A stretch of 64,000 bases of DNA from Sedimentisphaerales bacterium. Its GTDB lineage: Bacteria; Planctomycetota; Phycisphaerae; Sedimentisphaerales; SM23-30. The stretch is from the NCBI GenBank assembly GCA_963666285.1, contig OY762711.1. One strand, 5' to 3'. A program made the position numbers and the translations under genes. The notes beneath the pieces are model-generated. The model did no database searches, was not told the DNA's origin, and saw only the letters and a list, made by a program, of their open reading frames with translations. Shown piece after piece: positions 1-64,000 of the stretch. The stretch's first letter is position 1; every line of letters begins with the position of its first letter.

Positions 1-765
1 CCGGGGCATGCCGATTTTACTTTCTATAAGAAATACGGCATACGCGACTATCGCGGCGGCGGCAGGTCGTCCGGTCGTGAGACTGCCGGTCGAGTCATGT
101 GTGGTGCGATTGCCCGTAAAGTACTGGCACAGCGAGGAGTAGAGTTTATTGCTCATGCTGTAGAGATTGGCGGGGTCAAGGCAGAGACTTGTGACCATAG
201 TGTTATCGAGAGTAACCCGGTTCGTTGTGCAGACCCAAAGGCTGCCGAGAAGATGCAGGAAGTGATTCTTGCCGCCAAAGATGACAATGATTCGGTCGGG
301 GGGATTGTTTTATTAGAGATTAAAGGATTACCGGCCGGGTTGGGTGATCCTGTATTTGACAAACTTGATGCCCGTTTGTGTAAGGCTTTGTTTAGCCTTG
401 GTGCTACCAAAGGTATCGAAGTTGGCAGAGGCTTTGAGCTGTCACGGATGCGAGGTAGTGAAAGTAATGACTGGATGGGTGACGGCGGATTCCAGAGTAA
501 TAATGCCGGCGGTATAACCGGTGGTATTTCAACCGGTCAGGACGTCGTTATCAAGATAGGTGTCAAGCCTACCTCGTCGATTGCTAAGCCTCAGGAAACT
601 ATAGGTTTAGATGGTGAAGATAAAGAGATCGAAACTCACGGTCGTCATGACCCGTGTATCGTTCCGCGTGTTATACCGGTAGTAGAGAATATGGCAGCAC
701 TGGTTATCTGGGATGCCTGGGAAACGCAACGATGTATTAAGCCGGACTGGAACGAGAAGAAATAA
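1..765 (+). CDS. aroC: Chorismate synthase, 5'-truncated by the window edge
   Basis: The frame is open upstream of the ORF-track start (RDYRGGGRSSGRETAGRV). SNNAGGITGGISTG and GRHDPCIVPR motifs are present. Confidence 0.97.
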   Translation, partial: PGHADFTFYKKYGIRDYRGGGRSSGRETAGRVMCGAIARKVLAQRGVEFIAHAVEIGGVKAETCDHSVIESNPVRCADPKAAEKMQEVILAAKDDNDSVGGIVLLEIKGLPAGLGDPVFDKLDARLCKALFSLGATKGIEVGRGFELSRMRGSESNDWMGDGGFQSNNAGGITGGISTGQDVVIKIGVKPTSSIAKPQETIGLDGEDKEIETHGRHDPCIVPRVIPVVENMAALVIWDAWETQRCIKPDWNEKK

Positions 766-827
766 GTCAGGAAATTTTGTTGGAATAAATATTAGCAATT
801 GGAATGCTATAATCGAAAGGAAATCGC

Positions 828-1454
828 ATGGAATCAAAATATTATGACATAGCTGTCGAATTGAAAGAGATTGCCCAGAAGGGCCTGTGGTTTTCGAAAG
901 ATGAATATGATCTTGAGCGTTTTAAGCGAGTTCAGGAGATTGCCGCTGAATTAATGGCAGACTGTACCGACGCTGATAAGGAGACGATCATGAAAGCATT
1001 CCAGGAAGACACCGGATATCCAACCCCGCGGACTGATTGCAGGGGGGTGGTGTTCAAAGATGATAAGATAATGCTGGTAAAGGAGATAGAAGACGGCGGC
1101 TGGACATTGCCCGGCGGCTGGTGTGATAATGGCCAGACCGGTTCTGAGAATGTTGCTCGTGAAGTCTGGGAAGAGTCAGGTTTTAAAGTAGAAGTTAAGC
1201 GTCTTATGGGTGTGCTTGACCGCGACAAACATGGTAACCATCCGACCTATCCGTATAATGTTTATAAGTTGTTTTATCTGTGTGAAATTGTTGGTGGCGA
1301 AGCTACGCCGAGTAATGAGACCAGCGAGATTAAATTCTTTACCGAAGATGAGGTTGAGACGCTGGAGCTTTCCGAGGCACGCACAAAACTTTACCAGCTT
1401 AAATGGATGTTCGATTTGTACCGTAACCCGGTGGTACATGCGGTGTATGATTGA
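828..1454 (+). CDS. NUDIX hydrolase with N-terminal domain (ADP-ribose pyrophosphatase-like)
   Basis: Nudix box PGGWCDNGQTGSENVAREVWEESG; N-terminal 'IAQKGLWFSKDEYDLERF' is typical of this subfamily. Confidence 0.9.
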   Translation: MESKYYDIAVELKEIAQKGLWFSKDEYDLERFKRVQEIAAELMADCTDADKETIMKAFQEDTGYPTPRTDCRGVVFKDDKIMLVKEIEDGGWTLPGGWCDNGQTGSENVAREVWEESGFKVEVKRLMGVLDRDKHGNHPTYPYNVYKLFYLCEIVGGEATPSNETSEIKFFTEDEVETLELSEARTKLYQLKWMFDLYRNPVVHAVYD

Positions 1455-1466
1455 TATGAGGAGTAA

Positions 1467-1571
1467 TTATCTTAAAAAACGTTGGCCTAAATTTCTTTGT
1501 TGATTCTCGTAGAACAAAGCAGCGTCAATCAACTCATTTTCAGCTTCAATGTGATATTTAATGGGCTTCAT
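1467..1571 (-). pseudogene. Truncated ParE/RelE-type toxin (34 aa)
   Basis: Manual translation MKPIKYHIEAENELIDAALFYENQQRNLGQRFLR* aligns with the N-terminus of the toxin at 31724-32014 and overlaps the antitoxin stop codon. Confidence 0.75.
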
Positions 1572-1800
1572 TCAATTTTTTCTGTACATTAGCAATAACG
1601 TCTTTTTCGTCTCTGAGAATGCCAGGTGTTTCATAGTCTATTTGCTGACATCTTCGATCAATTTCTTTTGACCATTCAGTAGAAAGAGGTTTATCCTCAT
1701 CGAACTCAAGGCTTTCTATTAGCCTTTCGGCAAGATAAGCTCTGACATTTTTTGGTAAGCCCATTGCTTCAGTAATAAGTTTTTCGGTATCTATTGGAAT
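1558..1800 (-). CDS. Putative addiction-module antitoxin component
   Basis: LP..RA.LAERLIESL...EWSKEIDRR motif. The in-frame upstream extension begins at ATT (1800) after a GAGG RBS; the first ATG is at 1764. Confidence 0.75.
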   Translation of the reverse strand: MPIDTEKLITEAMGLPKNVRAYLAERLIESLEFDEDKPLSTEWSKEIDRRCQQIDYETPGILRDEKDVIANVQKKLNEAH

Positions 1801-1892
1801 GTTTTACCTCAACTATTAAGCGATAAAACAATTTTAAGGTACTATTTATCGAATCGAAAGTCAAATGTATAATAAAATGTTTAACTGTCATT

Positions 1893-2153
1893 TTAGATTG
1901 AAGTTTTTTCCATAAGGTCTTCATTTGACCATTGAATATCGGTAAATCTAGTATCGTTTTCTAATATATCATTGATTGCATCTATGACTATTTTTTCGCT
2001 ATTTATAAGATCATTTTTACTTACCTTTTGGAGCCAACTCTTCTTGGAGAAAATGCCAAGCACCCATTGTCTCTTAATATTATCTATATTCACCCAATCT
2101 ATAAACTCCCATATATAGATGGCTACTATGATTTTACAGATTTTAACAGACAT
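1893..2153 (-). CDS. Hypothetical protein, AT-rich, possibly a fragment
   Basis: 86-aa ORF coupled (TAATG) to the upstream gene; no recognised motif. Confidence 0.45.
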   Translation of the reverse strand: MSVKICKIIVAIYIWEFIDWVNIDNIKRQWVLGIFSKKSWLQKVSKNDLINSEKIVIDAINDILENDTRFTDIQWSNEDLMEKTSI

Positions 2154-3370
2154 TATCCATTCTCTTCATTTTCAATGAATGTCGGCGGTTCCGGAGTATC
2201 GTCGTAAATACCGATCCACTCGTCTCTTTTGTCGGCATCGTGAAAGAGCAGCCAGGTTTTGTTTGGTATTTTAGCTTCTATCAGCATTTTTTTAATATCA
2301 GGTATGGCTTTGTTTATGTCGGCAATTGCCAGCTCAACATAAGAATACTTTAGTCCTGTGCCGCCACCGATCACGCATCCGGAATCGCATGAAGCCAGGT
2401 TTTTTTGCATAGCTGCTTCCAGTTCTTTATAGTCGGCAAAAGTACAGTTTCCCAGTTTATCATTTCCCTCGATTTTCAGGTAACAGAACTGTTCATCGAA
2501 TTTCGAGAAGCGATTTGAGAAAAACGGTATGGTAGAATGGGCGGCCTGAAATATTTCCGGACTGCAGGATATGCCAACAGCGAGGTCGGTTTGGTAGGGG
2601 TAGTCGCCTTGATTATCTTTGGGCTGAGATTTGAAAACCGACCATTTGCAACTGTCGAAATCAGCTGCAAATTCCATTTTATAAAACGGTTCTTGCGGTA
2701 GTATATCTTCGACTATGTCCTGGACGTGTTCGCTGGCTTCGAATTTAAGGTCTTCCATTTCAAAAAAGCCCTTAAGCTCCTTTTTGAATAGGCCAAAGGT
2801 CTTTTTGGCAGGAGGCACAAAGTTGACTTTACTGATCCAGTGAGAAGCAATTTCTTCGCCAAGGACGAGTTCAAGTGTCATAAGTGCGGCCTGTTTTTCT
2901 TTATCGTCAGCTGCAGTAAAAGTTAGTTCGATAGTGTTATGTTCGCCTTTATCGACCTTGAATGCGATATCGCCAATGCCGACACCGATTTTACTGCTAA
3001 CGAAATCGGCAGCTTTATCGAAATTCTGGCCGGTAAGGAACATATTGAACTCCCAGTCGTCCAGTTCTGGTGCCAGGCTGAGCATGTAAGCTATGTATGG
3101 AGTTAGCGATTTGTCACGCTGTGATGAGATTACCAGTCGATATGGTTTGGTATGTCCGGGGCGGAATTCCCACATGAGGTTTTCTTCGATGCAGTTGAGG
3201 TTATCTTTCATCCATGCGGCGAGGTCAAACTGGGTTTCATTTTGCAGCAGGGCGATTATTTCAGCCTGTTTGTCAGAAAAGGCTCTCCACCATCGCAGTA
3301 TTTTTTCTTCGGCTGCAATAATACGATCTTTTTCCTGTGGATTGTTTTTATCAGCATATAACCAACGCAT
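2153..3370 (-). CDS. Hypothetical protein (405 aa)
   Basis: Long ORF with AGGA RBS, co-oriented downstream of aroB; no family assigned with confidence. Confidence 0.8.
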   Translation of the reverse strand: MRWLYADKNNPQEKDRIIAAEEKILRWWRAFSDKQAEIIALLQNETQFDLAAWMKDNLNCIEENLMWEFRPGHTKPYRLVISSQRDKSLTPYIAYMLSLAPELDDWEFNMFLTGQNFDKAADFVSSKIGVGIGDIAFKVDKGEHNTIELTFTAADDKEKQAALMTLELVLGEEIASHWISKVNFVPPAKKTFGLFKKELKGFFEMEDLKFEASEHVQDIVEDILPQEPFYKMEFAADFDSCKWSVFKSQPKDNQGDYPYQTDLAVGISCSPEIFQAAHSTIPFFSNRFSKFDEQFCYLKIEGNDKLGNCTFADYKELEAAMQKNLASCDSGCVIGGGTGLKYSYVELAIADINKAIPDIKKMLIEAKIPNKTWLLFHDADKRDEWIGIYDDTPEPPTFIENEENG

Positions 3371-3401
3371 ATTATTTATTCCTTTTTCTTAGGGGCTAAT
3401 A

Positions 3402-4493
3402 CTAGTCTACCGTAACAACTTCGCAACTGCCAATGCCATTAGCTAGAACGAAAACTATTTTACCATCTTTAACTTTTTTGTCGTGTTTCATCGCCTCGTC
3501 CAGTTTTTCGGCGGTAACTTCAGGGTGACCGCACATATTCGGGACCAGCGGCAGGCTGAAGGCTGCCAGCAGGTTTTCAATTCGTTTGGCATCATCCCCG
3601 GTTAGCATTTCCCTGTCGATTGCCAGCCTGTTTGCATAAGCTATGCCGATAGAAACCGCTTCGCCGTGGTGGTACAGGTTTTCGCCGTCCACTTTGAAAA
3701 GGACTTCAACGGCATGGCCGAAGGTGTGTCCGTAGTTGAGTATTCGCCTGAGTCCGCCTTCTTTTTCGTCCTGGGCGACCACGCCTGCTTTGACCTTGAC
3801 ATTTTCGCCAACGAGGTATGTCATCATTTTAGAATCGCATTTAACGATCAGGTCGGCATTTTCTTCCATCCATTCGAAAAATTCGGCGTTACGGATAACG
3901 CCATGCTTGACAGATTCTGCCAGGCCGCAGCTTAACTCTCTTGGGGACAGGGTCTTTAGCGTAGCGACATCGGCATAGACAAAGCTCGGCTGATAGAAAG
4001 CACCGATCATATTTTTACCGCGTGGATGGTTGATGCCGGTTTTGCCGCCGACACTGCTGTCAACCATCGCCAGCAGCGAGGTTGGTACCTGTACAAATTG
4101 AGTTCCGCGTTTGAAACTGGCAGCGGCAAATCCTGCCAGATCGCCGATAACGCCGCCGCCGAGTGCGACGACACTGTCAGAGCGTTCGAGTTCGAAATCG
4201 AACATCTGGTCGTAAAGCTTGTCGAGTACTTCCTGACGTTTAGACTTTTCGCCGGCTTCGACAGTTATCAAGCAGGTTTTGATACCAGCATTTTCCAGCG
4301 ACTGCTGAACGCGAGAGGCATAAAGTTTGCCGACGTTGGTGTCGGTAACAATTGCGGCCTTTTTCTGGCCGAGGTGATATTTCAGGCATTCGCCTAAATT
4401 GTCCAGTATATTATCGCCGATATAAATCGGGTAGCTTCTGTTACCCAGTTCGACGGGTACTATCTTGCCACTGAATTTCTCATATGTTTTCAT
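3402..4493 (-). CDS. aroB: 3-dehydroquinate synthase
   Basis: GGGVIGDLAGF, PTSLLAMVDSSVGGKTGIN, LNYGHTFGHA and HGEAV motifs. Confidence 0.98.
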   Translation of the reverse strand: MKTYEKFSGKIVPVELGNRSYPIYIGDNILDNLGECLKYHLGQKKAAIVTDTNVGKLYASRVQQSLENAGIKTCLITVEAGEKSKRQEVLDKLYDQMFDFELERSDSVVALGGGVIGDLAGFAAASFKRGTQFVQVPTSLLAMVDSSVGGKTGINHPRGKNMIGAFYQPSFVYADVATLKTLSPRELSCGLAESVKHGVIRNAEFFEWMEENADLIVKCDSKMMTYLVGENVKVKAGVVAQDEKEGGLRRILNYGHTFGHAVEVLFKVDGENLYHHGEAVSIGIAYANRLAIDREMLTGDDAKRIENLLAAFSLPLVPNMCGHPEVTAEKLDEAMKHDKKVKDGKIVFVLANGIGSCEVVTVD

Positions 4494-4579
4494 TTTTATT
4501 ACCTTAGTATTACTAATATCTATAATTATGGTATTGGATTCTTATTCGCCGTGCAGCACAAATGAAGGTATCAGATTTT

Positions 4580-4620
4580 GGTATTGGGTATTAGGGAAGG
4601 TATCGCCTGGCGGCGAAGTT
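4580..4620 (+). repeat. Stand-alone mini-module: heptamer pair + GGGAAGGT + hairpin
   Basis: 22 bp GGTATTGGGTATTAGGGAAGGT identical to 17087-17108; hairpin TCGCCTGGCGGCGA identical to 10595-10608. Confidence 0.75.
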
Positions 4621-4647
4621 AATAATTCTAATACTCTTGATTTAACC

Positions 4648-4911
4648 TCATTTATGTGTTGTATGTCCTTTGTCGATATAGCTTTGCAGAGCATCTTCGA
4701 GATCGATATCGTTTATATTTGCCAGGGTGCAGAGCCATGCGATCACATCGCCGAACTCTTCTTTCTGGTTTTGCTTATCGTCGCCCTGCAGGCCGGTAGC
4801 GAGCTCTCCGATTTCTTCGATGAGCCACATAAAGGTAGCGGGTGTGCCGCGTTTGCTGTCGACTTCGTAGTATTTATCACGTATATACTGCTGAAATTCT
4901 TTTATCTGCAT
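4648..4911 (-). CDS. MazG-like nucleotide pyrophosphohydrolase
   Basis: WLIEEIGELA...EEFGDVIAWL dimetal motif. Confidence 0.9.
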   Translation of the reverse strand: MQIKEFQQYIRDKYYEVDSKRGTPATFMWLIEEIGELATGLQGDDKQNQKEEFGDVIAWLCTLANINDIDLEDALQSYIDKGHTTHK

Positions 4912-5252
4912 ATCTGCTCCGTATTGGTGTTATTTATTAAGAGCAGGTATTTTAACAGAAACCGGTAAAAATGTCACGGTTTTTGGTGGTATAAAATATT
5001 CGTAACCGTTCATACGGTTACAGTAATAAGATATAAGTAAAAAGAAATAAGCTAAGGTGCGTTTATCGCGAACTATTTAAAAGCTCAGCAAACACAGAAA
5101 CTGACGCAAATAACGCACCTGTGAATGCTTACAAATATTCTGTTATCAGTGTTCAAGTGCTGCTTTATATATGCAGCTTCTGCTAATAGTGGTTGTTAGT
5201 ATTCTATTGCTTTAATCTTTTCATACATATAGTAATTATTTATAATGATGTC

Positions 5253-6314
5253 ATGATAAATACAATAGTAATAATTATGATGCTGGGTTTGTTTGCGAAT
5301 ATGTCAGCGGCGGTGGAACCTGTTGGGCAGGAAGTAGAGACGTTTTACGGTTCCTCTGATTCATCGGCAGCGTTTAAGGTTGATGACGGCCGGTTTGTTG
5401 TTGCCGATGATGAAAATAATATTCTGCGGGTGTATGATGTTGACAAGCCGGGGCTGCCAGTGCAGACGATAACGAGTTTGCAGCAGTTTCTGTCTGATGT
5501 TGATGATTTAGAAGCTGATATTGAAGCGTCGGCGGTGGTGGGTGATATGGTTTACTTTATCGGCTCGCATGGCCGGAATAAGAACGGTAAGCTTCGTCCT
5601 GCGAGGGAGGTATTTTGTGCGGCGAAGTTTGGCGTTTCAGATAGTGGTGAGGTAAAGCTTGAGTTTGTGGGCAGGCCGTATCGCAGGCTGCTGTATGATC
5701 TGGTAAACAGTTCGATAGGAATCGAGCTTGGACTGGCGAAGGTTGTGAGGTTTGATGATCCATCGAAGAAGTCGCTGGCACCGAAGAAAGGCGGGGTCAA
5801 TATTGAGGGGATGACCGCCGGGGCTGATGGTTCGCTGTATATCGGTTTTCGTAATCCGCTTTTTGATGGTAAGGCACTGGTAGTGAAATTACTTAACCCG
5901 CGAGCGGCTGTTTTGGCTGGTGAGGTGTGCAGGTTTGAAGGGCCGATGTTGCTGGAGCTGGGTGAGCGAGGGATAAGGTCGCTGGAGTATGATCTTGGAG
6001 CGAAGTTGTGTTATATTGTTGCCGGTGAGAAGGGTGCCGAGAATAATTTTTCGGTTTATAAATGGGATGGCAAGAGTGACCCGGTCGAAGCAATAAAGAT
6101 CGGTGCTGGAGATAAATTTAACCCAGAGGCAGCTTTTTTGCGGGGTGGCAAGTTATGTCTGCTGAGCGATGATGGTGCGATGCCTGTGAAGGTGAGTTCG
6201 CCGGACGAGTGTGTGCCCGGTGAGATGCAGGCTGATGGTATGTGTGCGAATAAATCACTGGTTGACCAGAATGCGAAGACGTTTCGGATGAAGTTATATT
6301 TGCCTGGCAGGTAG
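5253..6314 (+). CDS. Secreted DUF3616-like beta-propeller protein
   Basis: Signal peptide-like N-terminus; VADDE, DIEA, GSHGRNK, NIEG, GFRNP, GIRSL and SDDG motifs. Start placed at ATG 5253. Confidence 0.75.
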   Translation: MINTIVIIMMLGLFANMSAAVEPVGQEVETFYGSSDSSAAFKVDDGRFVVADDENNILRVYDVDKPGLPVQTITSLQQFLSDVDDLEADIEASAVVGDMVYFIGSHGRNKNGKLRPAREVFCAAKFGVSDSGEVKLEFVGRPYRRLLYDLVNSSIGIELGLAKVVRFDDPSKKSLAPKKGGVNIEGMTAGADGSLYIGFRNPLFDGKALVVKLLNPRAAVLAGEVCRFEGPMLLELGERGIRSLEYDLGAKLCYIVAGEKGAENNFSVYKWDGKSDPVEAIKIGAGDKFNPEAAFLRGGKLCLLSDDGAMPVKVSSPDECVPGEMQADGMCANKSLVDQNAKTFRMKLYLPGR

Positions 6315-6332
6315 CTGCTGTTGTTAGCGTCT

Positions 6333-6897
6333 GATATTCAGTTTTTATAGAACGTTTTTATGTTAAAGACGAAGTTTTCGTCGTTGTTAAGTTTTATAGA
6401 GAGCTGATTTTTGCTGGTACTCATTTTTTGTCGGCTCTCTACAATTGGACGGTATGTCGAAAGTGCGCTGATTTATTTGGCGGGATGGTTGGCCCGAAGA
6501 TTTGTAAAGGGTTGGGGGAATGCGGGATAAGAATTTTGGAATAATTTTATTTTCGCGTTTTGGTGGTTGTAAAAACGAGATGATTTTTTTGAGAAAATCA
6601 GTGGTCAGGAATCAGGTTTCAGATGCCAGGGAAGGTTGCTCGCTACCGCTCGCGGCTGATTGATGGGTGACGGGAGGTAAGCGGAATATGTACGGGGCAG
6701 CGCGGCGGGTGGACGGCGGTGAAAAGGTAAATGGATTTGAGCGGCAGCGAATTGCGGGCCGCGGACAGTATACGGCGGAACGTTGAATGGGTGCGGCGGT
6801 ATACGGACGGGAACGAAGCGGAAGCGGGAAGACAGGTAAAAAGTAAGAGGTAAGAGGTAAGAGGTAAGAGGTAAGAGGTAAGAGGTAAGAGTTGAGG
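6333..6897 (+). repeat. Large non-coding element, copy A left part
   Basis: Colinear similarity with 62901-~63410, e.g. GGTATGTCGAAAGTGCGCTGATTT and GCTCGCTACCGCTCGCGGCTGATTGATGGGTGACGGGAGGT shared exactly. Ends in a GTAAGAG heptamer array (6843-6891). Confidence 0.9.
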
Positions 6898-6963
6898 TGT
6901 CTGGTCCTGTGATAAGTTGTCACATTATAGATTTAATGTTTTAACAAATAACAGGAGACAACA

Positions 6964-7383
6964 ATGTTGGTAAGTAAACGAACTTATAATCGCTACAGCG
7001 AAGCCTTTAAATTACAGGTGGTAAATGATCTTGAATCTGGTAAGCTAAGCAGTATTTATGAGGCTAATTCCCGCTATGGGATTTCTGGTACAACAACAGT
7101 AAAGAGTTGGCTAAGAAAATATGGCCGTAACCATTTGATACCAAAGGTGATACGCGTGGAAAAACTAGATGAACAAGATCATGTAAAGAAGTTAGAATCA
7201 GAGATTAAGCAGCTTAAAGAAGCGTTAGCAGACAGCCATATAGAGAATATTGTAAGTGAAGCCAGGTTTCAGGTTATTTGTAAAGAATACGGGCTGGATC
7301 CCGAGGAGTATAAAAAAAAAGTCGATACCAAACGGTTCAACAAGCGTCCGAGGCAACCGTTGAAAAGAAAGAGGAAAAAATAG
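6964..7383 (+). CDS. IS3 transposase OrfA (HTH)
   Basis: RYSEAFKLQVV...YGISGTTTVKSWLRKYG helix-turn-helix followed by a coiled coil. Confidence 0.92.
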   Translation: MLVSKRTYNRYSEAFKLQVVNDLESGKLSSIYEANSRYGISGTTTVKSWLRKYGRNHLIPKVIRVEKLDEQDHVKKLESEIKQLKEALADSHIENIVSEARFQVICKEYGLDPEEYKKKVDTKRFNKRPRQPLKRKRKK

Positions 7384-8198
7384 CGATAACTTCCTTATGC
7401 AAAGCTGTTGGCATGAGTCGTCAGAATTATTATAAATCACATAAAGTTCGGCGCAGGCGGCACTATGAAAAAGACCTGATAATATCTTTGGCCAGGCTGG
7501 AAAGATCATTGCAGCCTGAGATGGGTTGCAGAAAGGTTTTGAAGCGTATAAAGCCCAAACTGGCAAAAGCCGGTATTAGTATAGGGCGAGATAGATTTTA
7601 TGAAACGATGTCAGAAGCAGATATGTTGATAGAGCGTAAAAAGCGAAGTGTGACAACGACAGACAGTCGTCATAACTTTAAGACTTATAAGAATATACTG
7701 AAAGATGAAGAGCTTACAGGAGCCAATCAGGCCCTGGTAAGTGATATAACGTACATATATACAGATGAAGGATTTATGTATCTGTCGTTGATAATGGATG
7801 CATTTAGTCGCAAGATAGTTGGCTATGACTGTAGTGATAGTTTGGAAGCAGAAGGTTGTTTGCGTGCATTAACAAAGGCGATAAAGCAATTGCCCAAAGG
7901 TAGTAATACGATACATCATTCAGATCGTGGCAGTCAGTATTGCTGCCATAGATATATAGATAAGCTTAAAAGAAATGGGCTGCGAGTTAGTATGACCGAA
8001 GATAATCATTGTTATGAGAATGCCCAGGCCGAGAGGTTAAACGGTATATTGAAGCACGAGTATGGATTGAAGAATACGTTTAAGAAAAAAGCTCATGTTC
8101 ATGCTGCGGTTAAACAGGCGATAGAACTGTATAATACCTGTCGTCCACATTTTGCTTTGGGATATCGTGTGCCTGAGGAAGTGCATATGGCGGCGTGA
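7314..8198 (+). CDS. IS3 transposase OrfB (DDE), reached by -1 frameshift
   Basis: SDITY, HHSDRGSQY and AERLNGILKHE catalytic triad. The -1 frame is open from the A9G run (7312-7321); first ATG is at 7413. Confidence 0.92.
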   Translation, partial: KKSRYQTVQQASEATVEKKEEKIAITSLCKAVGMSRQNYYKSHKVRRRRHYEKDLIISLARLERSLQPEMGCRKVLKRIKPKLAKAGISIGRDRFYETMSEADMLIERKKRSVTTTDSRHNFKTYKNILKDEELTGANQALVSDITYIYTDEGFMYLSLIMDAFSRKIVGYDCSDSLEAEGCLRALTKAIKQLPKGSNTIHHSDRGSQYCCHRYIDKLKRNGLRVSMTEDNHCYENAQAERLNGILKHEYGLKNTFKKKAHVHAAVKQAIELYNTCRPHFALGYRVPEEVHMAA

Positions 8199-8309
8199 TA
8201 TATTCCTCCGTTCCGGTCGCCCTTCGGGCTCCCTGCACTACGGAATATATCATCAAAAAACAATAGTAAATAGAAACGGAAAGTGACAACTTTAAATCAG
8301 GACTTGACA

Positions 8310-8860
8310 AGGAGTCCGCTTCGCGGACAGCTTATTTTAAACGGCTAACGCCGAGCGACGGAAGGTCGTTAGAGATTAGAGCAGCTAAACAGCGGCGAGC
8401 GACCAGCTGCCAGCAGCGAGCAGATAAACTTCGTGCTGCGCACTGGGGCACATCATTGGACAAGTCCAATGATGTGAAGGTGTCGCTATGCGACCTGTTT
8501 TAAATAGTGTGCCGACCTTTAGTGCTTAGCATTCTCAGGGGTGAAGGATGTATTAAAAAACGGAATGAAATTGAAGAGTGCGGTGATATAATAACGAGTG
8601 CGTGGTGGGGTTAGGAAAGAGGTGCGGCGTGAAGGGGATTTTTAAGATTTTAGCGTAAGTTGTTATTTATGGATATTGGGCAGACCAGATGCCGCGGAGC
8701 GGCATCAAAGAGTAAAGTGTAAAATAAAAAGTGTAAAGGAGGTGTTCGCCTGGCGGCTCACGGCTTGTTTTAAAGGTGACGAGTAAGTAAAGTTTATATC
8801 AATATTGTTTGCACCTGAAGGATGGGAAGAGTTAGAAGTTAGAAGTTAGAAGCGAGAAGA
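8310..8860 (+). repeat. Large non-coding element, copy A right part
   Basis: Matches 63477-63870 (e.g. GGCACATCATTGGA..AGTCCAATGATGTGAAGGTGTCGCTATGCGACCTGTTTTAAA and TAAAATAAAAAGTGTAAAGGAGGTGTTCGC). Ends in AGTTAGA heptamers near 8830-8850. Confidence 0.88.
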
Positions 8861-9133
8861 AAGAAGTTTTAAACGGTTCGTTCAGGGCATGGGTGACGGT
8901 TTATCTATCTTAATGTTTTTTCTGGCGGGGATGGTTGTTCTGGTCGCAGGCAGGGACGGGTGAGCTGCAATGTCGTTAACGATAGCGGTTGGTTGTGATA
9001 GGGACTGGCTTTTTTGGCAGATGTGGCTATAATAACCTGTTATGGTGCGAATGCGCACTTTTGACTGTTCAACGTTATCGGCAAAGGGTTGTTCAGTCTG
9101 TTTTTAAAATTTGCGAAGTACGAAAGTTTATTT

Positions 9134-10540
9134 ATGTTGAAGACATTTTATATAGAGACGATAGGTTGTCAGATGAACAAGCTTGATTCAGAGCTTGTAG
9201 TAGGTAATCTGCAAGATCTTGGCTATCAACAGGTTGCGTCGATCGAAGAAGCGAGCGTGATCTTGTATAATACCTGTTCGGTGCGTCAGCATGCCGAGGA
9301 TAAGGTGCTGACGAAGATAAGCCAGCTTAAGAAGCGTCATCAGCATGACCGTGATTTTGTTTTGGCGGTGATCGGCTGTATGGCCGAACGGCTGGGCGAG
9401 CAGCTGCTGAATGATTATCCGCAGGTTTCGATAGTAACCAGCCCGAGTAATATATATCATCTGGCGGACCTGATAGATCGTGCTTATAACGAGCGGGTAA
9501 GTGACCCGGAAAAGAAGCAGCTTGATAATCGAATAGTTGAGTTGAATGAGCAGGCCGACCCGGACGGGCTGGAGCGTTTGGATACTTATCGGGACCGGCC
9601 TGAGGTTGCTCATCCGTTTATGGCGTTTGTGCGTGTTATGCGCGGCTGTAATAATTTCTGCAGCTATTGCATTGTGCCGCACGTGCGAGGTCGGGAACGA
9701 TCGCGTCCGCCGCAAGCGGTGTATGATGAAGTTGTTCGGCTGGTGGATAACGGGGTGAAGGAGATAACGCTGCTGGGTCAGGCGGTGAATAAGTATCAGT
9801 TTGAGGCTGACGGTAAGATGCTGACGCTGGGCGATCTGCTGTATAAGCTGCATGATATAGACGGGCTGGAGCGTTTGCGTTTTGTGACGAGCTATCCGGG
9901 TAATTTTGATAAGCAGTGTATCGAGGCGATGGCGGAGCTGGAGAAGGTGTGTCCGTACCTGCATATGCCGGCACAGAGCGGTAGTGATGTAATGCTCAAG
10001 CGTATGAATCGTCATTATACAATCGCCCAATATATGGAGATAATCGATATGGCACGCGAGCTGGTGCCGGATGTGTCGTTTGCAGGCGATTTTATCTGCG
10101 GGTTCAGCGGTGAGACGGACGAGGATCATGCCGCAACTTTGGATTTGATCAAGAATGTTCGGTATAAGAACTGTTTTGCGTTCAAATATTCTGTGCGGCC
10201 TGGAACGACGGCTGCTGATAAGTTTCCGGATGATGTGCCGGACGAGGTAAAGCAGAAGCGGCTGGCGGAATTGCTGGCGGTGCAGAGAGAGGTGTCTTTG
10301 GAAGATAATGCCAGGCTGGCGGGCAAGCGGTTCAAGGTGCTGGTGGAAGGGTTGAGTAAGAGCCCGCACCTGGCGGCGAAGGTTGAGGGGATGGCAGATT
10401 CGCAGTATCCGCAGCTGATCGGCCGGACGGGTGGTGATCATATAGTAGTGTTTAACGGGCCGGAAAGTATGGCGGGTCAGATAGTTGAGGTTGAGATTGT
10501 GGATGCTTCGTCGCTGACTTTGTTCGGAAAGAAGGCATAA
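9134..10540 (+). CDS. miaB: tRNA-2-methylthio-N6-dimethylallyladenosine synthase (radical SAM methylthiotransferase)
   Basis: GCQMNKLDSE, NTCSVRQHAEDK, CNNFCSYC, RGRERSR and a C-terminal TRAM domain. Confidence 0.95.
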   Translation: MLKTFYIETIGCQMNKLDSELVVGNLQDLGYQQVASIEEASVILYNTCSVRQHAEDKVLTKISQLKKRHQHDRDFVLAVIGCMAERLGEQLLNDYPQVSIVTSPSNIYHLADLIDRAYNERVSDPEKKQLDNRIVELNEQADPDGLERLDTYRDRPEVAHPFMAFVRVMRGCNNFCSYCIVPHVRGRERSRPPQAVYDEVVRLVDNGVKEITLLGQAVNKYQFEADGKMLTLGDLLYKLHDIDGLERLRFVTSYPGNFDKQCIEAMAELEKVCPYLHMPAQSGSDVMLKRMNRHYTIAQYMEIIDMARELVPDVSFAGDFICGFSGETDEDHAATLDLIKNVRYKNCFAFKYSVRPGTTAADKFPDDVPDEVKQKRLAELLAVQREVSLEDNARLAGKRFKVLVEGLSKSPHLAAKVEGMADSQYPQLIGRTGGDHIVVFNGPESMAGQIVEVEIVDASSLTLFGKKA

Positions 10541-10610
10541 GGCATACGGGATCTGGCATAAGGGAAGGTTTCGGCTTCGCCGAGGTTGTTTAAATCGCCT
10601 GGCGGCGAAA
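10535..10610 (+). repeat. Stand-alone mini-module: GGCATAA heptamers + GGGAAGGT + two hairpins
   Basis: AGGGAAGGTT-TCGGCTTCGCCGA...TCGCCTGGCGGCGA immediately after the miaB stop. Confidence 0.7.
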
Positions 10611-10641
10611 ACTCAATTACTAATAGAATTGGATTTAATTA

Positions 10642-11421
10642 ATGAAATTAAAATATGTGATAATTGTATATGTGGTGCTGTCGCTGGTTATGATTATTGC
10701 CTATATATCTTCGCCAAAACAATGGCGAGGTTCAATTAATACAGTAATGAATTGGGTCGAGATTACAGATAATCTAGGGTTAATTGAAGTTTATGATTAC
10801 GAAGTAAATGATGGTGTGTGGGGACTTGGCGATTATACCTGGACAAAATGTGATGTTAATTCATATGGAGTGAGTGATGAATTAGTTTTTGGTGAAACTC
10901 GAGATGGCAAGTGGTATATTTCTTATAAAGAAAGAACAAGATTCTTTGAGTTTGATAGTGAGTTAAAGGATATATTATTATTTGACACTGAGGGGGAGTT
11001 CAAAGAAAAGTTAGCTGAGTTTGGGATTGAAGAATTCAATCTTCTAGATCCAGAACAAGTGAAGTTGACAAGAACAGATCAGGAGCTGCATCCCTGGTAT
11101 TATGATACGATGAGAGGGTTGTTTGGTTTTTCTGACCCAGGTTGGGGATTATTATTTACAGCTATTGCAATTGTGATCAGCTATTTGGGAGGTAGGCATA
11201 TCAAAAGCGGTGATGGTACAGAAAGTATTTTGTTGATAAGCTATGTGTATTTAGGTGTGATCTTTGGTGTCTTCTGGGTTAATTATTTTGATCCGAGTGG
11301 TGGGGCATTTTTGTTTTTGGGGATATCAGTGTTGTTGTGTTACATGTCATATAAGATGGGTTTGAAGGGGAAGAATAAGAGGGAGAAGAAGGTATTGGGA
11401 GATGCGACTGCGGCAGACTAA
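10642..11421 (+). CDS. Hypothetical membrane protein
   Basis: N-terminal hydrophobic segment and about three C-terminal hydrophobic segments; AT-rich. Confidence 0.75.
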   Translation: MKLKYVIIVYVVLSLVMIIAYISSPKQWRGSINTVMNWVEITDNLGLIEVYDYEVNDGVWGLGDYTWTKCDVNSYGVSDELVFGETRDGKWYISYKERTRFFEFDSELKDILLFDTEGEFKEKLAEFGIEEFNLLDPEQVKLTRTDQELHPWYYDTMRGLFGFSDPGWGLLFTAIAIVISYLGGRHIKSGDGTESILLISYVYLGVIFGVFWVNYFDPSGGAFLFLGISVLLCYMSYKMGLKGKNKREKKVLGDATAAD

Positions 11422-11687
11422 GAGTTGGTGAAAGCAGGTCCTATAACAGTTGGGTGTTTCAATAGTGTTTCAGGCTGGTGATGGTGTAATGGTTGGTTAA
11501 TATCTGTATGGTTATATTAAAGGTAAGTATTTCATGTGACGATATTTAGAGGAGAAGAACGTATACCTTGACAATTATCGAGCGGTAGTATCAGGCGAGA
11601 CTTATACCTGAAGAAAACGTTAAAAGATAAATGTTATATGTAAAGGTTGTGAGTATATTAGTATAACCATTTATGATCAGGATATTT

Positions 11688-14600
11688 ATGAAGAATAGAG
11701 ATTCAAGAAGTTTAGTTAAATCCGGTTCAAGTCTGACATTGGAGTCATTGGAGAGCAGGGTTCTGCTGAACGGTTCAACGTATCAGCCTCATTTTGATTC
11801 GATCGAAAGATTTGAGATAGGTGATGATGTAAGTGGTATAATGATAAAAGACCTGGACTATGCCAGTGATGGCGGAATAGTCTTGTCCGGTCAGGGATTT
11901 TATGGCGGTGTGGACTATTTTGTCTTTGTTACCAAGATAAAAGAGGACTTGTCCGGCGTAGAATGGACTGTTGATCTAGGTTCGAGGCACCTTGGTGATA
12001 TCGAAATAGATTCGTCCGATAATATCTGGGTGTCAGCGGGAGGTGATCCTGTGGTATTAAGCTCTGATGGAAGTATAATATCAGAGATTGACCTGGTTGA
12101 TAATTTGTATTCTAACCCGACTAATAAAGGCCATTACTGGACAGCTAACAGCGGCGGTTTGACACCAACGTCTGATGGCGGAGCTTATGCATTTACCCGT
12201 ATTTCGGAATGGGAATACAGCGCGGAGTATCCAGATTACCCGATTAACCAGCAGTCACTTTACGGAATCTCGTATATATCATCGGATAACAAGATGGAGA
12301 TAGTTGCCCGATATGAAGATTACGATAGTTATTATGATTATTATTCGTATAGTGACACAGCGAAGATACCATCAGCAACGGAGATATATTTCCCGCTGAC
12401 CTACCAGGTTGATGACGGTATCTATACCTTTGATGCAAGCGGTGAGCTAGAGCTGATAAGTACAATTGATTATTCAGTGTCGAATGCCGAGGTAGGCAGT
12501 AACGGCGATTATTTTGCAGTTGGCTATTCTACCGACAATAATTATCGAAACACGGGCTATATACAGAAATATGATGAAGGTTCACTGGTATGGACGAGGA
12601 ATATCACAGATGCTACGGTTACAGCCGTTAATATCAGTTCTGACGGGACGATATATGTTTTTGGCCTGGCTTCGACCTATGCAGATTATGAAGAAGTAAA
12701 CCCGATAGAGAGTAATTACAGCAAGAGCCTTTCATATCATGTAACAGCTTATAATTCAGGCGGCAGTTTACTGTGGAGTTCGTGTTTGCCGGTGCCTAAC
12801 GATTATGATTATTCAGATGAATTCTGTGTTGAGGCGATAGCGACCAGTGCTACCGGTGATGTTGCGTTAGCGGCAGTAGGTCAGGGTGATCTAGACGAAG
12901 CTAACTGGGTTTATGACAGCTATATAAGCTTATATACGATATCGTCGGATGCATTGGAGGGACCGACCGGTGAGCTGGCAGCGAATTATGATGAGGTAGG
13001 TTATGCGTATACCGATGAATTGAACGAGAACGGGTATCTAGACCTGATATTGAACGGAGCGGATAAGAAGACAGTGACCGGCGATGAGCTGGAGCTGAGC
13101 GGCAGCGGAGCTGAAAGTGTAACGGTTTCTGGAAAGCCCAAGCTGATAGATTCAAGTACAAATACCTATAGATATACCTTGTCGGGAGAGTTTAGTGATG
13201 GTCCGGTGAGTGTGACTATCCCGTCGGGCAGTTTCGAGAACACTAACGGAGTGGCCAATGCCGAGACGGTGTCTGTGTTTGCCTCGTTTCCAAATCTGAA
13301 GCTGCTGGATATCAGTATCGAACCGGATGATTTTACCTGGGATAGCAGTGATAATCGATTTGAATATAGCGGTACGGTATCAATTGGGCCGGACGCGAGT
13401 TTGACAGGCGGCGTATTTAAGCCGGAGCTAACGGTTGAAGGTAGTCTGAATATTGATTCCGAGAAGCTGTCTGCTGAGGGAGTTGTGACAACGTCGGTTA
13501 CCGGCAGCAGCCAGGGACTGATGAACGGCAGTTTTGAAATATTGATTAATCAGGATACGACATATTATGTCCAGGATACAGATGCTTCGGTATCATCTGA
13601 GTTGACGATAGCAGGTCAGTATCTAAGATACAGTTCGATGAAGATAGGCGTGAGTAACGGTGCCGCTAAGCTGGACTTGCAGGGCGATATAAAACTGCCG
13701 ACCGAGTTCGGTTCGAATGCTATCACATTGTCAGGCGGTCAGTATCTGTCACTGACGGCGTCAGGTAAGTCGCTGAATGGAGCGACGATGACCTTTGATG
13801 ATGTGGAGATAGATCTGCCGTATCTGAATCTGACAGCGGAGCAGTTGTCGGTCGAGTATGTAGCGGCAGCGGGTACCCAGCCAGAGGCATTGAGGTTCCG
13901 CGGTAAGGTCGTGCTTCCGGAAGTGTTTGATGCAACAGCAGAGTTTATAACCGATACTTATGCCGGGACAGACGGGTATATAGAGGTTTCGGCCAGCGAT
14001 ATAAAATGGTACGGCAAGCTCAGTATAGGCGAGATTGTTATAGTAAAAGACCAGTGGGTAATAAAAGAGGCGTCGCTTGAGGTTCGTGATGTTGCCGGGG
14101 TCGGTATGAGCGTGCAGGGTGACGGTATCTTTACTGTTCCGCCGGGAATGGATATAATTTGCGGGCTTGGTTTTGTAAACGAGGAGCTGAACTATGTGAA
14201 GCTTGGAGTTGATGGCATCGAGCTGCCGATAGGAACGACAGGCGCGTTTCTACAGAGTATTAATGGTTATGTGAACAATATAGCGGATAAGGACGCCACG
14301 AAAATACAGTTTGGCGGCGGGCTGGGCTTTAGTGCCGGTAAGAAGATAGAGATAAGTCTGCCGGATTGGGCGGGCGGCGATCTGGAAGGAGCGTTAGCGG
14401 AGTTTGCGGTTGATGGCGGTTTTACATTTGAGCAGCTAACGGGTTCGGGTACGGTCAAAGTCGTAGGCGGGCTGGTAGAGGGAGCTGCGAATGCGACGTT
14501 GAACTGGGAGAAGGGTACGCTGACCTCGGCGTGTACTGCGACGGCGTTGAATAACCTGCTGACAATTAACGGTACGATGAAAGCAGATTCGAAGATGAAT

Positions 14601-16832
14601 TTGAATATGATCGGAACCGGCAGTGTTGCAATTCCTTCGATTATCCCGATATGGGGCGGTCAGAATATTGGTAATGGCACCACAGTATTTAAATTTACCA
14701 ATGATGATGATTACTCAAATGATTATGCTGCGGGTTGGGGTACAACGTCGATAACCGCATTTGGCAAGAAGTATGATTTCACAATCGGTATAAAGGTTAA
14801 CCTGGACGGCAGCTACAGTTTCCTGGGTGGTAAGGAAGCGGCCCAGGCCCAGGCCGGAGCCAAGAGCAGTTTGACAAAAGCATATAATAGTAAAGCGATT
14901 AATACAGTATCAACGGTTTATACAGCAGAGGAAGATGCTGACTGGCTGCTGATTAATGCTAGCTGGGACAGCGGCAGTGTTGCCGAGATCCTGCTGACAG
15001 CTCCTGACGGGACCGTTTATGATGAGGTGGCTATTGATGCCAGCGATTTTATAATGGTTGTAGATGATCTATCATCAAACGGCAGTAAGGTGCTATTGAT
15101 AGATTCACCGGATGCCGGGAGCTGGACATTGACAGTTCAGTCAAATGACGATCTCGGCAATGTTGATTTTAATGGGTACGAGCCAGCCGAAGGTTCGGAG
15201 GTTGCCATTGATTCGGCGGTAGTAAATGCGTATACGAGTAAAGTCAGTATACAATATACCGGCGGTTCGGAAGTTTCGTTCTATTATGATACTGATGGCG
15301 AAGGAAATGACGGGATACTGATAGGTACAGAGTTGGCAGACGGGAGCTATAGTTGGGACACATCGTCGGTTGCGGCCGGAACATATTATATTTATGCAAC
15401 GACAGCCGGTGAGGGTGATGTGCCGTATGTGAGTTATTATGCCGAGCCGGTGGTGATAGAATCATCATTGCCGACAACAGAAGTTGCAATAGGTACCGGC
15501 GGTGCGTCAAAAGTGCAGTATGTTGACAGCGACGGGACGGTAGTTTCAATAGCGGTGAAATCGGCAGCGGCAACCCTGTCATTTGTAGGTGACAATATAG
15601 TTGTTGATGGTAGTAAAAGCGTTATAGTTTCTGGTGATAATCTGCTGCTGAACGAAATGTATGTGACAGAGAGCAGCGCGGCAAGCTCTATAGCAATTTC
15701 GGCCAAAGGCGGCAGTGATAATTCGGTAGATATCGGCGATATAATTTCCGGTTCGCTGAAGAGTATTTCCGGTAAGGGCGTTAATCTTATCGGTAATATC
15801 GGAGTTGCCGGCAGCCTGGCAAGTTTGAGCTGGGGAGATATTTCGGATAACAGTGAGGTGATAGTTGCCGAAGCCGGAAGCGGTTGCACGGTAAAAGCGG
15901 GCAATATCGGCGAGAACGTAGAGATCAGTATTTTGGATACGGTTAAAAGTGTCGCGGTGCTGTCATTTGGTTCAGGTGAAGTTAACAGCCTGGAACTGGG
16001 TAAATTCAGTGTAAAAGAAGGTGATGTCGATGTAGATGTCTTGACAACTACTGGTGGAATTGGCGGAATAGCAGTTAGCGGAGATTTGTCAGGAGAGATT
16101 TTGTCAACCGGTCCGGTAAAAGCGGTTGCAAGTAAGAGCGGGACGATCAGCAGCTATATTATTTCCTATGAAGGTATTGGCAAAGTTAGTGCGTATGCAT
16201 TTGATCATGCGGCGATATACGGTACGTCAGTCGGTTCGGTTAGTTGTAAAGGCGAGATGGGTACCTCGGTAATATTTACAACAGAAGGTGATCTGGGTGC
16301 GGTAAAGGCCGGCGGCGATATTGATTTGATAGCTTCAATCAACGGTACTATTAAATCTATCAGCACTAAAGGAGATATCAGCGGTCGGATAGATGCGGTA
16401 AATGAGATAAGTAAGATATCAGCTAACAATATGTCAGGGGCAAAGGTTTGCTGTTTGAATAATATCGGTGCTATCTCGCTTGCAGGCGATATGATTGATT
16501 CCTGGATATTGTCCGGTTACAGTCTGGGCGATGATACCAGGCCGGGCAGTGATGATGTGTTTGGCTCCGGCGATATCAAGAGTGTATCTGTTAAGGGAGT
16601 ATATAGCGGTAGTGTAATTTCAGCCGGTAAGCTGCCAGATATTTCAGCATTAACTGATATTGGTAATATCGATTTACCTTACGAACTTAACGGTTCAATC
16701 GGGTCGATAAAATTCGGCAGTGTTGCTTATGATGCAGACAGTGTTTTTGGCATATTTGCGGCAGATGGAATAAAGTCAGCTAAAGATGGCAATGCCAATG
16801 CCGAGACAAACGGCAATTTTATTGTTGGTTGA
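11688..16832 (+). CDS. Large secreted/surface protein with LEPR-XLL (planctomycete extracellular) signature
   Basis: LTLESLESRVLL near the N-terminus, followed by propeller-like, Ig-like and Gly/Ser-rich beta-helix-like repeat regions. Confidence 0.85.
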   Translation: MKNRDSRSLVKSGSSLTLESLESRVLLNGSTYQPHFDSIERFEIGDDVSGIMIKDLDYASDGGIVLSGQGFYGGVDYFVFVTKIKEDLSGVEWTVDLGSRHLGDIEIDSSDNIWVSAGGDPVVLSSDGSIISEIDLVDNLYSNPTNKGHYWTANSGGLTPTSDGGAYAFTRISEWEYSAEYPDYPINQQSLYGISYISSDNKMEIVARYEDYDSYYDYYSYSDTAKIPSATEIYFPLTYQVDDGIYTFDASGELELISTIDYSVSNAEVGSNGDYFAVGYSTDNNYRNTGYIQKYDEGSLVWTRNITDATVTAVNISSDGTIYVFGLASTYADYEEVNPIESNYSKSLSYHVTAYNSGGSLLWSSCLPVPNDYDYSDEFCVEAIATSATGDVALAAVGQGDLDEANWVYDSYISLYTISSDALEGPTGELAANYDEVGYAYTDELNENGYLDLILNGADKKTVTGDELELSGSGAESVTVSGKPKLIDSSTNTYRYTLSGEFSDGPVSVTIPSGSFENTNGVANAETVSVFASFPNLKLLDISIEPDDFTWDSSDNRFEYSGTVSIGPDASLTGGVFKPELTVEGSLNIDSEKLSAEGVVTTSVTGSSQGLMNGSFEILINQDTTYYVQDTDASVSSELTIAGQYLRYSSMKIGVSNGAAKLDLQGDIKLPTEFGSNAITLSGGQYLSLTASGKSLNGATMTFDDVEIDLPYLNLTAEQLSVEYVAAAGTQPEALRFRGKVVLPEVFDATAEFITDTYAGTDGYIEVSASDIKWYGKLSIGEIVIVKDQWVIKEASLEVRDVAGVGMSVQGDGIFTVPPGMDIICGLGFVNEELNYVKLGVDGIELPIGTTGAFLQSINGYVNNIADKDATKIQFGGGLGFSAGKKIEISLPDWAGGDLEGALAEFAVDGGFTFEQLTGSGTVKVVGGLVEGAANATLNWEKGTLTSACTATALNNLLTINGTMKADSKMNLNMIGTGSVAIPSIIPIWGGQNIGNGTTVFKFTNDDDYSNDYAAGWGTTSITAFGKKYDFTIGIKVNLDGSYSFLGGKEAAQAQAGAKSSLTKAYNSKAINTVSTVYTAEEDADWLLINASWDSGSVAEILLTAPDGTVYDEVAIDASDFIMVVDDLSSNGSKVLLIDSPDAGSWTLTVQSNDDLGNVDFNGYEPAEGSEVAIDSAVVNAYTSKVSIQYTGGSEVSFYYDTDGEGNDGILIGTELADGSYSWDTSSVAAGTYYIYATTAGEGDVPYVSYYAEPVVIESSLPTTEVAIGTGGASKVQYVDSDGTVVSIAVKSAAATLSFVGDNIVVDGSKSVIVSGDNLLLNEMYVTESSAASSIAISAKGGSDNSVDIGDIISGSLKSISGKGVNLIGNIGVAGSLASLSWGDISDNSEVIVAEAGSGCTVKAGNIGENVEISILDTVKSVAVLSFGSGEVNSLELGKFSVKEGDVDVDVLTTTGGIGGIAVSGDLSGEILSTGPVKAVASKSGTISSYIISYEGIGKVSAYAFDHAAIYGTSVGSVSCKGEMGTSVIFTTEGDLGAVKAGGDIDLIASINGTIKSISTKGDISGRIDAVNEISKISANNMSGAKVCCLNNIGAISLAGDMIDSWILSGYSLGDDTRPGSDDVFGSGDIKSVSVKGVYSGSVISAGKLPDISALTDIGNIDLPYELNGSIGSIKFGSVAYDADSVFGIFAADGIKSAKDGNANAETNGNFIVG

Positions 16833-17086
16833 GTAAACTGACTGATAATCAGCAAAAATATAAGGTGTTGCTCCGCCAAAGTTGGATTTGATTCAGTGAA
16901 CTTATTTAAAAGCTTTGCCGGAGGCGGCGTTTTCAATGCTACTGTTCCAGAAGCTGCCTTAAATATAACTTATGTTTTGACCATGTTTGATGATTGATAG
17001 AGTTGTATCTTTATTTACGGCTTGAATGATACGAAAGTTATTTACTCAAACTGACCGATGGCCAGTTTGAGAGGTATTTGTTGTTA

Positions 17087-17125
17087 GGTATTGGGTATTA
17101 GGGAAGGTTTGCCGCAAAGCGGCAA
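17087..17125 (+). repeat. Stand-alone mini-module: heptamer pair + GGGAAGGT + hairpin
   Basis: 22 bp identical to 4580-4601, followed by a different hairpin TTGCCGC-AAA-GCGGCAA. Confidence 0.75.
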
Positions 17126-17494
17126 GCTAATTAAATCATTAATGTAACAATTTGTATTAAATTGTGTTACAGCAATAAAAAGTGTAAAATCGGTCACTTT
17201 GAATTATTTAATATAGTAAAAGCTTAATTGGTTTTAATAATAGAAATGAGATATTAGAGCATTGCCGACTTATTCGGGAGAGTTTGAAACTCAAATAGGT
17301 GTTTTTGTATATTGAGTGCAAAAGGTGGTGATGGCAGAAATAAAAGTGGTGATAGTAAAACAGGTTTTGCGCTAAATTGAGTGTTTTACAGCAGAATATA
17401 TCATATTTTGTTTTGAATAAATTTATGTTATGGTATAATCCTTCCCAAGTAGAAATTCTTTTATAATTCAAATTATATCTATAGGAGTAAAACA

Positions 17495-19072
17495 ATGAAG
17501 AGGTTTATTCTTTTATCTGTTGCGCTGGTGGGAATTTTATACTGTAATTTTGTTTCAGCTGAGATCACTATTAATGATACCAATGAATCAGCAAAACTGA
17601 CAGTACATGTAAATGACGGCAAATATAGAATTGAGCCTGATATTTACGGTCATTTTGCCGAGCATCTGGGCCGTTGTGTTTATGAAGGGTTCTGGGTAGG
17701 CGAGGATTCTGATATCCCAAATGTTCGCGGAATAAGGACAGATGTTGTGGAGGCTTTGAAGAAGCTGGATATACCTGTGCTACGCTGGCCGGGCGGATGT
17801 TTTGCGGATGAGTATCACTGGAAGGATGGGATAGGTCCACGTGATAAAAGAGCAAAGATGATTAATACTCACTGGGGCATGGTAACAGATACCAATGCAT
17901 TTGGAACACATGAGTTTTTGGATTTATGTGATATGCTGGGTTGTGAGGCATATATTGCCGGTAATATGGGTTCCGGTACTCCAGAAGAGATGCAGGACTG
18001 GGTGGAGTATATGACCTTTGATGGTGATAGTGATATGGCTAACCTTCGACGGGCAAACGGTCGTGAGAAGCCATGGAAGATAAAGTATTTTGGTGTCGGT
18101 AATGAAAACTGGGGCTGCGGCGGCAATATGACACCTGAATATTATTCTGACCTTTATAAGAGGTATCAGACTTATGTTCGCAATTATCCGGGCAGCAGGA
18201 TAATAAAAGTAGCGTGCGGTCCAAACGGCGGTGATCCAAGCTGGACGGATTCAATCATGAAACATATTGGAACCAGGATGGGCGGATTCGGTCTGCATTA
18301 TTATGTTCGCGGGACCGGCAGCTGGGGCCATAACCAGAAAGGCAGCGCAACTGTTTTTGATGAGACAGAATGGTTCTACCTGATGAAGAATACTCTAAAC
18401 ATTGATAATCTTATCAAAAAGAATATCGAGGTTATGGATAAATACGACAATCGCGGCCGTGTTGCTCTTTATATTGATGAATGGGGAACATGGTGGGATG
18501 AAGAGCAGGGCACCAAGGGCGGTTTCCTGTACCAGCAGAACACATTGCGTGATGCGGTATCGGCGAGTATCTACCTGAACTCATTCAATAATCATTGCGA
18601 TCGAGTAAAGATGTGTGCTATTGCCCAGATCAATAATGTTCTTCAGGCGATGGTTCTGACTGATAAAGAAAAAATGCTGGTAACCCCAACCTATCATGTA
18701 TTTGAAATGTATAAAGTTCACCAGGGAGCTACAATGCTGCCGGTTGACCTGGCATGTAATGCATATACAAGAGATGATATCAAGCTACCTTCCTTGACAG
18801 CTTCGGTTTCAAAAGACAGCAGTGGTGTTATCCATATAACAATGTGTAATATGGATCCCGGCAAACCGGCGATGCTGGAATGTTCACTAGATGGTGTGAA
18901 GGCAAAGAGTGTTAGCGGCAGAGTCTTAACAGCAGATAAGATGAATGCTCATAATACATTTGAAGAGCCAGAGAATATCAAGCCAGCTGAATTTGATGAT
19001 GTCAGTATCGTTAATGGTGAAATATTTGCAGCCCTGCCTCCAATGAGTGTGGTTGTTTTAGAAGTTAAATAA
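17495..19072 (+). CDS. Alpha-L-arabinofuranosidase, GH51, with signal peptide
   Basis: GHFAEHLGRC, RWPGGCFADEYHW, GNENWGCGG (acid/base Glu) and DEWGTW (nucleophile Glu). Confidence 0.95.
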   Translation: MKRFILLSVALVGILYCNFVSAEITINDTNESAKLTVHVNDGKYRIEPDIYGHFAEHLGRCVYEGFWVGEDSDIPNVRGIRTDVVEALKKLDIPVLRWPGGCFADEYHWKDGIGPRDKRAKMINTHWGMVTDTNAFGTHEFLDLCDMLGCEAYIAGNMGSGTPEEMQDWVEYMTFDGDSDMANLRRANGREKPWKIKYFGVGNENWGCGGNMTPEYYSDLYKRYQTYVRNYPGSRIIKVACGPNGGDPSWTDSIMKHIGTRMGGFGLHYYVRGTGSWGHNQKGSATVFDETEWFYLMKNTLNIDNLIKKNIEVMDKYDNRGRVALYIDEWGTWWDEEQGTKGGFLYQQNTLRDAVSASIYLNSFNNHCDRVKMCAIAQINNVLQAMVLTDKEKMLVTPTYHVFEMYKVHQGATMLPVDLACNAYTRDDIKLPSLTASVSKDSSGVIHITMCNMDPGKPAMLECSLDGVKAKSVSGRVLTADKMNAHNTFEEPENIKPAEFDDVSIVNGEIFAALPPMSVVVLEVK

Positions 19073-19218
19073 AGTAAGAAGAAGTCTGCAATAGGGTGGA
19101 TTGTCGTGAGAACGGCAAACTGTACACATAGTGTATGATTTTGCCCGATCGCTCGTAAGGTAGATGTAATGTAATCAATTTGCCACGCTCGAGCGGTCAT
19201 TTTCAACTGTTATGGGTA

Positions 19219-19265
19219 TAAAAAAAAGAGCGGAGAGAGCAATTAAGTTCTTTCCGCTTTTTTAT
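19219..19265. terminator. Bidirectional intrinsic terminator
   Basis: A-tract, AGCGGAGAGA...TCTTTCCGCT stem and T-tract between convergent genes. Confidence 0.7.
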
Positions 19266-19287
19266 TAGCACAAACTAGTTGAGTAAT

Positions 19288-21366
19288 CTATTTTAGTTTT
19301 ACAGTTATTTCGCTGGTGAATACTGATGCCGGGTCGCCTCGTTCGGCCAGAGTTTTGTGTATTGTCTGAATAGTACGCCTGGCAGGTCCTTCGTATAGCT
19401 TTTTGCCGGGTGCCTCGACAATGATTTCGAAGTTTAGGTCAGCCATGTCATCATTCAGGCGGATGGATATTTCATCCAGGTTTTCAGCTTCGATATTGAT
19501 TGACTGATCTTTAATTTTTGCTTTTACAATTTCACCTTGTGACAGTTCAGGTACAGCCAGCCAGTAGAATCTATTATGTTTATTCTGTTCCCAGATGATT
19601 TTTTTGGGGATTGGGTTGCGGGTGAAATCATGCATCCAAGGGATGGCATCAGCAGCTCCTTTGTCTATCCAGTGCCCCCTGTCCTTATAGATTTCAGTCC
19701 AGTGCGGATAGCTGCCCGGATTGGTGCGTTCAAGCTCATCCATTATATCTCCATATTTGACAGCTTCATTATTACGGTTGTAAGCTTTGTCGTTAGCGCC
19801 GACATGTATAGAGAACGGTGTATTGGCTAAGCTGATCATTGAAGAGTCGCCAGGGTGGCCGGCCATCATAGAAGCAGCCGCCCAACGGTCGGCCATACGC
19901 GGAGCCATACGATACAGGCCATCTCCGCCGGCAGAGTAGCCCATGAGATATACCCGGTTTGGGTTGACATTTTCAAATATGATCATATCCTGGATCAGGC
20001 GATCGAACATTGCGTCGATATGGTCCTGGAACCACATATTCCATGCATCATTCGGAGCACGTGGAGCGAGATAAACACCTTCCGGTATTTTATAAAGTTT
20101 TTTCTGATTTTCCCATTGGCTGTCATTGACCCGTTTTGGGGCATCACCTCCGCCGTGAAGTGAGATATACAGGCTGCGTCCGCCGTCAGGCATATCGCCT
20201 GTAATGCTATAGAAGAACGGCATAGTTTTGTCATCGATAGTAATTTCACGGCTGTCCATTTCAGCTTTTCGTGTTTGCTTTGCATAGCTTACGTAATCCT
20301 GCCAGAGCAGCTGCTTAGCTTCTTCGGCATGTTGTTTAGTAAGCGGCACATCAAAAAACAGCTGCTGTTGAATTGGTTTACGTTTGTCGTGCTGAGTTTG
20401 CAGGTATGATTTCAGCTGGTCCAGCGCGTGCAGAGAAGCTTCGACATCGAATTTGGTAATTGCTTCGGTAGTAATCCTTTCGTCTTTGCTTTTTTCAAGA
20501 TAACGTTCGGTGGTGTTAACAGCGTATATATATTTACTGTCTTCCAGCCATGGCAGCGGGAAGTTTATATCGGTGTGTTTATAACTGGTAGCATAGATAG
20601 CATGGAGTTTGTGGTCTTTCTGGGCGGTCTTGGCGCGTTCGGAAAACCAGGCCTCATCCAGGTTGTTGCCCGACGGTTCACCGCCGCCGGTATAGTGCCA
20701 GCCGTTGTCCCATACTTCTACCCAGGAGTGATTACCGCTGAGGTTGGACCAAAGCGGAGTTCCGGCGAATCGGGCAGGTATGCCTACCGATCGGCATGCT
20801 TCTATCAGCAGAATCGACATCCCGGTACAGGAAGCCATATACGCCTCAATTGTTTCGTATGGGCTTTGGTCAGCTTTAGGTCGTTTGCGAGAGAATTTAA
20901 CATCGAGCAGGTCAAAAATTTTCTGGTTGAGCATAACGGCAGCTTCGCCTGGAGTTTTAGCTTTTGCAATCAGCGGCTTGAACCTGGTAAAGAAATCCTT
21001 TCGGAAGTTATCGCGTCGTTCATTGATGCAGTAATAGGCCAGAATGTCATTGAAGAAAATATCTTTGGATATCTGTTTCTTCCATGGTGATTCATCCAGT
21101 GCTTTGTATGAATATTCGACATTTTCCAGAAGAAACTCAGCAGAGAGTGTTTTCAGGTCACGTTCGGGCATATATGCAATAAGAAACTGCATAGCTTCGG
21201 CGTGTTCCGAAGGGACCTTTGAAAGTGCCATTTTTAGTTCTGCGGCGTTGTCACCGGCTTTTTCAAGGTTAGATTCTACTTGAGATGAATAATCATCGGC
21301 AGCAAAGAGTGAGATGGAGATTGAAGCGATAAATATCACGGTCAGATTGGTAAGCATTCTTTTCAT
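19288..21366 (-). CDS. Secreted transglutaminase-like domain fused to an alpha/beta-hydrolase (esterase/depolymerase-like)
   Basis: ASCTG...GIPAR...NHSWVEVWD in the N-terminal half; LHGGG and GYSAGG nucleophile elbow in the C-terminal half. Start placed at ATG 21366. Confidence 0.8.
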   Translation of the reverse strand: MKRMLTNLTVIFIASISISLFAADDYSSQVESNLEKAGDNAAELKMALSKVPSEHAEAMQFLIAYMPERDLKTLSAEFLLENVEYSYKALDESPWKKQISKDIFFNDILAYYCINERRDNFRKDFFTRFKPLIAKAKTPGEAAVMLNQKIFDLLDVKFSRKRPKADQSPYETIEAYMASCTGMSILLIEACRSVGIPARFAGTPLWSNLSGNHSWVEVWDNGWHYTGGGEPSGNNLDEAWFSERAKTAQKDHKLHAIYATSYKHTDINFPLPWLEDSKYIYAVNTTERYLEKSKDERITTEAITKFDVEASLHALDQLKSYLQTQHDKRKPIQQQLFFDVPLTKQHAEEAKQLLWQDYVSYAKQTRKAEMDSREITIDDKTMPFFYSITGDMPDGGRSLYISLHGGGDAPKRVNDSQWENQKKLYKIPEGVYLAPRAPNDAWNMWFQDHIDAMFDRLIQDMIIFENVNPNRVYLMGYSAGGDGLYRMAPRMADRWAAASMMAGHPGDSSMISLANTPFSIHVGANDKAYNRNNEAVKYGDIMDELERTNPGSYPHWTEIYKDRGHWIDKGAADAIPWMHDFTRNPIPKKIIWEQNKHNRFYWLAVPELSQGEIVKAKIKDQSINIEAENLDEISIRLNDDMADLNFEIIVEAPGKKLYEGPARRTIQTIHKTLAERGDPASVFTSEITVKLK

Positions 21367-21680
21367 AGTTGCTCTTTCCCTAAATAGAGTAAATTTATAC
21401 GTTTTTATTTCCATTTTAGTTTTAATGTCAGAAATGTCAATGAGTAAAGAATAAGGGATTTTTGTTCAGAGTATAACGATTATGTCAATAATAGGACACC
21501 AGAATTGGTCCAATAATATTTTTGGCTTAGAGCTAAGATACAAAAAAAAGTGACATTTTGTGTAATTTAAGCTTAATTATGATAATTAATGAAAAGACAT
21601 TTAAATGTGTCATAATATATTCTCGAAGAGAGTGTTATAGAATGTGTGATATAGAATTAGTTAATGAATGGGAGTTAAAA

Positions 21681-23894
21681 ATGAATAGAAATTTATTTGT
21701 ACTACTGTCTGTTTTATTATTTGCATCATTTGTTTTAGCAGAATCAGAAGAAATGAAAGGAGATGATTTTCTTGACATGTCATTAGAGGATCTGATGAAT
21801 GTCGAAGTAGAATCAACCGCGTCTCTGACAGCCACATCCAGGAAGATGGCACCTGGCACCGTTACCACTATTACCAGTGAAGATATCGAAGCGGCCAACT
21901 GCAGGAGCCTGGATGAGCTGCTTGATATTTATGTGCCGAACCTGCAAATAATGAGGAGTCACTGGGAGCAGCAGAATATGGGTTTGCGTGGAATAATAGG
22001 CGACCGCGATGATAAATACTTATTGCTGGTAAATGGCCGGGTAATGAATGAGAGGACTCACTATGGCGCGACAACCGAGCGTGACCTGCCGATGCTTGGT
22101 GATATCCATCATATAGATATTGTTCGCGGGCCAGGTTCGGCCCTGTATGGTCCGGGAGCTGTGTCGATGGTTATTAATATAATTACTTTTAATGCAGATA
22201 CATTTCAAGGAACTGAGGTTACGGCAAAGCTTGGTTCGATAGAAGAGTTTTATGTTACAGAGATCAAACACGGCAAGAAATTTGATAATGGATTCGGCCT
22301 GTTTTTCTATGGTGCGATAGGGGCGTATCCCGGAGCACAACCGGAAGATTCATACCAGATATATGCTATGGATTTTCCTTCAGAGTCAACTTATTCATGG
22401 TGGGATCCAGCCTGGGGGACAAATACAGGCCCCGAGCATTTGCCGGGCGATGGAACGGGAGCCGGAGAAGCAATGATTGATAGTTCTGTTGCCAATGATC
22501 GCGCTTCGGCCAGGGGTAAGCCGCCGATGAAGTTTCACATGCAGTTAAAGGATGAAAATTGGGATTTATGGACGAGATATACTCAAGGTGGTAAAAAGCT
22601 GGTATATGATTCCTGGATTCTGGCAAGAGACCCATATGGCTGGGCAGATTATGCCCAACCTCTGCAAAGGAAATTTTATACATATAACCAGTTAACAAAC
22701 TATATTGGCTATCATAATGACATTTCAGATAATACGGAATTTGACTTTTCGACCAGCTATGATATGACGAATTTTACTCGCAGGGTAACAAATTCTGATA
22801 TTTCGAATGCATATCGTGAGGATAAGTATTTTGGCAAGGCAATTGTGACTCATAATATTTCAGAAAGCCATAAAACAGCTTTTGGAGTAGAGTATCAGCA
22901 CCTGGAATTGGGTTATCCGAGTCTTGGCTGGCCAAATGTAGATTATGGTATATCATCGAGTTTGTCGCCAGAGATGCCGAGGTGGTCGACAGATATGTAT
23001 TCTGTATTGGGTGAGTACCAGTGGAATATTAATAAGGAATTTACAATGTTTGGTGGTATGCGTCTGGATGATCATACATATAGTTCTAATATGTTTTCGC
23101 CCAGGGCAAGTTTGATATATTCGATGGACGACCGAAATACAATTAAGTTTATGTGGTCACGATCTGTCAGGGCCAGCTACGAAGAAGAGATGAAGGCCCA
23201 GTCTCTGCTGGGTAATAATGAGACAGATCCTGAAGAGCTGGAGAATTTTGAGCTGCGTTATGAGCGTATCTGTGCAGAAAATCTGAATTTTGCCGCAACG
23301 GGTTTTTATTATATACTGGACCAGGTTGGTATTTCCAATGATGATGCCGGAGTAGTTTTGCTAGGTGAACAGAAGAGCTATGGCGCCGAGGTTGAGGCGA
23401 ACTATCAGGCAGAGAAGTTGAAATTTGGAATTTCTCACGCTTATACCAAGCTGGATTCTTTTAGTTTAAATGAGGCGTATACTACAGTAGTAACAGCATC
23501 GCCGTATGGTTATGGTAATGACCTGGCAAGATGGTCTAATCATGTAACAAAGTTGTATGCGAACTATGATATTAATGAGCAATGGAGTTTGCATAGTTCT
23601 ATGAGAGTGTATTGGGGGCTTCCAGGTTTGGCTGACTATTCAGACTATCTAAGAGATAATACGGATAATCCAAGAGACGACGATGGTTGGGAAGCGGCAT
23701 ACAGGGGCAGCTATTTTCTTAACCTGGGTGTGCAGTATAAACCGAGCGACAATCTATCAATTCAATTTACAGGATATAATCTGCTTGGACTGTTTGACCC
23801 TGATATGAATAAGAGAAATTACGGTGCTTCAGAGTCGGCAGATTACAGGAACGAGGCGGCGGCTTTTGGTGCCACTTTGAGATATAAGTTTTAA
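21681..23894 (+). CDS. TonB-dependent outer membrane receptor
   Basis: Signal peptide; FLDMSLEDLMNVEV; plug motifs LLLVNGR and IDIVRGPGSALYG; C-terminal LRYKF. Confidence 0.9.
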   Translation: MNRNLFVLLSVLLFASFVLAESEEMKGDDFLDMSLEDLMNVEVESTASLTATSRKMAPGTVTTITSEDIEAANCRSLDELLDIYVPNLQIMRSHWEQQNMGLRGIIGDRDDKYLLLVNGRVMNERTHYGATTERDLPMLGDIHHIDIVRGPGSALYGPGAVSMVINIITFNADTFQGTEVTAKLGSIEEFYVTEIKHGKKFDNGFGLFFYGAIGAYPGAQPEDSYQIYAMDFPSESTYSWWDPAWGTNTGPEHLPGDGTGAGEAMIDSSVANDRASARGKPPMKFHMQLKDENWDLWTRYTQGGKKLVYDSWILARDPYGWADYAQPLQRKFYTYNQLTNYIGYHNDISDNTEFDFSTSYDMTNFTRRVTNSDISNAYREDKYFGKAIVTHNISESHKTAFGVEYQHLELGYPSLGWPNVDYGISSSLSPEMPRWSTDMYSVLGEYQWNINKEFTMFGGMRLDDHTYSSNMFSPRASLIYSMDDRNTIKFMWSRSVRASYEEEMKAQSLLGNNETDPEELENFELRYERICAENLNFAATGFYYILDQVGISNDDAGVVLLGEQKSYGAEVEANYQAEKLKFGISHAYTKLDSFSLNEAYTTVVTASPYGYGNDLARWSNHVTKLYANYDINEQWSLHSSMRVYWGLPGLADYSDYLRDNTDNPRDDDGWEAAYRGSYFLNLGVQYKPSDNLSIQFTGYNLLGLFDPDMNKRNYGASESADYRNEAAAFGATLRYKF

Positions 23895-23908
23895 GGCCAC
23901 CTTAAAAT

Positions 23909-23950
23909 AAAAAAGCTCACAAAGATAACCTTGTGAGCTTTTAATTTTTT
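23909..23950. terminator. Bidirectional intrinsic terminator
   Basis: AAAAGCTCACAA...TTGTGAGCTTTT hairpin between the convergent receptor and gap genes. Confidence 0.8.
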
Positions 23951-23975
23951 AATCAATTATTATGTGCTGCTAAAA

Positions 23976-24992
<1,017 letters not shown>

Positions 24993-25324
24993 CTAAGTTA
25001 GGTTTATCATTTTTCAGCCTTTCGGCCCATCTCTATTACATTTTCTACTGCCGCTAGCAAAAACATGAGCTAGTTTGCAGTGACCGCTAAACCTTACCGG
25101 TAGAGGATTTCAAAGTCAAGCTATTTTATCGGGAATTAACTGTATTTTGCGCTCAACTTATGTAATATTAAGGATTTGAGGAAGGCGAACAATTTGATAT
25201 TTTTTTATTGATTAAGGCAATAATATAAACGTTATTAATAAGTTAATAAGATATTGTTGTCAGTTCGCCGATACAAGTACTTTCAACCCTGATATAATAT
25301 TGTATAGATTGAAAGAAGATTAAG

Positions 25325-26782
25325 ATGAGAAAACATGTAAAGCTGTTAATAGTATTGATATTAGTGCTAAATCTGCATATGGCATCTATAAGCCAAGCCG
25401 GTTTTAATCCAATTCCTCAAAAGATTAATCGTGGGCCTGCCAAAGAAGTGGTAAAAGAGGAGGTCATTAAAGATCCAGAGGAAGAGAAGCCTGGTATTTT
25501 AGATATAGTGCCGAAAGAAACCAAGCTGGAACCGGTTGAGATAGGTGTAAGTCTGATTAACAGCCCGGAATATGTGGCTAAGAGCTACAGCGCGGATCTT
25601 GACCCATCCAAGATAGGCTCTACCTGGGAAAAGAAGACAATAAATGGTAAGTCCTGTTTTGTCTCTCCGGTAATCTATGCACAAAAAGGAGTAGAGCTAA
25701 ATCATCATGATGTTACTATAGTGTATAGTGGCAGCGGCAGTTTGCAGGCAGGTATGATATATTTTACCCGCAGGGATATTGATAAAGCCCTGGATAAAAG
25801 CTATAACTATAGTAATCTTAATGAGATATCATCAGGTAAGACAAAACGTTTTACTTATTCGATGAGTGGGGCGACTCACTGTTGGCTGGTATTGTGTCCG
25901 GCAGGGAAAGTGAATATACAATCTATCGAGCATAGCTGTGTAGCGGTTCCACAGGGAATATACGGTCACATACCAAGAGAGTACAGGTTTGGCGGTGGAA
26001 GTTTACCATATCGAATAATGTACCCGAGGAACTATGACCCATCGAAAAAGTATCCCCTGGTAGTAAGTGTTCACGGTTCAGGCGGCTGCGGAAATGATAA
26101 TCGGTTAAGTATGGAAAGATGGAACCTGGCAAGAAATTTATATGTAAAATATTATTATGATGAAAATATGGAATGTTTTTCGATAGTGCCGCAAATTCCA
26201 GATATCAAGAAGGATGCTATTCCAGCACCATATTATCCGTCCGGAGCAAGCGGTAAGCCCAATTTATCAAATAGGTTACGCCAGTTAGCCGCAATTAATG
26301 AAGAGGGCTGGTATACACAGGCATCAATCTCCCTGATCAAGGATATGATTGATAGTGATGAGTTAAGTATCGATTCTGACAGAGTTTACTATACCGGTTT
26401 TTCTTTTGGTGGTGGTGCATGCTGGGAATTTTTGAAGGCCGCTCCGGATTTGTTTGCGGGAGCAGTATCCTGTGCCGGCTGGTTTGTCGGCGTTCCATAC
26501 AGTGCGCCAACGGCCCAGGAGATGGAACAGCTGAAGCTCGATGTTGCCAGATATAAGCATATTCCGACCAGGGTGCATGTTGGCGGCAAAGATAAGATGA
26601 GATTTAGCAGTAAACCCGGTTATGAAGAGATAATAAGACAAGGTGGTACCAGTTTATATATCGAATATCCTGAAACCGACCATTTAGGCTCTGGTGATAA
26701 AACCTGGGATGATGCCAATACCGTCATCTGGCTGTTTTCACAGCGAAAGTCAACAAACATATCATTAAGCAACAGCCATTAG
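25325..26782 (+). CDS. Secreted alpha/beta-hydrolase (predicted peptidase/esterase) with N-terminal extension
   Basis: LPYRIMYP..YDPSKKYPLVVSVHGSGG, DRVYYTGFSFGG and EYPETDH motifs. Confidence 0.8.
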   Translation: MRKHVKLLIVLILVLNLHMASISQAGFNPIPQKINRGPAKEVVKEEVIKDPEEEKPGILDIVPKETKLEPVEIGVSLINSPEYVAKSYSADLDPSKIGSTWEKKTINGKSCFVSPVIYAQKGVELNHHDVTIVYSGSGSLQAGMIYFTRRDIDKALDKSYNYSNLNEISSGKTKRFTYSMSGATHCWLVLCPAGKVNIQSIEHSCVAVPQGIYGHIPREYRFGGGSLPYRIMYPRNYDPSKKYPLVVSVHGSGGCGNDNRLSMERWNLARNLYVKYYYDENMECFSIVPQIPDIKKDAIPAPYYPSGASGKPNLSNRLRQLAAINEEGWYTQASISLIKDMIDSDELSIDSDRVYYTGFSFGGGACWEFLKAAPDLFAGAVSCAGWFVGVPYSAPTAQEMEQLKLDVARYKHIPTRVHVGGKDKMRFSSKPGYEEIIRQGGTSLYIEYPETDHLGSGDKTWDDANTVIWLFSQRKSTNISLSNSH

Positions 26783-26862
26783 TATATGTCGGCAAGGTAC
26801 TTACTTATGTACAATCCAGTTTATTGTTGCTTCGTAAGATACAATCACGATAATTATTAGTA

Positions 26863-27849
26863 ATGGAACTAATAACAAATTTAGAAAGATTTAATCGACC
26901 GGCTAGTGGTTGTGTTTTGACGATAGGCAATTTTGACGGTTTACATCTGGGACACCAGGAGATAATTAATTCGGCAGGTAACCTGGCGGGCCGTAAAGGT
27001 CTTCCATTTTATGTGATGACATTTGAGCCACCTCCCGCATTTGTACTTCGTCGCGAAAAACGGCCTCCCCAGATAACAACTCCGCAGATGAAGCTTAAGC
27101 TACTCGAAGAGACTAACCTTGTGGAAGGTGTGATTATGCTTGAGCCCAATATGAATTTCCTGGCAATGACACCGAGAGAGTTTGTCTGGGATATCCTGGT
27201 TCAGAAGCTCGATATAAAGTATATTGTAGAAGGTCAGACCTTTAATTTTGGTGCAAGAGGCTGCGGAACGATTATTACACTGCAGGAACTTGGCTTGCAG
27301 TATGGTTTTGAGGCTTATATAACCCCATCAAGTAAATTTGAATGCAGCATTGAAGGCCCGACGGCCATCAGTTCTACGCTGGTCCGTTCGTTTATCTCCA
27401 AAGGTGAATTTAACCAGGTTCGGAAATGTCTCGGCAGAAATTATGTTCTTGGCGGGACAGTAGTAAGCGGTCGCGGCAAAGGCAGAGAAATTGGTTTTCC
27501 TACTGCCAATTTAAAGGTATATAATGATGGTTTGCTTGTCCCAGAGGATGGAGTTTTTGCCTGTCGGGCAAAGATTGGCAGTAATTTTGAACATGTATGG
27601 AATAGTAATGATATTTACCAGGCGGCTGTGAGCCTGGGGCATTGCCAGACTTTTGAAGACGGAGTGTACCAGATAGAGGCATTTCTACTTGATTTTGAAG
27701 GAGAATATGATTCCCTGGTCGATAAACATATATTATTGGAATTTGTTGACAAACTTCGTGATCAAGAGAAGTATGATAGTATAGAAGAGTTGACAAAGCA
27801 AATAGACGATGACTGTAAAAAAGTAAAAGAAATAGTGAGCAGCCGGTAG
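26863..27849 (+). CDS. ribF: Bifunctional riboflavin kinase/FAD synthetase
   Basis: IGNFDGLHLGH, ISSTLVR and GREIGFPTANL motifs. Confidence 0.96.
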   Translation: MELITNLERFNRPASGCVLTIGNFDGLHLGHQEIINSAGNLAGRKGLPFYVMTFEPPPAFVLRREKRPPQITTPQMKLKLLEETNLVEGVIMLEPNMNFLAMTPREFVWDILVQKLDIKYIVEGQTFNFGARGCGTIITLQELGLQYGFEAYITPSSKFECSIEGPTAISSTLVRSFISKGEFNQVRKCLGRNYVLGGTVVSGRGKGREIGFPTANLKVYNDGLLVPEDGVFACRAKIGSNFEHVWNSNDIYQAAVSLGHCQTFEDGVYQIEAFLLDFEGEYDSLVDKHILLEFVDKLRDQEKYDSIEELTKQIDDDCKKVKEIVSSR

Positions 27850-27926
27850 CCATTGGCGACGGAGAAGGTTTTTACCTTTCGGCTTACAGTAATTATATAA
27901 GTACCAGAATTAAAAGGTATTAGAAA

Positions 27927-28958
27927 ATGCATGGAAATAAGAATTTTTTAGAAGCGATAGAAATGCTTCGAAGCTCTTCAAGAATATTGGTGGTAAGCCA
28001 TGTTCGGCCGGACGGGGATGCCATCGGCTCAACTATAGCATTATGCCGGAGCATACGAGCCCAGGCAAAGCTGGATGACCGGAAGTGTGTCTGTCATGTT
28101 ATGCTGCTGAGCTATGTTGGCGAGTCGTATAAATTCCTGTTGAGCGGAGATGAGTTAATTGTTGGAGAGAATGTTTCGCAGGAAGAGATGTCCAGTGATA
28201 AATTAAATGAATATGATTTGATTATCGTGGTTGACACGCGTGCAAAGCGTCAGATGCCGGGCCTGGGCGATTATCTGATAGAGCGTACATCGTTAGGCAA
28301 GCCTGTTCTTGTTTTGGACCATCATTTATCAGGCGATGATATTGGAACTTGCCAGGTGATTGATACTGATGCAGGCGCAGCCGGTGAGATAGTGTATAAT
28401 TTATGCCGTGCAGCAGATTTTCCAATGGATCGAAAGGCCCTGGAAGCAGTATTTGTGGCGATATGTACCGATACCGGCTGGTTTAAGTTCCAGAATACCA
28501 AGGCAGATTCATTTCTCATAGCTTCAGAGCTGATAAGTGGTGGTGTCGAGGTTGACAAGATGTATCGGGACCTTTTCATGAAGCATGAACCGGCTAAGCT
28601 GCTGTTGATGACCGAGGCATTGCAAACCCTGGAGCTGAGGAGCGAAGGAAAATTTGCGATAATGACAATAACCAACCGTATGATGGAGAAAGTTGGTGCA
28701 GATCGCAGTCATATAGAAAATATTGTAAATGAGCCGATGCAGATTGGTAGTGTTGAAGTTTCGATAATGTGTGTTGAGATGGAAGAAGAAGGGAAAACTC
28801 GTTTTAGTCTTCGCAGTAAAGAGTATGTAGATGTGAATGAGATAGCAAATACTTTAGGCGGCGGCGGACATGCCAGAGCGGCCGGTGTAACTATTTGTAA
28901 ACCACTGACTGAAGCGAAGAAGGAAATAATCAAAGCGATTGAAGCAGAAATAAAATAG
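27927..28958 (+). CDS. DHH/DHHA1 phosphoesterase (NrnA-like)
   Basis: HVRPDGDAIGS, LDHH, TDTGWF, SLRS and GGGGHARAAG motifs. Confidence 0.92.
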   Translation: MHGNKNFLEAIEMLRSSSRILVVSHVRPDGDAIGSTIALCRSIRAQAKLDDRKCVCHVMLLSYVGESYKFLLSGDELIVGENVSQEEMSSDKLNEYDLIIVVDTRAKRQMPGLGDYLIERTSLGKPVLVLDHHLSGDDIGTCQVIDTDAGAAGEIVYNLCRAADFPMDRKALEAVFVAICTDTGWFKFQNTKADSFLIASELISGGVEVDKMYRDLFMKHEPAKLLLMTEALQTLELRSEGKFAIMTITNRMMEKVGADRSHIENIVNEPMQIGSVEVSIMCVEMEEEGKTRFSLRSKEYVDVNEIANTLGGGGHARAAGVTICKPLTEAKKEIIKAIEAEIK

Positions 28959-28988
28959 CCAAAAATTACAAGTCATGGAAGACTTTAG

Positions 28989-30164
28989 ATGCCAGAATTA
29001 TTAAAGGAAAATAGATACTCGCCTGAGGCGGCATGGATAATGATAGCAATTTCATCGCTGCTGTGCCTGGGGGCATTGATGGTATATTCAGCCGGTGCGA
29101 CCATTGATCGTGAGATAGATTACAGTCAATTCTGGCAATATACGACTTTACGCAGAATAGTCTTTGTTCCGATAGTGTTGCTGGTCTTAGCAGTTTCCAG
29201 CAGATTGCCGTATCGAATATTTTTGATCAATAAGAAGCGTTTCTGGCTAAGCCCGGTAATATTGTATCTAATAATAAGCCTGGCATTCCTGATAATGACG
29301 CTCATTCCCGGTTTTGGCGGCGTGGAGATAAATGCATCCAGTCGTTGGCTCAACCTTTTTGGTATAAGGTTTCAGCCATCGGAACTGGTAAAATGGCTGA
29401 CAGTGTTTTTTCTTTCTGGCTGGCTAGTTTATAATCATGATAATGCCGGAAAGTTCTGGAAGGGTTTTGTTCCCGGTTTTGGTATTTTAGGATTAATGTG
29501 CGGTCTGATTGGTAAGGAAGATTTTGGTACGGCTGCTTTGCTGGGGCTTGTTGGTACCGTATTGCTGGTTTCAGGTGGAGTAAAAGCCCGGTATCTTCTT
29601 TTATTGATACCGATAGCCGTGGCCGGTTTTTATTTTGGCGTATATAAAGTTGAATATCGCTGGGAGCGTGTGCTGGCACATTTTGATCCGGATAAACTGG
29701 CGGAAGCTGCCAGCGGAGCGAGGTATCAGGGAGACCAGTCGGTAATGGCAATTTCAGTAGGAGGTCTTTTTGGAACGGGTTTGGGGCAGGGCCTGGTAAA
29801 GCTGGGCTGGCTGCCGGAGGATACGACAGATTTTATTTTTGCAATAATAGCCGAGGAGCTGGGTTTTGTGGGATGTGTTATTGTAGTGGGTCTGTATCTT
29901 ATGCTGATTTTCCAGGGGATACGCATTATTCAGAAATGTAATGAGCCAACTGGTAAGCTGATAGGCTTTTCGGTAACGGCAATGATAAGCTGCCAGGCTT
30001 TGATTAATCTGTTTGTGGTTTCCGGCATGGCTCCAACTAAAGGGATAGCACTGCCGTTTATCTCGGCAGGCGGGTCCGGGCTGGTAGTTACGGCACTGGC
30101 GTATGGTGTATTGATTAATGTTGCGCGAATGAGCAATAAAGAGCTCAAAGTTAATGCTGAATAA
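28989..30164 (+). CDS. ftsW: SEDS peptidoglycan glycosyltransferase FtsW
   Basis: FQPSELVK, LPEDTTDFIFAIIAEELG and PTKGIALPFISAGGS; directly upstream of murG. Confidence 0.88.
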   Translation: MPELLKENRYSPEAAWIMIAISSLLCLGALMVYSAGATIDREIDYSQFWQYTTLRRIVFVPIVLLVLAVSSRLPYRIFLINKKRFWLSPVILYLIISLAFLIMTLIPGFGGVEINASSRWLNLFGIRFQPSELVKWLTVFFLSGWLVYNHDNAGKFWKGFVPGFGILGLMCGLIGKEDFGTAALLGLVGTVLLVSGGVKARYLLLLIPIAVAGFYFGVYKVEYRWERVLAHFDPDKLAEAASGARYQGDQSVMAISVGGLFGTGLGQGLVKLGWLPEDTTDFIFAIIAEELGFVGCVIVVGLYLMLIFQGIRIIQKCNEPTGKLIGFSVTAMISCQALINLFVVSGMAPTKGIALPFISAGGSGLVVTALAYGVLINVARMSNKELKVNAE

Positions 30165-30280
30165 CTAAAATAATTAAGGTGCTGCTTTTTGACTTTGTTT
30201 TTCTTGCTTGTGGCGGTTTATTGACAAGTACGAAAAGCTTCGCAAATTTCGTATCTTTCGTGAAAAAATGGAAGTAAGTT

Positions 30281-31390
30281 TTGAGTAATCCGATATTTAT
30301 ATTGGCAGGCGGCGGCAGTGGCGGGCATTTGTACCCTGGTATTTCCGTTGCGCAGTATTTGACTGATAAACTGCCTCATGCCGAAGTTGTGTTTTTATGT
30401 ACAGAGCGTGAGATAGATAAGAAGATTTTATCTAATTATCCCTGGAAGTATATACCACAGCCGGTAAAGCCTGTGCCGCGTAATCTTTTGAAAGTTCCGG
30501 GATTTCTTTTAGATTGGCAAAAGAGCTGTCATATGGCAGCTGAATTGTATAAAAAACACAGGGGGCATGTGGTTGTATGCGGGTTGGGTGGTTTTGCTTC
30601 AGGGCCAGCAATAAAGACTGCATGTAAGATGAATGTTCCGGTTGCTATGCTGAACCCTGATGCCGTGCCGGGCAAGGCGAATAAATTCAGCCAGAAATAT
30701 GTCAGCCAGATATTTGTGCAATGGCAGGAAACAGTCGAGGAGTTTGGCAGATATAGTAATAAATGTATGGTCACCGGCTGCCCGGTGCGTTCAGGTTACA
30801 GTCGTGACGTTGGTCTACTGTCACCTGAGAAGTTATATACTCGTGAACTGTTGGTTTTCGGCGGTTCGCTGGGCGGCCATAATGTTAATACGGCAGTTAC
30901 CTCATGTGTCGGTTATATTCATGCCCGTAAGCCAAGTCTTCTGGAAGGGTGGAAGATAGTTCATATTACCGGCGAGCGGGATTTCGAATTTGTGCAGGAA
31001 AAATATTCTGAGTTGCCCTATGATACCGAGGTTTTGAGCTATTGTGATGATATGGATGAACAGCTCAAGAAGGCTTCTATGGTGGTATGCCGGGCGGGAG
31101 CCTCGACTCTTGCAGAGTTGACATCGATAGGAGTTGGCAGTATATTATTACCATACCCTTACCATAAGGATAAGCATCAGCTGAGAAATGCCGAGATACT
31201 GGCAGGTCATGGTGCAACGGTTATCGTTGAAGATACAAATGACGATGTAAAGACTGCGGCACTGCTGTATAAGGTTTTCTGTGAGAGTTTGAATAAGGAT
31301 TCGTGTTACAAGCTGGCTATAGCAGCAAAGAATATGGCTCGTTCGAATGCCGCGGAGATGGTGGCATCGGAACTGGCAGTGATGCTGTAG
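30281..31390 (+). CDS. murG: Lipid II GlcNAc transferase MurG
   Basis: AGGGSGGHLYP, GGFAS, FGGSLG, CRAGAST and HQLRNA motifs. Confidence 0.95.
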   Translation: MSNPIFILAGGGSGGHLYPGISVAQYLTDKLPHAEVVFLCTEREIDKKILSNYPWKYIPQPVKPVPRNLLKVPGFLLDWQKSCHMAAELYKKHRGHVVVCGLGGFASGPAIKTACKMNVPVAMLNPDAVPGKANKFSQKYVSQIFVQWQETVEEFGRYSNKCMVTGCPVRSGYSRDVGLLSPEKLYTRELLVFGGSLGGHNVNTAVTSCVGYIHARKPSLLEGWKIVHITGERDFEFVQEKYSELPYDTEVLSYCDDMDEQLKKASMVVCRAGASTLAELTSIGVGSILLPYPYHKDKHQLRNAEILAGHGATVIVEDTNDDVKTAALLYKVFCESLNKDSCYKLAIAAKNMARSNAAEMVASELAVML

Positions 31391-31455
31391 GAAAGGGTGA
31401 AAATAAAAAGAAAAAATATCGTGTTTGGAATTTAAGCTTTTTCTTTTTTGAATCA

Positions 31456-31716
31456 TTATTTTAATCTGTCAATATCTTTGGGGAACTTTTCTTCAATTTC
31501 GAAGTCATCATCTATTGGTTCTCTGTCTCTATTACGTGAATTCCAAGCTGTATTGAGATGGTGGTATATGTGGGTTATTCTAATTTGGAATTCAGTATCA
31601 TCTATTTTTCCAGCTTCAAACATATTTTGGATTAGATCGCTAAGTGATTCTTGGGCATCTTGCATTTGCATTATCAGTAATGTCCATTCAACTGGATTGT
31701 TCTTGCTGTTAATCAT
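31456..31716 (-). CDS. Hypothetical protein (86 aa) directly downstream of the toxin gene
   Basis: 7 bp after the toxin stop, co-oriented; HIYHHLNTAWNSR motif. Confidence 0.65.
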   Translation of the reverse strand: MINSKNNPVEWTLLIMQMQDAQESLSDLIQNMFEAGKIDDTEFQIRITHIYHHLNTAWNSRNRDREPIDDDFEIEEKFPKDIDRLK

Positions 31717-31723
31717 TTGTAAA

Positions 31724-32014
31724 TTAACTTAACCGGTCCTTGAGTTTTTCAGGGTTTTGTCGGCAATCCAGGACGGCTAAAACTTGGATTAGATTATTTT
31801 CCACACGATAGTAAATGGCAAAGGGAAACCGTTTTGAAAGATGTCGGTGATAGCCAAAGAATTTTGAGTGAATACCGCCATAAATCTGGAGGGAATCGAT
31901 ATCGGAGAAGAGAGAATCCAGAAAATACTGACCTAAGCCGGCAACCTGATTTTCATAGAATCTGGCTCCTTCAAGCAGGTCCTGTTCAGCTTCATTAAGT
32001 ATTTGGATTGGCAT
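31724..32014 (-). CDS. ParE/RelE-superfamily toxin
   Basis: EAEQDL...FYENQ..GLG.YF...KRFPFAIYYR...VLAVLDCRQNP pattern. Confidence 0.88.
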   Translation of the reverse strand: MPIQILNEAEQDLLEGARFYENQVAGLGQYFLDSLFSDIDSLQIYGGIHSKFFGYHRHLSKRFPFAIYYRVENNLIQVLAVLDCRQNPEKLKDRLS

Positions 32015-32229
32015 TACATATTCTTTCGAATTCTGGATTTGGCTTCATCCCAGTCAGAAAACTGAGATTTGCCTTCTTTAATCCTTTGCTCTCTGGCAGA
32101 AAGCACATCTGCATGCCAGGACGGAGACGGAATATTTTCAGAATCAAGTAAAAGACTTTCCCAAATATCTTCGATTACACGCAATTTGTCGATAGTTGTC
32201 ATCTTATTTAGTGGTATTGATATATCCAT
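32014..32229 (-). CDS. Addiction-module antitoxin component
   Basis: DKLRVIEDIWESL...SPSWHADVLSARE...DWDEAK; GGAG RBS; TAATG coupling to the toxin. Confidence 0.85.
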   Translation of the reverse strand: MDISIPLNKMTTIDKLRVIEDIWESLLLDSENIPSPSWHADVLSAREQRIKEGKSQFSDWDEAKSRIRKNM

Positions 32230-32477
32230 TTGGTTGACTCCAAATACAAGAGTGCTATAGCGTCGACAGAAAAACATTCAAACTTGTATATTTTGGGACT
32301 TACAAATTATTGTTTGCTACTACCAAAGTTACATTGTATCAGGATTTAAATAGTTGACAAGCCAAAAATGTAACATTAACATCATGTAGTTTATGTGTAT
32401 TAATAGTAAAATCGTTGCCCGTGGCGACCGGATTTGAGGCTTTGCATGAAGCTAATGTTTATGAAAGAATTTGAATT

Positions 32478-33485
32478 ATGATAAAAGTTGCGATAATAGG
32501 TGCGAGCGGATATACCGCTTCTGAAAGTTTGAAGATTCTGGCCCGTCATAGAGATGTCGAGGTGACCTACCTGGCAGCTACCCAGGATAGGGGAAAGATT
32601 TCAGATAATTTTCCACAATTGAAAGGTTTATTCGACCTTGAAGTTAAAGAGTATGATCCCCGGGCTGCGGCAGAACTGGCTGATGTTGTATTGTGCTGCC
32701 TGCCGCATAAAGTAGCGATGGATTCGGTTGCCGGTTTGATGAAAGCCGGTATAAAGGTGGTTGACTTTAGTGCCGACTATCGTTTGCATGATGTCAATCT
32801 GTATGAAGAGGTTTATGCAGTTGAGCATACCGACCCGGCCAATATAGCCAATGCAGCGTTTGGGTTGCCGGAATTATTCAGAGATCAGATAGTTGGCAAA
32901 CAACTGGTAGCGAATCCTGGCTGCTATCCTACCGCGGCATCGCTGGGACTGGCACCGCTGCTGAAGGAGAAATTGATAGATCCGTCTGATATTGTTGTTA
33001 ACGCTGTGTCGGGTGCTTCCGGTGCCGGAAGAAAACCCAAGCAGATGTTCCACTTTCCAGAGATGACAGAGAATATATTTGCCTATGGAGTACAGGGTCA
33101 TCGTCATAACCCTGAGATAGACCAGATATTGTCAGAGTTTTCGGGCGATAGTGTATCTACACTTTTTATGCCGCATGTTGGCTGCTATGAAAGAGGGATA
33201 ATCGAAACGATATACTGTAAGCCCCTGAAGGATGTCACTCAGCAGCAGCTGGAAGAGTTGTACCAGGAGTATTATGGCAAGGAGCAGTTTGTAAGATTGC
33301 GTAAAGAGCCGCCGGCTGTGCGCGATGTTGCCAATAGCAACTTCTGTGATATCTGCCCTGTAATTACTCGCGGCAGGGTGATCGTTTTTAGTGCGATTGA
33401 TAATCTTATAAAAGGTGCTGCCGGTCAGGCGATACAGAATATGAATATTATCTGCGGGCTGGAAGAATCCGCGGGTTTGTTATAA
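32478..33485 (+). CDS. argC: N-acetyl-gamma-glutamyl-phosphate reductase
   Basis: GASGYT, ANPGCYPT and DNLIKGAAGQAIQNMN motifs. Confidence 0.97.
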   Translation: MIKVAIIGASGYTASESLKILARHRDVEVTYLAATQDRGKISDNFPQLKGLFDLEVKEYDPRAAAELADVVLCCLPHKVAMDSVAGLMKAGIKVVDFSADYRLHDVNLYEEVYAVEHTDPANIANAAFGLPELFRDQIVGKQLVANPGCYPTAASLGLAPLLKEKLIDPSDIVVNAVSGASGAGRKPKQMFHFPEMTENIFAYGVQGHRHNPEIDQILSEFSGDSVSTLFMPHVGCYERGIIETIYCKPLKDVTQQQLEELYQEYYGKEQFVRLRKEPPAVRDVANSNFCDICPVITRGRVIVFSAIDNLIKGAAGQAIQNMNIICGLEESAGLL

Positions 33486-33724
33486 AAAACGCGGCATATA
33501 TCTTGTAAATAAAAATATCCGATCGTTTGTGATGCTATTTGATATTAGATCAGTTAGATCACTTTTGATCGGGCATTATTATTAGAAGATGTTTTATGCC
33601 GCGTACCTAAAAAACAATCTGCCAGTCCCAATGTTTGTTTCTGTGCGCATAATAATACCGAATGCCTGAATATCTAAAATTTAGTTCAAGCTCTTCGGAT
33701 TATTATTTTATTGCACAGGTTTGA

Positions 33725-33820
33725 CTAGCACATTGCCGCATAACTAGCAATAGTAAGTATAATTATGCGACTTTTGCGAGCCATAAATGACTCAAACAGT
33801 GTGTAAGCTCTAATAGCCAT
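33725..33820 (-). CDS. Candidate small protein, 31 aa (MAIRAYTLFESFMARKSRIIILTIASYAAMC)
   Basis: GGGGAG RBS 8 nt before ATG; hydrophobic C-terminal half. Absent from the ORF track because it is short. Confidence 0.4.
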   Translation of the reverse strand: MAIRAYTLFESFMARKSRIIILTIASYAAMC

Positions 33821-33910
33821 AGTTTTGACTCCCCAAAGTCTGTTTATTCAATTGTGGTGATCCTCCTCCGCTGGAGATCAATACATATATTATAAGCAAT
33901 AAATAATCCT

Positions 33911-33946
33911 GCTCAAAATCTGAAGTCGGTTTTGAGCGTTTTTTTT
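33911..33946 (+). terminator. Intrinsic terminator on + strand
   Basis: GCTCAAAATC...GGTTTTGAGC stem followed by G and 8 T. Confidence 0.65.
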
Positions 33947-34291
33947 ATAACCGTTTGTCAGGCTAGGGTTTATGTGCTATTGATTAAATTGGTGTATAGT
34001 CTTTCGTTATGCCGGTTATGAGGGATGTTGTTTTATATCAACATTGCTTTAAGCGTCATTGATTTTAAATATAAATATAGTAGTAATTTAGGAATGTATC
34101 AGCGAGTGTTGATATTGGACAGCATAGGCTTTTTGTTGGTAATCATTTGTTTGCCATGCTAGAATATTTTATTAGCGAGTTTAAACAATTATATTAGTTG
34201 AAACAATCAGGTAAAATAGCGAAGTTACTTTTGGGGAGTTTCCTGATTAACCTTATGCTATTTTTCGTGTAAAGTACTTTGGAATTAAATA

Positions 34292-37009
34292 GTGAGTAAA
34301 AAGACATTATATATTATCGACGGTCACGCCCATATTTATGCCGCATATTTTGCCCCGATGGGCGGTGCGATGAATACCCCAAGCGGTGAGCCCACAAAAG
34401 CAGTTTATATTTTTACAAATATTCTAATTAAACTGATGCGCGAGCATAATCCTGATATGGTAGTAGTAGCGATGGATTCTCCGGGCAAGTCATTTCGCCA
34501 TGAAATGTATGAGGATTATAAAGCTAACCGTCCGCCAATGCCGGACGATATGCCCGGCCAGATTGCCCGGATAGACTCTATTATAGAGGCAATGAATATC
34601 CCTGTGGTTCGCCATGAAGGTTATGAAGCTGACGATATAATCGGTACTCTTACCAAACGCGGCAGAGAAAGCGGTTTTGATGTTGTGATATGTTCGAAGG
34701 ATAAAGACCTTGAACAGCTCATAGGTGATGGTGTTTGTATGATGGATATACAAAAGGGCAAGAAAACAGACGTCGAATCGCTGTATGAAGATAAAGGTTT
34801 GAAACCAGATCAGATAATAGATTTGCTGTCATTGACTGGAGATACATCGGATAATGTGCCGGGCGTGCCGAAGGTAGGTCCAAAGACCGCGGTTAAATGG
34901 CTACAGCAGTACGATAGTCTGGACGGTATTATCGAACATCAGGATGAAATTAAAGGCAAGGTTGGTGAAAATTTAAGGGATAGCCTTGATACCCTCGAAC
35001 TGTCACGAAAACTTGTCACTATAGACTGTGAGATGGACCTTGATTTTGATTTTACTGATGCAGAAGTGACAGGGTTTGATAATGATTCGCTGGCAAAGAT
35101 TTTTAACGAACTTGCTTTTAAGAAATTATTGAAGCAGCTGGAGCTTGACGGTGTTGAGGTAGAACCTGACCCGGCAGAGGCGAACTATTATACACCACCG
35201 AAAATTGATAAGCCGAATTATCAGCTTATTGATGACATGGACAAGTTTGACGAGTTTCTTAAAGAACTGAAAAAGCAGAAGGTCTTTGCGATTGATACCG
35301 AAACAACAGGTTTGAATCCGGTAGCAAATGAGCTGGTTGGCATTAGTATATCATGGCAGGAAGGTACGGGCTATTATTTGCCGGTTAAGGGTCCGTTTAT
35401 GATCCCGCCTTTGGATTGGGAAGAAGTTCGGCCGCTGCTGGCACCGATCCTGGAAGATGAAAAAGTCGGCAAGGTTGGTCAGAATATAAAATATGATACA
35501 GTTGTATTCAGGAAAGCAGGGGTTAGACTTCGCGGTGTTATATTTGATACAATGCTTGCAAGTTATGTGAAGTATAATAACAGGTCATATCATAACATGG
35601 ACAGCATGGCGAAAGATTATCTTGACCATGATACCATCAAAATTTCAGAACTTATTGGTAAAGGTAAAAACCAGATTACTTTTGATATGGTTGACCTGGA
35701 TATGGCCTGTGACTATGCGGCTGAGGACGCTGATATAACATGGCGTTTATACAGATATCTTGACAGCAGGTTAGATGAGAAGGAATTGCGAGAATTATTT
35801 GAAAGTGTCGAGATGCCGCTTGTTGATGTTCTGGCTGAAATGGAATTTAACGGGATGGCGTTGGATGTTCCCTGTCTGAAACGTCTTTCAAATGAGATAG
35901 CCGAACGTATGGACGAGCTGTCAAAAGAGATTACCTCTGCTGCAGGCTGCTCATTTAATATTGATTCGCCAAAGCAGCTGGGTGATATACTATTTGAAAA
36001 GTTGGGCTTACCTTCACAGAAAAAGACCAAAAGCGGCTATTCAACGGACCAGGATGTCCTGGAGAAGCTGAGCGAGATGCATCCTGTACCGAAGATGGTT
36101 TTGGAATATCGTCATCTGGGCAAGCTTCGCAGTACTTATGTTGATAAGCTTCCTATAATGATATGCAGTTCGACAGGTCGTGTGCACGGCAGTTTTAACC
36201 AGACCGGTACCGCGACCGGCAGGCTTAGCAGCAGCGATCCCAACCTGCAGAATATCCCTATTCGCAGTGAGTTAGGTCGCCAGATAAGAAAAGCCTTTGT
36301 TCCGCAAAGCAAGGGCTGGGTATTGCTGGCAGCTGATTATTCCCAGGTCGAATTGCGTATGCTGGCTCATTTAAGCGACGACCCCGGTCTAAAAGAGGCT
36401 TTTGCCAGTGGTCAGGATATACATAGTTTTGTTGCCGGCCAGGTTTTTGATGTCGATCCGGAGCATGTTACTTCCGATCAGAGATCCCGTGCCAAGGCGG
36501 TAAATTTTGGTATTGTTTATGGCCAGAGCGCATATGGTCTGAGTCAGGCAATAGATATTCCGGTAGCAGAAGCCGCCAGATTTATAGATGATTATTTTAA
36601 GAGATATCCAAAGATAGGATCTTATATGGATTCAATTAAAAGAGATGCATTGGAAAGCGGCTATGTTTCGACGATACTTGGCCGCCGCCGTGCGATAATG
36701 GATATTTCGGGCGGTAACCCTAACCAGCGTAAAGCAGCGGAGCGCATGGCGGTTAATACTGTAGTGCAGGGTTCGGCAGCAGATCTAATGAAGCTGGCAA
36801 TGATCGACCTGCATAATACCATTAAAAAAGAGAGTTTAGAGATGAAGATGATTCTCCAGGTTCATGATGAACTTGTTTTTGAAATGCCTGCAGAAAAAGC
36901 TGAGGAATATGGTGCGCTTATTTCAGAGAAAATGACCGGCGCAATGAAGCTATCGGTGCCTCTTGTCGCGGAAGCAAACTATGGAACCAGCTGGTATGAA
37001 TGCAAATAG
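34292..37009 (+). CDS. polA: DNA polymerase I
   Basis: 5'-3' exonuclease (YEADD, GDTSDN), 3'-5' exonuclease (DTETT) and polymerase (ADYSQVELR, QVHDEL) motifs. Confidence 0.99.
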   Translation: MSKKTLYIIDGHAHIYAAYFAPMGGAMNTPSGEPTKAVYIFTNILIKLMREHNPDMVVVAMDSPGKSFRHEMYEDYKANRPPMPDDMPGQIARIDSIIEAMNIPVVRHEGYEADDIIGTLTKRGRESGFDVVICSKDKDLEQLIGDGVCMMDIQKGKKTDVESLYEDKGLKPDQIIDLLSLTGDTSDNVPGVPKVGPKTAVKWLQQYDSLDGIIEHQDEIKGKVGENLRDSLDTLELSRKLVTIDCEMDLDFDFTDAEVTGFDNDSLAKIFNELAFKKLLKQLELDGVEVEPDPAEANYYTPPKIDKPNYQLIDDMDKFDEFLKELKKQKVFAIDTETTGLNPVANELVGISISWQEGTGYYLPVKGPFMIPPLDWEEVRPLLAPILEDEKVGKVGQNIKYDTVVFRKAGVRLRGVIFDTMLASYVKYNNRSYHNMDSMAKDYLDHDTIKISELIGKGKNQITFDMVDLDMACDYAAEDADITWRLYRYLDSRLDEKELRELFESVEMPLVDVLAEMEFNGMALDVPCLKRLSNEIAERMDELSKEITSAAGCSFNIDSPKQLGDILFEKLGLPSQKKTKSGYSTDQDVLEKLSEMHPVPKMVLEYRHLGKLRSTYVDKLPIMICSSTGRVHGSFNQTGTATGRLSSSDPNLQNIPIRSELGRQIRKAFVPQSKGWVLLAADYSQVELRMLAHLSDDPGLKEAFASGQDIHSFVAGQVFDVDPEHVTSDQRSRAKAVNFGIVYGQSAYGLSQAIDIPVAEAARFIDDYFKRYPKIGSYMDSIKRDALESGYVSTILGRRRAIMDISGGNPNQRKAAERMAVNTVVQGSAADLMKLAMIDLHNTIKKESLEMKMILQVHDELVFEMPAEKAEEYGALISEKMTGAMKLSVPLVAEANYGTSWYECK

Positions 37010-37033
37010 CTTTTTAGGTGTTTGTTATGAATT

Positions 37034-38446
37034 TCAGGCGATAAAAACGCGATTTTTACCGGCTTCCTTGGCATCAAAGAGTGCGGAGTCTATTGTTTCA
37101 ACAAATTCTTCAACAGTCTGGTCCGGTCGGCATTGACCGATGCCTATCGAAACCGTTGTAGGTATAATTTCATCTTTAAAATAGACTATATCGTTTTCAA
37201 CCATTTCAAGTAAACGTCCGGCAAGTTTTTCTGCGTCTTCCAATGCTGTTTCAGTTAGAATAACGGCGAACTCATCACCGCCGTATCGAGCCGCAATATC
37301 GGTTTTACGTACGCAGTTTTTGATCTTTTCAGCAACATGACATATTACGGTATCACCTCCCAGGTGGCCGAATTTGTCATTTATCGTTTTCAGTCCGTCC
37401 AGATCAATCATAACCAGTGACAGGTCGTGTTTATAACGATTGAATCTCTCCACTTCCCGATTCAGTGAATTATAGAATGTAATATGGTTAACCAGTCCTG
37501 TCATGCCATCGGTTTGTGCCTGACGGTTTATCTTTCTGTAAAGTTCCAGGTTCTGCAGAGCTGCTCCTGCAATTTCGCATAGTAATTCAAGAGCAGGCAT
37601 ATCAGTTTGTTTCTCAAAATTTGATAGATCACTTTTATCTGCCAGGTTAATAACTCCCAGAACAGAATCGCCGCTCATTAATGGGGCTATGACGCAACTG
37701 CTTGTTTTATAATTAGTTGTGTTATTCGACTCGCTATTGTCAGGATTTTTATGATTATTATTTAGGTTATCCAGTATCATCATCTTTTTATTTATTACGG
37801 CCTGGCACATTGGTCGAGTAGAATTTTTTGCAACGTCAATCAGGCTGGAAATTTTATGTGGATGATTGTGTCTGAGTAGATGCAGGCAGTTGCTGTTTTT
37901 GTCGTATGTGTATATAGAAGAGTAGTTTGCGCGAAAAATTTCTGGGATATCCTCAACGCAAGCCCTGGCAATTCTATCTATATCCAGGCAGTTTATCTTA
38001 CGAGATATGCTGCTGATTTTTTTGAATCGTTCAATAATTATGTTTTCATTGTTGTCAATGACAGGGGTATTGGCTTCCATTCCAGTAATGAGCTGATTGA
38101 TTTCCTGCGGTATCAGTTCTGATTTTCTGGCTTTGAGGTGGTTCAAATAAAGCGTGATTTTATTATCAACAAGTTCAACCGGGCAGTTTTGACATACAAT
38201 ATCCATAGGGGTTGAGCCGGGTAAAGTTGTGGGGACATTACTGGTTTGAACGATAACCAGGAAATGCGGCGATTTATCAAGACAGCAGTCATTGTCAGAG
38301 AATACAATGTAGTTAACATTATTTTTATAAGTAACTTGTGAGATATTTTCTGTAGAAATCAGTGAAATATTTTTATTTTTGCAAACTTTTTTCAATGTCT
38401 CCAGAAATGTTTGGCAGCGTCCTATGTAAATTATATTAATGTCCAT
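37034..38446 (-). CDS. GAF-GGDEF diguanylate cyclase
   Basis: DLDGLKTINDKFGHLGGD, RKTD I-site and ARYGGDEF, preceded by a GAF-like domain. Confidence 0.92.
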   Translation of the reverse strand: MDINIIYIGRCQTFLETLKKVCKNKNISLISTENISQVTYKNNVNYIVFSDNDCCLDKSPHFLVIVQTSNVPTTLPGSTPMDIVCQNCPVELVDNKITLYLNHLKARKSELIPQEINQLITGMEANTPVIDNNENIIIERFKKISSISRKINCLDIDRIARACVEDIPEIFRANYSSIYTYDKNSNCLHLLRHNHPHKISSLIDVAKNSTRPMCQAVINKKMMILDNLNNNHKNPDNSESNNTTNYKTSSCVIAPLMSGDSVLGVINLADKSDLSNFEKQTDMPALELLCEIAGAALQNLELYRKINRQAQTDGMTGLVNHITFYNSLNREVERFNRYKHDLSLVMIDLDGLKTINDKFGHLGGDTVICHVAEKIKNCVRKTDIAARYGGDEFAVILTETALEDAEKLAGRLLEMVENDIVYFKDEIIPTTVSIGIGQCRPDQTVEEFVETIDSALFDAKEAGKNRVFIA

Positions 38447-38865
38447 ATATTGTAGTTTTCTAATAGGGGGATTTCATTATATTGTGTTTTAAGTAACTTT
38501 CTTTATCTCTGTTTTAATATAACTATAATCGACATAATCGGTTACGATTTTAATTTTTTTATAATTATTATTAATTTTATTTGAGTCCAATAACAAAATA
38601 ATATATTTTATATTTTATAAAACGTAAAATATATTATGTAACTGTCTGATTTAGTATCGATTTTGATTCTCAAAGTTTGTGTATTTTCAGGTTTTCCTTG
38701 TGGAAGACAAATCAGGCACTTTTCCCTACAGAGATCGTATCTCTGGAGACAGGGGGCTATTTTTGTCAGTAAAACCTGGTGGTTTAAGCGGAAGCGGTAT
38801 ATATATTACTGCGAGCTGTCAGGGGTGAGTTTATATGTATTATTTGTGGAGATAATATTTTGGTG

Positions 38866-39141
38866 ATGAAAAGTGTTGCTGAACGGTTGAGGAATAACCC
38901 TCCGGTCAAACAATATAAGATTGGTGAAGTAGCTCGCTACAGCGGTTTGTCTCGTCAGACCGTCCATAACTATACGATTATGGGACTGATCGAAGAGTCC
39001 GGCTGGACGGAGGGCGGCCATAGGCTATATCCGGAAGAGGTGTTTATTAAGCTGGCTAAGATTGACGAACTTAAGCAAAGCAGGACCCTGAGAGAAATAC
39101 GTAAGATAATGGAAGGTGATAATGCTCTAGTTTCGGCATAA
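38866..39141 (+). CDS. Small MerR-family HTH regulator
   Basis: YKIGEVARYSGLSRQTVHNY...GGHRLY; no effector domain. Confidence 0.88.
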   Translation: MKSVAERLRNNPPVKQYKIGEVARYSGLSRQTVHNYTIMGLIEESGWTEGGHRLYPEEVFIKLAKIDELKQSRTLREIRKIMEGDNALVSA

Positions 39142-39209
39142 GAGACAGGTGTGTGTATAAAATCTATACGGCTTTATGGAGTATGTATTAGTCGTTAAAT
39201 GGTGTCAGG

Positions 39210-41654
39210 ATGACAGAAAATCAGGAACAACTAAGTTTTCGACAGGCGATTTCCGGTAAATGGCAGGTGCCTTTATTTATCGTGTCAATGCTTCTATTTG
39301 TGGTAACACTGCTGGTGATTCGCCCAAAGACAGTTGAGCCTACATTTGACGAAAAGCTGGAAGATGTAGTTGCTTTAGCTGAAAGCAATCATTATGACGA
39401 TTTTTATGCTCAGCTTAATCTGTTAAAAGATGAGACAAAAGATCGGGGTGAACTGGCAAAGATTTACAGTACGGCAGCTGAGACAAGAGTAGGAGAGTTA
39501 AAAGAAAATTATGAGTTAGGGATAGGTCCTTCAATCCATAGAAGTGCCAGGCAGAACTATGAGAATATAATAGGCGACTATCAGCAGGCTTTTAAGTACG
39601 GGTGGATGGAAGCGGATGATCCTCGTATGAAAAGTGTGTACACAAATGTAGCCTTTGCGTATTGGGGACTTGGTCAGACGGACGAAGCCATTGAAATGTC
39701 GCGTCGGGCTATCGATGTAGCAGGTCAGTATGAATCCAGTTTGTATCGTCGTTTAGCAACGATGTATCTGACAGCAATGCCTGAGGGTTATCAGGATTTG
39801 GTTATGTCGCTTCTGGATACTATGCTGGCAGATACAGATAAAGAAAACGATACGGAAAATTACGCTTGGGCTTTTGTTAAAAAAGTAGAAGTGTTAATAT
39901 CGCAGGGCAATGAAAGCCAGGCTCAAAGTCTTCTTAATTCAGTTGAAGAAGTAGTTCTCAAGAGTAGTTTTGGGGAGATGGTAGAGTTTCTTCGTGCAGT
40001 TGCAGTTCGAAAATCGGGCGATATTGATACCGCAGAAAAAATGTTGAGAGAGCTTCTATCTCGCCTGAAAGATCGCGGTGATATTTATGCCCAGTTATGT
40101 CTTGAACTTGGTGAGATCAACTATAATCAGTATCGATATCAGGAGTCACAAAATTTCTATAATATGGTTATTGATACTCAACTGGGTAAAGACTGGTATC
40201 TGGCAGCAATGCTTGGTACTGCAGAATGCATAAGGATGCAGTATCGATATCCTGAAGCTATTGCCAGGTATCGAGATACGCTGGACTTGTATCATAAATC
40301 GCCGCTAAATCGTTGTGTTAAGGCCGAGCGTATTCAGTCTTCTCTGGCAAAGTTCAGTGATACCTTGACAGAGATAAAGGATTACAATGAAGCTTTGACC
40401 GTGTTGGAGATGGAGCAGGAAATAGCAGCTGAAAATGATGTGGATGCGGCTTATCGTTACGCGATATCTCACCATCGTCTTGCCGATGAACTTATAGCAG
40501 AATATGAAAGGGTTCAACGTGATACGGCAGATGTTGAAGAGACAGAGCAGGATCAATTGTGGAATCAACAGCAGGCAGATTTGATCGAAAAGCATTTTAC
40601 AATGGCAGCCGAACAGTATTTGAGAGTTGCCAGGATTGGCATCAAGGATAATCAACTGTATGGGCGTTGCGTCCGTGAGGCAGCCATATGTTATGACTCG
40701 GCGGGTAACCCGGAAGCAGCGATAGAAGTATGGAAGAGATTTGTCGAAGAGTGGGAAGGAACATCAGAAAGAGCCGATGCCCTGTTCCGGTTAGCGCAAA
40801 CATATCAGTCGCTAGGGCAATTCGATGAGGCGATAAGATACTTCAAGATACTTCGCGAGGAGAACCCTCGTTCTCCGGCAGGTTTTAAGGCTATAGTTCC
40901 AATGTCACAATGTTACATTTCCATGGAGCCGCCGGACTATAAAGGGGCTGAAGCGATTTTGCAATCAGTGTTGGATAATGAGGCGATAAACCCTGATTCC
41001 CCATTCTTTCGTGAGGCTATGTTAGAGCTTGGACAATTGTACTATCATGTCGGAGATTATCCATCTGCGATCAGTTGCCTGACGAATGCAATTTCACGGT
41101 ATCCAGATGACCCATCAATTGGTAAGGCAATGTTTCTGGCGGGAGATTCTTATCGCAAGCGATGTGAAGTTGTGAATGATAGACTTAAAGAAATCGAAAA
41201 TGATCCAACAGCAAGGATTAATCGTGATAAGCTGCTGGACTTACGAAGAGAGATGTTAATGAGCGCCCGTGATTATTTTGCCGGTGCAATTAAATCTTAT
41301 AATAAGATACCAGAGGATCAGCGTGATCGCCGTGACCGCATTTATCTCAAGCATAGTTGGCTTTATCAAGCAGATAGTTTGTTTGATCTGGGTGAATATC
41401 GCCAGGCGGTAGATTTGTACGAGCAGGCAGCTTTGAGATATCAAATGACACCGACAGCATTGATGGCCCTGGTACAGGTGGTAAATTGTCATATCAAACT
41501 TGGCAACCCGCGAGCTGCCAGTTCTGCCAATAGCAGGGCGGTATCTCAGCTTGCCAGGATGGGTGATAAGGAGCTTATGGATAGTGAGATCGCTCTTCGC
41601 AGAGAAGACTGGGAGCAGTGGTTTGACTGGGCTGATAATTTAGGGCTATGGTAA
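39210..41654 (+). CDS. Membrane-anchored tetratricopeptide-repeat protein
   Basis: N-terminal TM segment; repeated TPR-like units (ALFRLAQTYQSLGQFDEAI, MLELGQLYY). Confidence 0.85.
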   Translation: MTENQEQLSFRQAISGKWQVPLFIVSMLLFVVTLLVIRPKTVEPTFDEKLEDVVALAESNHYDDFYAQLNLLKDETKDRGELAKIYSTAAETRVGELKENYELGIGPSIHRSARQNYENIIGDYQQAFKYGWMEADDPRMKSVYTNVAFAYWGLGQTDEAIEMSRRAIDVAGQYESSLYRRLATMYLTAMPEGYQDLVMSLLDTMLADTDKENDTENYAWAFVKKVEVLISQGNESQAQSLLNSVEEVVLKSSFGEMVEFLRAVAVRKSGDIDTAEKMLRELLSRLKDRGDIYAQLCLELGEINYNQYRYQESQNFYNMVIDTQLGKDWYLAAMLGTAECIRMQYRYPEAIARYRDTLDLYHKSPLNRCVKAERIQSSLAKFSDTLTEIKDYNEALTVLEMEQEIAAENDVDAAYRYAISHHRLADELIAEYERVQRDTADVEETEQDQLWNQQQADLIEKHFTMAAEQYLRVARIGIKDNQLYGRCVREAAICYDSAGNPEAAIEVWKRFVEEWEGTSERADALFRLAQTYQSLGQFDEAIRYFKILREENPRSPAGFKAIVPMSQCYISMEPPDYKGAEAILQSVLDNEAINPDSPFFREAMLELGQLYYHVGDYPSAISCLTNAISRYPDDPSIGKAMFLAGDSYRKRCEVVNDRLKEIENDPTARINRDKLLDLRREMLMSARDYFAGAIKSYNKIPEDQRDRRDRIYLKHSWLYQADSLFDLGEYRQAVDLYEQAALRYQMTPTALMALVQVVNCHIKLGNPRAASSANSRAVSQLARMGDKELMDSEIALRREDWEQWFDWADNLGLW

Positions 41655-41706
41655 AGACAGTAATACGCATTAGAAAGTGCTAACAAAATATAAGAAAGGT
41701 TGACCG

Positions 41707-42174
41707 ATGGCTTCAACAGAACAACAACAGGCAGCAGCTGAAAAAGTGGTTAGTTTATTAACCCGCCAAAGAGATTTATATCTCAGGTTGAAAGATCTGG
41801 CATACAGCCAGAGAAAACTGGTTGATAAAAGTGACCCTGAGATGTTATTGAAAGTGCTGGCGAACAGGCAGAGGATAATAGATCAGCTTTCTCTTATCGA
41901 CAGGCAGCTGCGTCCGCTTCGTGAAGATTGGCAGAAGATATCTGGGTGTTTTAGTGATGCTCAGAGAAATAATGTTAATTTGCTAATTGACCAGGTGAAA
42001 AATACTATTGAAGATATTTTGAATCGAGACAAAAAAGACACAGAGACACTTACGTATAAAAAAAATGAAATTGCTATTGAGCTCAAAAAGGCCAGGACAG
42101 GTCGGCAGATGGGCAAGGCCTATCAGTCCACAGTAAATGTCAGCGAGTCAAAATATTGTGATATCGGAGGGTGA
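41707..42174 (+). CDS. FlgN-like flagellar export chaperone
   Basis: Helical 155-aa protein with LL..Q..LY..L..LA..Q pattern and C-terminal AY; flagellar context. Confidence 0.55.
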   Translation: MASTEQQQAAAEKVVSLLTRQRDLYLRLKDLAYSQRKLVDKSDPEMLLKVLANRQRIIDQLSLIDRQLRPLREDWQKISGCFSDAQRNNVNLLIDQVKNTIEDILNRDKKDTETLTYKKNEIAIELKKARTGRQMGKAYQSTVNVSESKYCDIGG

Positions 42175-42245
42175 TGTTTCTGGAAATAGGCAGGTATTGT
42201 CTGTTATAAGTTTTGTGGTTTTTAAATAACTGATAAGGAAATTTT

Positions 42246-43097
42246 GTGGAATTAAGTCTTAAAGATAGAATAAAGCATATGGAAGACCCCAAACAGGCCA
42301 TGGATGAATTGGCTTCCATATTCGAAGCTTACAATGAAGTAACCGAGCGGATGAGTGTCTCTCATCAGCAGTTAAAAGATGAAGTCGCCAGGCTGCGAGC
42401 CGAGTTACGTGAAAAAAATGAGCTTCTGGAACGAAAAAGCCGCCTGGCGGCACTTGGCGAAATGGCGGCCGGTATGGCGCATGAGATCAGGAATCCTTTA
42501 GGGGGTGTACAGTTGTATGCTTCGCTTTTGGCAAAAGATGTCGAAGACAGGCCGGAATGTCTAAACTGGGTCAGGAAGATCAGTAATGCTGTTATTGGTA
42601 TGAACCAGATAGTGACTGATATGCTTACATTTACCCAGAATCAGAATTGCGAAAAAACCGAACTTAATTTGACCGGTATGGTAGTCGAGGTAGTCGATCT
42701 GGCAGCGCCTCAGGCAAATCAAAAAAGTGTTCGTATTGTAATAGACTGTGATAGAGATATAGTAGTAAATGCAGATTTGAACATGCTGCACAGGATTTTA
42801 TTGAACTTAATATTAAATGCCGTTGGTGCAGTAGAAGATAATGGCGTTGTTATTATAAAAGGCAGAAGAGTAAGTACGGATAAATACACTGTTCGGATAG
42901 ATGTCATAGATAATGGAAGTGGAATTCCTGTTGAAGTTATTAATAAAATATTTAATCCATTTTTTACGACGCGAGATACCGGTACCGGTTTAGGGCTTGC
43001 GATTGTTCACAGGCTGGTTGAATGTCACGACGGTATAATTACCGCGTCAAATAATAATGATCAGGATGGTGCGATATTCACAGTTTTGCTTCCATAA
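42246..43097 (+). CDS. Cytoplasmic histidine kinase (FlrB/FleS/FlgS-like)
   Basis: AHEIRNPL, NLILNA, DNGSG, FNPFFTT and GTGLGL boxes; no TM segment. Confidence 0.92.
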   Translation: MELSLKDRIKHMEDPKQAMDELASIFEAYNEVTERMSVSHQQLKDEVARLRAELREKNELLERKSRLAALGEMAAGMAHEIRNPLGGVQLYASLLAKDVEDRPECLNWVRKISNAVIGMNQIVTDMLTFTQNQNCEKTELNLTGMVVEVVDLAAPQANQKSVRIVIDCDRDIVVNADLNMLHRILLNLILNAVGAVEDNGVVIIKGRRVSTDKYTVRIDVIDNGSGIPVEVINKIFNPFFTTRDTGTGLGLAIVHRLVECHDGIITASNNNDQDGAIFTVLLP

Positions 43098-43249
43098 AGA
43101 AAAGAAGGCAAGATATCAGCTGAATTTTTATAATTATTTATTTAGTTGGTACTTATGGGCTTGCATAAATATAAGGTATTGTATATTATAAGACGAATAA
43201 ACTAGAACATGTTCCGTTGGAGACGGTAAAAGCTAACAAGGAAGGTTTT

Positions 43250-44632
43250 ATGGCTGACATTCTGGTTGTAGATGACATGGAAATGATGCGTGATTCGCTT
43301 GAAGCGATCCTGGTGCGGGCTGGGCATAGAGTAGCCACCTGTGAGGATGCTGTAATTGCGCTTGACAGACTCAAAAGCACTTCTTTCGATTTGGTTGTCA
43401 CCGACCTTAAAATGCCAAAGATGGATGGCATTGCTTTTATGGATAGAATAAGATCCATGAATTCTGATGTGCCGGTGATAATGATGACAGCCCATGCGAC
43501 GATATCGACTGCAGTTGAAGCTATGCGCAAAGGTGCACTGGATTATATTCAAAAACCTTTTGATGCCGATGAAATTACGCTGCTGATTGACAGATCCCTG
43601 GAACATCGTCGTATTATGCGGGAAAATGAAGCATATAAAACCAGTGCCAGGGACTGGCAAAAAGGCAGACAACTGATCAGCGGCGGTTCTGCCATGCAGT
43701 CGGTCATGAAAAAAGTCAGCCAGGTAGCCCCGGTAAGTGCAACAGTACTTATTCGCGGTGAGTGTGGTACCGGTAAAGAAATGATTGCCAGGGCTATTCA
43801 CGCTCAAAGTCCTCGTGCAAATAAACCAATGCTTTGTGTAAACTGTGCGGCATTAAGCAGTTCTTTGCTTGAAAGTGAACTTTTCGGGCATGAAAAAGGA
43901 GCTTTTACCGGTGCTGATTCTGTACGCAAAGGTCGTTTTGAGTTAGCTGATGGCGGAACTCTTCTGCTTGATGAGATCAGTGAAATGGATCTTCAGTTAC
44001 AGTCTAAACTTTTAAGAGTATTGCAGGAACGTGAGTTTGAACGTGTTGGTTCCAGTATAACTCGCCAGGTAGATGTAAGGATACTTGCTACTACCAATAG
44101 AAATCTTGAAGATTGGGTTTCCGAAGGTAAATTCCGTGAGGATCTGTTCTATCGTCTCAATGTTGTCCCAATTAATTTGCCGCCGCTTAGAGAGCGTGGA
44201 AGAGACGATATTGAGCAGCTTTGCCATTATTTTCTCTCAAGAATTTCTGAACGTGAGGGTTGTTCTCCATTAGAAGTTGAATCCGGTGCAATTGAATTAC
44301 TTGCGACCTACAGTTGGCCCGGTAATGTCAGGGAATTGGAAAACCTCATGGAACGTGTATCAATTCTGAGTGATCAGAATGTAATAACTCCGGAGCTGGT
44401 AAGAAACTGGCTGGATACCGGTAGTGATTCAATGAGTTCCTCGAGTAAGTCCTTTGTCGAAATTCACGAAGTCAAACCGCTTGCTGAATTGGAAAGGGAA
44501 GTGATCGAGCATACCTTGGATCAGTTTGACGGCCATCGTCAGAAAACAGCTAAAGCACTTGGCATAGGTGTCAGGACTCTTGGTCTGAAACTGAAAAAGT
44601 GGTCGGATGAAGGAGTGCCGGTTGGGCAATAA
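43250..44632 (+). CDS. Sigma54-dependent response regulator (FlrC/FleR/FlgR-like enhancer-binding protein)
   Basis: REC domain, GECGTGKE, GAFTGA, FREDLFYRL and C-terminal HTH. Confidence 0.95.
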   Translation: MADILVVDDMEMMRDSLEAILVRAGHRVATCEDAVIALDRLKSTSFDLVVTDLKMPKMDGIAFMDRIRSMNSDVPVIMMTAHATISTAVEAMRKGALDYIQKPFDADEITLLIDRSLEHRRIMRENEAYKTSARDWQKGRQLISGGSAMQSVMKKVSQVAPVSATVLIRGECGTGKEMIARAIHAQSPRANKPMLCVNCAALSSSLLESELFGHEKGAFTGADSVRKGRFELADGGTLLLDEISEMDLQLQSKLLRVLQEREFERVGSSITRQVDVRILATTNRNLEDWVSEGKFREDLFYRLNVVPINLPPLRERGRDDIEQLCHYFLSRISEREGCSPLEVESGAIELLATYSWPGNVRELENLMERVSILSDQNVITPELVRNWLDTGSDSMSSSSKSFVEIHEVKPLAELEREVIEHTLDQFDGHRQKTAKALGIGVRTLGLKLKKWSDEGVPVGQ

Positions 44633-44657
44633 TTGCCGGTATAGCGCAAAAATTGCC
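44625..44657. promoter_or_regulatory. Candidate tandem enhancer sites for the sigma54 activator
   Basis: GGCAATAATTGCC (perfect palindrome) and CGCAAAAATTGCC, 20 bp apart, about 110 bp upstream of the -24 element. Confidence 0.55.
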
Positions 44658-44760
44658 GAATATGCGGTAGTTGAATCTTGAGTTTGTAAGAAATAACAAA
44701 AAATAATTCCGTAATTTAGAGAAAATTACAAAAATAATTGATCTGTGTTAAAACAGTTAA

Positions 44761-44777
44761 TTGGCATAATTTTTGCA
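44761..44777 (+). promoter_or_regulatory. Sigma54 (-24/-12) promoter of flgB
   Basis: TTGGCATAATTTTTGCA with exact GG-N10-GC spacing. Confidence 0.85.
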
Positions 44778-44832
44778 TGTAAATATTTGGATAAAAAGTT
44801 TTTAGAAAAAATAACGACAGGAATAAACAATA

Positions 44833-45270
44833 ATGTTGTTTGAAAACATAGTAAATCGAGGAAATATGCCGGTGTTGCAGCAGGTAATGGCGTTCAGTGA
44901 AGAACGTCATAAAGTGCTTGCTGATAATATCAGTAATATTGATACGATTGACTATCAAATGAAGGATCTGGATACAGAAGCCTTCATTTCCAGTCTCTCC
45001 GATGCAATTGAACATCGTGCCAGTCGAGGTGCCGGTGCTCCGCTGGAAATCAAGTCCAGTCGTTATATTGAATGGGATAGGAACGGGCGGATAAATACAA
45101 CCGCAGTTAATTCCGAACCGGAAAATATACTTTTTCACGATAAGAATAACCGTTCTGTCGAAAAACAGATGTCAGAATTAGCCAAGAATGGCTTGATGTA
45201 TAATACTGCTGCTGAATTGTTAAAGGGTCAGTATGACAAGCTGACTATGGCTATTCGGGGCACAATGTAA
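44833..45270 (+). CDS. flgB: Flagellar basal-body rod protein FlgB
   Basis: RHKVLADNISNIDT..Y..KD and NNRSVEKQMSELAKN motifs. Confidence 0.93.
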   Translation: MLFENIVNRGNMPVLQQVMAFSEERHKVLADNISNIDTIDYQMKDLDTEAFISSLSDAIEHRASRGAGAPLEIKSSRYIEWDRNGRINTTAVNSEPENILFHDKNNRSVEKQMSELAKNGLMYNTAAELLKGQYDKLTMAIRGTM

Positions 45271-45314
45271 AAAGTGAACAGTTAGTATAAATCATTATAT
45301 AAGAATAAGATAAA

Positions 45315-45710
45315 ATGTTTAGTAGTTTAGATATTTCAACTTCAGGTCTTGTTGCTCAGCGTATCAGGATGAATACCTGTGCAAACAACCTGGCAAATAT
45401 GGACTCAGTTACCAGCCCAGAAGGTGGGCCGTATAAACGAAGGAGCGTAGTATTTGAAGCTGGTATGGGTCCTCGCAGCGACGGACCAGGTGTTCATGTG
45501 GCGGAAATTGAAAAACAGAATACTTTCCGCTATGAATATGATCCAGCCAATCCTTACGCAGATGCGCAAGGGTATGTTAAATTGCCAGGTATTTCTCCTA
45601 TGGTTGAAACAATAAATATGATGGAAGCTCAAAGAGCCTATGAGGCAAATATTACTGCTGTGGAGGTCAGCAAATCAATGCTTAACAGTGCTTTAAGGCT
45701 TCTGGCGTAG
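45315..45710 (+). CDS. flgC: Flagellar basal-body rod protein FlgC
   Basis: SGLVAQRIRMN..ANNLAN, YDPANPYAD and AQRAYEAN motifs. Confidence 0.96.
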   Translation: MFSSLDISTSGLVAQRIRMNTCANNLANMDSVTSPEGGPYKRRSVVFEAGMGPRSDGPGVHVAEIEKQNTFRYEYDPANPYADAQGYVKLPGISPMVETINMMEAQRAYEANITAVEVSKSMLNSALRLLA

Positions 45711-45727
45711 AATAAGGAATAAAGGCT

Positions 45728-46045
45728 ATGGTTGATAGACTTTACAATGGACTTCAGGCCGGACAGTTGATCGGTATTAACCAGCAGAAAAAAGCTGCCG
45801 GTAATAACCAGGCTGAAGGGACTGGCGATAGTTTCAAAAACCTGTTGATGAATAGTATTAACGAAGTTAACAGGATGCAGAGCGAAGCCGAGCAGGCGAC
45901 TAATGATCTGTTTACCGGTAAAACCGATAACCAGGCAGAGGTTTTTAATGCAGTAAAGAAGGCTGATGTGGCTTTTAAAGCTTTGATGCAGATTCGTAAT
46001 GAGCTGATGGATGCTTATGACGAAGTTAAACAAATGAGAGTGTAA
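45728..46045 (+). CDS. fliE: Flagellar hook-basal body protein FliE
   Basis: SFKNLL..SINEVN and IRNELMDAYDEVKQMRV motifs. Confidence 0.95.
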   Translation: MVDRLYNGLQAGQLIGINQQKKAAGNNQAEGTGDSFKNLLMNSINEVNRMQSEAEQATNDLFTGKTDNQAEVFNAVKKADVAFKALMQIRNELMDAYDEVKQMRV

Positions 46046-46229
46046 AAAAGTAAAATAATTTGGAAAAAAGATATTCGTACTGTTCTATGGCAGTGATAAG
46101 ATTTATTGTCACTAGTTGTGTGGGCAATTCGGTTTTAAATACACGGAGTGTATTTGATAATATATTTTTTCGCTTATTTATTCTGTAGTATGGAATAATG
46201 AAAAAAACTCCAAGACAGGAAGTTGACAA

Positions 46230-47951
46230 ATGAGTTTTTTCAACAGAGTAATTGCAATAATTAAACAGCGGTTAGAGGCACTTAACCTGACAGAACGCCT
46301 TTTAATCATGATGTGCATAGCATTTGTGATTATAAGTTCTATCTGGCTGGGAAGTTATACATCCAATAAGGAAATGGTTCCGCTGCTTGATCAGTCTATC
46401 TCAGAAGACCAGGTTCGACTGATAGTTAACAAGCTTAATTTCTGGAATATGGAAGATGAATATGAGTTGAACGGTAACCAGATTATGGTGCCCAAGACTC
46501 AGCGATGGAAAATCTTCTATAAGTTGTCAGAAGCAGAAGCGATTCCATTAGACATTTCTGTCGGCTTTGAAAAGCTTCTGGAAGATGACAATGTTTTCAC
46601 CTCTGATGCTTCGCGCAAAGATAAAATCCTGGTAATTAAACAAATGGAAATGGCCAGAGTTATTGAGCAGTGGCAGGGGATTGATAAGGCCACCGTTATA
46701 ATTAATCCGGGTAATGAACGCCGGCTGATCAATATAACACCGGCTTCCAGTGCAGCAGTTGCAATTGAGACAGACGGAAGATTGGAAAGCCCTAAAAAGA
46801 CTGCCAAGGCTATTGCTCACTTTGTAGCCGGAGCTGTTAACCGCCTGCAAAAAGATCAGGTTAGTGTCATAATTGACGGGATGAATATTTCAGTAGCTCC
46901 GGGAGTCGGGCAGTTTGATTCGGATGTTTTTGAGGCACAGGCAAAGCTTGAAAAGCATTACTATACAAAGGTTTATGATGTTGTAAAACGTATTTCCCCT
47001 CAAGCTATTGTCCAGGTAGATCTAAAGCTGGATCGTTCTCGAAAGACTGAAGAGACCAGTAAAGTTTTAGATGAAGGTGAAGGTACATACATCTATAACA
47101 AAAATAAAAAGACCGTTGAAGATAATTCGACAGAGTCAGAACAGAACAAAGAGCCAGGTCTTGTGGCAAATGCTTCTACCGCCGGAAGTGCTGCCGGTAA
47201 TTCCAGCAAAACCAGTTCTGAGTTAAGTGATGTTGAACAGGAAGCTATTCCCGGCCATCAGAAAACAACAGTTGAGACACCGGGTGGCGATATTCCACTG
47301 GAAAGTCGTACAGCATTAGTTATGCTGCCTCGCAGCTATTTTGAAAGCGTTGCTAAAGCAAGTCTTGGTCTTGAAACAGTAACAGTACAGCAGGTAAATG
47401 ATTTCGCTACTAATGAGATTGATCGTGTTAAGCAGATGATTTTGCCGGCTCTAGGGCTGACAGATCCGGTAAAATATGCAAATAATGTTACAGTTGATTA
47501 TTTTTGGGGTGAGGAAGTAACTTCAGCCCTTGCCTCTGGCGGCGGTGATGCAGCGGCAGCTGCCGGAGTATTAGGTGGAGATCAGCAGGCGGCAGCTTTT
47601 ACTGTTGCCGGAATACTTAACCAGTATGGTAAGCATATAGCAGTGTCAGTATTTGCATTTTTTGCGATTATTATGGCGCTAATGATGGTTCGCAAGGCTG
47701 TTGGTCCGCCTGAAATAGTGATTGAAGAGGAAGAACCGGAAGAAATGGTTGGTAGAGATCCTCTTGATGCATTCGGTCTAGAAGATGCCAATCTTGATGA
47801 TGAAGATGGTAAAGGCCTGCTTAATGGTATGGAACTTGGTGAAGAAGCCGTTCGCAGTCAACAGATTCTTGAGCAGCTTAGAGGTATGGTTAAGGAAGAG
47901 CCTGACCAGGTTGCCAATCTGCTGGGTAAATGGATCCGATCAGGCATATAA
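46230..47951 (+). CDS. fliF: Flagellar M-ring protein FliF
   Basis: Two TM segments, GFEKLL, SSAAVAI and C-terminal EEPDQVANLLGKWI; lies between fliE and fliG. Confidence 0.9.
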   Translation: MSFFNRVIAIIKQRLEALNLTERLLIMMCIAFVIISSIWLGSYTSNKEMVPLLDQSISEDQVRLIVNKLNFWNMEDEYELNGNQIMVPKTQRWKIFYKLSEAEAIPLDISVGFEKLLEDDNVFTSDASRKDKILVIKQMEMARVIEQWQGIDKATVIINPGNERRLINITPASSAAVAIETDGRLESPKKTAKAIAHFVAGAVNRLQKDQVSVIIDGMNISVAPGVGQFDSDVFEAQAKLEKHYYTKVYDVVKRISPQAIVQVDLKLDRSRKTEETSKVLDEGEGTYIYNKNKKTVEDNSTESEQNKEPGLVANASTAGSAAGNSSKTSSELSDVEQEAIPGHQKTTVETPGGDIPLESRTALVMLPRSYFESVAKASLGLETVTVQQVNDFATNEIDRVKQMILPALGLTDPVKYANNVTVDYFWGEEVTSALASGGGDAAAAAGVLGGDQQAAAFTVAGILNQYGKHIAVSVFAFFAIIMALMMVRKAVGPPEIVIEEEEPEEMVGRDPLDAFGLEDANLDDEDGKGLLNGMELGEEAVRSQQILEQLRGMVKEEPDQVANLLGKWIRSGI

Positions 47952-47987
47952 TTTAATTAAAACAGAAACAATATTGATATAAAACAA

Positions 47988-49016
47988 ATGGCTAAAGAAA
48001 CTATAGACAACGTATCAAGCATGTCAGGTATTAAAAAGGCTGCAATCCTTCTTTTATCAATGGGAAAGGATGTGGCTTCTGAGGTACTTGGCCGTTTAGG
48101 TATGAACGAGATCGAAGAAGTGTCTCGTGAATTAGCCGAGCTTGACGGTATTAAGTCTGAAGAACAGACTATTGTACTTGAAGAGTTCTATAATCTGGCA
48201 ATGGCACAGTCATATATTGAGCAGGGCGGTTTGGCTTATGCCCAGGCATTGCTAGAACAGTCACTTCCCCCTGATATGGCTCATGATATTGTCAAGCAGG
48301 TAACTCAGACAATTCAGCAGACTCCGTTCCAGTTTCTTGCCAAAACAGAAGCAGAAAATATTCTTACTTTTATTCAGGATGAACATCCGCAGACAATCGC
48401 CTTGATTTTGTCACACCTGGCACCGCAGAAATCTGCCGAGATTATGGCCGGGCTTGCCCAGCAGAAACAGGCGGAAGTGGTAAAGAGAATATCGGCAATG
48501 GATCAGACCAACCCGGAAGTTATCCGGGAAGTTGAAGCCGGTCTGGAAAAACGTCTTGCTTCTGTTGTATCTCAGACATTTGAAAAGGCAGGTGGTGTAG
48601 AAGCTGCCGCATCAATTCTTAACCTGGCTGACCGATCAACCGAAAAAGGCATACTTGAAACGCTTGAAACAGAAGATCCTGATCTGGTAGAGCAGATTCG
48701 AAGGCTAATGTTTGTTTTCGAGGATGTTTTACTGGTCAACGACAAGGGTATCCAGGCAGTTCTCAAGGAAGTGGAAAACGACGATCTGGCACTTGCTCTC
48801 AAGACAGCCAGCGAAGAGTTACAGAACAAGATTCTTGGAAATATGTCAGAACGAGCTGCAAATCTGGTTCGCGAGGATATGGAGTTTATGGGGCCGGTGC
48901 GGCTTAGCGATGTAGAAGCTGCCCAGCAGAAGATAGTAGATATCGTAAGGCGGCTTGAAGATGCAGGAGAGCTCTTTGTTCAGGGTCGTGGTGGTGAATC
49001 TGAAATAGTTGGTTAA
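47988..49016 (+). CDS. fliG: Flagellar motor switch protein FliG
   Basis: KAAILLLSMG, EHPQTIALIL, MFVFED and GPVRLSDVEAAQ motifs. Confidence 0.98.
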   Translation: MAKETIDNVSSMSGIKKAAILLLSMGKDVASEVLGRLGMNEIEEVSRELAELDGIKSEEQTIVLEEFYNLAMAQSYIEQGGLAYAQALLEQSLPPDMAHDIVKQVTQTIQQTPFQFLAKTEAENILTFIQDEHPQTIALILSHLAPQKSAEIMAGLAQQKQAEVVKRISAMDQTNPEVIREVEAGLEKRLASVVSQTFEKAGGVEAAASILNLADRSTEKGILETLETEDPDLVEQIRRLMFVFEDVLLVNDKGIQAVLKEVENDDLALALKTASEELQNKILGNMSERAANLVREDMEFMGPVRLSDVEAAQQKIVDIVRRLEDAGELFVQGRGGESEIVG

Positions 49017-49040
49017 CTTATTTATTAGTGGAAGCTTATT

Positions 49041-50147
49041 ATGGCGTTAGTTAAGGCCAGAGACATAAAAGAAGATAGCGGCAGTATTGTCTTTAATTTT
49101 AAAGATGTGGCTGCCGAAGCGCAGGCAATGCTTGACGCAGCACGAGCTGAAGCTAAAAGGATTGTTGACAAAGCAAGGGCGGAAACCATTGAGCGGCGTG
49201 AAGAAGTTTATGCTGATGCCGAAAGAAAGGGTTTTGAACAAGGGAAAAAGAAAGGTTATGCCGATGCTTTTGAACCTGCACGAAAGGAAGGCTATGATAA
49301 AGGCTATGCGGAAGCTTTTGACAATGTGAAAAAACGATTTGAAAATCATATGCATGAACCGCTCAATGATATTAAAAGAGTATTAGATTATTTTGACAAA
49401 AATAAAAAACAGTTATTGTGGGAAGCCGAACAGTCTTTTGTGATACTGGCAGTCAAACTTGCTGAAAAAGTAATACAAAGAAATATAGAAATAAATCCTG
49501 AAATGGTAAAGGATACTGTAGCGTCTGCTCTCGAAACTGTTAATCAGACAACAAATGTTGTTATAAGGGTTAGTCCTGAAGATATATCAATTATTGAAGA
49601 ACTAAAAGGGGAATTGGAGTATGTTCTGGGGAGATTCGACACTGTCAAATTTCATCCGGATATAAATATAAGAAGGGGAGGCTGTATTGTTCTTACAGAG
49701 CGAGGAAAGGTTGACGCCCGTATTGAAGTTCAAATTGAAAGGATTGCCCGTGACATTTTAGAGTCCGATTCTGATCTGGATTGTGGCGATGAAGATATCC
49801 AGCAAAGGATTGAACAGGTTGTATTATCTGAGAATATTACCAATGATTCAAGCCAGGAAGGCCCAGATATCTCTGATATTGATAATGTAATTGGTAATAA
49901 TAATGGTACACAGCAATCGGAAAGTATTGCGGATGTAGAGCATGTTGTTACAGAAGAAGATGTATTAGAAAATGAAGACCAGGAGGTTCCTCATCTGGAA
50001 GAATCGCAAAACTCTCAGGTTGAAGAAATAGATAATGCAGCTGATTCTGTAGAAAGCGATGAGCCTCAACCTCAGTCCGGGAAAGATCAGGCGACCGAGT
50101 TGAGAAAGCAAATGGAAAATAACACTGATAGTGATAAACAGGAATAG
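49041..50147 (+). CDS. fliH: Flagellar assembly protein FliH with acidic C-terminal extension
   Basis: GxxxG repeats, IRVSPED and GGCIVLTERGKVDAR motifs. Confidence 0.9.
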   Translation: MALVKARDIKEDSGSIVFNFKDVAAEAQAMLDAARAEAKRIVDKARAETIERREEVYADAERKGFEQGKKKGYADAFEPARKEGYDKGYAEAFDNVKKRFENHMHEPLNDIKRVLDYFDKNKKQLLWEAEQSFVILAVKLAEKVIQRNIEINPEMVKDTVASALETVNQTTNVVIRVSPEDISIIEELKGELEYVLGRFDTVKFHPDINIRRGGCIVLTERGKVDARIEVQIERIARDILESDSDLDCGDEDIQQRIEQVVLSENITNDSSQEGPDISDIDNVIGNNNGTQQSESIADVEHVVTEEDVLENEDQEVPHLEESQNSQVEEIDNAADSVESDEPQPQSGKDQATELRKQMENNTDSDKQE

Positions 50148-50160
50148 TAACAAAATTAGT

Positions 50161-51522
50161 ATGGTAACTTCAATTAGAGACAATTGGAAATTCAGGCTTG
50201 ATACTGCTGAAAAGATTATGCCATTTGAAATAACCGGCGTAGTTACAGGTATGACAGGTCTGACGATTGAGGTAAATGATTTTGCAGCACCTATTGGGGC
50301 TGCATGCCTTATCCATACTAAAACCGCTGGAGACCTCGAGGCAGAAGTTATAGGTTTTCGCGGCGAAGTCGCGGTTTTAATGCCGCTTGGTGAAATGGCC
50401 GGCATCGCAGGTGGTGATAAAGTTACTTGTATTTCTGCCAGAAGAACAATACCTCTGGGTGATAATTTGCTTGGCAGAGTTATTGATGCTTCGGGCCGCC
50501 CACTTGATGGTAAAGGTCCACTATTATGCCAGGTTAATGCCAGTGTCGAAGCAGATCCTATCAGGCCGTTGGAAAGAAAACGCATAGACCGTCCTTTAGG
50601 TACGGGTGTTCGTGCGGTTGACGGTATTCTTACATGCGGAACCGGTCAGCGTATGGGTATTTTTAGTGGTCCCGGTGTTGGTAAGAGTGTATTACTAGGC
50701 ATGATTGCCCGATATACTTCGGCCGATGTCAATGTGATAGCCTTGATCGGTGAACGTGGCCGTGAAGTCAGGGAATTTCTCGAACGTGATCTTGGCGAAG
50801 CCGGTCTGGCACGTTCGGTTGTTATTGTTAGTACTTCAGATGAACCTGCCCCGGTTAGAGTTCGCAGTGGTTTTGCCGCTTGTACGGTTGCCGAGTATTT
50901 CCGTGACCAGGGCAAAGATGTCCTTATGCTTATGGATTCTTCAACTCGAATAGCTATGGCGCAGCGTCAGATCGGACTGGCAATGGCAGAGCCTCCGGCA
51001 ACCAAAGGATACACTCCAAGTGTTTTTTCGCTATTGCCAAGGTTGTTGGAACGTTGTGGAAAAGGTTCAGTTGGAAGTATCACAGGATTCTTTACTGTTT
51101 TAGTTGAAGGTGATGACCTGAGTGACCCGGTTGCTGATGCTATGAGAAGTATTCTTGATGGCCATTTATGGCTTAGTCGTGACCTGGCAAACAGGGGGCA
51201 TTATCCTGCTATAGATATCCTTGAAAGTGTAAGTCGTGTTATGACTGATATAGTCGATGCCGACCATATTGGTTCAGCGCGTTTTGTTACCAGGCTGGTT
51301 GCGATATATCGCGATATAGAGGATTTAGTAAATATTGGAGCGTATTCATCTGGTACAAATGCAGAATTTGATATGGCTGTGCAAATGAAAAAAGAGATAG
51401 ACTCTTTTCTGCAGCAAAATATAAACGCCAGGATCAGTTTTGATCAAGCGGTAGCTGATTTAACTCAATTGATAGCAAAAGTGCAGATTGCCGGCAAGGA
51501 ACAACAGAATATATCTGCATGA
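50161..51522 (+). CDS. fliI: Flagellar export ATPase FliI
   Basis: GPGVGKS Walker A, GERGREV and YPAIDILESVSR. Start uncertain (50131 GTG alternative). Confidence 0.96.
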   Translation: MVTSIRDNWKFRLDTAEKIMPFEITGVVTGMTGLTIEVNDFAAPIGAACLIHTKTAGDLEAEVIGFRGEVAVLMPLGEMAGIAGGDKVTCISARRTIPLGDNLLGRVIDASGRPLDGKGPLLCQVNASVEADPIRPLERKRIDRPLGTGVRAVDGILTCGTGQRMGIFSGPGVGKSVLLGMIARYTSADVNVIALIGERGREVREFLERDLGEAGLARSVVIVSTSDEPAPVRVRSGFAACTVAEYFRDQGKDVLMLMDSSTRIAMAQRQIGLAMAEPPATKGYTPSVFSLLPRLLERCGKGSVGSITGFFTVLVEGDDLSDPVADAMRSILDGHLWLSRDLANRGHYPAIDILESVSRVMTDIVDADHIGSARFVTRLVAIYRDIEDLVNIGAYSSGTNAEFDMAVQMKKEIDSFLQQNINARISFDQAVADLTQLIAKVQIAGKEQQNISA

Positions 51523-51538
51523 TAGGTAGGTTTGGGTT

Positions 51539-52009
51539 ATGAAGAAATTTAAATTCAGACTTGAACCTGTATTGAGGATGAAAAAGCAGGCTGAAGACGA
51601 AAAAAAACGTATTGTTGGTGAGCTTCAGTCAAAAATTAATGCCCAGCAGCAGCAGGCTTTAGAGATTAATCGAACTATCCTGCAGCAGGGAGCGGAACTT
51701 AAGAAGATGTTTCAGCAGGGTAAGATTGATACCGGCTGGATTACGTATTATCAGGGTTTTGTAACTGATATGCGTCAGGAAATAGCAAGAAAAATCCAAA
51801 GTGTTGCTGAAACACAGAAAGAATTGCATCTGGCCAGAAACGCACTGGCTATGGCAGCTAAAGAAACAAAAACACTGGAAAAATTAAAAGACAAACAGTA
51901 TCAGAAATATAAAGAGCATTTGGAAAAATTAGAAAAAAAAGAACAGGATGAAATTGCCAATCAGGTTTTTTTACATAGGTATATGAGAGAACCGAAAGAA
52001 TTGGCATAA
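51539..52009 (+). CDS. fliJ: Flagellar export protein FliJ
   Basis: MKKFKFRLEPVL...LEKLKDK..EQDE pattern, after fliI. Confidence 0.92.
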   Translation: MKKFKFRLEPVLRMKKQAEDEKKRIVGELQSKINAQQQQALEINRTILQQGAELKKMFQQGKIDTGWITYYQGFVTDMRQEIARKIQSVAETQKELHLARNALAMAAKETKTLEKLKDKQYQKYKEHLEKLEKKEQDEIANQVFLHRYMREPKELA

Positions 52010-52017
52010 TATTTGCT
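52001..52017 (+). promoter_or_regulatory. Candidate internal sigma54 promoter overlapping the fliJ stop
   Basis: TTGGCATAATATTTGCT: GG-N10-GC spacing and 15/17 identity to the flgB promoter. Confidence 0.65.
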
Positions 52018-52029
52018 AAGCTTTGAACT

Positions 52030-52656
52030 ATGAAAAACATTCTTACAGCATTAGGTGTCGTAATGATCATCCACCTTATCGGTTTGATAGGGCTGGGTGT
52101 TTACGGCCTTGCTTCAGGACGTTTTTCACCCGAAAAACGTCAGCAGTATCTGGCAACCTGGAAAGGCGAAAAGCTGGTTCCATATGTTGAAGAGGTTGTT
52201 GAAGAAGAAGTTGAGGAGTCTCCTAGAGATGCCTCTGCCAGGATTATCGAGCAGCAATTAAACCAGGAAATAGTCAGTCGTGAATTGCAGCTTCAGCTTG
52301 ATTTGCTGAAAAATATGAAAGAGACTCTTGATGAGGCACAGAGCAAACTGCAAAAAGATAAGAATCAGTTTGTTGATAAAAAAGATGAATTTGAAGACAA
52401 GGTTAAAGAATCACAGGATAAAGCCAGAGAGGAAGGATTCAAAAAGGCTTTAGAGACTTTTTCAACCTTAAATCCTAAATATGTAAAAGATGATTTTATG
52501 GTTATGGACGAAAAGGATGTCGTCCGTTTTCTTACGGCCATGAAGCCCGGAGTTCGTACGGAGGTATTGAGTAAATTCCGGGAGCCTGATGAGCAGCTAA
52601 AGCGAGTAAAACTCATTGAATTGCTCAAGGAAAATGGCGTTGTAGATGTCGAATAG
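52030..52656 (+). CDS. MotE/YlxF/FlbB-like flagellar protein
   Basis: N-terminal TM segment, coiled coil and MgtE_N-like C-terminal repeats; lies between fliJ and fliK. Confidence 0.6.
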   Translation: MKNILTALGVVMIIHLIGLIGLGVYGLASGRFSPEKRQQYLATWKGEKLVPYVEEVVEEEVEESPRDASARIIEQQLNQEIVSRELQLQLDLLKNMKETLDEAQSKLQKDKNQFVDKKDEFEDKVKESQDKAREEGFKKALETFSTLNPKYVKDDFMVMDEKDVVRFLTAMKPGVRTEVLSKFREPDEQLKRVKLIELLKENGVVDVE

Positions 52657-52751
52657 CGGAGTTCTATAAGTTCTCCATGAGAATTGTAATGATCTGGTTT
52701 GATATGTATGTAATTGATCAGGTAATTCTCATTTCGAGGTAAATAAGTTAA

Positions 52752-54416
52752 ATGCCAACTACAAACCCAACAATCAGCAGCTCCACCAGCCAGATTTATA
52801 ATGTTAAATCTGGTGGTTCTCAGAAGACTACTAATGTTACAGATGTCTTTTTTGCAGATACTTTAAACTCTGAATATCAGAGAACGCAGTCGGCAAAAGA
52901 CAGCAATTATGACAGTTTGGTTAAAGAGAAGCCTGTTTCGATAAAAGAAAAATCTACACCGGAACCTGACAAGACCGAAAAGCAAGAACCTGTACGTCCT
53001 GAAAAACAGGATGAGAATCAGTCGGCTGATGAAGTAGAACAAACTGAAGAGCAGCCAAAAGCAGAAGAAAATTCTGCTGACAAAACTGATCAGGATGAGG
53101 GAAAGGTCGATGAAAAAGTGAAATCAGAGGATTCTGATAAAGAAGAAGAAACTCCTCTGGATGCTCTGGCCGGACAGCCGGAAGCTATGACAAATCGCCA
53201 GCAGGCAATGGAGGCAATATCCGTTTTGCAGGTTGATGTTGCAGCAGATAATGATATTGACGATATGGATATTGATATCGAACAGGAAATAGATGCCGCT
53301 CTTGGATCAAAAAGGCAAGATAAAACAATTCAGACACAGGAAGAATCAAATATTGGCAAGTCTGATAGTGGTATCCAGATTCAGGATGCCGGCAAGACTG
53401 ATAAGGAAAACGAACTTACTAATAAAGTAGATGGCAGCAATACCAAAGAAGTTAAAACTGATAATTTGGTTGATACTGAAGTAGAAGTTCAAAATGACAC
53501 AACTGAAGAGTCTGATTTCCAGAATGAACTTGTTAACCTGAAAAAGGATCAGGCGAATACTCAGCAGGTAAAAGCAGAAGTTCAGGTTGCTGAAGTAAAC
53601 GATGAAACAGTTATTGAAACTGAAACTGATGAATCTGAAGTAGATAATAACACGAAAAGCAAAAAAATCGACTTCAAAGATTTTAAGCATGATTATTCTG
53701 CCGGACAGGAACAGATGAGCCAAAATAATTCTGGTTCTGCCGGGACGGAAGATAAAAATGCAAGCCGTGACCATGGTTTTGATCGTGGTGACAATCTTTC
53801 AAAGATAGCATTTGCGTCAAGTACCACCGAAGACAGCAAATCTGTTCAGCAGACGTTAGGGCTGGACAAATCATCTGAAAAGATGGACATAGATTCAACC
53901 AAAAACGTTGATAATATAGTCAAAACAGTTAAGACAATGGTCTCAAACAATTCTTCCAGCATGGTAATCAGACTTGATCCGCCTGAGTTGGGAGAAATGA
54001 GAATCAGTATAAAATCTGGTGCAGACGGCATGTCTATCGAAATTCAGGCAGCAAACGCCAAAAGTCAGCAAATGCTTCAGCAAAGCAGCGGGCAGCTGCG
54101 TTCAGCTCTTGAGAATTCCGGCGTTAATGTTAATAATGTGGATGTTCAGTTCAAGCCGGATATGAAAAATGATGCTAATGCAGGTTCTGATTTCCAGGAT
54201 GACCAGTCAAACTTGTTTGATCAGAATTCGAATCAGAATATGGCTGACAGTGGACGCAATCCTGACGACAGTTTTCAACAGAACTTTAGCTCATGGGCTG
54301 AGGGCGGTGAATTTGAAGATGCTGATTTTGCATCAGCGGAAGCATCTGGAACAACTCAGGATAATAGTGAACAATGGCAGGAAATATCATTCGATGCCGT
54401 TAACGTCTTAATTTAA
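52752..54416 (+). CDS. fliK: Flagellar hook-length control protein FliK
   Basis: Long disordered N-terminus; IRLDPPELGEMRI C-terminal domain. Confidence 0.92.
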   Translation: MPTTNPTISSSTSQIYNVKSGGSQKTTNVTDVFFADTLNSEYQRTQSAKDSNYDSLVKEKPVSIKEKSTPEPDKTEKQEPVRPEKQDENQSADEVEQTEEQPKAEENSADKTDQDEGKVDEKVKSEDSDKEEETPLDALAGQPEAMTNRQQAMEAISVLQVDVAADNDIDDMDIDIEQEIDAALGSKRQDKTIQTQEESNIGKSDSGIQIQDAGKTDKENELTNKVDGSNTKEVKTDNLVDTEVEVQNDTTEESDFQNELVNLKKDQANTQQVKAEVQVAEVNDETVIETETDESEVDNNTKSKKIDFKDFKHDYSAGQEQMSQNNSGSAGTEDKNASRDHGFDRGDNLSKIAFASSTTEDSKSVQQTLGLDKSSEKMDIDSTKNVDNIVKTVKTMVSNNSSSMVIRLDPPELGEMRISIKSGADGMSIEIQAANAKSQQMLQQSSGQLRSALENSGVNVNNVDVQFKPDMKNDANAGSDFQDDQSNLFDQNSNQNMADSGRNPDDSFQQNFSSWAEGGEFEDADFASAEASGTTQDNSEQWQEISFDAVNVLI

Positions 54417-54427
54417 GGAATTAGAAA

Positions 54428-55228
54428 ATGTCTGATGTGTCAAGTGTATCTTCCTCTACATCTACAAGTACGACTAGTTCTTCTAGTTCTACTAGCGATC
54501 AGTCAATCAGTACGCTCGAATTTATGGAGATTATGATTACCGAGCTTACCAGTCAGGATCCATTTGAGCCTATGAGTAATGCAGACCTGGTCAATCAGAT
54601 GTCAATCATTCAGCAGATGCAGTCTAATCAGGAAATGACTGATTCTTTTGAAGAGCTTATGACTAATTTTGATGATTTGCTGTTTAGAGATTCTCTAAAT
54701 ACAGCTTCTGATATGGTAGGTGAAATTGTATCTGGTTCAACTGATAGCGGTGGGTGGACTACCGGTCGAGTTGTAGCTGTTAGCACGGAAGATGATAATA
54801 TCTACCTTGAGCTCGATACCGGTCTTTCAATTGAATGGACAAATGTTGAGAGGCTTGGCGGAAATAGTTCAGAAGATCTGGTTGGTCAAATAGCTGTTGG
54901 TACTAACGAAGATGGGGTAACTGTTGCCGGAGTAGTCTCTGCAGTTGAACTGGATGAAGATGAGGTTACTCTGCACGTTAATAATTACAGTGATGGAACG
55001 ACTTCTAGTGTGCCATTATCTAGTGCAAGTTTAATCAATGCTGATACTGCCGATCTGTTAATTGGCAGGACTGTTGAAGGTACAGATATTGATTCTAGTG
55101 AAAGTATCACAGGTGTTGTCGAATCTGTTGTCTGGGAAGGGGATAACCAGGTGCGGCTATCTATTGTGGATAGTAGTGGAGAATCTCTTGGTAGTGTTTA
55201 TATGAATACTGTCGAGTCGATATATTAA
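54428..55228 (+). CDS. flgD: Flagellar hook cap protein FlgD
   Basis: FMEIMITELTSQDPFEPM motif; three repeated C-terminal subdomains. Confidence 0.92.
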   Translation: MSDVSSVSSSTSTSTTSSSSSTSDQSISTLEFMEIMITELTSQDPFEPMSNADLVNQMSIIQQMQSNQEMTDSFEELMTNFDDLLFRDSLNTASDMVGEIVSGSTDSGGWTTGRVVAVSTEDDNIYLELDTGLSIEWTNVERLGGNSSEDLVGQIAVGTNEDGVTVAGVVSAVELDEDEVTLHVNNYSDGTTSSVPLSSASLINADTADLLIGRTVEGTDIDSSESITGVVESVVWEGDNQVRLSIVDSSGESLGSVYMNTVESIY

Positions 55229-55299
55229 TAAGTAAATAATAAATATTGTTCTTATGCCAATAAAAATGCAAATAGAACTGAATTAAATCGGAGAAAAAC

Positions 55300-57096
55300 A
55301 TGGGCTTAACCTCATCATTATTCGTCGGTCTTTCCGGCATGCAGACAAATGAAAGTAGAATGGACGTTGTAGGTAACAATATCTCTAATGTTAATACCTA
55401 TGCATTTAAATCACAACGAGTAAACTTTCAGACTCAGTTTTATAATATGTTGAGCTTTGGTTCAGCCCCCAGTGGAACCTATGGTGGAACTAACCCAATG
55501 GAAGTTGGTACAGGAGCTACTATTGGTGCCATTACCAAGGATTTTTCTGCTGGTGCACCTGAAACTACCGGAATTAAAACTGACCTTGCTATTCAAGGTG
55601 ATGGTATGTTCATTGTACAGGATACTGAAGGTGCCAACCATTACACACGAGACGGAAGTTTTCAGTTCAATTCAGAAAATTATCTGCTCAGTTCTGATGG
55701 ATATTACCTTCAGGGATATGGAGTTGATTCAAACTTTAATATTGTTGAAGGTACACTTTCGAGGCTTAGGATTCCGCTTGGAGAAATTACTACTGCAGAA
55801 AGTACCACTAAGACGTATTTCAGTGGAGACTTAAATGCTAATGGTGATCCTGCAATTACCAGCACTGGTATAGTTGCTAACCTTAGAGGTGTTCTTGGTT
55901 CTCAGATTCTTAATGATGGCGCTGGCGGGGATATTACAGATGCCACTTTATTAACTGATATGGAAAATGATACGGGAGCATTTTTATTAGAAGGCAATAT
56001 TATTCAGCTTGATAATGCCGTAAAAGGTGGTAAGACACTTCCTGTCGAACAGTTTTTGGTTGAATCAACAAGTACTGTTGGCGATCTTATGACATGGATG
56101 CAGGATGTTCTTGGAATAAATACTGATTCTGTTCTTTCTGATCTTGATGGTGACGGTCTTGCTGATACTGACGTTAATGGTGAAACAGTGCCATTGCCGG
56201 GTGTTAGGATTGCAACTGATACAACAGCTGCCGGTGCCCAGTCATATATTGAAGTTGTTTCCAATATGGGAACTGATAGTGAGCTGGAACTTGGTAATGA
56301 AGCATTTAAAATTCTTCAGGGAACTGCAGCTACAGCTCCGGCTCAAACATTACCGCTGTCTTTTGCAGCAGAAGATGGTTTTGTCTTGGCTGAAGTTGAA
56401 AGTGTTATGACTTCCTTTAGGGCTTATGATTCGCTCGGCATTCCAATGGATGTTGACCTGACTCTAACTATGGTGGAGAAGAGTAATAACGGTATTACCT
56501 GGCGATATTTTGCTGAATGTTCTGATGATACAGATACCAGCCGTGTAGTTGGTTCTGGTACTTTAACTTTTGATTCGAACGGTAATTTTCTGGAAGCATC
56601 AGATAGTGTTATTACTATCGATCGTGCCAATACTGGAGCAGCTACTCCTCAAACTATTGAGCTTGATTTCAGTAATATGGATGGTTATGCGATATCAACA
56701 AGTGCAATTTCTCTTTTAAGCCAGGATGGTTTCCAGTCTGGTACACTGGAAGATTTTTCAATTGGAACAGATGGTGTTATAACTGGTTCATTTACAAATG
56801 GTTTGACACGTCAGCTTGGTCAGGTTGTCCTTGCTACATTTAGAAATTATGAAGGTTTATTGAGTGATTCAAACAACTTATACTCGACCGGTCCAAACTC
56901 TGGTCAGCCTATTATTAAAAAGCCTAGCGAGTTGGGTGCCGGTACGGTAACCTCGACCGCACTTGAATTAAGTAATGTTGATCTTAGTAAGGAATTTATT
57001 AATCTGATTGTTAGCAGTACTGGTTTTTCAGCATCTTCGAAGGTTATCCAGACAAGTAATGATTTGCTGACGCAGCTGATCAATTTAACAAGGTAA
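55300..57096 (+). CDS. flgE: Flagellar hook protein FlgE
   Basis: GNNISNVNT, DLAIQGDG, YTRDGSF and LELSNVDLSKEF motifs. Confidence 0.96.
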   Translation: MGLTSSLFVGLSGMQTNESRMDVVGNNISNVNTYAFKSQRVNFQTQFYNMLSFGSAPSGTYGGTNPMEVGTGATIGAITKDFSAGAPETTGIKTDLAIQGDGMFIVQDTEGANHYTRDGSFQFNSENYLLSSDGYYLQGYGVDSNFNIVEGTLSRLRIPLGEITTAESTTKTYFSGDLNANGDPAITSTGIVANLRGVLGSQILNDGAGGDITDATLLTDMENDTGAFLLEGNIIQLDNAVKGGKTLPVEQFLVESTSTVGDLMTWMQDVLGINTDSVLSDLDGDGLADTDVNGETVPLPGVRIATDTTAAGAQSYIEVVSNMGTDSELELGNEAFKILQGTAATAPAQTLPLSFAAEDGFVLAEVESVMTSFRAYDSLGIPMDVDLTLTMVEKSNNGITWRYFAECSDDTDTSRVVGSGTLTFDSNGNFLEASDSVITIDRANTGAATPQTIELDFSNMDGYAISTSAISLLSQDGFQSGTLEDFSIGTDGVITGSFTNGLTRQLGQVVLATFRNYEGLLSDSNNLYSTGPNSGQPIIKKPSELGAGTVTSTALELSNVDLSKEFINLIVSSTGFSASSKVIQTSNDLLTQLINLTR

Positions 57097-57106
57097 AAAA
57101 TTAAAG

Positions 57107-57160
57107 TAGGTTTCACTTTAGGTTTCACCTTTAGATTTCACTTTAGGTTTTACTTTAGGT
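57107..57160. repeat. Tandem 12/13-bp repeat (TAGGTTTCACTT), about 4.4 copies
   Basis: TAGGTTTCACTT, TAGGTTTCACCTT, TAGATTTCACTT, TAGGTTTTACTT, TAGGT. Confidence 0.85.
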
Positions 57161-57288
57161 GATGCCGTAATTTATATTTATATTATTTGCTTACCCCGGG
57201 CCTCGTGACAGGGGTGTTTATTCTGCTGTCGCGAGGCCATCTTAAAAACAAATGTCGGCCGATTTTAGAGGTTCGATACGAATAAATA

Positions 57289-57483
57289 ATGATTTCTGTT
57301 ACCAGAATAAATGGAAAACGCTTTGTAATTAATGCTGAGCTTATCAGGTTTATCGAGAGTACTCCCGATACTATGATTACTATGATTTCCGGTGATAAGG
57401 TAATGGTGAAAGAGACAATCGAAGAAGTAGTAGAAAAAGCAGTGGATTATGCCCGTCAGGTGCGGGTTTTTGCTGTTAAATAA
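57289..57483 (+). CDS. flbD: Flagellar protein FlbD/SwrD family
   Basis: MISVTRING..FVINAELI..IESTPDT.IT...G....VKE signature. Confidence 0.92.
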   Translation: MISVTRINGKRFVINAELIRFIESTPDTMITMISGDKVMVKETIEEVVEKAVDYARQVRVFAVK

Positions 57484-57521
57484 CGAGATTATTTAATAAG
57501 AATTACAGGATATTTTTATAT

Positions 57522-58301
57522 ATGGATCTTGCAACACTAATTGGTTTGCTTATAGCCTGGGGTTTGGTACTCTTCTCCATTTTCTCCAGTGCCAAGCAAT
57601 ATGCTCCTGTTTTTATTGACATGCCGTCTATGATGATTGTTGCCGGTGGTGCTTTTGGGGCAGTTATGATAACAGTCCCGCTAACCAGATTTCTAAAGAT
57701 GGGTAAGTTCTTTAGTAAAGCACTGATGCATAAAGATCAGTCAGCGAATAAACTTATAGAAGATTTGGTAGGTTTTGCGGAAATTGCCAGGCGAGATGGT
57801 ATTTTATCGCTTGAAAATGCAGTAAAAGATGCAGATGACCCGTTTATTGTAAAAGGCATCCAGATGGCAGTTGACGGCACAGACCCGGAGCTGATCGAAG
57901 CAATTATGGAAGCTGAGCTTGACGCACTTATGGACCGGCATGACAATGGAAAAGCAGTTTTTGACAATTTTGGCAAGTATGCACCGGCCATGGGTATGAT
58001 TGGTACCTTGATTGGTCTGGTGGTGATGCTTATGAACATGGATGATCCAAGTGCTATTGGTCCTGCTATGGCGGTTGCTCTTATTACAACTTTATATGGT
58101 TCTATGATAGCGAATATGTTCGCGTTGCCGATTGCCGATAAGCTGGCTACCAGGAATGATGAAGAGGTTATGCTCAAAACCATTATTATTAAAGGTGTTA
58201 TGAGTATTCAATCAGGAGATAACCCTCGAATTGTAGAGCAGAAGCTGAAAACTTATCTACCGCCAAATGAGCGAGGAAGTGAAGAAGAGCCGGCTGAGTA
58301 A
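57522..58301 (+). CDS. motA: Flagellar stator A subunit (MotA/PomA)
   Basis: ARRDGILSLE, APAMGMIGTLIGLV and AVALITTLYG motifs. Confidence 0.95.
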   Translation: MDLATLIGLLIAWGLVLFSIFSSAKQYAPVFIDMPSMMIVAGGAFGAVMITVPLTRFLKMGKFFSKALMHKDQSANKLIEDLVGFAEIARRDGILSLENAVKDADDPFIVKGIQMAVDGTDPELIEAIMEAELDALMDRHDNGKAVFDNFGKYAPAMGMIGTLIGLVVMLMNMDDPSAIGPAMAVALITTLYGSMIANMFALPIADKLATRNDEEVMLKTIIIKGVMSIQSGDNPRIVEQKLKTYLPPNERGSEEEPAE

Positions 58302-58341
58302 TACAGGTATTTTATAGCAGTTTCAGCTGATAGATAATTAT

Positions 58342-59091
58342 ATGGGTAAGAAGAAAGAAAAAAAAGCTCCTGAAGGCGCACCTGACTGGATGGTTACATA
58401 TGGTGATATGATGACTCTCCTGTTCTGTTTTTTCGTAATTATCGTGTCTATGTCGGAGATAAAAAAGGATATCGAGTTTGAAAAAGTTCTCGAATCCATA
58501 AGAGAGGCGTTTGGTTATAAAGGCGGTGTTGGCAAGCTGCCATCGCCGACAACACCTAAAAACAGTACAATTACACCGATGACGCAGCTGATTTTAAGGA
58601 AATTCCAGCTGCAGATAGGTAAAAGCTCGGATGAAGGTATCGAAGGAGAAAATCCCAGTGTAACAAAAATCCGGGAGGGATATGAATTTACCTCTGGTGG
58701 AATAGTAATGTTTGCCCCTGGCAAGGCTCGGCTGCTCGAGCCGGCTAAGGCCGCGCTGGACGAATATATTCCTATTATTATTGGTATGAATACAAAAATA
58801 CGTATAAAAGGGCATGCCAATAAGAAAAGTCCTGAGATGTACGCACCATTTAAGGATCTTGATGATTTGTCTTTTTCCCGGGCAAAAGCGGTAAAAGAAT
58901 ACCTGGTAAGTAAGGGAATCAGGGCCAACCGAATAACCCTGGAGGCCTGTGGAGCTAATGAACCACTCAGGTCTCAGCCTTATGACGAGAAAAACAAGGC
59001 AAAAAATCGCCGGGTTTCTATAATTGCCACTGAGGAAATTACCGATGATTATAGTGGACAAGGAATGGAAGTAGATGAAAAACAGCTGTAG
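58342..59091 (+). CDS. motB: Flagellar stator B subunit (MotB/PomB)
   Basis: WMVTYGDMMTLLFCFFV TM with essential Asp; OmpA-like domain (LSFSRA, NRRV). Confidence 0.95.
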   Translation: MGKKKEKKAPEGAPDWMVTYGDMMTLLFCFFVIIVSMSEIKKDIEFEKVLESIREAFGYKGGVGKLPSPTTPKNSTITPMTQLILRKFQLQIGKSSDEGIEGENPSVTKIREGYEFTSGGIVMFAPGKARLLEPAKAALDEYIPIIIGMNTKIRIKGHANKKSPEMYAPFKDLDDLSFSRAKAVKEYLVSKGIRANRITLEACGANEPLRSQPYDEKNKAKNRRVSIIATEEITDDYSGQGMEVDEKQL

Positions 59092-59169
59092 TTTTGGCTG
59101 ATTTTGTAAGTTGATATTTTACAAGAGTTAATGAATTAATAATTCTATCTTGTTCCATGGAAGTAAATA

Positions 59170-59706
59170 ATGGCAAAAGAAGAAAAAGCACAAAAAAATA
59201 CCGAAGGTAACGAAGATTTACAAACACCTAAGAAAAAATTACCAATTAAGGTGATAATAATTGTTCTTGCAGTGGTTCTGATGGAAGTTGGGACGATACT
59301 TTTCTTCAAGATGTCAAATAAACCAGAAGAAGTTGAAGGTGATACCGCTCCGATAGACCCGACAGCAAAGATAGTTGAAGCCGCTGAAAGTGAACTTATG
59401 GTGGTTGAGGACCTCAGTGTTGACAACTGGACAACTGGTAAGACCAAATATATAGTAAATTTCAGTGTTGCTATCAAGGTTGAGAATGCGGTAAAGGAGA
59501 AAATGACCGAAAAATTGACCCAGCATCAGAGCGAGATTAAGCAGATCCTGGGCCAGATAGTGGGCAAGGCTGAGCCGTCAATGCTGAAAGATCCAGAAAG
59601 GATCATAATTGCCCGTCAGATGAAGGCCGAACTGGACGCAATAATAGGTGAAGATGTCATAGTGGAACTATTGATACCGACCTGGAGTGCGATGCCAGTA
59701 GAGTAA
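59170..59706 (+). CDS. fliL: Flagellar basal body-associated protein FliL
   Basis: Single N-terminal TM segment, size and position after motB. Confidence 0.75.
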   Translation: MAKEEKAQKNTEGNEDLQTPKKKLPIKVIIIVLAVVLMEVGTILFFKMSNKPEEVEGDTAPIDPTAKIVEAAESELMVVEDLSVDNWTTGKTKYIVNFSVAIKVENAVKEKMTEKLTQHQSEIKQILGQIVGKAEPSMLKDPERIIIARQMKAELDAIIGEDVIVELLIPTWSAMPVE

Positions 59707-60018
59707 AAAGCATATATAGTTTTGTTAGATTGATGGCATTTTTAAGCTATTTTTCGAAAGTATATTAAATTCAAAGTGTTGCAGGAAGGCCCTTTTAGGC
59801 GATTTACCAGAGGCACTTCGTTATTGCACCTTAAAAACTACGAAAGTAAGCAGCTGTTATATTATCGATATTTACCCCAATTATAGCTTTATATTAGCGA
59901 AAAAGGTATATCCGGTTAATATAGTTCCGATAACATGCGTTTTTTGTTGCATTAGAATATATCTGTTATACAATATATTACGAATTAAGTATTAGTTATT
60001 GTTACATTAGAAGTAATT

Positions 60019-60504
60019 ATGGCAGAAGAAGTTGACATAGACAAAGAATTCCCGATGCCCGAAGAAGAGTCAAGCGGCGGAGGCGCAATTAGTGATGAGG
60101 ACGCAGAGGCCCTGGCCCTTCAGGCAATGGCCGAAGCGGGACTTGCAGATAAGCCTGAAGTACCGTCATTGCCGGACTTTTCCGGGATGCTTTCAGAAGC
60201 CGCTGAAAGCAGTATCGATATTCTGAATGACGTTGAGCTGGATGTAAAAGTCGAGTTGGGTCGTTCGGATATGGAAGTCGATCAGGTTCTTAAGCTAACT
60301 GCCGGTTCGGTAGTAGAGCTTGACAAGCTTGCCGGTGACCCGGTTGATATTCTTGTCAATGATCAGCTAATTGCCAGAGGCGAAGTTTTGGTCATAAATG
60401 ATAACTTCTGTGTTCGTGTCAATGAGATAGTTCCGGGTATCAGCGAGCTTCAGCCGTTCATGGATGATGCCAAGGGTAGAAAACGGGCCGGCCAAGAGCA
60501 ATAA
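60019..60504 (+). CDS. fliN: Flagellar motor switch protein FliN
   Basis: DVELDVKVELG, GSVVELDKLAGDPVDILVN and GEVLVI (SpoA domain). Confidence 0.95.
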   Translation: MAEEVDIDKEFPMPEEESSGGGAISDEDAEALALQAMAEAGLADKPEVPSLPDFSGMLSEAAESSIDILNDVELDVKVELGRSDMEVDQVLKLTAGSVVELDKLAGDPVDILVNDQLIARGEVLVINDNFCVRVNEIVPGISELQPFMDDAKGRKRAGQEQ

Positions 60505-60601
60505 CTAATTTTCTATCGTTTATATTGTATATTACTTTTGGCTGAAATCAGCCCGGTGACGTGGATGTGTTGCCGATGTATGCGTTATTGGCGGAGCCGA
60601 T

Positions 60602-61486
60602 ATGATACGGATATATTCAGACAAGCCTATAAAATCCATATTTATATATGTGATTATCCTATTCCTTTTCTGCCCAGTATTTGCGCAGTCTCTTTCCTCT
60701 AAGCCAGAATTAAAAACCGATCAGAAGGTAACTGACCAGGAAATGCAGTTAATGCAGCAGTTTGCATCTGATAGCAGTTCTGAATCGGGCTTAAAATCAG
60801 CTGACAGACAGGAACGCAAGCAATATACCCCGCCAAGTGGTACTGACAAGCTCGATAATATTGCTCAGAAAGAAAGTCAGACGATCAGTAAAAAATCTGA
60901 CACCACATCGATAGGTTCTTCAGATTCTATTTCCGGAGCAGATAATTCTAAAGGTTCTAATAGTGACGGTAATAAAACGACGTCCAGAAAAACGCCTGGT
61001 ATATGGCAGCCATTATTTTCTCTTTTGGGAGTAATTACAGTTATTGTTGTCATGGCGTGGCTGATAAAGAGGTTCTTTCCAAGCCAGGTGAATTCGGGTG
61101 TTGGTGATGTTATCCAGGTAATCGGCAGAGTTAGTATTGATAATAGGAATACTTTATGCCTGGCGAAGTTCGGTAATGAAATAGTTCTACTGGGTGTTGG
61201 TATTAATGGAGTAAATCTAATCGATAAAGTTTCTGACCCTGATAAGATTGCTTCGCTACTCGGCAAGATCGAAGCGGCGCGGGTGAGCTCGATCTCTAAA
61301 TCATTTTCCAATGTTTTCAAAAATGCACGTGGAGATTACCTGGACGATAACCTTGAAGATGAGGAGATAATCGAAGAGTATGATGACGAAGGTTCGGTTG
61401 AAAGCCGTAAGGATGATGAGTTAGCCGGCCTTTTGAATAAGGTAAAGGGATTGAGCAAGCTAAAACAAAATAAACGTGATCATTAA
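60602..61486 (+). CDS. fliO: Flagellar biosynthesis protein FliO/FliZ with long N-terminal extension
   Basis: TM segment followed by IQVIGRVSID.RNTLCL...LLGV; lies between fliN and fliP. Confidence 0.8.
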   Translation: MIRIYSDKPIKSIFIYVIILFLFCPVFAQSLSSKPELKTDQKVTDQEMQLMQQFASDSSSESGLKSADRQERKQYTPPSGTDKLDNIAQKESQTISKKSDTTSIGSSDSISGADNSKGSNSDGNKTTSRKTPGIWQPLFSLLGVITVIVVMAWLIKRFFPSQVNSGVGDVIQVIGRVSIDNRNTLCLAKFGNEIVLLGVGINGVNLIDKVSDPDKIASLLGKIEAARVSSISKSFSNVFKNARGDYLDDNLEDEEIIEEYDDEGSVESRKDDELAGLLNKVKGLSKLKQNKRDH

Positions 61487-62361
61487 TGACGAGAATAGTA
61501 ATAACAATAATTTTATGTCTGGGTTCGGTTCAGATGGCATTTGGCCAGGTTGAATCAGTTACGGGTGAGACAGTTGTATCACCTGATACTGTGGTAGACT
61601 CTAATACAACGATAAATATAAGCGATCCCGGACAGATGATTCAAGATGCAGTCAAGCCTGAGCGGCTGTCTGTAACGCTGGAAATCGTTATCTTGATGAC
61701 GGCAATTGCTTTGGTGCCGTCGATCCTGGTGATGATGACGAGTTTTACCCGGATAATTGTGGTATTGGGATTACTTCGTCAGGCGATGGGTACTCAGCAG
61801 CTGCCGCCGGCACAGGTGATAACGGCACTGGCGTTGTTTATGACGTTTTTTATAATGGGTCCGACCTGGAAAGATATTAACCGGGACGCGATTCAGCCAT
61901 ATGTTAACCCGCCGGAAGGGCAGGCACCAATCGGCCAGGAAGAGCTATGGTCGAGGACAATTGCCCATTTCAGATCGTTTATGATCAGGCAGATAGAAGC
62001 GACCGGTAATACAGATGATGTATATATGTTTGTTTCTTTTGATGAGACCTCGCCAGAGCTGGGCGAGAAGCTTCGTAATGGTACGCTGCAATGGCAGGAT
62101 GTGTCGACGGCTGCGTTGATCCCATCGTTTATGACCAGTGAGCTGAAGCAGGCTTTTCTTATGGGTTTCTATATCTATCTGCCGTTCCTGGTAATTGATA
62201 TGGTGATAGCTTCGATCCTTATGTCGATGGGAATGATGATGCTGCCGCCGGTGATGATTTCTATGCCGTTTAAGCTTCTGCTGTTTGTGATGGTTGACGG
62301 CTGGCATACGGTTGTTGGAACGCTGATCCACAGTTTTACGAGTAACCCGCCGCCAATTTAA
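61486..62361 (+). CDS. fliP: Flagellar export gate protein FliP
   Basis: MTSFTRIIVVL, SELKQAF, MGMMMLPP and LLLFVMVDGW motifs. Confidence 0.98.
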   Translation: MTRIVITIILCLGSVQMAFGQVESVTGETVVSPDTVVDSNTTINISDPGQMIQDAVKPERLSVTLEIVILMTAIALVPSILVMMTSFTRIIVVLGLLRQAMGTQQLPPAQVITALALFMTFFIMGPTWKDINRDAIQPYVNPPEGQAPIGQEELWSRTIAHFRSFMIRQIEATGNTDDVYMFVSFDETSPELGEKLRNGTLQWQDVSTAALIPSFMTSELKQAFLMGFYIYLPFLVIDMVIASILMSMGMMMLPPVMISMPFKLLLFVMVDGWHTVVGTLIHSFTSNPPPI

Positions 62362-62508
62362 GTGAATAAATAAAAGTGAAAAGCTGCGGTGTTCGTCCGC
62401 ATTATGCGGTCTCACGCATAGTTTAAAGTTACGCTTGATTGGTAGGTAAGTCGCGGAGCGGCAGGCGAGTTTAGAAATAATTCATTGCGAAAGGAATGGA
62501 AATATATC

Positions 62509-62772
62509 ATGGATGAAGGTGCTGTATTAGATCTTGGCAGGCGAGTTTTGATACTTACACTGACGATCTCGTTTCCGATGCTGATAGTCGGGCTGGTTGT
62601 TGGTGTTACGATCTCGATCATCCAGGCGGTAACGCAGATCCAGGAAATGACGCTGACGTTTATTCCGAAGATATTCGCGATGTCGTTGGCATTGATATTT
62701 TTTATGCCCTGGATACTTAACCAGCTGACTAATTTTGCCTTGGAGATGTTTGGCCCGATGGCAGTGCCGTAG
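62509..62772 (+). CDS. fliQ: Flagellar export gate protein FliQ
   Basis: QAVTQIQEMTLTFIPK motif. Confidence 0.97.
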   Translation: MDEGAVLDLGRRVLILTLTISFPMLIVGLVVGVTISIIQAVTQIQEMTLTFIPKIFAMSLALIFFMPWILNQLTNFALEMFGPMAVP

Positions 62773-62900
62773 CCTTGCACCAGACCGCTGCGGAGGCAAC
62801 CAGACATAGTCTGGCTAGACCTTGCTTCGCTTGGTGACGAATTGAGATTGGAATGTTTAATGGGCGACTCATTCTGAGTCGCATAAGTTCAAAATACTTC

Positions 62901-64000
62901 GATATTCAGTTTTTCAAAGAGCAAAATTTATTTATTATTAAGACGTAATTTTCGTCGTTGTTAAGTTTTAGAGAGAGCTGATTTTTATTGGTTCTCTTTT
63001 TTTGTTAGCTCTCTACTATTGGATGGTATGTCGAAAGTGCGCTGATTTTTTGGGCGGGATGGTTGGTTTGGAAGTTTGTAAGGTGTTGGGAGTAAGCGGG
63101 ATAATAATTTTAAAGATTTTAGATTTTCGCGATTTGGTGGTTGTAAAAACGCGGTGATTTTTTCGAGAAAATCAGGGGCCAGGGATCTGGTTTCAGGTGT
63201 CAGGGAAGTGCTCGCTACCGCTCGCGGCTGATTGATGGGTGACGGGAGGTGTGCGGAAAGGTAACGGGTCAGCGCGGCGGGTGGACGGCGTTGAAAAGGG
63301 TAACGGATTTGAACGGAGGGGAATTGCGGGCCGCGGGCAGTATACGGAGGAACATCAAACAGGTACGGAAGCCCAAACACGGTGATGGAGCGGAGAAGCG
63401 GAAAACGCTTCTGAAGTATAAAGTATAAAAAATCAAGAGCTACCAGATAACAGCAGCGAGCGAGCAGCCAAGCTGCTAGAGATTAGAGCAGCTAAACAGC
63501 GGCGAGCAGCCAGCGGCCAGTGAAGAGGAAATACGTGCTTCGCACTCTGGCACATCATTGGATGAGTCCAATGATGTGAAGGTGTCGCTATGCGACCTGT
63601 TTTAAACGGGTTCGGCGAGGCTAATTGATTTATAAGTGAGAATGACGGGGTGAAAGAGGGGTAAAAAAACGGAATGAAATTGAAGAGTGCGGGGATGTTA
63701 TAACGGGTGCGGGAAGGATAACGGCGGGTTGGGGATTTTGCGGAAATTGGCGTAAGTTGTTATTTTTGGTTTGTGGGCAGACCAGATGCCGCGAAGCGGC
63801 ATCAAAGTGTAAAGGGTAAAATAAAAAGTGTAAAGGAGGTGTTCGCATTCGCGGACGGTTTGTTTTAAACGGCTAACGCCTAGCGACGGAGGTCGCTGGA
63901 TAGTTGATAGGTGAACAGCTAAATAGCAGTGAGCAATCAGCAATCAGCTGCGAGCTGTCAGGAAATACGTGCTGCGCGAACGGCCGAAGGTCGTTAGAGA
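62901..64000 (+). repeat. Large non-coding element, copy B (runs off the window end)
   Basis: Colinear with 6333-6830 and 8370-8775, plus extra permuted modules at 63835-64000. Confidence 0.9.

Follow-up and report, generated by a model that had tools for sequence, protein, structure and literature searches.

The two copies in the window

The window, by which we mean the whole stretch of 64,000 nucleotides that was analysed, corresponds to positions 416001-480000 of contig C1 of the genome (G000), and it contains two copies of a noncoding repeat, A and B. Copy B is located after fliQ and extends to ~64050, past the end of the window. It starts with optional left-hand modules (62800-62901, plus strand), short palindromes which are also present in about one third of the copies, followed by the conserved head of ~483 nt (62902-63387, plus), which is G-rich and C-poor on this strand and has ATATT at its left end. 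The word at this end (62902-62922, minus), which we take to be boxA-like, is similar to a word upstream of the 23S gene, and many copies deviate from it. Words similar to the left end of the head were also seen at G000:C1:3851016, 3246279, and 6150259, as the reverse complement of the 23S-upstream word, at the 23S gene and at two other loci. The head contains two short conserved hairpins (62942-62956 and 62972-63014) without any two-sided change, and an array of RCGG words with a period of ~10-10.5 nt covers 63224-63401 (plus). The tail comprises the hairpin modules Y, K (63551-63578), and J1 (63535-63597, plus), a second G-rich module, M2, with more RCGG words (63620-63770, plus), motif L (GGRCnnWCCAGA) with a hairpin (63775-63803, plus), and heptamer and hairpin modules from 63804 to 64000 (plus) that run on to the end of the copy. 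The element was rejected as the cause of the split between fliQ and fliR, because the same split occurs in two congeners, and neither of them has an array after fliQ.

Copy A spans 6334-~8900, with a DUF3616 gene on one side and a miaB-like gene on the other. Its head (6334-6815, plus) carries an RCGG array with a chain of 6 words in phase (6652-6827, plus) and is followed by 8.3 copies of the heptamer AGGTAAG (6834-6891, plus). An IS3-family passenger with TG...CA ends and a 3-bp AGG duplication is inserted at a module junction (6898-8309, plus), and the remaining tail (8313-8900, plus) consists of modules J3, Z, Y, K, J1, M2, L, V, J2, P, and E, with an AGTTAGA run at 8830-8868. After removal of the IS3, copy A had been described from the letters alone as colinear with copy B, and this was borne out by two blocks, one of 457 nt with 84% identity and one of 413 nt with 78%; the global alignment gave 70.5% over 1143 columns, the middle modules being unlike. 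Neither copy encodes a credible protein, as had been stated: the two overlapping open reading frames had no Pfam match. A coding remnant was also ruled out by pN/pS values of 0.75-0.92 in all six frames, calculated with 30 heads, and such genes as do occur within copies belong to passengers (IS3, IS110, or introns).

A dispersed family of recombining copies

The element was thought to occur twice, but the search of the genome found 30 full heads and many partial loci; two degenerate heads (1420038 and 3076592) among the 32 matches are left out of all counts of 30. Loci with at least two tail modules numbered 113. Each copy is formed by the ~483-nt head and a reshuffled tail of hairpin modules and heptamer runs. 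Identity between heads ranges from 71 to 92%, with a median of 83%; no two of the 30 are nearly identical, the closest pair having 92%, and their consensus is composed of 170 G, 145 T, 102 A, and 66 C. The left end of the head is sharp while the right end of the element is variable. In the tail, the modules form a variable chain with an AGGTGT junction at most joins; their order and content differ freely between loci, and within one locus they share the same orientation, palindromes excepted. At G000:C1:2346500-2348200 a head is abutted by an inverted tail, and the skew there goes from negative to positive. No clear bias was seen in the orientation of the element with respect to flanking genes or replichore.

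The proposal of a dispersed, noncoding family without a name stands, with 30 copies, no Rfam match, and bits of 24-44 nt at most in the relatives. By BLAST the family was multicopy in G000; among 40 relatives only matches of 24-44 nt were obtained, in 4 genomes. An exact 23-nt word of the head had 0 matches in metagenome and viral contigs, a set from which near genomes may be absent. Terminal inverted repeats were not seen, in agreement with the sequence-only reading, and the right end is variable; the left ends of 29 heads shared no fixed target word, the left flank being only weakly biased. The family does not have the traits that define a MITE or another nonautonomous IS, namely, terminal inverted repeats, target duplication or a fixed target word, recent copies that are nearly identical, and an autonomous element whose ends match theirs.

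The differences between copies are arranged as a patchwork. Linkage among the 30 heads fell from an r2 of 0.61 under 5 nt to 0.03-0.05 past 80 nt, which is what 30 unlinked rows would give; four-gamete violations reached 88-96%, and multibase alleles occur in all combinations across the copies. We infer from this decay and from the shared alleles that short patches are exchanged between copies, at a scale under ~80 nt.

Mobilisation by an HUH enzyme or a reverse transcriptase had also been suggested, and it was not supported, since Y1 and reverse transcriptase genes do not adjoin heads. The genome has 5 Y1 matches, 0 beside a head, and the 3 loci that were read by eye had no modules; the two intact reverse transcriptases belong to group II introns inserted into the same kind of repeat. 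A Rep_trans-like IS was tried as a partner and rejected, for BLAST matched it to no head (matches over 120 nt). The mobile elements are passengers of the arrays described below: 8 of 9 IS3 copies, 5 of the 9 copies of one IS110, and both intact group II introns were located tailward of an array, at a distance of no more than 3.5 kb. Two group II introns (G000:C1:910500-912700 and 5395300-5397400) look identical and start with GAGCG, not GTGCG; the one at 910500-912700 sits in a run of AATTAAG heptamers. Two different IS110 elements (G000:C1:714450-716050 and 5746000-5747700) are inserted in the same AACCACGAA-type 9-mer tail module.

Hairpins and RNA structure

The hairpins named in the sequence-only reading were found as written, and the claim that differences between copies often fall in their loops was correct for the pair A and B; for the family it was not, variation being 0.137 in paired columns against 0.123 in unpaired ones. 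Its G-U swaps turned out to be one-sided changes at 2 of 14 pairs, which scored no better than shuffles. Two head stems are 98% paired, and the fold beats column shuffles only in the first ~180 of 483 head columns. The consensus energy was just -37.8 kcal/mol over 503 columns, no head pair (0/14) changed on both sides, and covariation was 0.065 versus 0.068 when shuffled. In the K hairpin the stem is changed in 9 of 38 copies; seven of these changes break the pair, two lead to G-U, and 0 are compensated. The exception is a two-sided change from C-G to T-A in 2 of 53 L hairpins. Moreover, in three hairpins the loop is also met as its exact reverse complement (CAAG/CTTG, flipped in 3 of 38; AGAAT/ATTCT, 4:4), which points to flipping at the DNA level.

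Taking these results together, the palindromes are real and selection on an RNA fold is not supported. That the element could be a large structured noncoding RNA, or be mobilised through RNA, would be favoured by the well-paired head stems, the first ~180 columns, the two L hairpins with a two-sided change, and the 8 promoter-like sites of copy B, where 2.7 were expected. The weak fold, the uncompensated stems, the flipped loops, and the free variation in module order and content speak against it, and we consider it most improbable. The sequence-only reading could not match the element to a named family, and Rfam gave no match in the window either; with 8 copies at E<=1 the sole match was a neighbouring tRNA.

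One-sided purine-skew domains

Bacterial strand asymmetry is normally put down to one origin and to transcription. We calculated the purine skew at four-fold sites as the residual after subtracting the gene-strand and replichore means. On the tail side of the heads, between 2 and 20 kb, this residual was +0.20 and positive at 30 of 30 heads, whereas the maximum of 5000 random placements was 0.138. On the head side (-20 to -3 kb) it was -0.004, with 12 of 30 positive; this side is flat past ~4 kb, and a ramp lies inside that range. The element is, accordingly, a polar DNA site at the start of a one-sided purine-skew domain. The sign of the tail-side skew did not depend on gene direction, and the skew was alike for elements oriented with or against the main fork. 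It decays from 0.24 at 5-10 kb to ~0.10 at 40-60 kb, and no headful-type step was seen in this decay. Upward steps were also called independently, and 21 of the 30 heads are within 8 kb of one, the chance being 24% for each. In the window, the domain of copy A covers 4000-32000 (plus), with values of +0.29 to +0.34 at 4-16 kb, 0.07-0.22 up to 32 kb, and ~0 after 36 kb. The onset of the domain of copy B is at 60000-64000 (plus), where the skew is +0.18, followed by +0.48 and +0.27 in the next 8 kb past the window.

It could be argued that the repeat is an ordinary mosaic of the NIME or BIME kind, kept alike by gene conversion, and that the skew is unrelated to it or an artefact of gene calling. 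Its hairpin-plus-spacer modules, the targeting by insertion sequences, and the recombination are as in NIME arrays, as far as these are described in PMC1797815. The skew, however, is one-sided, has the same sign in both gene directions, and follows the orientation of the element in all 30 copies, while the same method found no domains in two congeners; this explanation is largely refuted and highly unlikely.

Regarding composition, at 4-9 kb on the tail side all 30 copies had G>C, and at 9-16 kb on this side 29 of the 30 had A>T. On the array strand the signature is G +0.07, A +0.02 to +0.04, T -0.06 to -0.08, and C -0.03, and two-fold sites on this strand indicate A>G (0.485 versus 0.39), with C>T to a slight degree. 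Ordinarily, the leading strand in G000 has G>C and T>A, whereas the domains have A>T, so that the process is a different one. At silent sites the domain asymmetry is larger than the replichore signal, and Glu, Lys, Met, and Arg are 12-18% more frequent in array-strand genes than in opposite-strand genes.

Considering the mutational spectra known from E. coli, it has been described that under SOS induction the lagging-strand template is biased towards A in transitions at A:T pairs and towards C in those at G:C pairs, and that transversions favour the purine on the leading-strand template (10.1101/2020.01.15.908301); that study itself leaves undecided which strand is miscopied. If the fork leaves the array tailward, the signs of the domains match those of SOS-induced E. 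coli, a match of composition, because domain skew reflects equilibrium composition as opposed to polarised mutations. Singleton changes inside the heads gave no purine gain (39 of 189 pyrimidine versus 47 of 245 purine sites), and in paralog pairs, prophage copies, and IS or repeat singletons the transversion flux was not reproduced, the sites being few or inconsistent.

Phased RCGG arrays

The last third of the head contains RCGG words with a period of ~10-10.5 nt, whose spacings peak at 10/11, 21, 31/32, 42, and 52, and RCGG columns are better conserved than their neighbours (0.94 versus 0.86). A strand-specific scan of G000 found 70 intergenic arrays, that is, 261 in total minus 191 coding arrays, and 38 of the 70 do not have this head. 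It was seen that 34 of these 38 headless arrays likewise start domains, and the coding arrays are located inside domains, with skew on both sides. In a joint fit, the amplitude was positive for 66 of 68 merged arrays, versus 49% of random sites, and R2 was 0.41, compared with 0.24 for random and 0.26 for flipped arrays. Between facing arrays the skew goes from +0.19 to -0.15, crossing zero, and between back-to-back arrays it is near 0. Arrays lie on the leading strand in 37 of 70 cases, and the amplitudes of those with and against the main fork were 0.255 and 0.256; a Ter-like barrier was rejected, since amplitude did not differ with orientation. Of the 70 arrays, 55 are followed by motif L, on the array strand. 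Amplitude depended neither on the number of RCGG words nor on motif L, and positive amplitudes were obtained as well for three head fragments lacking an array.

A separate repeat of ~190 bp, with 145 copies, is located inside the domains. Its polarity agreed with that of the domains in 81 of 82 cases within 50 kb downstream of an array and in 87 of 87 in strong domains. It starts with a small GTGCG hairpin and is oriented 2:1 against the leading strand; the type copy is at G000:C1:5956650-5956836 and a truncated copy lies in the window at 9045-9131 (plus).

The arrays may be polar, Chi-like stop sites for AddAB, so that breaks on the tail side would be resected up to the array and refilled with errors. 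The genome has AddAB-type genes, the 3' tail left when AddAB stops would account for the 4-kb ramp and the patchwork, and geometry and scale are like those of break-induced hotspots in E. coli, which according to PMC3607216 decay to ~60 kb through resection and gap filling. A Chi-type signal on a single strand needs no helical phasing, however, and array amplitude is the same with and against the main fork. Chi of B. subtilis is AGCGG, and Chi words are enriched on the leading strand genome-wide; outside the arrays, RCGG is not skewed to the leading strand (GCGG ranks 54 and ACGG 119 of 256 words, AGCGG 356 of 1024). We regard this possibility as unlikely.

Domains and arrays in other genomes

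A pattern of four array units had 41 matches in G000 and 1 in the reversed control. Across 120 genomes of the order it had at most 2 matches in 119 and 7 in the remaining one, G084, and in a GTDB-wide scan the matches listed were mostly chance matches in GC-rich DNA. The two congeners had no array pattern and no domains in the 200 kb analysed of each, and the SD of their 10-kb skew bins was 0.07-0.08 versus 0.17-0.22. G084, an order member of another family, has stronger domains in 777 kb (SD 0.32), with sharp upward steps and a correlation of 0.77 between the skews of genes on the two strands, its genes being BLAST-supported frames. Phased RCGG chains were not enriched at its 8 steps (p = 0.21), and the link between arrays and domains is therefore confined to the G000 data. 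The G084 domains, found on contigs C1, C2, C3, C5, and C9 (L267-L306), have purine and G skew irrespective of genes; by eye there are G-rich arrays or mosaic repeats at some steps, and a G-rich intergenic mosaic at C9 ~55.4-56.6 kb.

Since G084 has domains with no demonstrable link to arrays, many upward steps of G000 have no head nearby, and amplitude is unrelated to array size, the domains could be started by another small site or protein, the repeats and arrays being passengers that gather or are remodelled there. Against this, 30 homologous heads at unrelated loci are all at the start of a domain and in the right orientation, versus the 190-bp repeat, which lies inside domains. This too seems unlikely, slightly more so than the stop-site proposal.

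A different multicopy element with phased RCGG words is present in Saccharicrinis (G132) and 5 of 40 relatives. This Bacteroidota element had no clear domain in 8 copies, evaluated by raw skew that includes the replichore component. It is an intergenic element of ~290 nt (L179:1380-1660; G132, G137, G142, G143, G154, and G156), in which an AT-rich part is followed by a phased RCGG array and an inverted phased CCG array, and its copies have patchwork differences by eye.

Enzymes, phage contigs, and other genes

DinB and UmuDC are encoded in G000 and MutL is present, together with RNase H, RecG, and AddAB-type genes. Relatives without domains have genes for UmuC, RNase H, RecG, AddAB-type, and NUDIX proteins as well, and in the families searched no protein acting in trans on the arrays was found, which counts against a dedicated start-site process. 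Three related phage-like contigs of ~65 kb, C2-C4, one of them (C3) with an ORF of 5491 codons, were discarded as the source of the arrays, as none of the three carries a phased array. A second protein with an FtsK domain, 1291 aa long, is encoded at G000:C1:4299789-4303661. A prophage-like region of ~30 kb occurs twice on C1 (966869-997909 and 2111654-2142580), with 85-94% identity. The 16S (motif at G000:C1:1184147 and 1451590) and 23S (3848414) genes are seemingly unlinked, the latter after tRNA-Ile and tRNA-Ala, and a cluster of nine tRNAs (G000:C1:5226832-5229866) is near rtcA, rtcB, rtcR, a release-factor homologue, and a PcfJ-like gene.

Terminases and translocases typically have phased repeats at their binding sites. 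It is conceivable that the arrays are origins of one-way DNA export, either packaging by a gene transfer agent or a clt- or oriT-like process, with tracts recombining into relatives with strand-specific errors. For Streptomyces, chromosome mobilisation by Tra proteins has been proposed to start from sequences of the clt type (PMC3429521), and the second FtsK-like gene would fit this. However, no coupling protein was found (PF10412 and PF02486, for a coupling protein or Rep_trans, had no match in the genome), the three phage contigs lack a phased array, the decay of the skew has no headful step, and damage to single strands alone would raise T, which falls. Export is accordingly rather improbable.

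Proposed mechanism

Taking into account the polarity, the composition, and the patchwork, the reading we prefer, with a probability of roughly 0.5, is that the element is the start point of extra, one-way, error-prone DNA synthesis that proceeds from head to tail over tens of kb; the one-sided skew would then likely exist because error-prone copying starts at the repeats. The helically phased RCGG array would be the binding site of a putative protein, and a nick, a break, or priming would occur in the element or up to ~4 kb before it. A fork, or a strand-replacement reaction, would then move tailward with the G-rich strand as the leading-sense strand. An SOS-like copying spectrum on the G-rich strand (A>G, C>T, and pyrimidine>purine) would let the skew accumulate over evolutionary time and fade with distance. 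The 3' ends from inside the element may invade other copies, leaving patches under ~80 nt, the patchwork, and the flipped hairpin loops, and insertion sequences, introns, and the second repeat may insert during the same reaction and adopt its orientation. In its broader form, to which we give an even chance, the proposal is that ~70 phased RCGG arrays, 30 of them inside the repeat, are a class of polar chromosomal sites and each launch one-way mutagenic resynthesis over 20-60 kb, so that the chromosome would be divided into mini-replichores, the copies remixed, and the orientation of mobile DNA set, with a similar process in at least one other genome of the order.

The depth of contigs over copy B was flat, 24.6-38.1 in run X1 (one locus, contigs, and one condition), which speaks against steady over-replication there; any extra synthesis would be rare, conditional, or nonamplifying. 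In run X3, whose library kind is unspecified, exact-match strain contigs had very uneven depths of 6.6-134, with patchy flanks and the element far above its head-side flank, and these values carry no weight here.

What is observed in G000 is a second asymmetry, which starts at dozens of defined noncoding elements and shifts nearby amino-acid use. If the proposed synthesis takes place, the arrays would give oriC-independent synthesis, or else a programmed repair of breaks, sequences that can be named, and they would constitute a natural case of regional, directional mutagenesis, testable by moving one element. Such processes have so far been without defined sites, as presented in PMC4287441.

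Comparison with known systems

In a literature search covering few subscription journals, we found no publication on bacterial repeats that start one-sided skew domains. The repeat resembles NIME and BIME arrays yet fails their defining features. NIME, formed by dRS3 and RS elements, are also noncoding, with short palindromes, variable spacers, and IS insertions, and they are proposed recombination substrates (PMC1797815); in our module inventory the recombining, IS-attracting mosaic is present and a 20-bp inverted repeat of the dRS3 type is not, whereas a fixed 483-nt head is, and all the modules run one way. The part of PMC1797815 considered here mentions no one-sided flanking skew. The tails contain heptamer runs like the tandem intergenic heptamers (TAACTGA) of PMC4679880, which here are just one module type.

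REP, BIME, and REPIN elements have hairpin modules and many intergenic copies, are targets of IS3 and IS110, and have a RAYT partner. The repeat shares the first three of these properties with them, but it is much longer and restricted to the species, no RAYT is flanked by its hairpins, and it has a polar flank effect.

With respect to extra forks from sites other than oriC, the proposal is close to cSDR and oriK, and the G-rich strand could form R-loops; oriK, as described in PMC4287441, has no defined sequence and needs the loss of RNase H or RecG, both of whose genes are present here. Run-off replication in Bartonella also sends extra forks from a non-oriC site, but from one bidirectional phage origin and with amplified DNA (PMC2697382), which was not seen at copy B in run X1. 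As polar, short, repeated words, RCGG can be compared with Chi of AddAB or RecBCD and with clt/clc of Streptomyces Tra (PMC3429521); unlike Chi it has no genome-wide leading-strand skew, and unlike clt/clc no conjugative partner was found for it. There is also a likeness in scale and sign with break and SOS mutagenesis in E. coli, whose strand-biased substitutions have signs matching those of the domains and whose break-induced hotspots, as reported in PMC3607216, similarly fade within tens of kb. In E. coli the hotspots extend to both sides of an engineered cut, whereas the domains of G000 are one-sided, start at ~70 natural sites, and are visible in the composition of the genome.
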